The notes under the pieces are model-generated. The model saw only the letters and a list, made by a program, of their open reading frames with translations, was not told the DNA's origin and did not search any database. A stretch of DNA of 63,644 nt, the filler included, from Reticulomyxa filosa (taxonomy: Eukaryota > Protista > Foraminifera), in assembly GCA_000512085.1 (NCBI GenBank). It is 18 parts of 18 records of this genome, joined end to end, with 100 filler letters (N's around TTAATTAATTAA, not from the genome) between each part and the next. Parts side by side here need not be neighbours in the genome. Positions count along the whole stretch, not along the records: positions 39,379 to 44,164 come from ASPP01050602.1; 17 more parts are not named here. The stretch is one strand, 5' to 3'. Every line of letters begins with the position of its first letter. Position 1 is the stretch's first letter. A program made the position numbers and the translations under genes. Shown here piece by piece: positions 1-63,644 of this stretch.

Positions 1-19
1 TTTTTGATCAACCTAGGAA

Positions 20-176
20 AAACTTATCATAAAACCAATTTCATATTTAAAAACTACAAGATTAATAGATATTTTTTTTAAAAAAAATTAGGTTTAAATC
101 TTTATTTTTCATGGAGAAAATCGATTCTCTTTATATAGTGCCATTTAGGTATTGCGGTTTTTTTTGCAATCTACTG
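20..176 (+). mobile_element. Terminal inverted repeat end of a Tc1/mariner-like element (contig starts inside the element)
   Basis: Matches the repeat at 18028-18090, 19480-19635, 39379-39513 and 54439-54610. Ends ...GCAATCTACTG followed by TA. Confidence 0.8.
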
Positions 177-1948
177 TAACAGACACAAAAATACTTCTCA
201 TGCAAAAAAACAGCAAATTTTTCACAAACGAAAAAACACAAATTCTTCGTATGCGACAAACAGCAAGTCTTGACGAACGGGAACTTCTTAGCACTAGACA
301 AAAAAATTTTCTTCAAAAAATTGATTATGAAAAAGTGCTCTTTATAAAATGGGCGTAAAACAATAGTAATTGAAACAATGTGTCTCGCAACGCTGTCACT
401 ATTGTGCAGTTGTCTTTTTGAATGCTATTCCACAAATGCAAGATCTGAGTCATATGCTCAGACTTGCATGCGCACATGTAGAAATACATGCATATATGAA
501 CATTGTGTTTCATTGACCCTTACTCCACAAGTTATTTCCCACATGCTTTTCTAAGTGGTCCAAATTCTTCTTTTTCTTCTTTTCTTTATAGACTATGAGA
601 CTGTTTGTCTATTGCTATTTTTGTGGAGCCACTTTTTTTGAAGACATATGGTCTTTTTTTGTTTTGCATCATTGTACTCTTTTTTTGCATGTGGTATTTA
701 ATATATTTCTGCAACTATTTTTTTTTGTGCGTTGATTTCGGGATCCGTAATATACATGCATCTGTCCAACCTGTTTTATTATAAGTTGCCGCTATTGTTG
801 TCTTTTTTAAAAAAGAAATATATAAAGATATTATTGATACCTAAAAAGAAGATGCTTTTTTCTGTCTTATAACTACACCAACAAAAGTTATAAGAGTAAC
901 GACAGGTCTTTTTACATTTTTGTTTGAATATATTATGAATAATTTGTACTAGTGCGAACATAGATTTAATGAAATCAGCAGCTACAAAAAAAAGAAAAGA
1001 GTTGAATTGCAATATGGAGTGCATTGATTTTTCAAATGATTCTTGCGATAAGTGGCTATACTCATGAAAGATACTCTTAACAATACATTGATGAAGATAT
1101 TAATCTTAAAGAAGAAAAGGAAAGAAAAAGCTTTATCTGCAGTAACTGTTGCTAAGAGAAAAAAGGGACTTTTTTATTGGTCGTTCAATAAATTGTTTTT
1201 TTACACAATATATTATTCAATAATTTTTCATTTATTTATTCATGTTTGTACAAGAATTAAGTATTTATTATAGTCTTGTGCTAGACGATCAAAGAAACTT
1301 TTTTCTTGTAAATTTAAATATTTTTGATTTAGGTCTGGTTTTACCATTGAAAGAAATTTTTCAGAAAATTTACAAATATTAAACTAATAAAAATTCATGC
1401 GATAAACAACTTAAATAAATTTGAAATCATTCCGTTATTCAATGGATCAAGGAAAAGACATTCAACTTTTAACAGAAGCTTGGATTTCCTTGGAACAAAA
1501 ACAAGAGTAAATACATATTTTGAAGCAAAAAGCAAAATTATATTTTTTGTACTAAATCAATATCGAATCATTAAAATGAATTTGGTATGCGTTGTCCATA
1601 ACAAACGCCTACTTTAATATAATGATATACCACAAGCGTTTAAAATACAAGAAATTTAAAATGCTGAACTTATGAAACAATTTCAATCAAATGGACCAAA
1701 AACCAAAATTATGACAAAGCATTTAAACAAGTTAATTGGAGGTCCGATAATAGCCAATGTAAAAAAAAAAATAGTAACAATTCTCAATGAAATTTGTACA
1801 CTCAAATAATGGTCCTTGTTACAAAAAATACCAAGTTTGTGTGACGCAATTTAAAAGAGAAAAAAAAAATATTTTTGCTAACTGAAAAGATATTCAACTT
1901 TAACTTTTAATTACTTTTCGGGGAAGCCCCAAAACAAACTAATTTTTC

Positions 1949-4900
1949 TTAATTTTGTTCTTTCCATCCTAAAGCCTTGTTGTCTTTCTCCTTGACATCT
2001 GACGAGAATTGCCACAAATGTTCATCATCTAACTTTTCTTGGGCCTTAAAATCTTCTTCCAAGACTTGTTGAATCATTGTGTCCTCTTTGAATGAGTACG
2101 ATTCCTTCAATTACAATCAACGATCCATTTTTTTAAAAACCATATAAGTAAGAAGAGACAAAAAAACCTAAACTTGTTGATACATGGACAACATTTCAAT
2201 TTTTTCATACAATCGCATCAAGCGGCTAAAGTTGATAATACCATCTTTTCGTTCGACATTCCCTTCATCAATGAAAACAATGTCTTGCAGCAACACACCA
2301 ATGTGGAGAATCGCCGGGGTTGGGGCTTGTCGATGAAGCTTTCGAAGAGCTGCCCAGTTATGCGCAGAGTCAAAGAGTTGTTGAATCTCTGCAAACGATT
2401 CTTCTTGTTTTTTGGCACGGTCTTTTCAATAGTGATGCAATATTTCCAACAAAAAACAAAGTTACTTACAAATACACATAAATATTAGCACAAAAACAAC
2501 AAGCAAAACAGAAAAACGTACACTCCAGCAAGCTTTCAATCGGAAAATTGGATTCGACATTAACGCCACTTTTACAGCACAACACGAACTAAAATTTCTC
2601 ATTGCCAGTAAATGCTGTATATTTATGTACGTACATAATATGACGATTACCATTTTTTTTTGGGATAGAAATTGTATCTTTCAAATCGACACGTAAAGCA
2701 CGTATTGTATACATCACATACCCCAGCCACGAGAACACAATTTTTGAGGACTTTGGTGCGTTCTCGTAACGATGGTGCGGTGAGAATTAACACTTGGATC
2801 CATTTGGACACTTTATTGAATTGTTCGATCATTGCCATTACATTCGGGGCTCGCTTATCGCGATCTTTTTTTTTCCACGCCTGACCCAAGCATTCTCTTT
2901 TTTGAATCACTTTAAACAGTTTGAAGTCCATTAAGGATATTTGCTATAGTATTTTATGCAATGTAAAATGACTGTGTGCATTGTATGTGTGCGTGTATTG
3001 TCACAAAATGAAATAAAAGATTAACTTCGGCCACAATCCGCGGATCTGCTTCAGAAAATTTGAATTTGCTGGGGGCACCCATTTGTGCAATGAGATTGCG
3101 TCTCGGTTGACGTTCTTTTTGAGTTTGTTTTTTTTCAAAGTCCTTGTCTTGCTGTTCGAGCGATTGGGAAATGGTTTTGGCAAGTTTTTGCACTTTTGAA
3201 TCTTCGCTAGACTCAAGTGTTTCCAAAAATTTATCCAGCATATCCAAGCACCCATTTTCGCCCACAAAATCATCGGCATAAAAGTTTCGAATCCATTGTC
3301 GCAACATATTGCCAATTTTCAATCGAATTTGCCACTCTTCGCCTGCCTCTTCAAATCTCTCGACCATTGTGCGCAAGAGATCACTGTGTTTTTCATTAAG
3401 GATTAATGGATGTTGTGCATTTTTTTTTTTTGGTTTTGTATATTGTATGTTGTATATTATATGTTGTATATTGTTGATGTTTGTGTTGTACAAATCACTC
3501 GCAATAATCAATAACACATACACACATCGAGTTGCAATATGCTTTATGACACAATAATAACACATCTTGCGTCTTGTCATCGCGTGACTCTGGGTTTGTA
3601 ATTTGAAATACCATTTGACGAATAGTGTATTCATCCGTTTCTTTTTCCTATTTATTTATTCCAAAAAATATATATACATATATGTGTATGTGTATATCCA
3701 TTTTATATATATGTATATATATTTTTACCTTTTCTTTTTGCTCTCCTGGTATCTCATCATTCGAATTGTCTTTTGAAGTGCCTGGCGTAGTCTGAGTTGT
3801 CAATGTGGTGGACTTGGTATCACCTTCGGTCGATTTTGTCTTGTCACTGTCTTTTTCTTTTTGAATCACCTGGCTTTGTCGACGCATTCCCTCGACAGTG
3901 TCTCGATAATCCTTTGCTCTCTCTTTAAACTCGTCACACACTTCCATTGCCGCTTTGATAATACTTTTGGCGGGCTGATTTTCTGGACAAACCATTTTGT
4001 GCGTGGATGGGTGCTCTTCAAACCCCAAATATTTCAAATAAGCGTCCACGCCCTCCACCCCCAGTAAACGGCTTCTTACAATTGGATTGCGCAAATCCAA
4101 CACTCGATATTTGTTATCTCCTCTCAATAGTCGCTTTGCCACTTTTCTCAAATCATCAAATAATTTTATGCCTGCTGCTTGATCGTTCAAATTCGAATCA
4201 ATATAATTCAAGATTCTCACAAAGTCCTATTCAAAATCATTTCGAATAGAAATAATAATAATAATAATAATATATTATTATTATTATTATTGGATTGAAC
4301 TACTTAGTAAGTGTATTAGTATTACAATAAAACAATCCCATTTATTACAAACTTTTATTTTTCTCTAACTTTTTTGGTCGATTGAAGTGTGTCATCTTCT
4401 GCAGGCTGTTCTCTCAACTATACGCATACATACATATTTAAAATATTATGGCCATTGTTGCTACTTTCTTTTTTTTTTCCCAAAGAGATAAAAGTGGCAA
4501 TAAAACGGAACGGCGGAAGAAGCAAAGTCAAACGTTTCTCTCGTTCCAGGTGACGATGCCCCGTAAATGGACTCTTCATCTTTCGTTGTTTTTCTCCCAT
4601 CTTCGGAGGCATCGCTTTGAAGTCGCAAATGATTTCCGGTGAGAGAACCACGAGGCGACAATGGAGGTAATGTCGACGCAGTATCATCCAACGAGTGTGA
4701 TGAATCCTATACAAAACACACATACGCCCACAAAAAAAAAAAAAAAAAAAAAGATATTGAGTTGATTGGTTCTTCAAGTTTTTATATTGCATTACCTCTG
4801 TGCCGTGGTGGATTGGCCGCGGAGTCAAACACACCGCACAAGTTCGAGTATCTTTGTCATTGTCGCTGGTACACAATTCACAGACCCACGGTTTCTTGTA

Positions 4901-5517
4901 AAAACATCCAAAAAAAAAAAAAAAATTGATTTTAAATAGTGAGTTATTGTATTTACGTATACAAACTAAATTTTTTTTTTTTTCCTTCCCCTCCTCTCCC
5001 CCCCCTTTTCAAACCGATTTGTAAATACAAAACTCCGTTTTGCTTGGTTGGAACAGCGATTGTGGCGCTCTGCACATCTTTTAAATGTGCTCTACTGTTA
5101 CGTTCAGCACCATTTACGGACCGTTGGAACTCTTCTGCTGCATACGACTCAGCGAATCGAGCAGCAAGTATTTGATCTTGTTTTGTTTTCACATTCTGTC
5201 CATTGAAAACAACAACACGAATATTCTTGGCATCTAATATTATTCTACATCTGATACGTGTGACAAATACATCGCTTTTTTTTTTTAACCAGTCCTTTAA
5301 AAACCCATGATGTGGGGCCTTTCGCCTTGACTTTGGGCTTTATTTGGTATACAAACACGTCTTGACTGCTATCAGGTACCAGCTTCAAAATTAGCTCTGT
5401 TGGATGGTAGGGATTGTAGGTGAGTGTTAGCTCTCCAGTTCCAACCTTTTGCCAAGAACTTCCTTCTAAGGCATACAAGGAAGATCTTTCAGCAAAAATA
5501 TCCTTTGGTTGAAGCAT
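1949..5517 (-). CDS. Multi-exon Ras guanine-nucleotide exchange factor: PH/RanBD-like, RanBP2-type zinc finger, PUB, REM, CDC25
   Basis: CDC25 motifs: ECLGQAWKK..APNVMAMIEQFNKVSKW; MRNFSSCCAVKVALMSNPIFRLKACW; PAILHIGVLLQDIVFIDEGN..GIINFSRL. REM: IRLKIGNMLRQWIRNFYADDF. PUB: NKYRVLDLRNPIVRSRLLGVEGVDAYLKYLGF. Zinc finger WVCELCTSDNDKDTRTCAVCLTPRP at 4814-4888. Exons were joined by hand at GT-AG sites. Stop at 1949-1951. Confidence 0.85.
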
Positions 5518-6649
5518 TGACTTTATGAAAATGCCAAATTAATTTGGGAATTTTTTAAGGAATACCCTTTTTCTTAAAGTGCCCTTATTACTGAAAAATC
5601 GAACAATGTGTAGTTGCAAAATTGACGAAAGCAAGCAATAGAAATAATTTAATTGAACTAAGTTTCACTATTGAACAATAATTTCAGTCCGTCATTGCCT
5701 GTAGAGATGAAAACTTTTCACTTGCTTGCCACGTCGAAAAAGCTGATACTTAAAGTGTTACTTACTAAAAATCTTGTATTAGTTCCAATCTGATAAAGTC
5801 AAGATATTGCGATTTGTTTAACGAAAATTGGATAAAATTCAACAGAGTTCTTATAAATTAAATCCAATTGAAAATATTTGGTGAATTAAAATACAAAATA
5901 ACAAATGTGAAAAATTTGGGAAACCACAAAAATAGTGGAGTCAATAACAAAAAGAATTCAACAGTAATTGAAGTCAAAGAATGAGTGTATGGTCAAAATT
6001 CAAAAGTTGTATATTTTGTTCAATTTTTTTGCAAATTACGCACAAGATTGTTGCAGCTATGAAAATTGAATATTGCATAAGTGATATTGTCAAAGTCGAC
6101 GTAGGGTGTTACTTTTTTAAGTTCCAAACTTTTTCATTTTGTGATTCATTTTTTTCAAATGTTAAAATCGATTGTGTGGTCGTTCATAAGCGAATTGAAA
6201 AATCAATCACAAGCTGCTGACAAAGCTGATCTTTCTATTAATCAATGATTTGTTTTTTCCAAAAGCTACACAAAAAATAATGGTAAATTCTGGTCAGCGT
6301 ATAGTAAAGACGTCGAAAATAATGAAAAATACAAAACTTTCAATGTAGTAAAAGAACAAACATTATTTGAAAAAGAAATGAAATACTAGTATTACATATG
6401 TATGATGGACTAACGATCAATCATGATGTTCGCAAACACAAAAGATTATTGAAACGACCACTCATATGCAATGAAAGAATAAATAGAAGTATCTTGCTTG
6501 CAGGTAATGTAAAGATAAGATCGATGAATATTGTGGATCATTTAAATTGCATAATTTATATTCACTCATAAAAACTTTTACAGTTTGAAATAAAAGTAAC
6601 AAATTAAAAAGGAGAATATAATCAATTTTATATTAAAAAATAAATATTG

Positions 6650-7700
6650 TCATCCCCACAATTGGATTTTTTTTTCACAAGGCCACGATATAAAAGTGTT
6701 ACCATCTGGTGAAAATTGTAATCCTCTTATCAAAGTCGATTGACCTGCCAATTTTTGCGTTTCTTGTCCAGATGTAACATCCCATATTCGAATAGTATTA
6801 TCTTCAGAAGAGGACACAACAGTTTTACAATCTGGTGAAAATTGCACTGCTGTGACAGCTTTCAAATGTCCTTTAAATATTTGAACTTCATTGCTTGTAT
6901 TAACATTAAATATTCGAATTGTGTTGTCTTCTGACCATAACAAAATTTTGGAGCAGTCTATTGAAAAGCGTGATCTTGTTACAACACCCAAGAGGTTATC
7001 CAGTTTTTGAACAATCTGTCCTGATATTATATCCCATATTCGAATTGTTTTATCAGATGAGCATAGTATAACACTGAGATCATCAGATAAGAATTGAGCT
7101 TCAGTTATAAATGGTACAGCCAATCTTACTTTATGCAATTCTTTGCCAGTTTCAACATCCCATATTCGAATTGTTTTATCCCATGACCACGACAAAATTT
7201 TCTTCCCATTTGATGAAAATTGTATTCCTGTTACAATATTTGAATGTCCTTGGAATAGATGCTTTTGTTGTCCTGAAGTCACATCCCATAAGCGAATGGT
7301 TTGATCTCGTGAACATGACAATATCTTGGAATTGTCTGAAGAAAATTGTGCTGATGTCACATAAGATGTATGTCCCTCGAACCTTTGTATCTCTTTGCTT
7401 GATGCAATATCCCACATTCGAATTGTTTTGTCCCATGAACAGGATACAAGAAATTTTCCATTTGGTGAAAATTGAACATTATTTATTTGATCTAAATGCC
7501 CTTTGAATACTTTCAATTTTTTGAAATATTTTACCTTTTATAATTTAAAAAACATGATGTTTTCGAAATGGATCAATCAAAATATAAACACAAGACTCAA
7601 CATATTTGGTAATAATTTTGTTAAAATCATCAATCCATCCCCAATTGATATAGGTTAAACGTAACCAATTTTTAATAATGATTGCGACTTCACTTTCGGT
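6650..7700 (-). CDS. WD40-repeat protein (7 blades) with upstream 'GWI box' exon
   Basis: ORF 6650-7516 has repeated GH..V..VQFSPDG..IVS.S.DKTIRIWD units. Exon 7602-7700 encodes EVAIIIKNWLRLTYINWGWIDDFNKIITKY. True start not resolved. Confidence 0.92.
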
Positions 7701-8455
7701 CTGTTTTGTTTATTTTTTTTTTTGTTTACAGTTAACAGCTATTTCAATGTAATCTCACCAAAAATATTGATTGACTGTGTTGGTTATCTTTTTTAATTAC
7801 GTATTGATACATTTCAATCTTGTATCCTTTTTTTTATCCAAAGGGTGCAAGCTTTTCGTTCAGACACGAAAACAAGATAGTTTTAAACAAAGAATGTGTT
7901 CTTGTCTTTAGGAAAGTTAAAAGGAAGAATTTTTGTTGTCGGATGACTAGTTGGCTCTTTATCAGCTATCGAATGCTTTCAAAACGAATAATCTAACGGA
8001 TCACTCTTTGAAAGTATTACCTGTACAAAGAACGGAGCCAAGAAATAAGATGCGTTATTAATTATCATTAGAGTTTCTTCCAAATGGCCACATGAAGCAA
8101 AAAATGAAGAAAAATGAAAAATGACGGAAAAAAAAAGAGAAGTAACAAGCAGGACAAACAATGCACAACGAAAATAACGAACGTGTGAAAGCAAACAAGA
8201 AGTGAAGGAATAAACTAACAATAAACATTGATTTGACTTACAAATGAATCGACTGAATCTCGGAATTAGCAAACTTTGTGCTGCAAACAGGACATTTTCG
8301 ATTTCTGGCCACCAATGTTCGTTGCAAGCAATCTCTGCAAAAAATATGCAAACATTTGGTCAAGATTGCATTTTTTTCATTTTGAGTGCAAACCGAGCAA
8401 TAAATTTTTTGCTATGTACACATACGCATACAATTCAAAAATCATGTTGTCTTTG

Positions 8456-9533
8456 TCAAATATAAATAAGCATAAACGATTTAAAAAAAAAAACCTTTGC
8501 CAAAAAGAGCTGATGTTTTAATATTTCATCCGCATCTCCGGCTTGGTTTTGAGCTCTCAATTCTCTTTCTTGAATTTCTTTTTTCAAGTTGGCAAGTAAA
8601 TCTAAATTTTGTTGATGAAGTCTTTCGACTTCCATTTCCTTTAGAGCATATTTGTGTTTGATATCCAGAAAATCTTCTTTCAATTGGTCGTGCCTGGTTT
8701 TGAACCAATCCAATTCATTGCCACGGATTTTGTGTTGTTCTTTGATATTATCGAATTTGCCGCCACTCAAAGTCAACAATTCGTTTAATTCTTTGCCATA
8801 ATTTTTGGAATGCAATAAACTGTCGTTGACTTGTTTTAAGCGATCACTTAAAATGTCCGTTTGATCTTTCAACTCCATCATCCCTTGTCGAAACATTTCA
8901 TTGCTGTTATTCAACAGTTTGATTTCTTGTTTTAAATAACCTCTTTCTTCTTTCAATTTGTTCAAATATATGTTGCATTGGCAATTGCCTTCCACCAATT
9001 TTTCATTTTGTTTTTTCAATGTTTCTAACTGTTCCATCCATTCTCCTTTTTCTTTGCCCCATTGGTTTTGTTGGTCCAACAACTCTTGGATACGACGGTT
9101 GACTTGATGTTTCAACAAAGCGACTGTGCCTTGGATTGCTGGAATTTTTCTTACCTCTTCTCGCAGTTGGTTATTTTCGATTATCAGCGGATGTGTTTCA
9201 TTTAAACTGACCGATTGATTCGGCTCATTTGTACTTTCATTTATGCATATATTTGGATTTATAGTTACAATTGTGTGTATATACGGAGTAACGTTTGTAT
9301 TTGTATTTGTATTTGTATTTGTGTTTGTTATTTCTTCTTTGATTTGTGCTTTTGTGTTATCACTTTCTGGTGGTGTCATATGCATTGTCACAGTGTTAGT
9401 TTCTTCCCTTGCTGTTTCCATTCCTTGTTCCTTCTCTTTTTCTTTTTCCTTTTGTTCATGTTGTTCTTTTTGTTCGCTTTCTTTTTGTAATCTTTCTTTT
9501 TCAATCTCTTTTTCTTTTTCTTTTTCTTTTTCT
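8456..9533 (-). CDS. Coiled-coil protein, 5'-truncated by contig end
   Basis: 321-aa E/K/Q/L-rich heptad-like ORF with a (TN)n repeat. Probable further exon at about 8230-8400. Confidence 0.65.
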
Positions 9534-9633
9534 NNNNNNNNNNNNNNNNNNNNNNNNNNNNNNNNNNNNNNNNNNNNTTAATTAATTAANNNNNNNNNNN
9601 NNNNNNNNNNNNNNNNNNNNNNNNNNNNNNNNN
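9534..9633. other. Artificial contig-joining linker (first of 17)
   Basis: 44 N + TTAATTAATTAA (stops in all six frames) + 44 N. Identical linkers start at 9534, 11259, 13636, 17928, 21941, 24347, 28055, 29494, 36532, 39279, 44165, 48232, 53109, 54339, 58854, 59979 and 61166. Confidence 0.98.
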
Positions 9634-10620
9634 CATTCTTATTTGATCGAATATCCCAAAAACGAATTGTATTATTCAATGATCCAGAACATATCACATT
9701 TGAATTATTACTATTCTTTATTATCAATGGTGAATATTCAACAGCATACACAATATTTTTATGTCCATTAAACACTTGGGTTTGTTGACCAGATCGAATA
9801 TCCCACAAACGAACACTTGTATCAGTTAATCCAGATAATATTGTATTTACTAATTCATTTAATCCATATTTTACACTCATTACTACACTTTCATGTCCTT
9901 TGAATATATTTAATTGTTTAGTTGTTTCAATATCCCATATTCGTATGGTTTTATCAAATGATCCAGAACAAATTGTATATCCATTTCCACCAATCACACC
10001 AATATTATTACTTTTATTTTCATTATTATCCATATATTGATATTTCATCGTTGCAAAGCAATATTTCAACATCCCATAAACGAATTGTTTTGTCTAATGA
10101 TCCAGAGCACAAATATCTACCACCATTAAATGGTGAAAATTCAATTCCACCAACCCATTTATTGTGTTCATTAAGTACAATCAATTGTTGATTATTTTTG
10201 AAATCCCAAAAACAAATGGTATTATTATCTAATGAAGAGCAAATGATATTACGACGATATAATTATAATAATGATATGGTGAAAATTTTACACAATATGC
10301 CCAATTTAAATATCCATCAAATAATTGAATTTGTTTATTATTTTCAATATTCCACACACGAATTGTTTTATCAAGTGATCCAGAGTAGATAAATTGATTA
10401 TCATCAAATGTTGAAAAATCGATACTATACACAAAATCATTGTGTCCAATGAATGTATTGATAAAGAAATTATTTGCCTGTGAAAACATTTTTTATAAAA
10501 TAATAATAAATAAACTTAACATATTCAATAACAAATCCGTTAAAATTATCAATCCATCCTAATTTAATGTTTAATATTCTAATCCAATATTTAATAATTA
10601 CTTTAATTTCTTCTTCTAAT
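9634..10620 (-). pseudogene. Frameshifted WD40-repeat gene with N-terminal 'GWI box'
   Basis: WD units (CSGSFDKTIRIWDIET, SGSLDKTIRVWNIEN) are split across frames. Box exon 10521-10616 encodes EEEIKVIIKYWIRILNIKLGWIDNFNGFVIEY. Confidence 0.85.
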
Positions 10621-10899
10621 AGATTTATCTATAATTACAATCAATAAAATGTTAAAAGACAACTCTGTCTGAAGGAGTTGTTGAAATGAAATGTACCACT
10701 TGCTTTTCTTTGTTTTTTTCTTTTTTCTACCCATAAAGGGAACAGACTAATATTTTTGTTTTTAAATAATTATTATCACATGTAGCAAAAATGATTGAAA
10801 AATTACATTTTTTATTTTTTCAAAGACTTCAAAAAATGTAGCAATATTAACAATACAAAAAACTTTTGGAAATAATCATTTTTTTGAATATGAATTTAT

Positions 10900-11060
10900 C
10901 TGTGGCTCAATTAAAAGGACACTGTGTAGTGAAATTAATAGATAACAATAACAAAAATAGCAATCAAATTACTTTATTGTCTTTTAGATCTTCTTCGCTT
11001 GAAGAAAATAAATATACATTGATTAATGAAATATGTAAGTGTTTGGGATAATATATCAGA
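10900..11060 (+). pseudogene. Kelch-family remnant
   Basis: GHCVVKLIDNNNKNSNQITLLSF and MKYVSVW closely match segments of the Kelch protein at 22142-23278. Frameshifted and truncated. Confidence 0.8.
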
Positions 11061-11769
11061 TATAATGTATAATCAATATTTCTTTTATATCTGGTTCACT
11101 GTTTTAATATCAATTTACATATGTTCATTGCATCTAAATACTTTTTTTATTTTTTTACTAAGTTTGAAAAGTAAAAATTTGCAATATCTGAATTTAAAAC
11201 ATTACTTATTAATTGTATAAATTGCATTCATTAATTTTAGGAACCTCCTTTTTTTTTTNNNNNNNNNNNNNNNNNNNNNNNNNNNNNNNNNNNNNNNNNN
11301 NNTTAATTAATTAANNNNNNNNNNNNNNNNNNNNNNNNNNNNNNNNNNNNNNNNNNNNACTCAGGATCCAGGTAAACCTAATTTGTCGAATCAAAATAAA
11401 TTATAACATATATTTGTAAATACCAATTATCTAGAGAAAAGCAAAATTGAATATACATAAAGTTTAATTAAAAAATGAGCATTAAAAACAAATAAAATAA
11501 TATTTAAAAAATTAATTGTTAGCATAGTATGTTTAAATGAATTAATTTTGATAAAAAATTTTTAGGTGAAAAAGTTTTTAATAGTTTTGTAAAGAATATA
11601 AGTTCAAGATTTATGATTTATTTGAATCTTTGCAACATATATTATTCTTATTATTAATTTTGCAATTCTATCAAAAATATTTTAATCTAAAAAAAGCCAA
11701 ATTAAATATTATCCTTTAAAGTAATTAATTAATTAAAATAACATAACAATATTAATTAATTTTAAAATT

Positions 11770-12700
11770 TATAAAAGAAATACTCAATAAGCTTTATCGA
11801 CTTGTCTTCGGTAAATCATGCATTATATGTTTTGCTGATTAAATAAGTTTTGACAGCAAACGAAGCATACACAACAATGGCTGCAATGCAAGAAAATATA
11901 TTTACGCAATTCTGTCTTACATATGATACAAAACCTTGCATTGTATTCATATAGTTCATTTTGTTCTTCTTTGACACAATCTATTGTTTACAAAACTTGT
12001 CAAATAAAATAAAATGATAAATTAATTTAACTTTTTTGTACAAGTTTTAGTTTATAGATTGAGTGTGTTTTGGTATTTATTTGAATACCATAATTTCGCG
12101 ATTTAATTTTAAGCCTCTAGATTCTTGAAAATACTTTGATTTATGTCTATAATAAATTTAAACATTATCAAATGAATAAATAAAATTTATATGTATTAAC
12201 TTTCAATTTGTCAATATCTTTGTAAATTCATTTGGGCAATCATTCCACTTATTTTTTTTACTAAAAATTTCCATTTTACATTTCCGATGTTGTCTATGTT
12301 TTTAATTTTATATTTTTCTCAAAAAAAAAAGAAAAAAAAATGTAAAAATAATTAACTTTCTTCTATTAGTCTGAAGGCAATCTTAGTTTTACTTGACATA
12401 TTTATTTGCAAGCCTTTATTTAATGTTTTTTTTATGATTTGATACGTTCTTGCAAAACCTTCTTTTCAATCTATTTTTACATATAACACAAACGTTTTCC
12501 AGGAAAGGCAACAAATATTTTTATATCATCTTTTAACTGATTTATTTTTTTCCAATTTTTCAATACGTCCACATGTTTCTTTATCATATGCATGCCAGAC
12601 ACCTTTGTAATCTTTTCATTCCCAAATTGTCTGACAAATTCAAAACATTCATCGTTTTTTTATTTCTGAATTTTTAAATGATATTACTGAGCTGACAACA
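11770..12700 (-). pseudogene. Decayed WWE-WWE-RING-HC E3 ubiquitin ligase (absent from the ORF track)
   Basis: Hand translation gives TIWE*KDYKGVWHAYDKETCGRIEKLEK (12545-12630) followed by YQI..LQINMSSKT. A second unit VKWKF..NKWNDCPNE..YGIQINTKT lies at about 12060-12290. C-terminal CIICKTELRKYIFLHCSHCCVCFVCCQNL..*CMIYRRQVDKAY*VF at 11770-11930. Several stops. Confidence 0.7.
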
Positions 12701-13288
12701 TATCTTTAATACTTGAAATAATTATGCAGATTATCCAAAAAAACTTTCAAGGGCACCTGCTTTACAAGTAATTATTGAAGTAATTTGAAAGTAAAAGGAA
12801 ATTGCAAAATGTATGAAAAAATTACAGTTAGTATTGACTTTCACCAAATATTTCCAATTTTTGTTAGGCAGAACCACATATACAATTTTTGATTCATTTT
12901 TCAGTATGCTTTAAACAAAATTAAAGTGTTGATAACATTTTCATCGCCATTAGTTCAAAGTACAGCACTACAAATCAACCAAAAGATTAATTCAAATGCA
13001 ACTTACTTGACCTTTCTTGAACATTTCTATGTACATTTATTTGCAAAAAACACTATTAACTCAATGAAAACGCCAAATATGTAAATAAATAGTTTAAAAA
13101 ATAATGTCTGTAATAAATGCTTTAAAAAATTAAAAATAAGCACTTTGCTACTTAGTTACACATAATAGTGAAGCAAATTATTTGCTATGATCTTTTAACA
13201 TTTGTAGCAAACACTAATACTAAAATAAAAAATATAACAAAAAAAAAATAAATACATAATTAGCAACCACTGTAAGCATTTGGATTAG

Positions 13289-13380
13289 ATCTACGAATCG
13301 TGTAGTTTTTAAATATCATTTTGAATTTAGTTTTTTATTAAATCTTTCCATTTTTTCAAAAATTTTAATCTTTCATTTAC
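13289..13380 (-). repeat. Internal fragment of the Tc1-like TIR
   Basis: ATCTACGAATCGTGTAGTTTTTAAATATCATTTTG matches 18560-18620. A more decayed copy lies at 16151-16200. Confidence 0.65.
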
Positions 13381-13769
13381 TTTAAAAAAATTTTTTGTAG
13401 TGCCTGATTATGATAATATTTGTTTTTTAGAATTTAATTCAAGTTTACCAACTTGTTATATCTACTTTGGCCTTTTTAACTACTTGTATTCTCTTTGGCA
13501 TTGACTTTATTAAGGTTTCACAAATGTTTGTTTCTATTTTTTCCCATTCTGTTTCGAATTGTTACAAAGTTTTTCAGTACTATTAAATATCCCTTTTTTG
13601 TGTCTTTACTATCCACCAAAGATTTTCAATTGGATNNNNNNNNNNNNNNNNNNNNNNNNNNNNNNNNNNNNNNNNNNNNTTAATTAATTAANNNNNNNNN
13701 NNNNNNNNNNNNNNNNNNNNNNNNNNNNNNNNNNNTTTTTTTTTTTTTTTTTTTTTTTTGTGTTGCTAG

Positions 13770-15446
13770 CAATTGCAACAAGAAAATGAAGCATTGACAC
13801 TCGAAAATGAAGAACTAAAGAAAGAATTAGCCACGTTTAATACACTGAACCCTATAAGTAGCCCACGAACTCAGCGTTTGGTATGAATTTTGTTTCGATG
13901 TCCTTTTTGGTTTTGCAATGAAAAGAGCATGTGACGTGATGAGACAAACAGTAACACCAAAAAAAAAAAAAAAAAAAAAAAAAGATGTTGAAAGAGGAAA
14001 CGTATAATGAAAGCACGTATGAAAGCGAAGTAACCTCTCCCTTGGGGAGCATTAAGAAATCAGGTCAGCAGATGATGAAAACGGCAAATGAAGTGGAAGA
14101 ACTGACGAAACAGGTGAACGAATACGACAAGGCACTGTCTGAGGCGCATCAAAAACACAAGGATTTGCAGGCGCAAATCGAAGAGTTGCACACGGAAAAC
14201 CTTGAAAAAGACAAAATCAATCAACAGCTAACCCAGGAATTGGGACGCACGCGCATGCATTTGACCAAGAAACTACAGTCCACCGATCGCTTGAAAACAG
14301 AACTCGGTTACATATATGCATACGTATACATATACATATATACATATTATGTGTATATATTCAAACTATTTCTCACATACTTACTTTGCGTGTGAACACT
14401 CAAATCACAACAACAAACAATATTTATATTACACCAAACTGTGAACGGGCTAGTACAGAAGAATTAGAGAAAGAATTCAATGAAGAACAAGACTTACAAC
14501 CTCCCGCTTATGTATGTCTTTTACAAATAATGTACCGCCTTGAGTTGTACATATGTACTACAAGCTATGATATATGCAATGGACAACTTATTATATATTG
14601 GGGGGGGCGGGGTAAACAGATGCGCAATAAAACGGTGAAATTTCGAAGACTCTCCAAAGATCTTCAAAAACACTTGACTGTCGAAAAAGGAGAGTGGCAA
14701 AATTTGGTCGATTCCATTGGGGGCGGTGCCAGTGCAAACTCGAGTGTCGCTGGCATGTTATATTTGTGTGTGTGTGTGTATTGTGAATAAAAGGAAAGCA
14801 GATAAATACAAACTTATGCATTTTGATATAATGTATTTATATGTAATATTTAATGACAATCTAGTGCACAACAAATAATAATAAAGAATGGGAATTAGAA
14901 TACGATGACGAATATAGCGCAGAACATGCAAAAGAAACGGAAGCGACAGCGGAAGAAGTGGAAGCAGAGAAACTGAAGAATCGTGAACAAATGAAACAAG
15001 AGGTAATTGGACAGATAAATATGGAATGGCAGACAAAATGGGAAGCAAGAGAACAGGAATGGAAGCGCAAGCAAGAGAACATACAGAAAGAAAGTAATGA
15101 CCAACAAAGTATTGCACTTGCCAAAATGCAGAAAGAATTTGAAAAAGATATGCTCCAGTTGAAAGATACTCACAACCTCCAATTGCAACAGTTGCAAGAT
15201 GATAATCATCGATTGCAGTCACAATTAACTGATTCCAAACAAAAACAATTGGACAAAACAAAGTCAAGATCAGAGGCATGCTTTTTTTCTCTCCCTCTCT
15301 TCTCTTCTGCTTCTTCGTTGTTGTTACCTGTATTTTCCTCTTCCATGTTATTTTCATTTGTTCAGAGCTCCTTCTTTGTTTTTTTGTTTATGGTTGTTGC
15401 TCCAAAATCATGTTTTCTTTTAGACTGGCGGGAACACGCTGTATGA
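13770..15446 (+). CDS. Multi-exon coiled-coil protein with hydrophobic C-terminal tail, 5'-truncated
   Basis: Heptad-rich exons at about 13770-13880, 13985-14306 and 14865-15446, separated by GT-AG introns. Confidence 0.65.
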
Positions 15447-15949
15447 ACCACTCATTTCTCAAAAAAGATGATGACGCTTCGACAGGATGGTATGCAAGTG
15501 TTTGCGTTCTATAACATCTCATTTGTGTTACTATTTCAAAAACATGCTGTGTGTTTCTCAACAGTACGATATTCGGCTTCAGGCTGTGTTAATTCGCTCA
15601 TCAATAGCAGTTTTTTTTCTTGAAAAAACAGAGAAAATAGGAACGGGAAAGGGTGTTAAAGTTTTTTTGTTGTTTTGTCTATTCGTTGTGTACGCGTACA
15701 CTACATTATTTCCATTTGTCAATTTTAATTTTATATTGGGTGTTGGCTTTTCTTATTTGAACACGACATGCATATTTTTGTTTCTAATTTTGTTATTGAA
15801 ATAAAATACAATTGTTATCTTTTGAAAACGAAAGATATAATTCAAGCAAACAAATCAAAAAATAACAATCCAAAAAAAAATTGTACTAATTCATGGCTGT
15901 ATTTTTTGAACTACTTGTTATTCATCTTAACATTTTCTAAAAAACCAGA

Positions 15950-16139
15950 CAAGTGCAATACGAAAAGGAAATAGCTCTTTTGAGCTAATTTCAAAATAAA
16001 GCAAAAGTTAAAGCAAGAAAAAAACAAAATGAGAAATAAGACAAGAAAAACAAGCGAGTTTGAGTGTTGGTTTTGTAAAAGAGTTTAGCCTACGGGAGTT
16101 CCTTGAACTTCGCTTAACACCGTGGGGTCTCGTTCCACA
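15950..16139 (+). mobile_element. Probable 5'-truncated member of the TG..CA solo-LTR-like family
   Basis: Contains AAGTGCAATACGAAAAGG (cf. AAATGTAATACGAAAA in the other copies), an A-rich middle and GGGAGTTCCT, and ends ...GTTCCACA. Confidence 0.45.
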
Positions 16140-16419
16140 AAGGAATGAATAAAAATCAAATATATTTAAAACTATGTGATTTGTAGATATTTTAAACAAA
16201 AAACTTTTGATTGAGCGCTGTTCCTCAAGAGAAAAGAACAGCTTTTTTTTGGCATTCTATTGTATTAGAGCATAGCTGGTATAATGTTGAATGTTCACCG
16301 TAAAAACAAAAAGAAAAATAAATTAAATAAATCCGAACCCTCTGTCCGTTCAAGTACACTATGATCACGTTCTATTTTGAATAAAAACAAGTGATTGATG
16401 CAAGAGTTATTGATGATTG

Positions 16420-17927
16420 ATGCGCATGTTCATTCCTTATGTAAAAGTTCGTCCTGGCCAGATGATTTCTAAAACCGTTGTTGTGGCTGTCTACGCGACA
16501 ACGAACCAATTGCTTGTCTACTTCTTGTTGTCCTACATTTATCAAGCATTGCAACCATCTTTTCATTCTTAATGTCTTCCAATCACGACAATGAAAGGGT
16601 CGGAGTTAAAAAAAATTCACCCTGAAGGACAAACCTGAGGTGTTTATCAGCTGATAACCCGGACATCCGATTGTATGGTGATCTATCCGAGGGACTGCTC
16701 AAAGAAGTAGCCAATGCATTATCGGAGCAACGGTTAATACCATTGTCAATGCGAACGTTTTCTTGATTACTATTTACTGGCGTTCGGGCCATCTTGGGGC
16801 TGTCATTAAATGCGAAGTCGATAAGCTTCATTGAAGCTAATTTCTTGTCGTCTTCATATGCCTCTTTCAATTGTCGGCATTGAAGTTTTAATATGGCTCC
16901 CTCTTTTGACAACTCACTCTTTTCTTTCAGCAACTTTGAATTTTCCAATTTCAATTTTTCGATCGTCTGTTGCATTTCCAGACATTGGCTCCGAACTCGT
17001 AGTAACTCTTCCAACTCCCGCTCCGAATCTGTCCTTGTTTCAGAGGATTTAATTTCCATTGCTGTCTGATGGGCATCACTCTGTTCTTCTTTTGGTCGTT
17101 CTGTGTCCGATAATGATGTTGCTGGCACTTTTTCCATCTCTTTGCTTTTTTGTTTCAGAGACTCCGTATATAGCTCTGTTTTTTTTAAAATGATAAGTGT
17201 AGTTTACCGCTTTTATTTCTATCTCTACAGTCTTTGTTTTTTTTTTTTCCCTTCCCTTCTCCTTCCCTTCCCTTCCCCCCTTCTCCTCCTCCTTTCCTTC
17301 ACTCTCATTTGCAAGGACAAAAAGACACCCACACTCCAAATCAACCCACTCACCTTTCAACTCCTTCACCAACTTTTGCAAATAAAAAATCTGCTCGTCT
17401 TTGTCCAATTGCTTATCGTCGTTCTTTATCGACTGCGTTTCTGCCGTTGACTTCATCACCGAAGTGGCACTTTTGTCGCTTATCAATTCTTTCGGTTGCT
17501 TTCTGTACCGACATTTTTTTTTCTGAAAAAACTGACTCTTTTTTTTTTTTTTTTTTTTTTTTTTTACTCTTATCAAAATAGGTATACGTGCGTGTATTTG
17601 TGTGTCCTTCTTAACGAAGAAGAGTCAGCAGGTTTTGTAAGTGCTGGATCGGACAGAGAACTGAGATCGATTTGTTTAATGTCAACGACACCCTTTTCCT
17701 TTTAATTATTTATTATTATTGTCATTTGTTATTATTATCATTGACATATAAGTTTTGCTTGGTTAATCGTCGCGAAAAACACAAAAAAGAGTTTACACAC
17801 TCACCAAAAGGTTCAGCAACTGTTGCAACACGTACAAATCTGCTAAAGGCGCGCCAGCGATACCTGTGCCTAATGAATGGAATATTTGCTGTTTGCCGTT
17901 CTGGCATGGGCGGCATATGAGCATTTC
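16420..17927 (-). CDS. Multi-exon coiled-coil/low-complexity hypothetical protein, 5'-truncated
   Basis: GC-richer exons (about 17350-17510 and 16620-17170, ..ELEELLRVRSQCLEMQQTIEKLKLENSKLLKEK..) with homopolymer-rich introns. Confidence 0.6.
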
Positions 17928-18027
17928 NNNNNNNNNNNNNNNNNNNNNNNNNNNNNNNNNNNNNNNNNNNNTTAATTAATTAANNNNNNNNNNNNNNNNN
18001 NNNNNNNNNNNNNNNNNNNNNNNNNNN

Positions 18028-18090
18028 GGAGAAAATCGATTCTCTTCGTATAGTGCCATTTAGGTATGGCATTTTTTTTGCAATCTATTG
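18028..18090 (+). mobile_element. Tc1-like TIR outer end at contig start
   Basis: Near-identical to 113-176. Followed by TA. Confidence 0.8.
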
Positions 18091-18109
18091 TATTAATACA
18101 TTCTCCTTT

Positions 18110-18340
18110 TTAATCCAAATTTATATCTCATCTTGTATCTCGATCCATATATCCATACACCATCATATGCAGATGAAATATTCAATAACACTGCATATGA
18201 TACTAAGTTGTTATCGAATGATCAATAGTCATTCGTAATTGGAGCCATTGTGTTAATAACTGATTTTCATTTAAATACCACATTAATCTCATTGTGATAA
18301 TCCTTTCAATAATGAGATCGACCTGTAATTCTTGTATACA
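18110..18340 (-). mobile_element. Non-LTR retrotransposon reverse-transcriptase fragment
   Basis: ERIITMRLMWYLNENQLL and AYDGVW..RYKMR resemble the LINE RT segments ERII..RL and AYDSVW. Similar to 32100-32165. Confidence 0.6.
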
Positions 18341-18458
18341 CTCAATTGTATTAAAGCTAGTATTTCTTGTAATTTATTTCGGTTCTGCACTTTTTATGCT
18401 TTCTTTTCAATTTGTGGACTTGTTTTTTTTTCTGTGAAGGTTTATTTCCTTCCAAATG

Positions 18459-19635
18459 CAGTAGGTTGCAAAGAAAACTGAACGCCTAAAACATATCTTA
18501 TGATGATAATGGATTTTCTACATGAAAAAACAACATTCAGATCTAATTTTTTTTAAAAATATCTACAAATCGTGTACTTTTTAAATATCATTTTGGTTTT
18601 TTATTATATCTTTACTAATTATTTCAATATTTTATCATTTATTTTTCTTTTCTTTTTTTTTTTTTAGCTCAATGTAATTCAATATTTATTTTTTAATTTT
18701 TTTTGAAAATTACTGAAGGATTGAAAATTTTAACAAAAGACATGTTGAGTTGTTGCGTCAGTGCTGGAGTTTGCGTAAAGTTGCAAAACAATTTTGTGTA
18801 AGTCATGAATGTGTGAGTAAACCGAAGGTGACGTTCATCATAAAAATATCATATTGGTAGTGGAAGTACATCGTGTGGTCTTGCTTTGGAGTGTTAAGAC
18901 CTGTTTATGCATGTAACATTAATTTTAGTTGATGAAATGCTCAAAAGCATTAATTGGGGTTTAGAAGATAATGAAAATTAAATGTTTCAGCAAGATAATG
19001 CCACTAGCCACAGAAATTATAGCAAAAAATAGTTTGAACAAACGCTATCAAGTATTGAATTTCACTCCAAATTCTCCATACCTGAACCAAATCGAAAATC
19101 TGTGGTGAATAGTGAAAACGAAAGTGTTCAAAAATGGACCATTTGGATCAAAAGAAAAACTCCGAAACAATTTAAATTTAAATGGAAAAAAATGACAAAG
19201 AAACATGCACAAACTTAACGAAATCAATGCTGAAAAAAAATACAAGCAGTGTACAAACTTTGCAAAATAATATTAAATTCTGCAAAAAAAAAATTTTCTG
19301 TTAACAAAAAATTGAGTTTTCTCAAAAACTAGAAGACTAATTTTTTTTTTGCAAATATCTACGCATTGAGAACTTTCTGAAAATGCTTAAAAAAAAGTTG
19401 GCAAGTTTCATTGTTATGACGTAGGCACGATTGTCAACTTTTTCTAAAATGAATAAAATATTCAAATTTTTTAAACAATTAGGAAAGATATAATAAAAAA
19501 CCAAAATGATATTTAAAAAGTACACGATTTGTAGATATTTTTTTAAAAAAATTAGATCTGAATGTTGTTTTTTCATGTAGAAAATCAATCATTTCTATAA
19601 GGTGCCATTTTATGTGTCAACTTCTTTGCATTCTG
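18459..19635 (+). mobile_element. Degenerate, internally deleted Tc1/mariner DNA transposon (~1.18 kb)
   Basis: TIRs of about 170 bp, with the inner ~110 bp near-perfect. Termini CAG..CTG flanked by TG and TA. Transposase relics IVWSCFG (~18870), MFQQDNATSH (18982-19011) and PNSPYLNQIENLW* (19067-19108) match the Tc1 motifs FQQDNAP.H and SPDLNPIENLW. Confidence 0.88.
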
Positions 19636-21099
19636 TATTTGAATGGAGACCAAAATTGTGTCATTGTAAAAAGATTTCGATTTATTCTTCAAGCTTTAGT
19701 GATCATCACTCAGTTGATGGCCTTGTCTCATCTATATGGAGTGAGAGTAACCCAAAGATCACTTTGGGACCTCGCTCAGACTCTTCGAGACAGCAGATGG
19801 TGATATCAGATGCAGAAGAGTAAATATCATTCAACTTACAAGAGACAATCCACAATTTTAATTACCACAAACAACCTTAAACAAAACTGCTACAACTCAA
19901 AACAAAAGTCAACAAAAGGTTGAAGCATTTTTTCTTTAACTGTTTCTTCAATCGTTGCTTTCTGGCAAACACCCAAAGGTGTCTTTTTTGCCTGTTGTTT
20001 GAGTTTGGCGCTTACTGGGCCTGGATGCCTCCCTTAAAGCGCTGGCTTTTTCTAGTTTTGGCTTTTGGTTGCCAATGATGATGAAGAATCCTAATATTTT
20101 TTTTGCAATAAAGTGGCAGTTCAAAGGCCCAAAACAAAAAGCAAAAAGATACTCATCATTGAAACGTGAAATTGAAGAGATGAAATGACGATGTTCGTGC
20201 AATCATTCAAAGCAATGACGCAAATGGGAGTTGGGAACAGATCAAGAGATGAAATTAACATATCAAAAACTGATATGAATCTGTGAACAGTGGTGTGTGA
20301 TCTTCCGAAATAATATAAACGGATTTTATTCAAGTATCTTTTTCTTTTTTAGCTGAAAGTTGAGACCTAATCCTAGTTAAAAGAGCACAGTACTCAAATA
20401 AAAACAAAAAGCAAGGAAAAGATCTACAAAATTTGTTAAAACTAACTCACAATCAATACAACAAGCAAAAATATCAATTTAAAGTCTTAACTAAATTTAA
20501 AATATCAAAAGAGCAAAGTAAATTTCAAAAGTTAAAGGTTGAGATCAATCAACGGTTGTGAAAACAATTTGGCTCTTCCCTGTGGAGGTCAGGGGGAATT
20601 GCTCAACTGAATTATCTGAGCCTTGTTTTGAAGTGTTAAAATATCGAGATCCAGTTCGCTTCTTTTAATAAATTAGAAAAAACTAAAACAAAAATTAAAA
20701 CTTAATACTTATTCACTAGAAAGTGGCTCAATTTTTGCTTGTAAGCTTGGTTTGGTCTTGATATTCTGTTTCAACCAATATCTTCAGAAATTTCGCTTGG
20801 TCGTTCGATATATAATCTTACGAAATATCGCAAGATCAGGTATAGTTAAAAAAAATTTTCTTTATTAGTTTGAAAAGTTTGTTTTCTTTGTGTCTTTGTT
20901 TCTGTTTTCGCCTCAATCTTGTTGAAGACGAAAATCGTTGCTACTTCTTTCAGATACTGCTAGATATTACAGTATCTAGTTGTTCTGTGCTTGTTTTCCT
21001 TCAAAATGCAACTTTTTTTTCAAAAGTTTATATCGATGATGAAGGTTCAAATGAATTTTTTTTTTCCAGATTGGAATGCAAATCACCCAATCACTTTTA

Positions 21100-21900
21100 A
21101 TATCAAAACCACGTGGTCTTCACCACGAATTGAACATAAAAGATTGAAATTTGGATAAGATTGAAAAAGGATATTGATAATTGGATGAAATCTATTGATC
21201 CAATTGTACCAAGAGATCAAGTTTCTTTGGACAAAGCAGTCGAATCTTGGACCAAATGTATTGTTGAAGCTGGAGAAGTGACAATTGGTATCAGAACGAT
21301 TTAGAAAGGCAACAAGCCATGGTGGAGTGATAGTTTATGAGGAAACACAAGAAATTTATTCACACAATTCAAAGCATTTGTATTATTCCAGCATTGGTGA
21401 ACAAAGAGACAAATTCAGTGGCAAGATCAGATTTGACAAAGCGTGCCTATTGGCAAAGACATTTGCGGAACTCCCTACATCCAAAGATGGGATGAAAAGC
21501 TTATGAAATTGTTGAAAATGACATTAGATATAAAGTTGCAATATCTAAACCATTGGTGATATCCAACAGAATGATATTACAAAAGAAGAAGTCATTGAGA
21601 TATTTGTCGCCGTACAAAGCGCAAGGTATTAATATTTCTTTCTCAAATTATGGAATACCAACGTAGATTTTGATCAGACCGGATGGTATCACAAATCTCC
21701 AAATCTACTGGAAAGATCCAGTAACTCACAATTCAAAAAAGGAAATACAGCGCGAATTTTGATCCAACATGCTGCATTCGCAAAAACTTTAATATGTGCT
21801 TTGTACGAATGTCAAATATCCAAGTTTCCTTGCTGCTTTGCCATAGATGTAATTAACATGCTTGGAATAAGTCATGTGAATTAAGAAACAATCCAAGATA
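21100..21900 (+). mobile_element. Degraded LINE ORF2 fragment (EN-RT linker and start of RT)
   Basis: LDKAVESWTKCIVEAGEVTIGIRTI*KGNKPWWSDSL, then DITKEEVIE..SPYKAQG. Many stops and frameshifts. Confidence 0.65.
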
Positions 21901-22040
21901 CTTTATATGATTACATTCTTCAAAACCCAAAGAAGAAATANNNNNNNNNNNNNNNNNNNNNNNNNNNNNNNNNNNNNNNNNNNNTTAATTAATTAANNNN
22001 NNNNNNNNNNNNNNNNNNNNNNNNNNNNNNNNNNNNNNNN

Positions 22041-23278
22041 TTATAATAATTTGATCAAAATCATCGATCCATCCTAATTTTATCTTTAAAATTCGAATCC
22101 AATATTGAATAGTAAATTTTATTTCTTTTTTTAGCTGTTCATTATTTATTATTTGTAAAATATATTTGTTTGATCCAAAAAAAAAGAATTATTACCAGAA
22201 GTGAAGGATCCCATACACGCACTTTAGTCTTCATGTGAGTTGACAATTTTGTATTTTTATTATCTAATCCTCCAATGATGTGTATATCAGTATCGTTTTC
22301 ATTCAGTATTGCAACGCAATCTCCCAATGGTATGGGTAAAGTGTTTTCAAATGTCATCAATTTGTTTTCTCCAATTGAGTATTTATACACAAACTTTGAA
22401 AAAAAACTTTTATTAATATCCCATCCACCAAAGAACAAGATTATATCATTGATACACACATATGCATATCTATGTAATGGCGCAATATCATCACAAATAG
22501 GTAGTTGATGAAATTGAAAAGTGTTGCTATCTTCATCATATTCAATTGATAATCCTGTATTTTTACAAAACAACAGCATTTGATAATTTTGTTTCTTTCT
22601 TTCTTGATTTTTTTTCATCATTTCTTGTCCTTGTCCATTTTCTGACTTTGGTACAAAGCAATGAAAATAAGCAATATTCGTAAATAATATTTTATCATGC
22701 TTAATAAATTGAAATGTATTTAAATCAAACACACTAATATTATTTGTAAAATAAGTGATAAATAACAACTTATTATTACTTCCACCAATCATTGCACGCG
22801 CTCCTTGATAATAGTGATTTTCATATTTTCCAATGATAATTGGATGATTGCGATTGTCTTTGAAAGGAATCCATTGATTGTAATTGTTTAATTTATTTGA
22901 TTTGTTTGATATAAAACTCCAAATACTTACATATTTCATCACCAATGTATGGTTATATAATCCGCCAAAAGATAACAAAGTGATTTGATTGTTATCTTTG
23001 TTCTTGTCATCTACTAGTTTCACTACACAATGTCCATCTAAATAAACATCACTTGGATACTTACAGATAAGCTTGTATTCGTTTTTGAGTGTATGATAAG
23101 AATAACAAGCTCTTTCATGCCAACCTCCACAAATGAGGAGTTCGTGTTTGTGTAACACACATTGAGATTGAAAAAGTGGAACGGGCAACTCCTTCAAAAT
23201 TTGAAAGGGATTAATCAGATGTTTACTCTGTTTGATTTCTCTTTCAGGAGATTTTTGTGTTGTAGTTCGATTACCCAT
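22041..23278 (-). CDS. Kelch-repeat protein followed by a 'GWI box' exon, 3'-truncated
   Basis: 378-aa ORF with LLICGG, LLSFGG, ILFFGGW and IHIIGG blades. Downstream exon 22041-22135 encodes LKKEIKFTIQYWIRILKIKLGWIDDFDQIII. Starts MGNRTT. Confidence 0.9.
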
Positions 23279-23603
23279 GTCATGAATGTTACTGAAATTT
23301 TTTTAAGTTTAACTTTTTTTAAAAGGGATTTGTGTAAAGGAGTTCGTCTTTTTCCTTTCTTTTACTAAGGAGCTTATCTGTAAGATTTTTTTTTCAAAAA
23401 TGTTTATTTAAGAAGCATTGTATTTGTCATATCAAACAAAAAAGAAAATAATGAAAGTTTTTAAAAAATATTTATAATCATGTAGTTTTTGAATATGGTT
23501 ATTCCCTCTTTCCAAATAACAATAAAACTAAATATTTGAACAATTCTCTTGAATAATTCAATGATTATAACAAGATATTGATTTTATTAATTAAAGATTT
23601 TAC

Positions 23604-23813
23604 TGTGGAATGTCTGCTGCTGAAAAGAACTGCGCAAAATGTAATACGAAAGCAAATTTTCAACAAAACGAAATTTGTTAAATAACGAAAAAATAATGAT
23701 CTAGAACAAACAAGCAAAAGTAAGAAAAATAAAAAACTGACGAGTGAACCAGAATAAAGGGAGTTCTGAGGTTCACATGGATTTCTGATAATGCTTAGTA
23801 CTACACGTACACA
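23604..23813 (+). mobile_element. Solo-LTR-like element (210 bp)
   Basis: TGT...ACA termini with a perfect 4-bp TSD TTAC. Shares the AAATGTAATACGAAA core with 37305 and 39778. Confidence 0.7.
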
Positions 23814-24446
23814 TTACTATTCGCCGTGGACGCATATATGTCTCATAGCGTTGACAAGCGGAAAATTGTTTTTAATTTTAAAAAGTTAAAAAGGTGCAAA
23901 ACGTAATTAAGACACTTTTTCGCAAATAACAAAATTGATGTAACTCAATGACGACAACAGTAACGAGACGAAAGCTAATTCTTGTCTAAAATGTTTATTA
24001 TTTTCGTTGTCTATCATTTTTATTTGAGTTCTGCTTTATAGCGTATTAGTTTTTTTTGTTTCATTGAAAAAGCAAAAACAAAATATCAAAAGTTGAAAAA
24101 CAAAATTTCTCTTGTTCAAATCAAAGAGAAAAAATTCTACATTTAATTACGAATTACAATTTTTTCTATTTAACCACTTCGGAATTCGCAACTCTAAAAA
24201 AATCTACGTCATTTCTTTTTGTCAAATGTCATAAAATAAATGAATATTGCGATTATTGTTCTTTACTTTCTTTTTTAATATACAAATTAATACATATTAT
24301 TCCTTCATCCTTTTTATCCTTCAATCACATATAATTCATTCTTATTNNNNNNNNNNNNNNNNNNNNNNNNNNNNNNNNNNNNNNNNNNNNTTAATTAATT
24401 AANNNNNNNNNNNNNNNNNNNNNNNNNNNNNNNNNNNNNNNNNNNN

Positions 24447-24502
24447 GTTTAATGTTTAATGTTCGAATCCAGTGATGAATAATTATTTGGGTCTCTTCTT
24501 CT
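24447..24502 (-). CDS. 'GWI box' exon of a gene truncated by the contig end
   Basis: EEETQIIIHHWIRTLNIK. Confidence 0.6.
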
Positions 24503-26589
24503 GACTGTTTCAATTACAGATTACAACGACAAGTAAAATAAAGAGTAAAAACTTAAAGACAAGCTGGACTCAACTTTGATTGATAAGTTTAAGTTCATTC
24601 TTGTAACTTTTTCAGTTTTCTCTTGAGATAATGTTTGATGATGCAAGATGAAAAAAATAGTTGAACTTTTGTTTATAAAAGGAAAACTGAACTAAGACGT
24701 ACTCAAGAAAAATTTTGAAATGGAGATAAATGTTACGTTTTGAAAATATTTGCATCACAATAATCAGTAACAACAATTCTACAATGCAAAAATCTTCATA
24801 TAATGGCAATATAATTTTACTTATTCTGTGAATTTTTATTAGCAGAAATGCTTTTCTTTGAGCAACCAATGTTCAAAAGCAGAATAAATTGTAAGATGAG
24901 TATTCATATTTATGATTATTCATATTTATGATTATTCATTTAATGTAATAATTTCAGTTCAATTTTCATATTTAATTGAAAATAGCTGTAGATATTACAT
25001 ATTTGTCTTCCTTTGATCAAATAATTAATTGAATCTATTGGATATTCCAAACGTTTGAGACTTAGAAACAGAAATAACTCAACGCAAAATAAAAAACAAC
25101 AGAAGTCTTAAACGAACCATTTGGACTTGACAACCTTTGTCATGCAATTACTCAACAATGAAAAATCGAATTCAAAAACAATTTGATTATTAATAATCAA
25201 GATTACTTGCTTTCAAATCTAAAAGCTGTTAAAGTAATTTTTTTGTTCAAGTCTCTTAAGATGATACACCATATTTTGCTTCAAAAAATTTTATTTAATG
25301 TAAGAAAAATGGCAGAAAGTAAAGTGGATACAATTTCATTTTACAATGTTTTTTTGAAAGGAACAATCAATTGCTCATCAGATTGAACTTATTGTTTCTT
25401 AAACCATTGTACAAATAATGTTTTTGTAAGTCAAATTTATTCAAGTGATGTAAAAGCAACCATTCATATCTCCAAATTGATTTCTTGTTCAATGTTCACT
25501 GTCTAAAACTAGTTGTAATAATCAAGAAACTGGAATTATTCTAAACAGTCAATGTCTTTGCGCAAAAACATAATATAAAAATTGATTAAAAGTACCCTCG
25601 ACAAAGTGCACATTTCCTTTAGACAAGGGATGTAAGATTTTTGAAGGTTAATTTGATGTTGTGCTCAATTTATATTTGCTTATTATGTGATCGTGGAATC
25701 AAGAAAAAACGCTTTGTTATGTCATTGTGATGTTTTCCAATATACTTGCTGTGGACAAACACTTCTATTTCGTATTTGTCTCAAATTTTTCATGTTTGCA
25801 ATTTTGTTGAAAACAACAGAAACAGAAAGAAATACATTGAATCATTTGCTTTTGAATGTTCTATTTGGAGAGATGCGCTTATTTGTATGATAAATATTTT
25901 CAACAATCATTTCATACCAATGAAATTATATTTTCCTTTTTGTTTAGATCAACTGATAGTCATTGAACGCTGTTATGAATAATGATAAAACAATTGAAAT
26001 AAAGAGTAATGATATTTGAAAGACTCTCGATCTATGACCATCCAAAATTGCATCCAATGGAATATACAAAGAGACTCTGATCTAACTGTTACAAATGGAA
26101 TAACAAACACAGTGTGATGATTCCGTGTTAAGTCTTAAACTGAAACTAGTCATTAATCAGTGCATTATATGTTAAAGCACAATCATAAATCTTTTCTTTG
26201 ATAACTACATTAATATATAATATATTAAAATGTCTTGATTGAATTTTGAAATTCTTAATTTTATATTGATTTAAAAAAGTGTTAAATTTACACTTTTGTG
26301 CCACAAATTTTTTTATGAAAATGTTGAGACTATTTTGTTTTATTTTAAATGTTTAAGGAGTATTTTTTGAGTTTTTTACCGCGTTGAGATATGCAATTGT
26401 GATAATCAATTTACTGCTTATTTTTGTTTTGGATTGTTATGTTGAACTTTTTTTTAGATTTTTTGTATTCAAAAATCAATAACGTTTTTTTCCTGCTTTT
26501 GTGAAAAGAGTATTTCAGTCAACGAAGAACAAATGACAGAAAATTGAAAGCAATTGTTTTGAAACTCAAAGAAAGTGGCTTTGTCTTTA

Positions 26590-26870
26590 AATTATCCTAT
26601 CACATGAACAAGATGCAAGCATTTGAACATCTAAAAAATATTTCACAGCAAAAAATTTAGTCAATGTGCTCACTTCCTTTCTGATTCTACATTCCATATT
26701 CGAATTGTTTTGCCATATGAACAAGACACAACAAATCGACCACAGGGAGAAAATTTTGCGATGCAAATCCATTTTTAAATAAATTAAAAAAAATTTAGAG
26801 ATGATATCATTAAAATAGTAAACCCACACGCTTTTAATTGATAAAGATCAAAGCCAATGTTCCATTAACA
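26590..26870 (-). pseudogene. Heavily decayed box + WD40 remnant
   Basis: LLMEHWL*SLSIKSVWVYYFNDIISK, followed by KTIRIWNVES-like and MLASCSCDRII fragments. Confidence 0.6.
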
Positions 26871-28154
26871 AAGTCATTTGCTCAAATTTCTGCATCTTTA
26901 TTGTTATTTTCTTATCTAAAGCTGGTACACTTCTTTTAATATTGTATTTTTTAACTAATTACCGAGTATAAAAAAACAACCTCAAATTAAATAAAAAACT
27001 GAAAATAAAAGTAAAAATTGTACAAGCCAATAACATATGTCAAAGCAATTAAGCATTAAAACAAATTTAAAAAAAAAAGCAAAGGAAGGGAAAAGCGAAA
27101 AAAAAAAAGTGAAATAAGACGGCGCCTCAGGCGCCACCCAATTTCACCTTTTCTTTTTGCTTTTGTCTTCCTTTGCTTTTTTTTAGCTTTCCGAAATCTA
27201 TAAAAGTGTGTTTTTGGTGTATCTTTTGAAATCCCAACTGTATCGAGTAAAACTTCATTCATAATACGAGTAAATAATAGATAACAGAAAATGACGCATA
27301 TTCAAGATTAAGCCAAAACGGATCTAGTATCTTTGATCTGAACATCACAAACAGCTACAAGGTTGACGATTATAATTTTAGCAATGAAATTTTTGATACT
27401 GTTAAGTTTCATTAGTATGCTGTTTTTTATTCAAATTAAGTGAGTGAAAGTCTCAACGGGCTGAACTCGCATCTTTGTGTATATGATGGCAAATATAATC
27501 AAAAGATAGAAAGATTACGATGAGTTGTTGCGATAATATTTTATTAATGGGGAATACGAAAGATGTATTCATTGGGTTTGATTAATGTAAAAGACAGCGA
27601 ACATGAACTGAAACTAACTAAAAGAAATTTGCTCAAGAGTTGGAAAAAAAGATGAAGCGTTTGACGGGCAATTATCTGGATATTTTACAGTAGCAATTCT
27701 TAAAGGTGTGCATTTGCGAAAAGAGTGACGAAAATGCGTTAACCTCGAGAAAACTGAAAAAGGGTCACAAAATGTTAGAAAAAAAAAATATACTAAAGAC
27801 AAGTTATAAAAGAGCGTCATTCAAAACAGAATAGAATAAAACGCTAAAATGGAGTTGTTGAAAGAGGCTTGCAATTGTGGATATAAAACTGTCAATGTGA
27901 AATAAGTTGTGATCATACAAGCAATAAACTTGTGAAATTTCAAGGAAAAACTAACTTTTGTTTTTTCCACTTTAATTTAAAAAAGACTTTCCTTGATAGA
28001 AAGAGTAATTATAATTTGATATTGTTAGAAAATTTTTGCCTGAATAATATCGAANNNNNNNNNNNNNNNNNNNNNNNNNNNNNNNNNNNNNNNNNNNNTT
28101 AATTAATTAANNNNNNNNNNNNNNNNNNNNNNNNNNNNNNNNNNNNNNNNNNNN

Positions 28155-29200
28155 CTAAATGACGATAATGCCAGCATCTCAATGCAAGACATCAAAAAAT
28201 ATCAGTTCCACATGATGCTTCCCTATCGACGCATTATCTTCAATCTAACCATATTTCATTTGTCCAAATGAACAAACAAACAAATAATTTAGAGCTATTT
28301 TTGTCTTATGTTCCAGTTGTTTTTTTCTTCTTCCTTCTCCTCATCCTCCTCCTCTCTTCATCTTCGTCTTTATCTTATTTCAATTGTGCATCCTTGCTTT
28401 AGTCCAACTCCCCGATGAGAAAGGGCACATTTGCCGTTGGCAAGGAGGTGGAAAAGATGCAATGCGAGTAACAAGGAGGGGCAATGCAACACACGAAGCG
28501 AAGGAAAAAAAAAAAAAAAAACAACTAAACTTGAAGATAATCATCAGATAGGTTGTGCTCCCAGCGTTAGTTTGATCCAATTCAATTACGTAGAGCATAT
28601 TTTGGTAGTGTAGCTCCGCGTTATTCCGTCATTGACGAATGGGGATATGGGAGCCGCTCGTATTGGGGGATAAATGTCACTTTCACGAATGCTTTTTTCA
28701 CGCATTACTGCATCCAAGTCTTGGCACTTCATGTACGTCTATACCACCCCACACATCAACATACAGATACAACAACATCATATACTTATACGTGTATACA
28801 TATACATATATATATATATATATGCGTACACAAGTTGGAGTGCCCTTAGAGAGGAAACTACAGGAGAAACAAAACATTAAAAGGAAAAGAGCGCAAGTTC
28901 CAAAAACCATTTCCACATCGAATTTGCCACATACGAAATATACTTGATTTGGATCAAACGCTGACCTGTCATCACCACACATCAGCAACCTGCCAAAGTC
29001 TTTACATTTTGATACTCAAACTTTTCCTTTCGATCCGTGTTTTTGCAGACCATTCCAAAAAAAAAAAAAAAAGTCACAGCAGATGTTGTAAGTTGAAAGT
29101 AAAAACAAAATAAAATAAAATTAAAAAATTAAGCAACTAACTTTCTTCCCTGGATACTCTTCACAACGTGGAAATGGTTCAATTTCTTCAATTTGATTTA
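28155..29200 (-). CDS. Hypothetical multi-exon protein fragment
   Basis: GC-richer exon-like blocks separated by poly-A/(TA)n introns. No family recognised. Confidence 0.35.
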
Positions 29201-30229
29201 AAAAGTTTCGATCTGTGTGTGACACGCAAAAAGTAGTCAAACATCTTCACGAGAATTCGGAGAAAAGAGAAGGTGGAGATAGAAAAAAAAAAAAAAAAGG
29301 GGTTTATAAAAAAAAAGACACGTCTGGGGTACCGTTTTTTGTTCTCAATTGCAACGTTCACTATTTTTCTTTGTTTTGCAAAAAGGCTCCTTTAAGTCAG
29401 GCCCATTTTTGTTCACATCCTTTTTTTTTTAAAAAAAAAAACACAAAAAATCGTATATGTATACATACATTTTTTTGTTCGTGCTGTCTCCTTNNNNNNN
29501 NNNNNNNNNNNNNNNNNNNNNNNNNNNNNNNNNNNNNTTAATTAATTAANNNNNNNNNNNNNNNNNNNNNNNNNNNNNNNNNNNNNNNNNNNNATTTAGG
29601 TCAAATGATTGTGCAAAGTTTAGCAAGGTTTTAATTTGAACATTTCCCCTACAAAAAAGAAAAAACTAAAAAAAAAGTGACGCGAAATTTTAAATAAGGT
29701 ATACAAATCAAAGATTTAATCGAGTTCAACACTACCTCGATCATAAGTGGTAGTGGAACTACTGAGGTTTCACTGCGGAGAAATAGGAACGGGCTGGGGC
29801 GGTGTACGTGGAGCACGCAGGCGCAATGGTGTGCCACCGAGATATTTAGACTGGCACTGCATTTTGAATATGCTTAAAAAATATCACAAACAAAAACTGA
29901 GTAAGCACTGTCTATTTCCAAGTGAACTTGTGAGAAAAAAAATAAAGGTCAATAAATAATGAGTTAGTCATACAAAAATTCATAAAAAGAGTTTTTGAAT
30001 ATTATGTTTTTTTTTAAGCTTTTGCACTGGTAGGGCTGTGAGATGTCAGATACTACATGCTTCATCTTTCACACTAAACTAATTTTGAGCCACTGACTAT
30101 ACCCTAAAATGCAAACAAAGCAAGTTTAGGCACATGGACCAAAATGAGTCGTGGTACCACTTAAAAGAAAACAAAAATTTAAAACTGTCACAAAACAAAA
30201 TAAACAAAATTGGTAATATTATAAAGAAA

Positions 30230-33200
30230 ATTGAATAGTTGTCAGAACATAAATTTTAAGTTGAATTTAAATCTTTCTTCCCGTTGTCACAATGAACTTT
30301 GCAAGTTCCTTGACAACTTTGATTATTATGTTATGATCCCATATATTGTCACCGACCACCAAACTCAGCATGTTCGATGTCTCGAATTGCAAATGCGGAA
30401 ACAATGCATTGATTGCTGCTAGCCATACATCTCTAAGTCATTCATAATGTGGACATTCAATCAGTAAGTGCTACACTGTTTAACATTCTCATTCGCACCA
30501 CTTGCAATCTGGTGTGTAACCTCGTTTGATCTTGAATATAAAACCATTTAGTGCCACTTTGCAAGTGACGATCCTGCAAATAAATCTGCGATCGTGATAT
30601 TCAAACTTGTGGAGCAAAATCTTTTCAAATGATTTGACTTCAATCAGGCTACGCAAGAATAGTTTCGGATGCTTATGAAGCTATATTTCATTCACTTCTT
30701 CGTTAAATGCAAGTTTCACTATTATGTGAAAAATGGATTCAGTATATGAACTGATAGGGCTTGTATGGCCTTCTGAATAACACGTGTTGTTACATTTCTG
30801 CTTTAAGTCTTGCAATTTTTGTCACTGAGTCTGTTCGTTTCATGAAATGACTGAATGTCACTTAATCCAATATATTTCAGGAACTCCATTTTCTCCAAGA
30901 TTATTCATTAATTTCTGTCAATATGCGATGGTGAAGTTATAATTATATGAATTAAACTTGTTGTGGACCGTGTTTACAGCAAATTTACAATTATATAGAA
31001 TAATAATACTTGCATTTGTGTCTTTGTAATGTACTTGCAAATGACTTAGTGATTGCCGAATTGATTCAATATCGCTTGCAATCATTGTTGTTATCACTTT
31101 GATTGGGAACTCAAACTCAATTCATTGGGGGAATGATTGGTCTTGGATAACTAATCCTGCCCACCCAGTCCTGGCTCTGGCTTGGTGCGAATATCACAAT
31201 AGTCTTGCTGTCAAATGATAATAATAGTTACTTTTGTGTCAGCTTGCTCATTTCTCAAATGGTGACTTGCTGGAGCGTGGAAGTGTATCAATTTGATTCG
31301 GTTGCTATAATGTGTAATTTTATCAGGATCCACTCTGGTCATACTAATTTCTGACATGTGGATATATGCACTGTATAAATTGTATAATTTTCCCACTACA
31401 AACAAATTTATCATCTTTTATTTCGTGATTTCTCTGCCACAATTGGTATGCAATTGTCATGTTGTATTCAGTGGACTTTTTGCACTATCTGACAAATTTC
31501 TGGAGCAACTTCACTTCTTCTTGTTGCATTCTTAGTTCAAATGGAGGCAACTGTGATATCACATTCACTGTGTTGTATGCTATCGAATTTATCATCACAA
31601 TGACCTTGCAAATCGCAATCCTTTAGACTATGTTTAGTCGTTGTTTGTGCGATTACTATGCTCCGTTCCAGAATGCAAATACAAATCAAATGATGGGCTT
31701 AATGGTTTTGTACATCAATTTGTAAAATAATATCTTGGATATTTTCTCTTGTTCTTCATCTTGAACATAATCGACTGGGTCTTGTATGGAGCCAACAGAA
31801 TCTTCCATTTGGATACCCAAGCAGATACGCTGTCCAAACTCTGCTGCAATTGATCAAACTGCAGCTCAATATCTTTTTCACTAGTATAAATGGATGTCCA
31901 CAATGCTACGTCTGCAAACATACTGCATTGAATCGGATGCTGGACTGCTTGTATGATATCGTTAAGGATAACAGCGGTGACAGTGATGATCAATGGGGTA
32001 ATCATGTTTCGAATATTTGTTCACTAGAGCGGATTCCATTTAGCACCACTTGTCCCAATCTGTCTTTGAGGAAGCTGTCCAGCCACCAGTATATCATCAA
32101 TCTTAATCCAAACTGTTTCCTCATTTTGTATCACTTCTATCTATCCACACGCTGTCATAAGCCGAAAGAATATCCGACAGCACCGCATAAGCAACTGGAT
32201 TATTGTCAAATGATGCATGGATCGATTATGTCAGTCGCAGCAATAACTAATATGTATTTTGCAATAACTGGAACCCTGATTGTCACTGGTGCAATAACTT
32301 ATTTTCATTCAAATAACACATCAATATCACTCATTTAATCCAGACATGCATGGTAGTGTGCATTCCAATCACTTCCGACGATAATGAACTCTGAAATTTG
32401 TCTTGCAGCAGCCAATTCTTTTTCAAATGATTCCAAATTGAAAGTGATCAATGCTAGCGGTGCTACTTCTTCTCATTCTTCTTCAGAAAATTTGTAATAA
32501 ACATGATTATTCTACAGGTTACTGTTATACTACAGAATATGACTGACTTTCTTTAGCATGTGCAGCTGGTTTTCACTCAAATGTCTTTTGACTTGTATTT
32601 AGGTCTCGACACATTATGCTTGATCTTACTGTTTCACTCCAGAACTGGCTATACGTATTCTGGAACTGTTTGTTAATTCTGTTATCCGACCGGAAACACT
32701 ACTGAAAGATAGAGATGTGGTTAGACTGCATATAGGTTTGCTCAAGCAGTTGGGCTTTCGAATAGAAGCAGCTGTTGTTTTGGAATATGATCGACTCATT
32801 CATTGACCATATTCCAAGAAACTGTTTTCCTGTTTGCTGTGATTGTTATCTTCTTCTTCTTGATATCGAATAAGCTGTTTCAATGACTGAACAATTGCTG
32901 ATAACCCTTCAACAGTTGCGCAAAGTTTTGCAATTTCTGCTCGTAACTGTGACACTTCGTCGCTCCTGTTAGTCTTGTCTGTTGATGTTATTGTTATTAT
33001 TGCGCTTACATCTAGATCTTTGCCTTGGGCTTGATGATCTGAGTCTTTGAGTTCTTTGTTCTTGTGCTTGATACTGTTGATATGATTTCAGATTATGTGC
33101 ACTTGTTTCAATTGGTCATTTATCTATCTGTTTTTGTGTTTGCTTCTAAATTCTTTGCTCAAGTTTCAGTATTATCACTTTTTCTAGTCTTGATAAGTTA

Positions 33201-33700
33201 ATTCTAATTTTTTGTCGAACTTCTAGGATCATATGACACAAGATAGAATCACATGCATGATATCTGCTGCACAAGATACATATATAAGTGATTGGCTTTT
33301 TCTTGTTATAGCAATCTTCAGACTTATTGTTCTTTCGTCTGCAGTGCTTGCATATCTGGTTCTTGGTGCAATCTTTAGCAAATTAGTTCAAGCCGAAGTA
33401 ATTCTTACATTGAATGAAATGAGACCGATATCTGCTCATGTAGTTGTCAAATAGCTCGCAAATAACATATCAGTACCTAATTCTTACTTCCTTTTCTTGT
33501 ATTGCTCTTTTCACATCATTTGGTGTGTCAAATAGAACTTTTATCATTGGAAGACCTTTAAACATATACACTTTATCCACGTTGTATTCCATTTCTTGCG
33601 GTGCTTTCATAATATCATCATCGTTTTCATTCGGAGAAACATTTTTCATGAACACATATATGTTCGTTTCAGTTTCTTCTAATTAATGTCTTCTTTTTTC
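30230..33700 (-). mobile_element. Degraded near-full-length LINE (ORF1, AP endonuclease, RT, RNase H, CCHC)
   Basis: In 5'-3' order: ORF1-like relic at 33200-33690; APE motif IVGSDWNAHYH (32346-32385); RT AYDSVW (32145-32162), ET*LPH*S (cf. GLPQGS) and MFAD-VALW (31895-31921); RNase H PEIYWIK*HS (~30850-30890); HLLIECPHY (30443-30478). Confidence 0.85.
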
Positions 33701-34759
33701 CTTCTGCTAGCTTGCGTACTCAGATTGTATATAAAGCATTTTTTTTTTTGTCTTAAACATTTTCTTCTTCTGGTTCATATGGAGAATGAATATGACTGAA
33801 TCTATTGTCAATGCAATCCAATGTATTTTTGTCTATTTGTCGATTGTTGAAATACAAGTATATTGTTCGTAATGTCTGCGAGAATGTATTTATCTTCACT
33901 TTTGTGGCTATTGCATTCTTGGAATCACTGATGCCGTTTATCGTATTGATTTTCCATCAACTGGAGTTAGTATAATTGTTGGTGATATTCTACATAAGTA
34001 TTTTAGTGATGTTTTCTAGTTGCTTTCAATATTGTTATATAATCGACTTCTTCTCAGTTGCAGCTGTTCGTGCATTTTCATATAACAAATGCTCTTAGTT
34101 ATTGCTATTGAAATTTCATTTTTTTAATGCTTATTTCCAGGTTTATGTTGGATTTTTATCGTCACTATCTTCTTCATCATGAAATAGATTTATCTTTTTT
34201 GAATGAGTCTAATGTCGTGGTGATGCTTGACATCACTAATTTTGCCTTTGACAACTCTTGCATTTTCACGAAAATTGACATTATCTAAATCAATTCTCTT
34301 CTGTTTCCAATTTACTTTCTTACCAACATAAGACACATTTGGTAATTTTAATTGACTTTTTTCTTTCTATTGAACAAGTAATTGTCTTAAACTAGACACA
34401 TTTTGCAATGTGGTCGTACAAATATGATACTAATTGCTTTTTTTTTGATAAGACCTTATTTTGACTATGTAATTGTCTTTTATTTCTTCAAAAAATGAAC
34501 TTCAAATCTAAGCATATGTTTAAGTATCTTTATTATATAAATACTAATTCTTTCCAACAAACAACTTCAGATATTGATTATGTATTGTGTTTTGTTTTTT
34601 TTTTAATATCATGTGTAAATAAAACAAAATCACCACTTTCATAAAATTCCACATGCAATTCCAGAATAATCAAAAAAAAAAAAGTTTGAATATAGTGATA
34701 AAACAGCATATCAGAAAAATAAATAAATAAATTATCACAATGAAAATACCATTTCTCCA

Positions 34760-35639
34760 AATTTGTGCTAGTTCAACACCAAATCAATACATTGTCAGCG
34801 TTTGATCTTCGAATGGATATTTTTGCAACAGCAACACTTTGTTACACATACATTCGTTGTTCAAGTCTTGTAATATTTGTATTCGTTCCTTACAAACTGT
34901 ACAATATCTTCGTCATCATTCATTGTCACCATATCAACTTGTGTAATACGATTGCGATTCTCCTTTTCTATCTTCAACAGGTGTTCTTCCATATATTCTA
35001 CAATGCTATCCTCTTCGCCACGCTATAGTCTTTCTTGTCTTTATCTTATATCTGCCACGTCTACTTTTAGCTGCAGATTCCATTGTAAAGACAAGATCAC
35101 GTCGAGTATCTTTTGATTGAGTGATAAATTTTTATTTTTTTGCAATCAATCAAATAGTGTTTTTGTGTATGTATTATATAATTTCTACTCTTTTTTTTAT
35201 AAAAAAAGAAAAATACCTGTTTTGCATAATCGTAGTTATACGCCAACACGTTGTCCAACACCGTATCAAACATCTAGTCGTCAAAACATAGCACAAGACC
35301 GTAACCGGTGGACCAGCCACATGAGAGTTTGTACATGATTTATTGTAAGATGATCTTCTCTGGAGGTCGGTCCGTGTGAAGTAGTAACGCTTCAGTCCCA
35401 CTTTCGTCTCGTAGAAAAAAACGCTTTGGACTAGGTCGGGCTTGAACGAGATAATGTGCCATAAAAGATTTTGGAGCTTGTCTATCGGCTCGTAACATGT
35501 TGTACCCAGCGGGCGGCCAATGTGGAGGGCGAAGGTGCTTGTGATAGAGCTTGTCACCACATTCATCTAAGCTTTCGCGGTAAAAATTCAATCGAAGTTT
35601 AATTTGCTCTGACGAAGAAAGACCAATACAATTATCCAT
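34760..35639 (-). pseudogene. Hypothetical gene or pseudogene
   Basis: ATG at 35639 opens a 99-aa ORF that continues in shifted frames with stops into a charged, coiled-coil-like segment. Confidence 0.35.
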
Positions 35640-35881
35640 TTTATTTTTTTAGCTGATGAACGTTACTTTCCCCCTCTCTTGTCGTTTGGTGCTACACCAG
35701 CTAATTGTTTGACAAAAGTGTGGCTGTCACAAATATTATAACTTGAAGTTAAGTGTTCACCCTCAGACTGTGGAACAATTCTATTCTTTGAATACGATTA
35801 ACACTTATACCCGTGAACGAGAGAGGTTTTTTGTTCAAAACAAAGAACTAGCAAAAAATAAATAACGCTGAGTTACTTTCC

Positions 35882-36493
35882 ATGAAGCTGTCGTATAAGA
35901 AACCAAATGGATATCTTGGGCACTGGTATGAGGGCCAGCCAGTAAAATTTTATAGTGTTACTCTGGAGCAATGGCTCCCTGGTGAGATTTATTCGATTTT
36001 CCCGGACGAAGAAGGACCGCATGTAGATGTTCGTTATTGGCTTGAGTTTCAATTGAAAAACAAATTATTGAATCCCAATTCTGATTATCTTCGCCCCATA
36101 CGCAACGTTTTGAATATTTTATAAGCTCCTCCCCTGGCAATAACAAGTCAAATCATATTACTCAAAACAATAATTACTTTGTTTTGTTTTTTTTTGGGGG
36201 GGGGGATTATTGAAAAACGAAAAATAACGAAGGCACCAACTCGAAGTAGTTGGACAATAGGAACAACAATTGAATGTTGGAGCAATACACATAAAGGTTG
36301 GTTTCCAGCACAAATTGTAAGTATACGGGAGTGTACAGTTGACGGGAACGAGAGCACTCAAGACGAATGGTTGAAGTTGGAGTGGCAAGGAATGACAGTC
36401 GATGGAGAGTTGCAAATTATATCCAAAGAGGTTTGCAGAAGCTCTTTTTTGATACGTTACGGTTATCCAGGCATGGAAGATGAACTAGTTTTG

Positions 36494-36531
<38 letters not shown>
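35882..36531 (+). CDS. Protein with tandem Tudor/Agenet-like (SH3-barrel) domains, 3'-truncated
   Basis: Two homologous units: WYEGQPVKFYSVTLEQWLPGEIYSI..VDVRY..SDYLRP and WTIGTTIECWSNTHKGWFPAQIVSI..WLKLEW..SFLIR. Confidence 0.6.
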
Positions 36532-36631
36532 NNNNNNNNNNNNNNNNNNNNNNNNNNNNNNNNNNNNNNNNNNNNTTAATTAATTAANNNNNNNNNNNNN
36601 NNNNNNNNNNNNNNNNNNNNNNNNNNNNNNN

Positions 36632-37141
36632 AACTCAACTTGTCTGGCCATTGTCGTTCCATGACGCACTAATGAACCACTTGGAATACTTATTTCTGCC
36701 AGGTATCCTTCTGTTTCTGGCTTCAAACTTACTATCAAGTCTCCCACTTGAATCTTTTTTTTTTTTTTGGCCCCGTCCCCCCCCCCCATCATCACCCCCC
36801 CCCAAAAAAAAAGTTAGTATATACGTAAAAACGCGTATAAATATGTATTTAATATTTGTATATTATATTTGTCATAGGGAACGTGTAGTTTTGTTTGACT
36901 TGCATACATCACAAATGGCCTCTTTGGGGTTCAATTTGTCGCCCACGTGCTTGTGCCAACGCAAAATTTTCCCACTCTCCTCCTCTTCCAGAATTTGAGG
37001 CATTTTTATTCGCGTGTGATCGGGCAATTCGTCTGAACTTGACCATCTTCGAGCCAAATTTGACACAATTGGGGGAGGGAAATTCACATGATGATGACGC
37101 TTCAACGGATTTAATCTCAATAATTGTCTAAATGTTCTCAT
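36632..37141 (-). CDS. Mitochondrial lipoyl-domain protein (PDH E2/E3BP-like N-terminus), 3'-truncated
   Basis: Arg-rich presequence MRTFRQLLRL..RRWSS, then LPDHTRIKMP..GKILRWHKHVGDKL..AICD|IQVGDL..EGYLAEI. One intron at about 36755-36907. Confidence 0.8.
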
Positions 37142-37304
37142 TGTTCGGGATTTGCTTTTTTTGTCCCTTCCCCCCTTCAGATTTTTCTAACTGGAAGAAC
37201 TAAGACCGTGTGAAAATGTCAATTGTTTCCATAAAAAATGAAAAATAATATTTTTAATTGTCACGAAATATACAGAAAGTGTTTTGTGTTCATATCGTCA
37301 CTGA

Positions 37305-37533
37305 TGTGGGGAGTCTACTGTGAAGAGCTACACTAAATGTAATACGAAAAGGTTTTACTCGAACGAGAGTGACTTTCAGTAAAACAAAGTAAATTAAATA
37401 ATAAATCAAAATGACAAAAAGGAAAGTAAGAAAAGCAAGGAAGTAAGAAGTAGTTGGTTGAGTAAGTTTAACCCAAAGGGAGCTCCTAAGTTCCATAAGA
37501 GTTCGACCATGTACGGTAAGGGCTTGCCCTACA
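37305..37533 (+). mobile_element. Solo-LTR-like element (229 bp)
   Basis: TGTGGG...CCCTACA termini, perfect 4-bp TSD CTGA, internal AATAAA. Confidence 0.75.
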
Positions 37534-37670
37534 CTGAGTAAAAAAGTATAGAAAAATTTTAAAAATGTGAAAATTTAAAAGTATATACGAGGTCATGAGT
37601 TTATTGTATTTTGCATTTTTTTTTTTGGCTTCATTTCTATTCGGTACTAGAAAAGTATACCAAAATTACT

Positions 37671-38420
37671 TTATTTTTCCTTATGGAATGATCCGAACGC
37701 AAACTCTTGAATAATAAACGATAATTCATGCAACGGCAATTTGTGAGCGTACAAGATTTTGTGCACAACTCTCTTTTTTTTGTCTGTTGCATCATTACTA
37801 CCGCGTAGCAGGGATATCATATCATCTAAAATACAAACATTACTTTCACTTTTTTTTTGGACAAATCAAACCAAGCAACTTGGAGTTTTTTTTTCCGAGA
37901 TGAACTTACCGTCAATCTGAGCAGAGAGTTTGTCAACAATGATGTCAAGTGACAACAAATATCCCAAGGCTTCAAACTTTTCGTAAAATATAGCTGTGAA
38001 TATAGGAGAGAAGCCATTGACATCTTTCACACAAAAGTCACACCCCCATTCCACAATTAAAGTGTTCAACAAGGGGACGTGCCCATATTTCGCAGCTATA
38101 TGAATTAATCTCATTCCCTTGAAGTTAAATGCTACGTTGACATCTAGAAACTGTTGAAGTGAAAGCGTCTTGCACCATTCCAATAATTGTAAAAGCCAAA
38201 CTGCGAGCTTTTTTTTGTTTCATTAAATTAAAAATGTTTAATTATAAAAAAATGATGATTTATTTTCTGGAAACATAATTTGTTAAAGACTAAACTTCTG
38301 GTTTTGCTCCGTGCAAATTAATCATCCATTCTGCAATAATAGATGGACTTATAGCACATTGTAAACACTGACCCAGCCATTTGGAGATTGTTGAAAACGA
38401 GTCTGGACGAGCTTCCAAAA
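37671..38420 (-). CDS. Ankyrin-repeat protein with C-terminal SOCS-box-like tail
   Basis: LIHIAAKYGHVPLLNTLI..DVNGFSPIFTAIFYEKFEALGYLL. Last exon ..RVVHKILYAHKLPLHELSFIIQEFAFGSFHKEK* (stop at 37671). 5' end uncertain. Confidence 0.75.
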
Positions 38421-38989
38421 GATAGCTAAAATAATTAAACGTATACTATAAAAGCCAATAAACAAAAAAAGAAAAAAAATTGTTTGAAAAGTTAAATTTG
38501 AAAGCTTAACAAAAGAACACGTGTATTATTAAAAAGAAAAATAAATTAAATTTTGAAACTTTTTGTGTCGAATTTAGATTATCGGCAACATTTCGTATAG
38601 TCAATGACATACTTTAATGCTTAAATATTTTGATTGGTTTTTGTTTGATTTGTTGTGACGCAAAGGTGATACATTTTAGGGAGGAAATCTATCGTTGTTT
38701 ATAAATAATTAAAAGATGAAATCTTTTGTTTTTACCACAAAAAAAACTAAAATATAACATGAAATATTTTTCTGCTTTTTAAGTTGTAAATTTCTATCGC
38801 TCAAAAAAAATTTTTAGTGAAAAATTTTCATTCTAACAGAGACAAGAGGAATGCTTTTTACTTTATTTATTTGTTTTTTCATTTTCTGCATTTGTCCATT
38901 TACAAAAAGAGCCAAACTTTGTAGAAAGGGCAAAAAAACAAATTCATAATTACTGAACAAGTCAGAACAAAAAAAATTGGAAAAAATCA

Positions 38990-39170
38990 TTTTCCGTTTT
39001 GATCATCAATAGTGCAACGAAAGATGAGATAACCTACTACTTGCTACTTGTTCAACAGGATGATTCGACAGCACAAGATGCGGAAAAAGACGGTAGTTCT
39101 GACGACGATCAGAAGGACGAGAGTGAAGATCAATCTTACTGTGTGGATCGACGGTTTAATGATTTTGTAG
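38990..39170 (+). CDS. PX-domain (sorting nexin-like) N-terminal fragment, 3'-truncated
   Basis: ITYYLLLVQ...SYCVDRRFNDFV matches the PX signature Y...V.RRY/F.DF. Confidence 0.65.
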
Positions 39171-39378
39171 GTACATTGGAAAAAAAATAAAGCAAAAAAA
39201 AAAAGATCAGTACAAGGAACAGGAAGCAAAAGGGGTACCTTTTATGGAATTTTTTTTTTTTTTGTTTAAAGCACGTGTNNNNNNNNNNNNNNNNNNNNNN
39301 NNNNNNNNNNNNNNNNNNNNNNTTAATTAATTAANNNNNNNNNNNNNNNNNNNNNNNNNNNNNNNNNNNNNNNNNNNN

Positions 39379-39513
39379 TCATATTTAAAAACTACAATAC
39401 TTGTAGATATTTTTTTTAAAAAAAATTAGGTCTAAATGTTGATTTTTCATTGAGAAAATCAATTATCATCATAAGATATGTTTTAGGCGTTCAGTTTTCT
39501 TTTCAACCTACTA
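39379..39513 (+). mobile_element. Tc1-like TIR end at contig start
   Basis: Reverse complement of 18459-18590 (..CATCATAAGATATGTTTTAGGCGTTCAGTTTTCTTT.CAACCTACT). Confidence 0.8.
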
Positions 39514-39777
39514 TATTGTGTCGTTTAGAATTGACTTAAAAATTATGAATTTGAATTTTTTAAACTAAAAATATTTTAGTTTAATTGATTTTTACCTAGG
39601 AAAATAAAAAAGTACATTTAACTAAAAGGGTAATAAAACATTCAAAAGTATGTACGTATATTTGACCTAAGCATCGAAGATTCAACGATCGCGACTTGGA
39701 ATTCTTTTTTCCATAATATTGTTTGATATCTTCCAATTGTGAAATTTTTCCTAATCTGTATCTTATTTACAATATGT

Positions 39778-40006
39778 TGTGGGACGTCAGCTGGAAGAGG
39801 TTGTACTAAATGTAATACGAAAATGGTTTTGCTCAAGAAACCAATGTTCGATAAAACAAAAGTGAACTAAATAAAAGAAAGATGAATAACGCAACAAAAG
39901 AAGAAAACAAAACAAAAGAGTAAGTGAAGTTGGAGTCCCCAGTGGGCTAAAACTCCTCAACCCAGGTTCTTTCAACGTTCAGATATTTATAGGGCCTTGC
40001 CCTACA
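39778..40006 (+). mobile_element. Solo-LTR-like element (229 bp)
   Basis: TGTGGG...GGGCCTTGCCCTACA, same length as the 37305 copy. Flanks ATGT/CTGT (3 of 4 match). Confidence 0.7.
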
Positions 40007-40611
40007 CTGTTGACATTTTTCAAACGTGGTCCCAAAGTTAGTCAATTCTTCTATAATTACGTTGATTTTGGAATCAAGATCTTTCCATTTTTAAGATTGT
40101 TAAAATTTTTAAAAAGTTTTTGAAACTTTTTATGTTTTTAGTTGTAATTTATCGTCTTTTTGTTTTATGTATTTTGTTTTGTTGAAATCATTTTGATGAA
40201 CGTCTAACACAAATTCACAATTCTGACAAAAAAACAATTAAAAAAAATTCAATTAAAAAACTTTGTTTTTTATCTTTATCGTTCTTAATATAACAATCAT
40301 TTATTTTTTTTTCTTGTTTTGATGCATTTGTTCACTAATTTTGCTATTTGTTTCAAATTTCATGATTACTGGACAGCAAAGTTAACATTTAAATATTTAC
40401 AACATCAATAAAATTCAGATAATGAAGGAAAATAGCAATTGTTTCTAAGAGTAGATTTAAGGAATTGATTTTTGTGATCAATTGAAATATCTTTATGTCA
40501 TATTTCTTTTACTTTTTTGAAAAATGGCATTTGCATTCATTGATTGGAAAAAACTTTCTGCATAACGACTTGCATAAACTTACTGTCCCACAACAAAGCA
40601 AGACAACATTA

Positions 40612-43600
40612 CTAAGTATAAGACTTGGAAAATTTTGCTCTATAAGCGTTAACGAGCGCAGAGCCATTCGCTCCTCCCGCATTTTTGAGTACTTCCTCAG
40701 AAATTAAGTCGGTTAATTGATCTGAACCCTTATTTGAACGAATTTCCAATTTTTCGCATCGACCATCTGTAATATTAGCAATCTGCATAAAATTCTGTTG
40801 CGCTTTTCGCCCAATATAAAAAGCATGGACTGGGATATTACGTTGTCTCAAAAGTGCAAGTTCATCTTCGTAATATGTGGGATGAGAGAATAATTTTGTA
40901 TTTCCCCAATAATTTTCTCCAAATTTATCTTTTCTTTTAATTATTACTTCTTCTTTTGTATTTGCTGGTGCGTCCCCAATCAAAATGATCTGTGAAACAG
41001 CTTCTTTCTTATTTTGTTTATTGACATGGGCCAATCCAATTTCAATAGCTTTACTTCCCCATCCATAGTCAGCCTTAATACTTTCCATAAAATTGCGAAG
41101 ATTTTCAGGTTTAGATTCCCAAGTGGAGGACTGCAAAATCATATCTTCAGGAGCATTGTAATTTCGATACACAACAAATTGCATTTCAAAACTGTTTGGA
41201 GGTTCTCCATTTTCTTTTAAAATAATTGAAATACGTTCAAATATTGTGCTCACTGTATTTTTAACTTTTTGTAACAAATGATCCATCGAACCAGTTGCAT
41301 CCATAAGCACTATTGTACGTGAAGATTTTTTCTCTCTCGCTCTGTTCCGTTCACATAATATTTTCTTCACAGTATTTACATCGTTTATTTTTACAGCGGT
41401 AATTAATTTCTCGGCCAGTTCATGCTCTTTTGAAGCATATTCCACAAATTGTTTGTTCTCATCATATTTAGTTTTGAAGAACTCATTTCGCTTTACATCG
41501 AGCATTGGATACAAGTCGCCTGAATTACGCGCATTTTCAATATCTTGTTGCGTGATCAAGAATTTTTCAAGTGATTTATCACACAATATCAAACTGTAAG
41601 AACCAGAAGTTCCTTGTCTTGCTGTACGTCCCTTGATTTGCACTTCCTCAGACAACTCCTCAGAAAGGAAGGTTTGAATCACATGAGGTCCACCATTAGC
41701 AGACACAATTTGATCACAACAGTAAAAATCTGTTCCTCTTCCAAATGCTTTGGTAAATAATCCTACTTGGCCAGAACTGGTGGCACGCTTAACGAGAGAT
41801 TCTTTGGCGTCGGGAGATGTTTCTTCAGTCATTACAAGTGCCTCTCCTTTCATTGCAAGAAAATTGGATGATTCATGAAACTCAGTTAATTGTTTGTTGC
41901 TCTCAAAGAACACCAATACAGCTCGTTTTGTTCCTTGTGTTTTTCCAACAAGCCGATCATCAATTTCTTTTTTAAGAGTAATGAAATAATCATTTTCATT
42001 CACAATGGAAATATCCTTTTGTTGTGCAAAGACAAGATTATTATCACCAAATGAAGATGGCATGTAAGTATGTTTGGAAATATGATACTCTTTCTCCACT
42101 ACTTCTTGTTCAGATGCACTCAACGTTTTCAATGTCCTACTCACACCTATAATACGATAGAAATTTTTGGGAACCTCGGCATACGAAAAATTTCCAATTT
42201 GGAATGAAAGGAATATATTGTTTTTTAGACTTTCGGTACTGATTTTATTTTGTGCATGTTCATGATAATACGCAAATAAAGTCTTGTAACCACATCGAAT
42301 ATTGTAAGAAATACCATCTTGTTCTTTGTATCCAATTTTATCATTGCTTATTTGATATCCATGAGATAAAAAGTTTTGAACATCGCTCAATATATCTTTA
42401 ATCGCTTCATCCAACAATGAATCCCATTCCTTCAATACATTACAACATGCCTTGTATTCATTGCATTGTTTTACCTCCTCCAAAGTTAAATCCGACTCTC
42501 TATATTCCCAAATGAAATCAATAAGTTTGGTGATGGAATCATGTCGTAATGTAGCTGCAGCTGAATAGTAGCCGCCATAAAAGTTTTTGTTGAAAAACAC
42601 ATCGACCTCATCGATTAAAAGTATCTTTGAGCGAATAGGTTCAACAGTTTTTTTCTCGTCATCATTTCCAGGAAGGATAAAATTTTCAACAAGTTTACAC
42701 ACAGCACTTCCTTCAATAATCCTTTCACAAATCTTGTTGAATGTGCCATAATGAATGTGACTAATTACACCTAAGATATTAAATAATTGCTCAAAACTTT
42801 TGAAATCTCTATTGCTCAAGTATCCACTGTATGAAGCGCAACTCACATCAAAGCCGAGTAATGCTAATACACAACAAGTAACTGCCAAAGTCACTGATTT
42901 TCCTTCTCCTGTTCCAATTTGAATCAAGCGATTTGTTAATCCATTTTTGTTTTCAACACCCAACATGCGGAATATGGAAATTACTTGAGCTGGATATGGT
43001 TGTTTCAAATAAAGACTTTGATCTTCCACTCCTTGTGCATCATGATAGCATTGTGCATGTTGAAGTGTCCACAATGCAAAAATATTGGCTATTATTTCAG
43101 GGATTTTGTTTTGAATGTTTGTGTCCCATCTTTCATCCTCTGGCCTTTGTTCGATACCACCAGCACATATTCTTACATTAGTTGCAAGTGTAGAGAGTCT
43201 AGGATCTTTTTTGGCTTCGGTCAGATTGTCACGCACAAGTTGGCGATATTTTGTATTAAATTCATCGTACATTTTTTTCAAGTTCGATGTATCTATTGGA
43301 TCATCTTTTTCTCTAATCTTTTCCAAAACATAGTCAATTCCATGCGCTTTGATTTTTTGATTGAATAATGCATCTTCAGGAATAACATCAATGATATCAT
43401 CAGAATCGTTTTCACTTTCCATTTGCTTTGCCATGGTCTCAACAACAAGTTGGAATACAGTCAAACCATTTCGATTTAGTAACATACTTTCCCAAATGCT
43501 TTTCAACTCTCGTTCGCTATCAATTGTATTGCCTTTATCTTTGGCATTTCGGAATAACACATATTTGTCATTGAGATCAAATTGTTTTATTACAAATTGC

Positions 43601-44070
43601 TTCATTTCTACAAATTCTTTGTTCCAATTATACGTACTAATGTCAGCAGACATTGGTGGATTGAGAGGAATCCAACTCACACGATTATTGTTGTACTCAA
43701 ATACCAAGCACATCTTTTTATTTTATTCATTTAATACACAAGAAATCTTTTTTTTAAATAACATTAAATTTTAAAAAAGTAAAATAAAAACGAAACAACG
43801 AGAAGTTGAAGAGTGTGTAAAGTATTATCAATCGAAAATTCATCAAAATAATCCTTTAATTCTTCGGCATTTTCAATTCTATCATCTCTATCATTTACTC
43901 TCGACATCAAAAAAAGTTTTTCCTTATTTTTTAATTTCAAATGTTCGAATACTTTATTTCGTAATTCACTCCAATTTTTTTTCCATACATCTTTGACTAT
44001 TGCTTCATTTGCGTCATTCACATGTCTTGGAGTGAATTCAAATATCAATGTGACACCATCCGTTATTTGA
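40612..44070 (-). CDS. SecA-like SF2 ATPase with two N-terminal PB1-like modules and a C-terminal vWA domain
   Basis: 1033-aa exon with PYPAQ, Walker A QIGTGEGKS (42895-42915), LLIDEVD (42601-42612), FGRGTDF and EEVQIKGRTARQG (41611-41631). vWA: VLMDATGSM (41284-41304), IILIGDAP, IPVHAFYI. An upstream exon (43797-~44070) splices in frame through intron 43714-43796. The 5' end is lost at the contig end. Confidence 0.9.
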
Positions 44071-44339
44071 AATTTTTTTTCTTTGATTTTCTTTTGTGTA
44101 TTTTTTTACAAAACAACATTTATCCATTTTTTTTTTAGAACAAAAAATTACTCCACTTTTATCANNNNNNNNNNNNNNNNNNNNNNNNNNNNNNNNNNNN
44201 NNNNNNNNTTAATTAATTAANNNNNNNNNNNNNNNNNNNNNNNNNNNNNNNNNNNNNNNNNNNNTATTTGTATTTGTATTTGTATTTTCTTTTCATTGTC
44301 TATTTATCTCTTTTTGTTGCGGGGTCAATGAAATGTAAT

Positions 44340-45226
44340 AGGTCAAACACTTTAGATTATTGAAAGTCTTAAACGGACACTCGTTTTGGGTGAGTTGTGC
44401 AAAATTTTCACCTGATGGAACGAAGCTTGTGTCGGGTTCATTTGATAAGACAGTTCGAATATGGGATATAAAATCGGGAAGGGAATTGCAATTGTTGGAA
44501 GGACATTCGGATTGGGTGAGTGATGTACAATTTTCACCAGATGGGACAATGGTTGTATCGTGTTCGAAAGACCAAACAATTCGATTATGGGATGTGCAAA
44601 CAGGAATGGAATTGAGACAATTGGAAGAGCGTGCAAAGGCAATCACAAGTGCTCAATTTTCACCGGATGGCAAAACACTTGCATCCAGCTCTTTGGATCA
44701 GACAATACGAGTATGGGATGTAAATTCTGGATTGTCACTTGGACATTTTCGAGGACATGCAAATGATATCAATAATGTGCAATTTTCACCAGATGGACGA
44801 CAGATTGTATCAGCTTCACATGATCAGACCATTAGAATATGGGATGCACATTCGGGAGAAAAACTCAATGAATTGGTTGGACATTCGAACATTGTGTGGA
44901 AAGCACAATTTTCTCCAGATGGTAAAACTATTGTATCTTGTTCAAGAGATAAAACAATTCGAATATGGGACACACACTCAGGAAAAGAATTAAAAACATT
45001 GCAAGGACATGCAAATGCAGTCATTGATGTCAAATTTTCACCAGATGGTACAACTCTTGTATCGGGCTCATATGATCACACTGTTCGGGTATGGGATGTC
45101 AACTTGGGACATGAAATACAAAGATTGGAGGGACATTCCAATTGTGTCATAGGAATTGATATTTCACCAAATGGTAAGCTCATGGCGTCATCATCTTGGG
45201 ATAAGACAATACGACTGTGGGAATGA
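44340..45226 (+). CDS. WD40-repeat protein (7 blades), 5'-truncated
   Basis: Seven regular GH..WV..V.FSPDG..LVS.S.D.TIRIWD repeats. Confidence 0.95.
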
Positions 45227-46409
45227 TACAATTTCATCTTTACACAAAAAAAAATTCAATTTTTTCAAAAATTCATATCTATTGCATATAAATCAGAGAT
45301 AAATGACTCGTTTAATTTTAAAGAGTTTCAAATTTTTTTTTTTTTTTAACACAAAACAAAGCCAACATTATTTTGTCAATATTCTAGCTTGTCGATATTT
45401 TGTCATTAATCTTGTATTCCATTTCTAATTTTATGTACCACAATTGGATTACTTTCTCTTGTCCATTTGGTGAAAATTGCATGTCACTCACTCCATCTGC
45501 GTGTCCTTTCAATTTTTGGATTTGAATCAAAAAAAAAAAAAGAATCGTTTTATCCCTGGAATATGCAATAGTTTCATAATCACCAGCATTTTTAATGGTT
45601 TAGTTAAGTAATATTGCATTCATCTTTTATGCACAAGAAAGTGTGATTTGAAATTTTTAAAAAATTACAATGGCAAGTATGGTATTGTCAGCCAATGCTG
45701 AATTTTGCACTATAAACAATACCTGAATGTTCATTAAGGATGTGAATTTGTTTATTGTTATCCATTCTATTTGTCCATCTTGGTGAGTTTCTCATTCTTT
45801 TCTTGCAATAACTTAATGAGTTGATAACTGTTTACTTTCCTTTTCATTGAAATCTTTTTTCATAATTTCAAAGTAAGCACGTATTTTGAGTAATTCTTGT
45901 TGAGAATTCTCTTTGTAATTTTTTTATTTCATTATCTTTTGTTCATTTTGTCCATTAATTGCGCTGTCAAAATGGAATTTTAATTTCGAGACTAAATGTT
46001 GTTGTAATTTCTGTTTGGACACATCCAAACGATTTATGCTAACAATAAATAATTTTAAAGAACAAGAATTGGCCAACTCTTTGATTTCCTTTAAAATTAC
46101 ATGTTATTTTTCCATCCTCTTCTTCTAGCTGTTGTTATTTTGTGAATGAGACTTGGAAACTAGCAGAAGAAGTAAAAAAAATATGTTTTTCGGCCTTAAT
46201 GAAATTCCAAATGACTGCGTTATTTTGCTTTTAAAACATGCTCATCATATTTCCAAAGTAAATCTCAATTGTACAACGAGTGTAGGCGATTCAGAAAAAT
46301 TATCTTGTGATCAAGAATATTATTCCAGACAGAAGTAGTGGGTGAGGATGAAAGCAATGTTTCAGTTTAGAATCTTTAATAAAAATAAGACATTTCAAAC
46401 AAGTTAGTG

Positions 46410-48231
46410 ACAGAGGAAAAAATAGACATACATTGATGAAATATGTAAGTGTTTGGAGTAATACATCAAATAAGTCAAAAGAATCCAACAATTACAATCG
46501 ATTGGTCCCTTTCACAGACAATAACAATAATCCAATTATCATTGGAAGAGATGATGATTATTATTTTGGAGCGCGTGCATTGATTGGTAGAACCAACAAT
46601 AATTTGTTATTTATCACTTATCTTGGTAATAATATTAGTGTGTTTGATTTAAATACATTTCGATTTATTAAACATGATACCTTACCAACTATGAATACAA
46701 TTTTATTTCATTGCTTTGTATCAAATTCAGAAAATGGAAAAAGACAAGAAATGATAAAAACAAATAAACAAAATTATCAAATGCTGTTTTTTGTAAGGGA
46801 ACAGGATTATCAGTTGAATATGATGAAGATAACAACAGTTTTCAATTTCATCAACTACATACTTATGAGAATATTGAATCATTTCATAGATACGCATATG
46901 TGTGTATCAATGGTGTCATCTTATTTTTTGGTGGATGGAATATTAATAATGGTGTTTGTTCAAAATCAGTATACAAGTATTCAATTCGAGAAAACAAATG
47001 GACGACATTTCAAAACACTTTACCCAGTCCATTATATGATTGTGTTGCAATATTGAGTGAAGACAACAAGTATGTGCATATTATTGGAGGATTAAATAAT
47101 GAAGACAAACCAGTGTTAACACAAGTGAAAATTGAAGTGAGTGAATGGTTGAGTAAAGAAGAATTGAAAGTGGAAGAAGATGAAGAGAAAGAGAACGAAG
47201 AGGAAGAAGAAAAAGATAGTAACAGTGAAATGAACAAACTTGTAAAAAAAAAGGATGTAAAAGTTAAGTATTAATGTCAGTTTTAGTAATATGATTGTTT
47301 TGAATTTCTTATTTTGATACAAGGAAGATGTATAAAAAAATCATCTTTTTTAAACTGGAAACAAATAACTATGCGACAAAAAGAATGTAAATGTTGAATA
47401 TTTTTTATTTTGTTTTATTTGCACTTGATGTATATCCAAATTAAATAAAATCCAGGAAAATTTGAACAAAGTGATGAAATGGTGGAATGAAAGAGAACAA
47501 AAGGATAAAACAAAGATAATTGAAAAATTTAAAACATTATCAAATGAAAAATTTGGAGTATGGTTATTGAATGAACATAAATGGAAAAATGAAATCACAA
47601 AAGATGATATTGATTTTATTTGTTTTTCAATTGATTCTTATCTTTCTCTGATCACAAACAATGAAGACATAAAAGAAGAAAAGGAAGTTAATAAATTGTG
47701 TAGTATTTTATTCTTATTTTTTCATCTGAATTATAATAACAAAATACAAAATAGTTGACAACATATGTGAAAGTAAATGAAAGAGAAACATTGATAAAAA
47801 TGAAAGAACTGACATTTGAAGAACTTCTTCGTCAAAGTTATTATTGCTTGGAATGGAAAGATATTCAAAAGATGAGAAATGAACATATAAAGCTTGATTT
47901 AAACAATATGAAAGATAATATGATTGAATCAGACAATGATGTGAAAAGAGAATTTTAAAAAAAAATCAACTTTCATTTAAAATAATTTGGAGTCCAATAG
48001 GTGGAAAAATGAAAACATTAAAAATGCATTGGTAATGATGATTGCAATTAGTGAATATAATGATAACACAAAATGGCCTAATCTTCCAAATGTGAAAGAA
48101 GAAGATTTAAAAAAATTTCAAACAATTGTTTGAAAAAGAATTGAATTATGAATTTGAATGCAATCAAATCCGCAAATGACAAAACAAGGTGTGCAAGGAT
48201 TTTTAGCCAAACAATTGCAAAGCATGAACTT
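46410..48231 (+). pseudogene. Kelch, acidic linker, helical domain, PB1-like, caspase-like (peptidase C14) locus; frameshifted and 3'-truncated
   Basis: Kelch blades at 46433-47150 with a frameshift near 46790. Exon 47755-47990: TYVKVNERETLIKM..DNMIESDNDVKREF. From 48023, NALVMMIAISEYNDNTKWPNLPNVKEEDL..LFEKELNYEF resembles the first strand and helix of a caspase p20. Catalytic His/Cys would lie beyond the contig end. Confidence 0.7.
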
Positions 48232-48383
48232 NNNNNNNNNNNNNNNNNNNNNNNNNNNNNNNNNNNNNNNNNNNNTTAATTAATTAANNNNNNNNNNNNN
48301 NNNNNNNNNNNNNNNNNNNNNNNNNNNNNNNAAATTTTAATAAAATTCTTTGGTGGTGGTGGGGGGGGGGGGGGGGAAAAAAA

Positions 48384-48684
48384 ATGTTAGGGATAAGTGA
48401 AAACCATGACGCCGATGTGTTGGACGGCTTTATTTGCAATGACAGCAGCGGCAACTACTCGCGCTGCACGACGACGGAGACGATATCGGAAGCGTTTTCA
48501 CGTGCAGGCGGCGACGCACTGCTGCGATTGTCGAACAAGATAACAGTGTCGTTTCCGTTCGAAGCATGCAACAACGTGTACGCGAAGCAGAAGTTCAAGT
48601 TGATTGACATTGTGACGGGAAGCGAGGAGTTTTCACAAGACTTTTGGGTGTCTGCAGAAGACTTGCGACTGACACCAACCGACC

Positions 48685-48719
<35 letters not shown>

Positions 48720-51662
48720 CGTCAGAAGATGAAGAAAAGGCAGACAAGCAAGGATTGATAGTAATGATCGAAAAGCATAACGTGCCAATCAAAGTAGAGA
48801 TTGTGACGAATTCCCAAGAATGTCAAAATGAGGCCATGGCATACTACCAACATATGATCCAAGATATGTTGCATGCGCTGCGTGGTGTGAGTGATGCAAT
48901 CAAACTGAAAGACTTTGCATCCGTGATTGAAAGCGAATTGAAAAGTTACGACAGTCGCATTGAAAAGGTGACACAAGAGCCGGTTCAAAAGCAAGAGCTG
49001 GTAGAACGAATTCGCATGCTCATGGACGCAGCCACCCCGGAGGCCAGACGAGAACGTGCCGAACTGATGCAAACGTACAAAAAACTCAATCAAGCCTGGC
49101 GCGAACATCGCAGACTGCTCACCGATTTCAACACCACGCACAACTCGCTGAAGCAGCTGCTGCGCGACATTCAGGTGGGCACTGTCCGCGTCCAGGAAAT
49201 ACGACAACATATCCTCGACCTCCACTTCCGCAAAACGCACGCAAAGCGTCTCGACAGACTCATCTTATCCGAAGAACAGCTCGAGAAACGACAGGAAATG
49301 TACGACCAACTCGAACCGCCCACCGATGAGGAGGTCCAAGATGTCACCGACGAACTGGGCACAGGATGCTATCTCAGCACTCTCACACGCAGGGAAGTCG
49401 TCTTAGATGGAGACCCCTTGTGGCTGTCCGGACGTGTCAAACGAGAAGGAGGGGCAGCCGTCAGCAATCCCGAGTTGATCATTGTTCAGTATGTCTCCCC
49501 CGATTTGGTGTCCGAGTCTTATTTCAAAATGGCTTTAGAAACAAAACCCGAAGGGTAATGTATACGTATATACGTATATGTACATATTTATATACATATA
49601 TGTATATGTACATATATATGTATTGTATACATGCAATAGATTTGCTGACTCGTCACGAGAAATTGTCAACTGCAGATTATTCCCAATTTATGCAAATAAG
49701 GCACATTTGAGCTCTTCCAAACCTTACATTCATGAAGGATTGGCTCATACCTTGTCCGGCAGGGTTGATATTCGTGTTGTTGATTATGGAGTTTTGTATC
49801 ATGCCTTTTTTTTTTTGTGTGCTGTTTTCCCCCCCCCCCCTTTTTTTTGTAACTGGAAAGAAAGATAAAATGTTGTTTTTGAAATACAGTCGTTGTATGC
49901 GGTGTTGGGCCACATGATCTCGAAAGAGCCTCCCACACATAAAACCTTGAGTCGAGTGTTCGATGACATGTTACCAAGCATGGAACTGTTCTCCAACAAC
50001 GTATGTTTTTTTTTTGTTCGCTGCTATGCAGACGAGCTGCAAGCCATATTTACTATTGTGTTGCAATTCCAACAAACAAACAAAAAAAAGGCGTATTCGA
50101 AACCCTACAAAGAGATGCACAACCGAGAACCAGACACTTCAGGCGCTCGAGTCCCAATCTCGCAATTGAGCCGACAGCGATTGGAGCGATACAACGAACA
50201 TGCCAAATGTCGAACGACAGGTAAAAAAAAAAAAAAGAGAGACTTTTTTTTACATGCACACATGTATATATGTACATATATATATATATATAATAAATGC
50301 ACGTAATGCAAATATGATTACAGCTTTGGTGTCGAATGCTACCGTGTTGTTTGCGGATAAATTGCTGAACATGGACATCGAGTTGAGCAAGAACTTCTGG
50401 TTCGGATTAGTGTTGCAGAGATTACGACATGTAACAAGAAGCCAGATCCCTCGTGAGATGGAGCGTGCTGACGAGGCCAAAGAGGTCGAAAAGAAGCACT
50501 TAAAAGTATTGCAAACGATAATCCGTGGCATCGAATCCGAATTGTCCGATGAAAAGACAGTAGAGTCGCACTCGTCTTCCTCTATCGCCTCCGAGTGGAC
50601 GTATACAGACCATCAGTTTTACTCGCCGTTCAAAATCCCATCGCAAGTCCAAAGCGAACACATTGACCCCTCGTCCATGGCCAACTGGAATCCCACGCTC
50701 ATCACGTCCGCTCAGTTGGACGTGTGTGGACAGTTCCTCGGAAAGATTGACATCACCGATATTTTGCAAGCACATCACTTTTTCACTGTTTTGGAAGACT
50801 TGAACGACTGCACTGACATTGAAAAGAATTTCGAGAAATTTAAATTGTTATGACATGGTTTTTTTTTTTTTTTTTTCAAAAAAACAGAGGTGGAATATGA
50901 AAGATGGAGGGGAGGGGGGGGGGATATTAAGCCAAATATTTCAAATGTTATGTTTGTGACTTTGAACACAGAAATACTCCGACAAACAATATCAAACACT
51001 TATTCAAAGCATTGGGAATGGACTTGAATTTGAACATTGTTCGCGCTTTGTGTGGCATTGCGTTAATCGCTCCGTCAAACCAAACCTATCAAAGTCAGTT
51101 GTCCATGTTCGACGGAAATATCTTATTAGACAAACCTGAGTCAATTATCACTGAGCTGAACAACACTGTCGTCGCCAACATTAAATATGAGCATGAAGTA
51201 TGGCTTGAAAACAAACGCTTGCAAGAGTTGCACGAAATACATACCAATCCAATTTTGCCAGACAATGTTGATGCACTTGGCAACTTGCCTTACCTTAAAT
51301 GCGGATGGTCGAAATGTGGTAAAGAATTTGACAATCGCGACAAATTATTAGGTAAAATTTTTTTTTACGTTTTGTTTTAATTTCAAAAACATAAAAAAAT
51401 CCACACATCAAGATCGCTCTCTAATTTTATTTTATTTCTTTTGACAGATCATGTGAAACGATGCATCACTCACCCTTTCCTCCATCGCTTCCATTTGCAC
51501 TGTCGCGCTGTTCTGGAACCAAATCCTTCGATCAACTTTGATTCCTTTGCCAAACAAGTCAAAGAAAAATTTGGCGAAGAAAAGTCCAAATTAATTGACA
51601 CACCGGAACTGGAATGCTATTACAAACAATTTCAACCACTACTCAAAAGCTTAATCAAGTGA
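48384..51662 (+). CDS. Large multi-exon hypothetical protein with coiled coil and C-terminal C2H2-like zinc finger, 5'-truncated
   Basis: About 8 GC-richer exons. C-terminal CGWSKCGKEFDNRDKLL|DHVKRC. Apparent frameshift next to the (CAA)n tract near 48680. Confidence 0.7.
48684..48720. repeat. (CAA)n coding microsatellite
   Basis: About 12 CAA units. Other tracts include (GTC)n ~57880-57920, (TTC)n ~58602-58650, (GACGTA)n 58829-58853 and (AAC)n ~62100-62148. Confidence 0.95.
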
Positions 51663-52400
51663 TTTTGTGTGTTCCTTGATTCTTTTTTATTTTCTTTTTT
51701 ATTAGAAGATTTTTTAATGCACTTTGGAGGCATAGCCAAATTAAAAGAGTCTCGTGTTGGCTTTTCATTGCCTCACAAGCATACATAATGCATTATGAAC
51801 CTAATTTTCATACAAAATTATTTTGTTTTCTCTTAACTGACTTTGATAATCGCAAACTGAGTCTCTTTTGTCCATGTGTAAAAAAAAATAGCTACTAAAA
51901 AGAATCTTTTGAGGAAAAACTTTTCCAACTGTCGTTTTTTATCGCATCTACTGCGATTTGTTTCTTTTGTTGTAGTTGCAAAAGATCTTCACTGAATTAT
52001 TCGATGCGTGAAAGCATTGATTAACAGTTTATCTATCATGTTGTATTCGAGTGTCCACGCATGATTTAAATGGATAATGCATAAAAAAAAGAGTAGCTTT
52101 TTAAAGATTTTCCAAAGTTTTTGTTCACAATGATTCGTGAAAAATCGTTTTTTGCACCAGATTGGAATTTCTTACTTTTAAGATTTATTACTTTTTCAAT
52201 GTTCCACAAAAAAAACACATTACTATTTACCTAATTGAATCGCAGTCTTTGCTAAAATTGAATATTTCATACATTTTAGCTTACATTTCTTTAATTTGAA
52301 AGATTTATAAAAGATTCTAGCGAGCCTTTAAACCATGCAAGCATTGCAATGACTTGTGCGTTGTCACTTGTGTACAATGAATTTTATTTTGTGAATACGT

Positions 52401-53044
52401 TTGCAGTTTGAATTGCCTCACCCGCAGTTGAAAAGTTCTTTTGTGGAACAGCCAAATGGTGCCCATTCAAAATTCAGCACTTTTTTTTCCCTGGACATTC
52501 TGCCACTTTTTTTCAGATTCATTATAGTTTATGGTTCATTTTATTGCATCTTTTATGACAACGCCACTGTGAAAGCAATCCAACAGTGTACCACTACAAA
52601 AAACACCACAGCAAGTTTACTGAAACGAAAACCATCAACAAATAGAAATACCAGCACCCAACAAGAATGGACTGCATTGAGCAAAGTCGAATTGTAAATG
52701 AGCACTTTCCGCATGATGACAATAACAACACCTCAGCCAGCATATCTGCGAGTTCGACAGTCACAACCACCACCGAGCCTCCGCCACTCAAGCGTCGAAA
52801 ACTGGCTGCGAACGGTGAAGCTGTTTCGGCCCATGTGCAGCTGCCAAGTGAGACGATGGCAATAGGAAATGTCATTCCTGTGTCACCAAACGAACTTTGG
52901 AACTTACCCCAATTCGACGTGACATTTCATGGGCAGACGCCCTCGTTTACATCATTCACCTTTCCTTCTGCAATGGATCCACCCTCCTTCAGTTCTTTGT
53001 TACATACCGTCACGCATTATCGCGTCTTCACTATTTTTTTTTAA
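52401..53044 (+). CDS. Hypothetical low-complexity protein fragment
   Basis: S/T/P-rich ORF with NLS-like PPLKRRK. GC-richer than its flanks. Confidence 0.35.
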
Positions 53045-53409
53045 ATTCAATAAAACTAAATGATTTAAAAAATTTATTTTAAAGCCAAACAAAAAAAAAA
53101 AAAAAAAANNNNNNNNNNNNNNNNNNNNNNNNNNNNNNNNNNNNNNNNNNNNTTAATTAATTAANNNNNNNNNNNNNNNNNNNNNNNNNNNNNNNNNNNN
53201 NNNNNNNNACAATAATTCAACTTTTCATGTATTTCATCTTCTTTGCTCAATTCTTTTAAAGAACTGATGTTTTATGCTTGAAAACAGAAATATATGGTTA
53301 AGAAAAGACAATATAAAATGATAATTAATCAATCACATAAGGGAAATAACAAATAATACTTTCATTGTTATCTTACATAAAAACTTAAAAAATAGTTTTA
53401 GTCATATCA

Positions 53410-54338
53410 CCAAATTTGAATTATATCTTTAGAAGAACCTGAACACAAATTGACTTCCATCTGATAAAATATCTATACATGACACTACGTCGTTAATTTC
53501 TATTTTTTGTTTTTGATTACCTGATTTTACATTCCACAGACGAATAGTTTTATCACTTGAGCAAGACAAAATAATTTGGCCATCTGGAAAATATTTCACA
53601 TCATTTACAACATCTGAATCTCCTTCTAATTGTTTCAGTTCTTTTCCTGATTCAACATCCCATATTCGAATTATGTTATCTAATGAAGATGAAACAATAT
53701 ATTAACTATCTGGAAAAAATCTTGCAAGTATTGCATCATCTATTTTTATTTCTTTTAATCTTCCACTTGTTTTTACACTCCAAAAATTGATTGTATTCGC
53801 AGATGTTGATACGATCATTTGACCATCTGGAGAAAATTAAACACTTTCTATGCAATCTGAATTATCAGTCAATGTTTGTATCATATCCATAGTATTTACA
53901 TCCATTTTGTTATTCCATCAGTTGAACCTAATACAATATGTAACTCTCGTTTCCTTCGAAAGTACTTCACGCCTTTTCCTGGTTCTATACCCCACATCAC
54001 AACTGTATCATTAAATCCGTATAAAATGGCAGTTTTTTCAAATGATGAAAATTTCGTAAAATCGATGAAGTCGTTATATCTTCTGAAATTTCGAATTTCC
54101 ATATTTGAATTGTTCTAATATTATCACCCATTCAAAATCTAATACTAGTTACAGGCCACTCTTGTGCTTGTAGCTTTTTTAACAATTGAAAATCTCTAAT
54201 TTGTATTTTGTGTATTAATTATGAATAACACAATAAACATTATTATTAGATTAAAAAAAAACAAAAACATTGTCTAACGTATTTGAAGACAATTTGCTCA
54301 AAATTCGAATCCAATTTTGAATTATTATTTTTATGCTG
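53410..54338 (-). pseudogene. Decayed box + WD40 gene
   Basis: IVSSSLDNIIRIWDVESGKELKQLEG and ILSCSSDKTIRLWNV with frameshifts. Partial box IKIIIQNWIRIL at about 54295-54335. Confidence 0.8.
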
Positions 54339-54438
54339 NNNNNNNNNNNNNNNNNNNNNNNNNNNNNNNNNNNNNNNNNNNNTTAATTAATTAANNNNNN
54401 NNNNNNNNNNNNNNNNNNNNNNNNNNNNNNNNNNNNNN

Positions 54439-54610
54439 TTTTGAAAAAATTAGAAAGACTTAATAAAAAACCAAAATGATATTTAAAAACTACACGATTT
54501 GTAGATATTTTTTTAAAAAAATTTTGGTTAAATGTTGTTTTTTCATGGAGAAACACAATAATCTCTATAAGGTGGCATTTTAGGTTTCAACTTTCTTTTT
54601 TATCTTACTG
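54439..54610 (+). mobile_element. Tc1-like TIR end at contig start
   Basis: Highly similar to 19470-19635. Ends ..CTTACTG followed by TA. Confidence 0.8.
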
Positions 54611-55757
54611 TATTATCAAATGAATTTTGCGGATTGATGTTTCAAGTGATGTGTAATTAAAATAAGCATTCTTTATTTTGTTATAATATTCTTTGTGAAT
54701 GCAATTAAATATTGAGAGGAAAGCGAGTTTAAAATTCTTAGAATTTTGTTTTCGTATATGTATATTAAGCGCTGAAATTTTTTAGATATCGTTCACATTA
54801 AATTTTGTGAAAGTCACTATTGAAATTATGCATGAATCAAATTCATATCTAATCATTTGTGGAATAATACAAAATTCTTTCGATTATCTTTTTGAAAGTA
54901 AAGATTTCCTTTGCCGCGAAAGTTTCTCACTTGCGTAGCAGATTGTTAAAAACTGTAATTAATTATCAAAACAAACCCTTTACCGTAAAATTATAATGGA
55001 TTCACCTTAGAAGCTAACACGTCAACTTTTTGTTTGTATCTCCTTCTACAGTACAACAGAAACTCTTTCTGAAGAGCCATAATAACAGCACTTACACCAA
55101 AAAGATAATTATGGCATCTGAGTGAAAAAAAGAGTTTTTGGTTCACCAGGATGCATTTTTTTTAAAAAGACAAGAAATGCAAAATTACAGAGGGATCACC
55201 TTTTGTAAAAAAGACGAAAGTGGGGAAAACAAATTGAACATTCGACAGTGTTGATCAAAAACAAAACAAAAAAACAAAACGAAAATAAGCGAATAAGATG
55301 TAACGATTTTATTGGGAGAAAAAAAATAAAAAAAACTAAAAGCAAACACTGCACATACGAACCAATGAAAAACGATGGCTCACACAACCAAAACTAAAAA
55401 AACACAAAACGGAAAAAGCAGACAAACAAAAAAAAACAAACAAAAAAGTTGATTTGAAACTTTATCTATAGTCCTGTGTTTTTTTTAACACTCAACACAA
55501 TTTTCTAACTACGGCTTAAATTAAGCAGTTTAGGAAAGGAAAAAAAATGAAAAAAACTAACAGACTTGAAATGTGCATGAGAATAAGTAAACAAACAAAC
55601 AACAGCTTAAAATAAAATGTAAAAAAAAATCAAAGTTTAAAAAGAGAAGACTCCACAACTATTATTTTATTATTATCTCTCACTCTTTTTTGTTCGTTTG
55701 TCCATTAACATATTTGTTTTGTGTGTGGTTTGCTTTTTTTTCCCTCCCTTTTTTTTT

Positions 55758-57878
55758 TTAACAATTTTTTAAAAGGGGTTCAATTTGTGAAAAGGTATAA
55801 TACGGGCTATGTTTGGAAAGTTCTTGCAAATAAAAACCATGCTCAGGGCCAGTGAAACAATTATTGGACAAATCAATCAAATAGTCAGATGGATTGGAAG
55901 CGATATTCGGATAGGATTCGCTCTCACTGGAAGTCATTTTGATGGCGCTCAAATCGTGTTCGTGCAGTTCCATCGAAATGGAATTGTTGTAGTTGAGATC
56001 ATCGCTGGCATTGTGTAGATCAAAGTGTAAATACCACATATCTTGATGTTTGAGGACCAAGATGGGCAGCAACAAATGTTTGTCCGAAAACTGTGTCCCA
56101 TCGATCGTGATGGTCAACAAAGGACATTGATATGTCCAAATTTCTCTGTTATACGTAATTTCACCCTTGTACGAAACATAAAAACCATACAGCTTCAAAT
56201 GGCGAAGCTTTTTGTTCGGAGTGGCTGTTGTCGTGAAGGAGTAGCCAATCACGAACACACGTTGCTTCGCTACATCAATATACAAACCACCCAATTTGCA
56301 CTCCAACAACAAATGCCATAACGCATTGTTGTAGAACGTCGGCATGTTGTCGTTCGTATGCAACACAAACTCATAGTGTTGACGACACGTCCGCAAGTGT
56401 ATGGGAGTTGTCAAATTATTGCCAGAATAGGTCAATAATACCAATTTATTGACCGTGTTTTCTGTCATCTCTACTTTCTTTTTTGTTGTTGTTGTTGTGT
56501 ACGTATGTTGTAGTATGCGTAGTATGACGTGTTTTTTGTTTTGTTTTTTTTTAACAAAATAGAAAATAAAAAATACTTTGCTTATTGAATCATCCAACGT
56601 TGCCATAAAATCTTTGATATCAGACAAATAAAACCATTTCAAGTAATGTACAAACGAGCTCGAAGCCAAAGATATTACCAAAGGTGGTGGATTTGTACCA
56701 TACAATAAATCACGAGTAGTTGTAATATCAAATGGCAACAGTTCCAAGTACTTTTCTTTTTCGTTCAACTGGTAAAAACCTTTTGAGAGGTCACATATCA
56801 TAAACGTGGAGGAGTTATTGACATAGCAACCAAACCAATCCAATCCTAATGTCAACCCTTGTTCATGCGTGGCCACGTCTTTGTGCACCGGATAAAACTG
56901 CCATTCATCGCAGTGACACTCTCGAGTGTTTTTCCACGTTAAATTGGTACGCAGTATTCCACATAAGACATCGTTTGAGCTCTATCACAACAATAAGAAT
57001 GTTGACTCAAGTAAAAACAATTTTTTTTTTGTTTTTTCGTGTATACATAACAATAACAACAACAATAAAATAAACACCCTTGGCTCAATGAACCTGAGTA
57101 TCAACAACTAAAGCAGTCAAAATGGATTGACTCGACAAAAACGTGACGACGGTGGTGGAAACAAATCCGCGTTCGGCCATGCGACGACTAAAGCTGTTGT
57201 ACCCCAAGTCGTCGATATCGGACTCAGTGGACGTGGACATGCGCATGACCAGATTGGGACAGCTGACGTCCTCACCCTCCTTATTGGAGAATAAGGACAA
57301 GGTTTTGTCATTGTCATAGCGTTTGCGAATGATCTGTCGAATGCGCGTCGCAGGCAAAGGTACGTTAAGAACGCCAACGAGTTGGCGATTGACAAAGGAG
57401 TAGTACCGCACATTAATCTGGTCGAGTTCTCGTTGCCAAATATCGCTTTTGCTAGGAAGAGATCCACTTTTGGACGTGCGATCGACGACAATAGCACTGG
57501 CATGCAAATCAGCGACTATATCACTGCTGCTGCCGCTATTGCTGTTGCTGTTGCTACCCCCGCCGCCGCCATTGCTCTGATCACTACTACTACTACTGCG
57601 ACTGCTGCTTGCGTCACGACTACCATTGGCATTGCCAAACATCTCCAAGTCAGGGCCGTTCAAGTTTACCGTGAAGCGATAGCGCATATCAAAGTCACAG
57701 TGCAGACACAAGACTTTGAGGAACAAAAACTCCCACACCATGTCCATCACCTGTTTGGGCAGGCATACGTGATTCTTCACGCTGTATGCGTGAATCACGT
57801 GATCGATCTGTCGCATTTGGCTCATAAATCTCAAATACAATGGACTGTACTTCAATTGCAATGACCCGTGAGTACTCT

Positions 57879-57927
<49 letters not shown>

Positions 57928-58600
57928 TACCATTTCTTCGTCCTTGATTTTCATTTGTTGCATTTTTTTATGTGCTTGCAATGACGAGAAAGAGATTGGA
58001 GAGAATAGCGCTTGTTGTTGCTGCTGATGCTGTTGCTGAGGTGATACCAAAGGTACATGCACATCACCTTTGTCTCCTCTTTTTTTTCTTTCTCTTTCTC
58101 CTTCTTTGATCTTTCTTGCCTCCTCTTTTGCCATGCGCTGCAACATGCTCTCCATGTCTTCATAACGAGCCTCTTCCAATGTCACCCACTTGTCGTTCAT
58201 AAACATCGGATTGGGGTTCATTGCCCGCTGCAACTCGGACAATGAGTCGAACTCCACAAACGCCTCGTGCGTCCCCGCGATCATGTGCACCGAAACGGGG
58301 GAAATTTTCCGGTCGTGAAACAGCTGCATTATCGCTTCGTTGGTCACGCCCTCGGGCAGCTCTTTTAGCTGCACACAATACATTTTGGAGGCACTCTTTG
58401 CAAATTTTTCCTTCTCTTCATGCTCTTCCTCTTCCTCTTCCTCCTCCTCCTCTTCTTCTTCCTCTCCTCCAAATTTTTGTTCATATTCTTGTTCTCTTTG
58501 TCTTTGTCTTTGTCCACGTCCATGTCCATGTCCATGTCCATATCCATACCCGTGTCCATGTTCATATTCATGCTCACGCTCATGATCACGTTCTCTCTCC

Positions 58601-58631
<31 letters not shown>

Positions 58632-58853
58632 CTTCTTCTTCTTCTTCTTCACCTTCAAACGCCTTGCTGCCCTTTTCTTTTTCGTGTCGTCGATAGTATT
58701 GCTGCTGGTGTGTCGTATCACGCTTTCTCGTCGACGCAGGTTTGGCGGACACTCCACCCGCGTGCTGCGCTTTCTTCCATTCCATTGGGCCATGTGTCGA
58801 CCCCATTCTTTTTTCTGTCGTGGACATGGACGTAGACGTAGACGTAGACGTAG
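55758..58853 (-). CDS. Multi-exon protein: acidic/His-Gly repeats, RRM, box-like motif, beta-rich C-terminal region
   Basis: RRM CVQLKELPEGVTNEAIMQLF..EAFVEFDSLSELQRAM (58170-58383). Motif IDHVIHAY..LPKQVMDMVWEFL (57721-57810). Further exons at about 56570-56990 and 55758-56475. Confidence 0.75.
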
Positions 58854-60136
58854 NNNNNNNNNNNNNNNNNNNNNNNNNNNNNNNNNNNNNNNNNNNNTTA
58901 ATTAATTAANNNNNNNNNNNNNNNNNNNNNNNNNNNNNNNNNNNNNNNNNNNNAATTCTATACCATTCAAAACATAAATAAATTGCTGATATATCAAAAT
59001 AATTACATATATTTGTTGATAATATTATACATTATTGCTAAATTTTACAAATCACATTCACAAAGAATAATCTAAAATTTTGAATGATGACTGCAAGTCT
59101 TTTTCCATTCATTTTTTTACAATAATAAAAAGAACAAGTCTTTGATCTCAAAACTTCACGTAACAAAAGTTATCCAGACCTTAATGTAAGTGTAGTGCTT
59201 ATTTACATGCAATGAAAAAAGAAAATCATTTTCTGGAAAATTCAAGAAAATTATCTTCCAAAAATATTGTGGTATTTCATTTTTTAATTTTTCTTTCATA
59301 TAAAATTTTCTCCAGCAAACACAAAAATGTTGTTAAAGGAAAAAAATTAAGAAACAATTGTTGCATGCACACATCTTTGATCTTATATTTCCACTTATTG
59401 AACATTTTAGGAAACTGTTATCTTGATGGATTCACTTTGATTGATCTCTTTCGATCAATGATTTTACTATGTTGTGATTCAACTGCTAAGAAATCGGGAT
59501 AAGAAAAATAGCAAAATATTTGCTTTGGGAAAAACAAGAATCTTCAGAAATTCTTGAATAAACTTGGCATGATTTTAAAAAATCTGTATAAGTATAACAA
59601 TCGAACGGATTGAAGTACTTGCCACCAATAGTATGCATGAGTGTATATATCCAACGGTATTTATCTACAGAAGCGACGATGAAGACCTTTTCATTGCAAA
59701 AGTGTATCTAATACACTCCCAGCGTGATGGATGCAGTATTATTTGAAGTGGAGAAAGAAACAAATCCCAAACATTGGTAAAGGCATATGGCGATCACTCC
59801 TTGTCCAGTCACAGGACATAAGTGGAGAGTGGTGTCACATAATCATTCGGTGACGTATATTGTCAACTGAGTGTAACGGAGAAAAAGCATTACTTGTGTT
59901 ATTTACTTTGAGAAACAGTTTTTGTTCACTCAGTTTTTTGCTTTGAGTTGGTCACGTGAAAAATTATCCCTTTTTTTTNNNNNNNNNNNNNNNNNNNNNN
60001 NNNNNNNNNNNNNNNNNNNNNNTTAATTAATTAANNNNNNNNNNNNNNNNNNNNNNNNNNNNNNNNNNNNNNNNNNNNTTTTTTTTTTTTTTTTTTTTTT
60101 TTTTTGTTTGTTTTTTTTTTTTCTTTCCTTCTCCAG

Positions 60137-60481
60137 GGCATGGATCTATATTCTCTGAAAAAGTATAAAACAGCAGTGTCCACTACTATCAGTGGCGCCA
60201 CCCTGCGACACACGCTGCAAAACATTTCTACCATTTCTGAACATGATGAACTCATTTTTGTTTGCAATGAAGGCAGTCACCAATTTGAAATCTTTTACAA
60301 ATCACATAAGGTACCCATTGGCTACGACCCTGCCGAGTTGGAAACTAAGAGAAAAAAACAACCTTATGATAAAATGCTATCCATTCAGTCCGATCTTCTG
60401 TGTGAATGTATCAATCACGTTTTTTTGGACCCCGCTAGTGGAATTTGTAAATTAACAAAAGGAAAGATTGTCAACTTTTAA
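60137..60481 (+). CDS. Last exon of an unidentified gene
   Basis: Open frame after a CAG acceptor, ending in TAA. No confident family. Confidence 0.45.
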   Translation, partial: GMDLYSLKKYKTAVSTTISGATLRHTLQNISTISEHDELIFVCNEGSHQFEIFYKSHKVPIGYDPAELETKRKKQPYDKMLSIQSDLLCECINHVFLDPASGICKLTKGKIVNF

Positions 60482-60745
60482 GACACTTTTTAACAAAGTT
60501 TGCATAAGCATCTCTTCTTCTTTTTTTTTTTTTAACAACCAAAAAATTGACACTATTGGTTACAAAATATACTGTAATGAGACTGCGCATGATGGCACTA
60601 CCATATTTCAATTGTAATAGTATTAATCTTGGGCATTGTGGCAGCATGACCTTCAAAGTTACTCTGTTTTAGTAAAATGTCGAACATTCAGTACGCAACG
60701 TGGACCCCTCATCCAATCCCTTGGCACGACTGATTTCCGATAGCA

Positions 60746-61085
60746 ATGTGCCAAAATAGCCGGCCAATGCCCCGTTATTTGGGGGCCTTGTTTATTATTA
60801 TCCCGACTTTATTTTTGATCCAAACAGTCATGACGTGCTTTGTGATTAATAAACTAGTGATTCAAAAACATGTGGAAGTGAATAACATTTTACGCCGTAG
60901 CGCAATTTACTATCACGTGATTGCCTGGATATATCTGCTGGGTGCAATAATTGCTGTTATTAGCGGTCGACCTAGTCACTGGGCAGCAGCAGGACCAGCC
61001 TACTGTGTTATAAGCCAGTTGATTGGATGGTGTTGTCCGTTGGCCTGTTACATTATCAGTCTTTTATTTTGGCTAAAGCGTTTAG
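60746..61085 (+). CDS. Multi-pass membrane protein (GPCR-like N-terminal half), 3'-truncated
   Basis: Three hydrophobic segments, a Cys at the start of TM3, and FWLKRL after TM3 followed by a GTAAG donor. Confidence 0.6.
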
Positions 61086-61338
61086 GTAAGACAACAACAC
61101 GTGGTATATATTATTTATGTGCTTATAAATGTGCATGTACACAACTGATTAAAAAAAAAAAAAAANNNNNNNNNNNNNNNNNNNNNNNNNNNNNNNNNNN
61201 NNNNNNNNNTTAATTAATTAANNNNNNNNNNNNNNNNNNNNNNNNNNNNNNNNNNNNNNNNNNNNAAAAAAAACAATAAAAAAAAAAAAAAAAAAAAAAA
61301 TCCAAAATAAAAAATAATAACTAAAAAAATAAAAAGCA

Positions 61339-62108
61339 ATGAATGGTCATCTTTTAGAAGATGGACGCATGCTAAGAGCGACCACTGGTTCCACCAAATA
61401 TTGCTCTCATTTCTTGAAACAACAACACTGCGGAAACCCCAATTGCTTGTACTTGCATGATTGGGCTAAACAAGAAGATATTGTCACAAAAGAGGAATTA
61501 AACGATTTTGTATGTTTTTATACACATATACATATATGTATATATATACATACATATGTACATATATGTATATGTATATGTATTTGGGAGTTGACAACAG
61601 TACGTTAGCACTTTTTTTTTTTTTTTTTTTTTTTTTTTTATCATTATTCAAAAATAATAAATATATACAATATGTATATATTTGTTTTATTATGCATGGT
61701 ATGACACAGGGCCCAATATCAGCGACCAGCTACCAGCCGACGTCACCACCGGCTCCGTTGGTGGCTCTCAAGACGACTCGATTGCACAAGTCACAAAGCA
61801 AGATTGCCCATTACGATTACACGAAAAAGCCTATATCTTCCACCGTGGTTTCGCACACGTCCACGCCCTCGCACTTGTCCGTGTCGCCTCCTCACAAAAG
61901 CAAAAATCTGGCAGCCATTGTGGCGTCTGGCGCTGGCAATGCCGGTAGTAGTCTGACAGCGACCTCGGCCAATGTCGCCAACAGCGGCAATGCCTTGTTG
62001 TCGTCCACATCGACCGCGTCCACGGCGAGCAATGTCAACAATGCGAATAGTAACATTGGCAATAACAATAATAATGGCAATAACAACAATGCGAAAACAA
62101 ACAACAAT

Positions 62109-62148
<40 letters not shown>

Positions 62149-63588
62149 GTAATCCCATGGTAATGACGCCTTTGACACACAGCACATCTCTTCCTTTGGC
62201 CTCGCCGTCTGCCGTGGCGAGTCAGTCCAATGTGAGCAACTTGACCTCCCCCAAAACGACAGCCCCCATTCCTAACACAAATGCTCGTGGAAGACCAATG
62301 GCAAATAATGCCGTGGTTGGGGGACATCGACCAGGAGGGGGAGGTGTTAGTGGAGGAGGAGGAGGAGGAGGAAGTGTGAACAATGCGACGGGAACTTCGA
62401 CGTCCATGGGAAGCTCTGCCAACCATGTGTCTGTCCATACGTACAACGGATTGGTACAACCACCCCCTCCCGGCTTCAGTGCGCCGTACGGAAGTATGTC
62501 TGTTGGCGGCGGTAGTGGGACGAACAGTGTCGCAAGTACCACACGCGCAACCTTGTCCAGCGGCACACCCTCGCCGTTATTTCAATCGCATCTCACAGAA
62601 GCCGACTCCGCTATGCCTGTTGCCCAAGTCATTCGAACTCCACCAATAGATCATGCTGGTATATACATATATATATACATATATACATCTATGTATATGT
62701 ATACATACAAAGCATTAATAAATAAATACATACATTACATATATACATGTATTTATTTATTTATTTATGCATGTACATATATGTGTATGCGTTGCAATAT
62801 ACCGAAAAGTAGACCATCTCTCCAAAGTTGCCACGAACAGCCATCCCAGTTATGGATCGCAAAGATCAACACCTCCTCCGCTGTTTGAACTCGAGAGACA
62901 TCGATCTTTCCACGGCCACAAGGGTGGCGTGGTTGACAGTAACAGCGCCGTTGTGACAGGTGTTGCGAGCAATAATAGCAGCGCAATGGTGAACACGAGC
63001 AGCAGCAGCGGCGGTGGCGGCGGTGGCGGTAGTGGTGGTAGTAGTACGAACGCGAACGCAGGTGGGGGCACAACCACGAATGCGAACAACAGTAGCAGTA
63101 GTAGTGGCAGCAACAACAGCAACAAACACCAGACAAACTCCAAACCTCCCGGTGCGTTGGTGTCCTCTGGTCATGAACGACATGCTCTTGGCAATGAAGG
63201 TTTGGGCAACGCCCCCTTGCCGCTTTCGAACATGCCCACGATTCCCACGACGATCATCAACCCGCAAATGGACGAAATGCTGACCGAGATGGAAATACAC
63301 TCGGACCCGCTCAACATAAACATTAGCAGTCCAAGCAACGTCGCTCCTATTTTATCCAGCATCGGCTTGCCCACGGGGTTGGGCGCGCTCGGCACGACCA
63401 TTACTGATTCCTTCCACCACGCACCCAGCAGTCAAAATGACAATAGCAGTGTCGGCTTGGCGGAATCCCCTGTCATTGGAGTTGTTCCTTCTCTCACACA
63501 TTCTACAATTCCCCCTTTGGAAAGTACTCTTGTTGCATCGAATGACATCACCAATCACACATCTCACACACTCGGACAGCACAGTTAA
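61339..63588 (+). CDS. CNOT4: CCR4-NOT subunit 4 (NOT4): end of RRM, CCCH finger and long low-complexity tail; 5'-truncated
   Basis: DGRMLRATTGSTKYCSHFLKQQHCGNPNCLYLHDWAKQEDIVTKEEL matches the NOT4 signature GR.LRA..GTTKYC..FL....C....C.YLH. N/S/G/T-rich exons follow. Confidence 0.85.
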
Positions 63589-63605
63589 TCATTACAATAC
63601 ACAAG

Positions 63606-63642
<37 letters not shown>

Positions 63643-63644
63643 AA

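Follow-up and report, generated by a model that had tools for sequence, protein, structure and literature searches.

A SecA-derived motor joined to a MIDAS-type vWA domain and predicted PB1-like modules in Reticulomyxa filosa: a candidate cytosolic non-translocase machine

Gene organization

The window analysed here is a 63,644-nucleotide stretch of Reticulomyxa filosa DNA from assembly GCA_000512085.1, and all positions are counted along its whole length. On the minus strand, which carries every feature described below, an open reading frame at 40612–43713 encodes 1033 amino acids and forms the long exon of a gene referred to here as the short form; the ATG at 43713 codes for a methionine inside the protein and does not mark its start. 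Upstream of it lies exon A (43797–44090, 98 codons, symmetric phase 0-0), which encodes the predicted PB1-like module A and whose translation contains an acidic, OPCA-like stretch, NDRDDRIENAEEL. Still further upstream, positions 44157–44164 hold the last codons (..VIK) of another exon, i.e., the end of module 0, the remainder of which is lost at the contig edge. Positions 43390–44164 are 97.8% identical by blastn to the paralogue locus L080, where the same bases close a full module-0 exon (MSISKV...SLDIVIK) and are followed by the same donor, GTGGAGTAATTTT. Exon A and the long exon were analysed one by one, and the paralogue loci were taken from the same assembly; the search also recovered the gene's own 4786-bp contig at 100% identity.

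Two introns, both GT..AG and of phase 0, are predicted from the sequence. Intron 1 (44091–44156, 66 nt) is supported by an in-frame stop 5′ of exon A, and the gene model of a further paralogue, P0124 at locus L079, also places an intron directly before module A. Intron 2 (43714–43796, 83 nt) would separate modules A and B, in agreement with the original prediction of an intron between the N-terminal modules, and the annotated paralogue RFI_03864 has an intron that agrees with it in position and phase (QIIV|ICFIFEY). The presence of intron 1 together with the last codons of a third module indicates that the gene is cut by the contig edge. The short form is a nuclear R. filosa gene, truncated at its 5′ end, with at least three beta-grasp modules 5′ of the motor, and both complete ones (A and B) are preceded by a phase-0 intron.

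The SecA-like motor

SecA is the textbook motor of bacterial secretion, and a branch of SecA with a non-secretory job has, to our knowledge, never been studied biochemically. In the short-form protein, the N-terminal helices and the first part of the SecA NBD1 are encoded at 42595–43371 (residues 115–373 of the long-exon product), while motif III (GVSRTL) and NBD2 are encoded at 41560–42147 (residues 523–718). A DEAD-like NBD1 and an NBD2 with SecA-type motifs are thus both present, and the motifs named in the original prediction (GEGKS, DEVD, GRGTDF, Q..GR.ARQG) were all located when their coordinates were checked: the Walker A motif GEGKS at residues 269–273 (42895–42909), the Walker B motif DEVD at residues 368–371 (42601–42612) and, in NBD2, GRGTDF at residues 658–663 and QIKGRTARQG at residues 692–701. 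The catalytic motifs are invariant in an alignment of 60 homologues. Pfam SecA_DEAD (E 4.7e-10) and Helicase_C (E 3.9e-6) match, as does P-loop_SecA, and the NCBIfam SecA models match at 22–56 bits versus cut-offs of 725–1085. In phmmer comparisons, the NBD2 region matches SecA chains in the PDB, and the sequence after Walker A in NBD1 aligns to such chains and is SecA-specific.

The same ancestry is found at the level of the fold. The AF2 model has a pLDDT of 84, and its top 36 Foldseek matches are all SecA or SecA2 (E 5e-18). A VIA comparison with 1tf2 superimposes model residues 142–777 on SecA residues 16–618 (438 aa at 3.2 Å), and the alignment sets in with model residues 131–142, equivalent to SecA 5–16. 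Behind NBD2, a helical scaffold (41329–41559, residues 719–795) includes a 42-residue helix, 734–775, which in the secondary structure of the predicted model corresponds to the long scaffold helix of SecA. The motor descends from SecA, by far the best fold match, and the ATPase core has been kept, i.e., NBD1 and NBD2 with an insert at the site that the preprotein-crosslinking domain (PPXD) takes in SecA, plus the long scaffold helix.

Missing translocase parts and the insert after DEVD

No Pfam match to SecA_SW (PF07516), SEC-C or SecA_PP_bind was obtained in the short-form protein. In the predicted model, the vWA domain comes straight after helix 734–775, with neither a two-helix finger (IRA1) nor a wing domain, which bears out the earlier statement that no SecA wing is recognisable. 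The C-terminal end consists of the vWA domain and one helix, and neither Pfam nor the model shows a C-terminal linker or a SEC-C zinc motif. Because the wing domain, the two-helix finger and the C-terminal tail needed for translocation are all missing, the short-form protein is not a translocase; it is a descendant of SecA that is probably cytosolic.

The insert occupies 42148–42594 (residues 374–522, 149 aa), between DEVD and motif III, so that its placement at the PPXD site, as originally described, holds. Its length is roughly constant, at 145–154 aa in most of the 60 family members checked, and it is modelled as a two-strand stem with an alpha/beta bulb. A language-model search returned SecA_PP_bind as its nearest cluster (score 0.90), and more distant bacterial relatives carry a recognisable SecA_PP_bind at the same position. 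No PF01043 match was found in the insert of 36 family members, the insert profile had no match among PDB sequences, and two hhalign runs against PF01043-positive relatives gave E values of only 0.02–0.05, which are not significant. The lack of detectable homology between insert and PPXD, by sequence and by profile, was counted against a polypeptide clamp.

The vWA domain

The vWA domain is encoded at 40612–41328 and comprises a MIDAS-type motif (D805-A-T-G-S809), a G913-D914 pair and one extra C-terminal helix, with the stop codon at 40612–40614. The Pfam VWA model matches with an E value of 7.8e-5, just short of its cut-off (23.4 versus 23.8 bits), and a Rossmann-like vWA fold is present. The DATGS residues 805–809 (41287–41301) and D914 are conserved in the 60-sequence alignment. 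The claim that a MIDAS-type vWA sits at the C-terminus in place of the wing is supported, with the domain placed after the scaffold helix.

Some conserved sites deviate in this copy. At the putative threonine-equivalent region of the MIDAS, the family sequence GNE reads GSK. Motif III has R526 in place of a near-invariant G (G526R), and a K replaces a near-invariant E beside the loop of the vWA metal site (E888K). In total, 4 of 158 near-invariant columns deviate, which is average for the family. About 50 conserved residues before the motor, present in every other member, are missing from the short-form copy. Taken together, G526R, E888K and the missing pre-motor segment mean that this copy could be crippled.

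N-terminal PB1-like modules

Module B (43435–43713) corresponds to residues 1–93 of the long exon, and phmmer shows it to be a paralogue of module A (E 6e-6); module A also matches residues 194–285 of P0124 (phmmer E 5e-36). The paralogy and, for module B, the beta-grasp fold of the two modules originally described hold, but their number does not, since module 0 upstream raises the count to at least three. Module B is predicted to fold as a beta-beta-alpha-beta-beta-alpha-beta beta-grasp with a pLDDT of 88.7. PB1 domains lead both structure lists for the module (Foldseek and VIA-wide), and Atlas returns PB1 clusters. Both modules have a D/E-rich acidic stretch at beta3-beta4-alpha2, the OPCA position, and beta1 reads F-E-[FY], without the lysine of type-B PB1 domains. 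However, none of 14 module copies matched PB1 (PF00564), even at an E value of 10. The proposed PB1 type thus stands for the fold in structure searches and not for the sequence, and the modules are best described as PB1-like by predicted fold. Compared with the PB1 domains of p62, NBR1, aPKC/Par6 and MEKK2/3-MEK5, they share the fold, the order of elements and the acidic stretch at the OPCA position, but lack a PF00564 match and the beta1 lysine. Several R. filosa proteins that are otherwise unrelated, among them the WD40 proteins ETO01313 and ETO01665, bear the same modules, a distribution that fits a role in recruitment.

The giant family

The short form is one member of a larger protein family. 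Complete members are about 3000 aa long and run from a variable N-terminus through a P-loop GTPase and some 1700 aa of helices to the SecA-like motor and, last, the vWA domain. The variable N-terminus is a U-box in one bacterium and PB1-like modules in R. filosa. Bacterial members are ORFs of 1800–3464 aa with GTPase matches, from Legionellales, Chlamydiae and other host-associated bacteria. Among eukaryotes, the occurrence is patchy (R. filosa, rotifers, Hydra, a choanoflagellate, a vampyrellid and a diplonemid), with expansions in R. filosa and bdelloid rotifers. About 2300 aa of the R. filosa long form P0124 can be aligned with a 3048-aa bacterial ORF bearing the U-box, and the unit of motor and vWA is 30–50% identical to bacterial members. 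Most of the 120 listed of 170 matches to the short-form query show 35–77% identity over 74–89% of its length, and the nearest named relatives among the matches listed are R. filosa paralogues (61–77% identity). The N-termini of the rotifer, diplonemid and vampyrellid members are homologous to the helical region of the long form and gave no match to PDB sequences. One 6565-aa match, P0125, was dropped as an unrelated protein of 87-aa repeats.

In a quick LG+G4 tree search, which left many unresolved forks, the short-form protein falls inside the family clade with 100% support, the R. filosa clade also has 100% support, and clades of eukaryotes are nested among clades of bacteria. The family is set apart from a PP_bind-positive SecA-like outgroup by a long branch with full support. 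The original idea of a eukaryotic rebuild of SecA is not borne out: motor and vWA together form the C-terminal portion of the giant proteins, whose eukaryotic copies nest among those of bacteria. A literature search on SecA with vWA in rotifers, bdelloids or Reticulomyxa found no description of the family, and PADLOC gave no match for the short-form protein and only a weak P-loop match for the long forms.

Origin of the short form

The linker between module B and the motor (43372–43434) contains a recombination or deletion junction at about 43373–43389 (residues 108–114, 'DVIPED'). According to blastn and a four-way DNA alignment, the sequence upstream of the junction shares 97.8% identity with the modules of L080, whereas downstream the identity to motor copies is about 80%. 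In P0121, the product of L080, the same module B runs on into long-form helical sequence. The P-loop GTPase and the helical region of about 1700 aa are missing from the short form, while both are found in P0124 and in the bacterial ORFs. Judged from these alignments, the short form is a secondary, derived recombinant: its adaptor array is fused in frame to the motor, and the GTPase and helices that lie between them in the long form have been lost.

Alternative explanations

SecA motifs and fold, together with nearest non-eukaryotic relatives that are bacterial, could be read as a true SecA-type translocase ATPase for a SecY channel of an organelle or symbiont, or as bacterial contamination. 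Such a reading is almost certainly wrong. The wing domain, the two-helix finger and the SEC-C tail are absent, the NCBIfam SecA scores fall far below their cut-offs, and the long, fully supported branch separates the family from the SecA-like outgroup. PB1-like exons specific to R. filosa stand ahead of the motor, and the flanks are AT-rich. Contamination is rejected because of the spliceosomal GT-AG introns, the tandem arrangement of paralogues on R. filosa contigs and a dN/dS of 0.23–0.29 versus two paralogues. A motor that acts on nucleic acid, i.e., a sensor or remodeller of the SF2 helicase/translocase type following a RIG-I-like or DEAD-box logic, with the vWA domain and the PB1-like modules as signalling adaptors, is less easily dismissed, but is quite improbable. 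SecA beats helicases by 10 Z units as well as in sequence searches, the stretch of NBD1 that follows Walker A is specific to SecA, and the SecA scaffold helix is retained. The insert, moreover, lies exactly at the PPXD site, where distant bacterial relatives have SecA_PP_bind.

Also unlikely is the explanation that the short form is a by-product without function, its architecture having no biology of its own; it would then be a recombinant or decaying paralogue of a tandem family with fast turnover, or else a chimeric contig. In favour of this stand the abrupt change of identity at the junction, the loss of GTPase, helical body and conserved pre-motor residues, and the substitutions G526R and E888K; sister copies, namely the L080 modules and L079 copy 2, have frame breaks, and the assembly is fragmented. 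However, the frame of 1033 codons is intact in DNA of 33% GC, the junction is in frame, and the four-way DNA alignment revealed no shared repeat at the junction that might mislead an assembler. The dN/dS values against the two paralogues and a number of conserved-column deviations that is average for the family also speak against a by-product.

Proposed role and relation to known systems

The reading favoured here, with moderate confidence, is that the short form is an R. filosa nuclear gene for a cytosolic non-translocase descendant of SecA, in which a putative clamp motor is combined with a MIDAS vWA domain and would be recruited through PB1-like modules. The motor would hydrolyse ATP and grip polypeptide in a clamp of the PPXD/NBD2 type, and a partner or substrate may offer an acidic residue to which the vWA MIDAS binds. 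Instead of docking at a membrane channel, the protein would be drawn by its PB1-like modules into assemblies of a homotypic signalling or conflict type. The polypeptide-threading activity and the remodelling or defence role originally proposed are hypothetical. A more speculative extension, with a rather low chance of being correct, is that the family represents unrecognised giant cytosolic machines exchanged between intracellular bacteria, where they would be host-directed effectors, and their eukaryotic hosts. The hosts would have expanded the family and, by adding adaptors of their own, turned its members into switches of innate immunity or cell fate. The vWA MIDAS of the short form might then bind the acidic loops of PB1-like modules, either in cis or in trans, much as midasin binds UBL domains, and ATP-driven clamp movements might control auto-inhibition or polymerisation.

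Pairs of an ATPase and a MIDAS domain are known from MoxR-vWA systems and from midasin/Rea1, and the MIDAS of midasin binds UBL domains. The short form likewise combines a predicted NTP-driven motor with a MIDAS vWA, plus acidic-loop beta-grasp modules; its motor, in contrast, is of the SF2/SecA type according to Pfam and Foldseek, and not AAA+. Unlike canonical SecA and SecA2, the short form has no helical wing, two-helix finger, C-terminal linker or zinc site, has PB1-like modules ahead of the motor and a vWA domain behind the scaffold helix, and is encoded by a eukaryotic, intron-interrupted gene. With the giant bacterial proteins, in which GTPase, helices, SecA-like motor and vWA follow one another, it shares the whole motor and vWA unit, but it lacks the GTPase and the helices of about 1700 aa, and R. 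filosa-specific PB1-like exons replace, e.g., the U-box.

A SecA motor free of channel-docking parts and joined to a MIDAS vWA is thus widespread; it occurs in intracellular bacteria and has moved between bacteria and eukaryotes, and it has multiplied independently in bdelloid rotifers and in this foraminifer. The placement of phase-0 PB1-like exons on a horizontally acquired, intron-free body is a concrete case of exon shuffling. The short form, with adaptors, motor and vWA in about 1100–1300 aa, is the smallest natural construct found here and therefore offers a practical entry to what the motor grips and what the vWA domain recognises.

SecA-like domains were known before in endosymbiont effectors and in phage WO. 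Amoebophilus effectors carry SecA-like helicase-related domains, GIMAP-type GTPases and U-boxes (Zhang et al. 2012, PMC3482391). The eukaryotic association module of phage WO contains SecA domains reported to be nearer to invertebrate than to bacterial homologues, the function of this 'SecA' having been assumed from the domain name (Bordenstein & Bordenstein 2016, PMC5062602). The phage WO/Wolbachia 'SecA' proteins, from an intracellular bacterium, likewise consist of a non-canonical SecA_DEAD plus Helicase_C. A 1509-aa ORF of Wolbachia wCon matches residues 108–715 of the short form at 30% identity; it has no vWA domain and falls on a long branch outside the vWA-bearing clade. Giant proteins of Omnitrophota and Actinobacteria carry SecA_DEAD and SecA_PP_bind with neither scaffold nor wing (West-Roberts et al. 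2023, 10.1101/2023.11.21.568195), and the theme of a SecA motor minus its membrane-docking parts inside a very large protein is shared. These giants are membrane-anchored, with many TM helices and carbohydrate-active domains, and are likened to the short form at the level of the SecA fold.

Motor, vWA domain and loss of translocase parts

The 1033-codon ORF at 40612-43713 (minus strand) lies on a piece at 39379-44164, a complete contig of 4786 bp with a G+C content of ~33-40% in coding parts and ~22-26% in flanks. The encoded protein is matched by the Pfam models SecA_DEAD (residues 203-318, E 4.7e-10), Helicase_C (residues 589-701, with a weak P-loop_SecA match) and VWA (residues 802-983, E 7.8e-5), the last at 23.4 bits, just under its cut-off of 23.8. 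The NCBIfam SecA and SecA2 models match it piecemeal, with 22-56 bits versus cut-offs of 725-1085, and SecA chains were its sole matches among PDB sequences. The SecA-type motifs and the DATGS motif of the original prediction were each found, i.e., GEGKS (269-273), DEVD (368-371), GRGTDF (658-663), QIKGRTARQG (692-701) and DATGS (805-809), and all five are invariant or nearly so in an alignment of 60 family sequences.

An AlphaFold2 model was built from the family alignment (mean pLDDT 84, residues 111-1030 confident). Foldseek against the PDB retrieved SecA or SecA2 as the best 36 matches (E down to 5e-18), followed by the vWA domains of integrin beta-I and CMG2. Rigid superposition on Bacillus subtilis SecA (1tf2) aligned model residues 142-777 with SecA 16-618, spanning NBD1, NBD2 and the long scaffold helix (model helix 734-775), after which come a short helix, the vWA domain (beta1 at 798-805 to alpha7 at 996-1012) and one additional helix. 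No counterpart of the wing domain, two-helix finger or C-terminal tail is present in the model, and Pfam SecA_SW and SEC-C do not match the protein, in agreement with the claim that a C-terminal vWA stands in place of the SecA wing. The protein thus shares NBD1, NBD2 and the scaffold helix with SecA, but is devoid of its channel-docking elements. Since insertion of a finger into SecY is impossible without wing, finger or tail, the non-translocase reading is well founded and a translocase is excluded, while an intact SecA-type ATP site and a conserved MIDAS-type vWA are retained.

The insert at the PPXD position

The ~150-aa insertion predicted after DEVD, where SecA has its preprotein-crosslinking domain (PPXD), was confirmed in position and size as 149 residues (374-522) between DEVD and motif III; however, PF01043 matched 0 of 36 family inserts. 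The insert is nearly constant in length in the family (145-154 aa in most) and is modelled as an alpha/beta bulb on a two-strand stem. A profile of the family inserts recovered no SecA from the PDB sequences, and its profile-profile comparison with inserts of more distant bacterial relatives gave E 0.02-0.05 at negligible probability, in a colinear alignment pairing the family 'Y.V..dKIgY' with the relatives' 'dYVI...I.IVD'. A language-model search placed a SecA_PP_bind cluster nearest to the insert with a borderline score of 0.90, and in the more remote SecA-like proteins of Legionella, Coxiella, Parachlamydiaceae and Mycoavidus, which lack SecA_SW, a recognisable SecA_PP_bind occupies precisely the place of the insert. 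Homology between insert and PPXD, which the Pfam and profile comparisons failed to demonstrate, is favoured by this proximity and this equal position.

PB1-like modules and gene structure

The window exons were analysed one by one, and the gene structure was deduced by comparison with two R. filosa paralogue loci, L079 (ASPP01003559.1) and L080 (ASPP01021739.1). Module A, encoded upstream of the long ORF, and module B (residues 1-93 of the ORF) are paralogous (E 6e-6, alignment A2). A model of module B from an alignment of 14 module copies (pLDDT 88.7) shows a beta-beta-alpha-beta-beta-alpha-beta order, for which the best Foldseek matches in the PDB were the PB1 domains of NBR1, PKCiota/Par6, AtNBR1, MEK5 and MEKK3 (TM 0.61-0.66); a shape search of the ESM Atlas returned PB1 proteins as well. 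The modules resemble PB1 domains in fold. A run of acidic residues lies where the OPCA motif would be expected, the beta1 lysine is absent and Pfam PB1 does not match them. 'PB1-like' is therefore a statement on the predicted fold, not on family membership. The predicted pair of paralogous beta-grasp-like modules holds as to paralogy and fold, although the modules number at least three; of the profile matches proposed at the outset, SecA_DEAD was recovered and VWA nearly so, whereas SecA_PP_bind and PB1 were not.

The predicted intron between modules A and B was located at 43714-43796 (minus strand, GT..AG, phase 0), and the RFI_03864 gene at L079 has an intron at the identical codon boundary. 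A second intron (44091-44156, minus strand, GT..AG, phase 0) precedes module A, so that exon A comprises 98 codons with symmetric 0-0 phases. The contig's first eight bases are the tail of a further exon, that of module 0: L080, 97.8% identical to window 43390-44164, has these bases at the end of a complete module 0 exon, followed by the same donor. This match indicates that the contig edge cuts the gene, that the ATG at 43713 is not its start and that the gene has at least three modules; RFI_03864 (P0124) has four. The remaining 3.1 kb, encoding motor and vWA in a single exon as predicted, has no introns, and neither does the paralogue's 7-kb body. This pattern fits adaptors that exon shuffling added to an acquired body without introns.

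With module B as query, an exhaustive HMMER search found only eight proteins, comprising six named R. filosa proteins, P0121 (the L080 protein) on an R. filosa contig and one spurious repeat protein. In RFI_03864 the modules precede a P-loop NTPase and the start of a SecA-like domain, in two proteins a module precedes WD40 repeats, and three have uncharacterised bodies; the A-B tandem is kept in three of the module-bearing proteins. The modules thus appear to be shuffled adaptors. The spurious match, P0125 (6565 aa, 221-kb contig), was rejected as a relative, as it matched module B only through ~29 weak 87-aa repeats sharing 'ISWTP', and is probably an unrelated, adhesin-type-looking repeat protein.

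A recombinant short form

The 97.8% DNA identity between window and L080 ends at 43390, and ~80% identity to motor copies begins at 43372; the 18 intervening bases have no counterpart in either. After the equivalent module B, L080 runs on into long-form helical sequence, while the window copy has no GTPase, helical body or ~50 conserved pre-motor residues. Judged from these sequences, the window gene is an in-frame fusion of an adaptor array to a motor, and the absence of a shared repeat at the junction counts against an assembly artefact. The window copy may be a dead recombinant: its motif III (42130-42147) reads GVSRTL versus the family GV[ST]GTL (G526R), and a vWA loop (41050-41055) reads GSK versus GNE, placing E888K beside the putative metal-site loop, substitutions that may weaken ATPase coupling or metal binding. 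On the other side, dN/dS against two paralogues is 0.23-0.29 and the copy departs at 4 of 158 near-invariant columns (G526R and E888K account for two of the four), the family average, both of which suggest function. Within L080 1030-3992, a motor fragment sharing 83% identity with window 42387-43372 is found upstream of the module 0/A/B array, in which modules 0 and A carry frame shifts, due either to genuine decay or to sequencing errors in homopolymers.

Relatives, phylogeny and the long form

Among the matches listed, beyond the protein's match to itself on a 4786-bp contig, the nearest named relatives are R. filosa paralogues (61-77% identity), followed by many bdelloid rotifer proteins (~50% identity over 89% of the query) and then by Hydra vulgaris, a gammaproteobacterial MAG and metagenomic proteins. 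Transcriptomes added Salpingoeca kvevrii (choanoflagellate), Leptophrys vorax (vampyrellid) and Rhynchopus euleeides (diplonemid). Bacterial contamination is excluded. Exact protein look-up assigned L079 and L080 to GCA_000512085.1. In a quick maximum-likelihood tree (LG+G4, SH-aLRT support only), rooted on PP_bind-positive short SecA-like proteins, the family sits on a long, fully supported branch. Bacterial lineages without vWA lie at its base, and the vWA-bearing clade (99% support) mixes bacteria with Rhynchopus, Leptophrys, Salpingoeca, two rotifer clades and an R. filosa clade (100%). This topology fits a bacterial origin, several transfers and an R. filosa-specific expansion.

RFI_03864 (2780 aa) and the adjoining RFI_03863 (660 aa) are parts of a single long gene, encoding four modules, a P-loop GTPase (G1 GGTGAGKST, G3 DTPGF), ~1700 aa of helices, the SecA-like motor and vWA. 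This long form is 27% identical over ~2300 residues to a 3048-aa Pseudomonadota MAG ORF (L003, 1602-10745), which has a U-box at its N-terminus in place of the modules, and the helical region of the long form has homologues in the N-terminal parts of the rotifer proteins. Bacterial members are giant ORFs of 1800-3464 aa in Legionellales, Chlamydiae/Parachlamydiaceae, other Gammaproteobacteria, and Actinomycetota and Margulisiibacteriota MAGs. Genes for Ank-PARP, TPR and WD40 proteins are among their neighbours, and Legionella, Coxiella, Wolbachia and Mycoavidus have motor-only relatives. An ankyrin-PARP protein (L002, 13069-15399) adjoins a 3272-aa Legionellales gene, and in a Legionellales MAG (L019, 5877-10013) a SecA-like motor is fused to ankyrin repeats. 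The U-box, the ankyrin-PARP neighbour and the ankyrin fusion are eukaryote-like features and fit host-directed effectors.

Proposed function

SecA grips polypeptide between PPXD and NBD2, protein ligands bind to MIDAS sites through acidic side chains, and the midasin MIDAS docks UBL domains. Homo- and heterotypic assemblies form through PB1 and CIDE-N domains. By analogy, the window motor would be an ATP-driven clamp binding protein and coupled to its vWA adaptor, and the PB1-like modules would recruit both into cytosolic assemblies; more speculatively, acidic loops of the modules could dock into the MIDAS like UBL domains in midasin. The motor may instead act on nucleic acid. For the protein-binding clamp, a signalling or conflict-type role would be most likely, given the effector-like bacterial relatives and lineage-specific expansions. 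Of the original prediction, the observation stands and the interpretation is borne out in part.

In effectors of Amoebophilus, a symbiont of amoebae, Zhang et al. (2012) noted SecA-like helicase-related domains alongside GIMAP-type GTPases, STAND NTPases and U-boxes (PMC3482391). For the eukaryotic association module of phage WO, Bordenstein and Bordenstein (2016) reported a 'SecA' domain type with invertebrate sequences as closer relatives than bacterial ones (PMC5062602), and West-Roberts et al. (2023) described giant bacterial proteins with SecA_DEAD and PP_bind modules that lack scaffold and wing (10.1101/2023.11.21.568195). Our literature search found no description of the vWA fusion, the eukaryotic expansions or experiments on the family, and PADLOC has no model for it; the kind has been noticed at the domain level, never characterised, and the window protein is a variant of it. 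A 1509-aa ORF of the Wolbachia endosymbiont of Tribolium confusum (L014, 5628-10157), with SecA_DEAD and Helicase_C, no vWA and a very long tree branch, probably represents the gene type entered as 'SecA' for the phage WO module.

Tandem loci and flanking repeats

L079 1-20725 holds two long-form genes in tandem. The first is a 2243-aa model that extends past the end, and the second is RFI_03864 plus RFI_03863, annotated as two genes owing to a frame change at ~18602-18617. Between the two long-form genes, a separate 356-aa gene (6614-7849) is 66-68% identical to query residues 733-1033 only (scaffold helix and vWA). Downstream of the window gene, no gene was recognised in 39379-40611. Two short non-coding stretches there, 39379-39517 and 40007-40131, are 89-92% identical to L079 intergenic DNA at 21554-21759 (partly in both orientations) and 8216-8341, and are intergenic repeats common to the tandem arrays.
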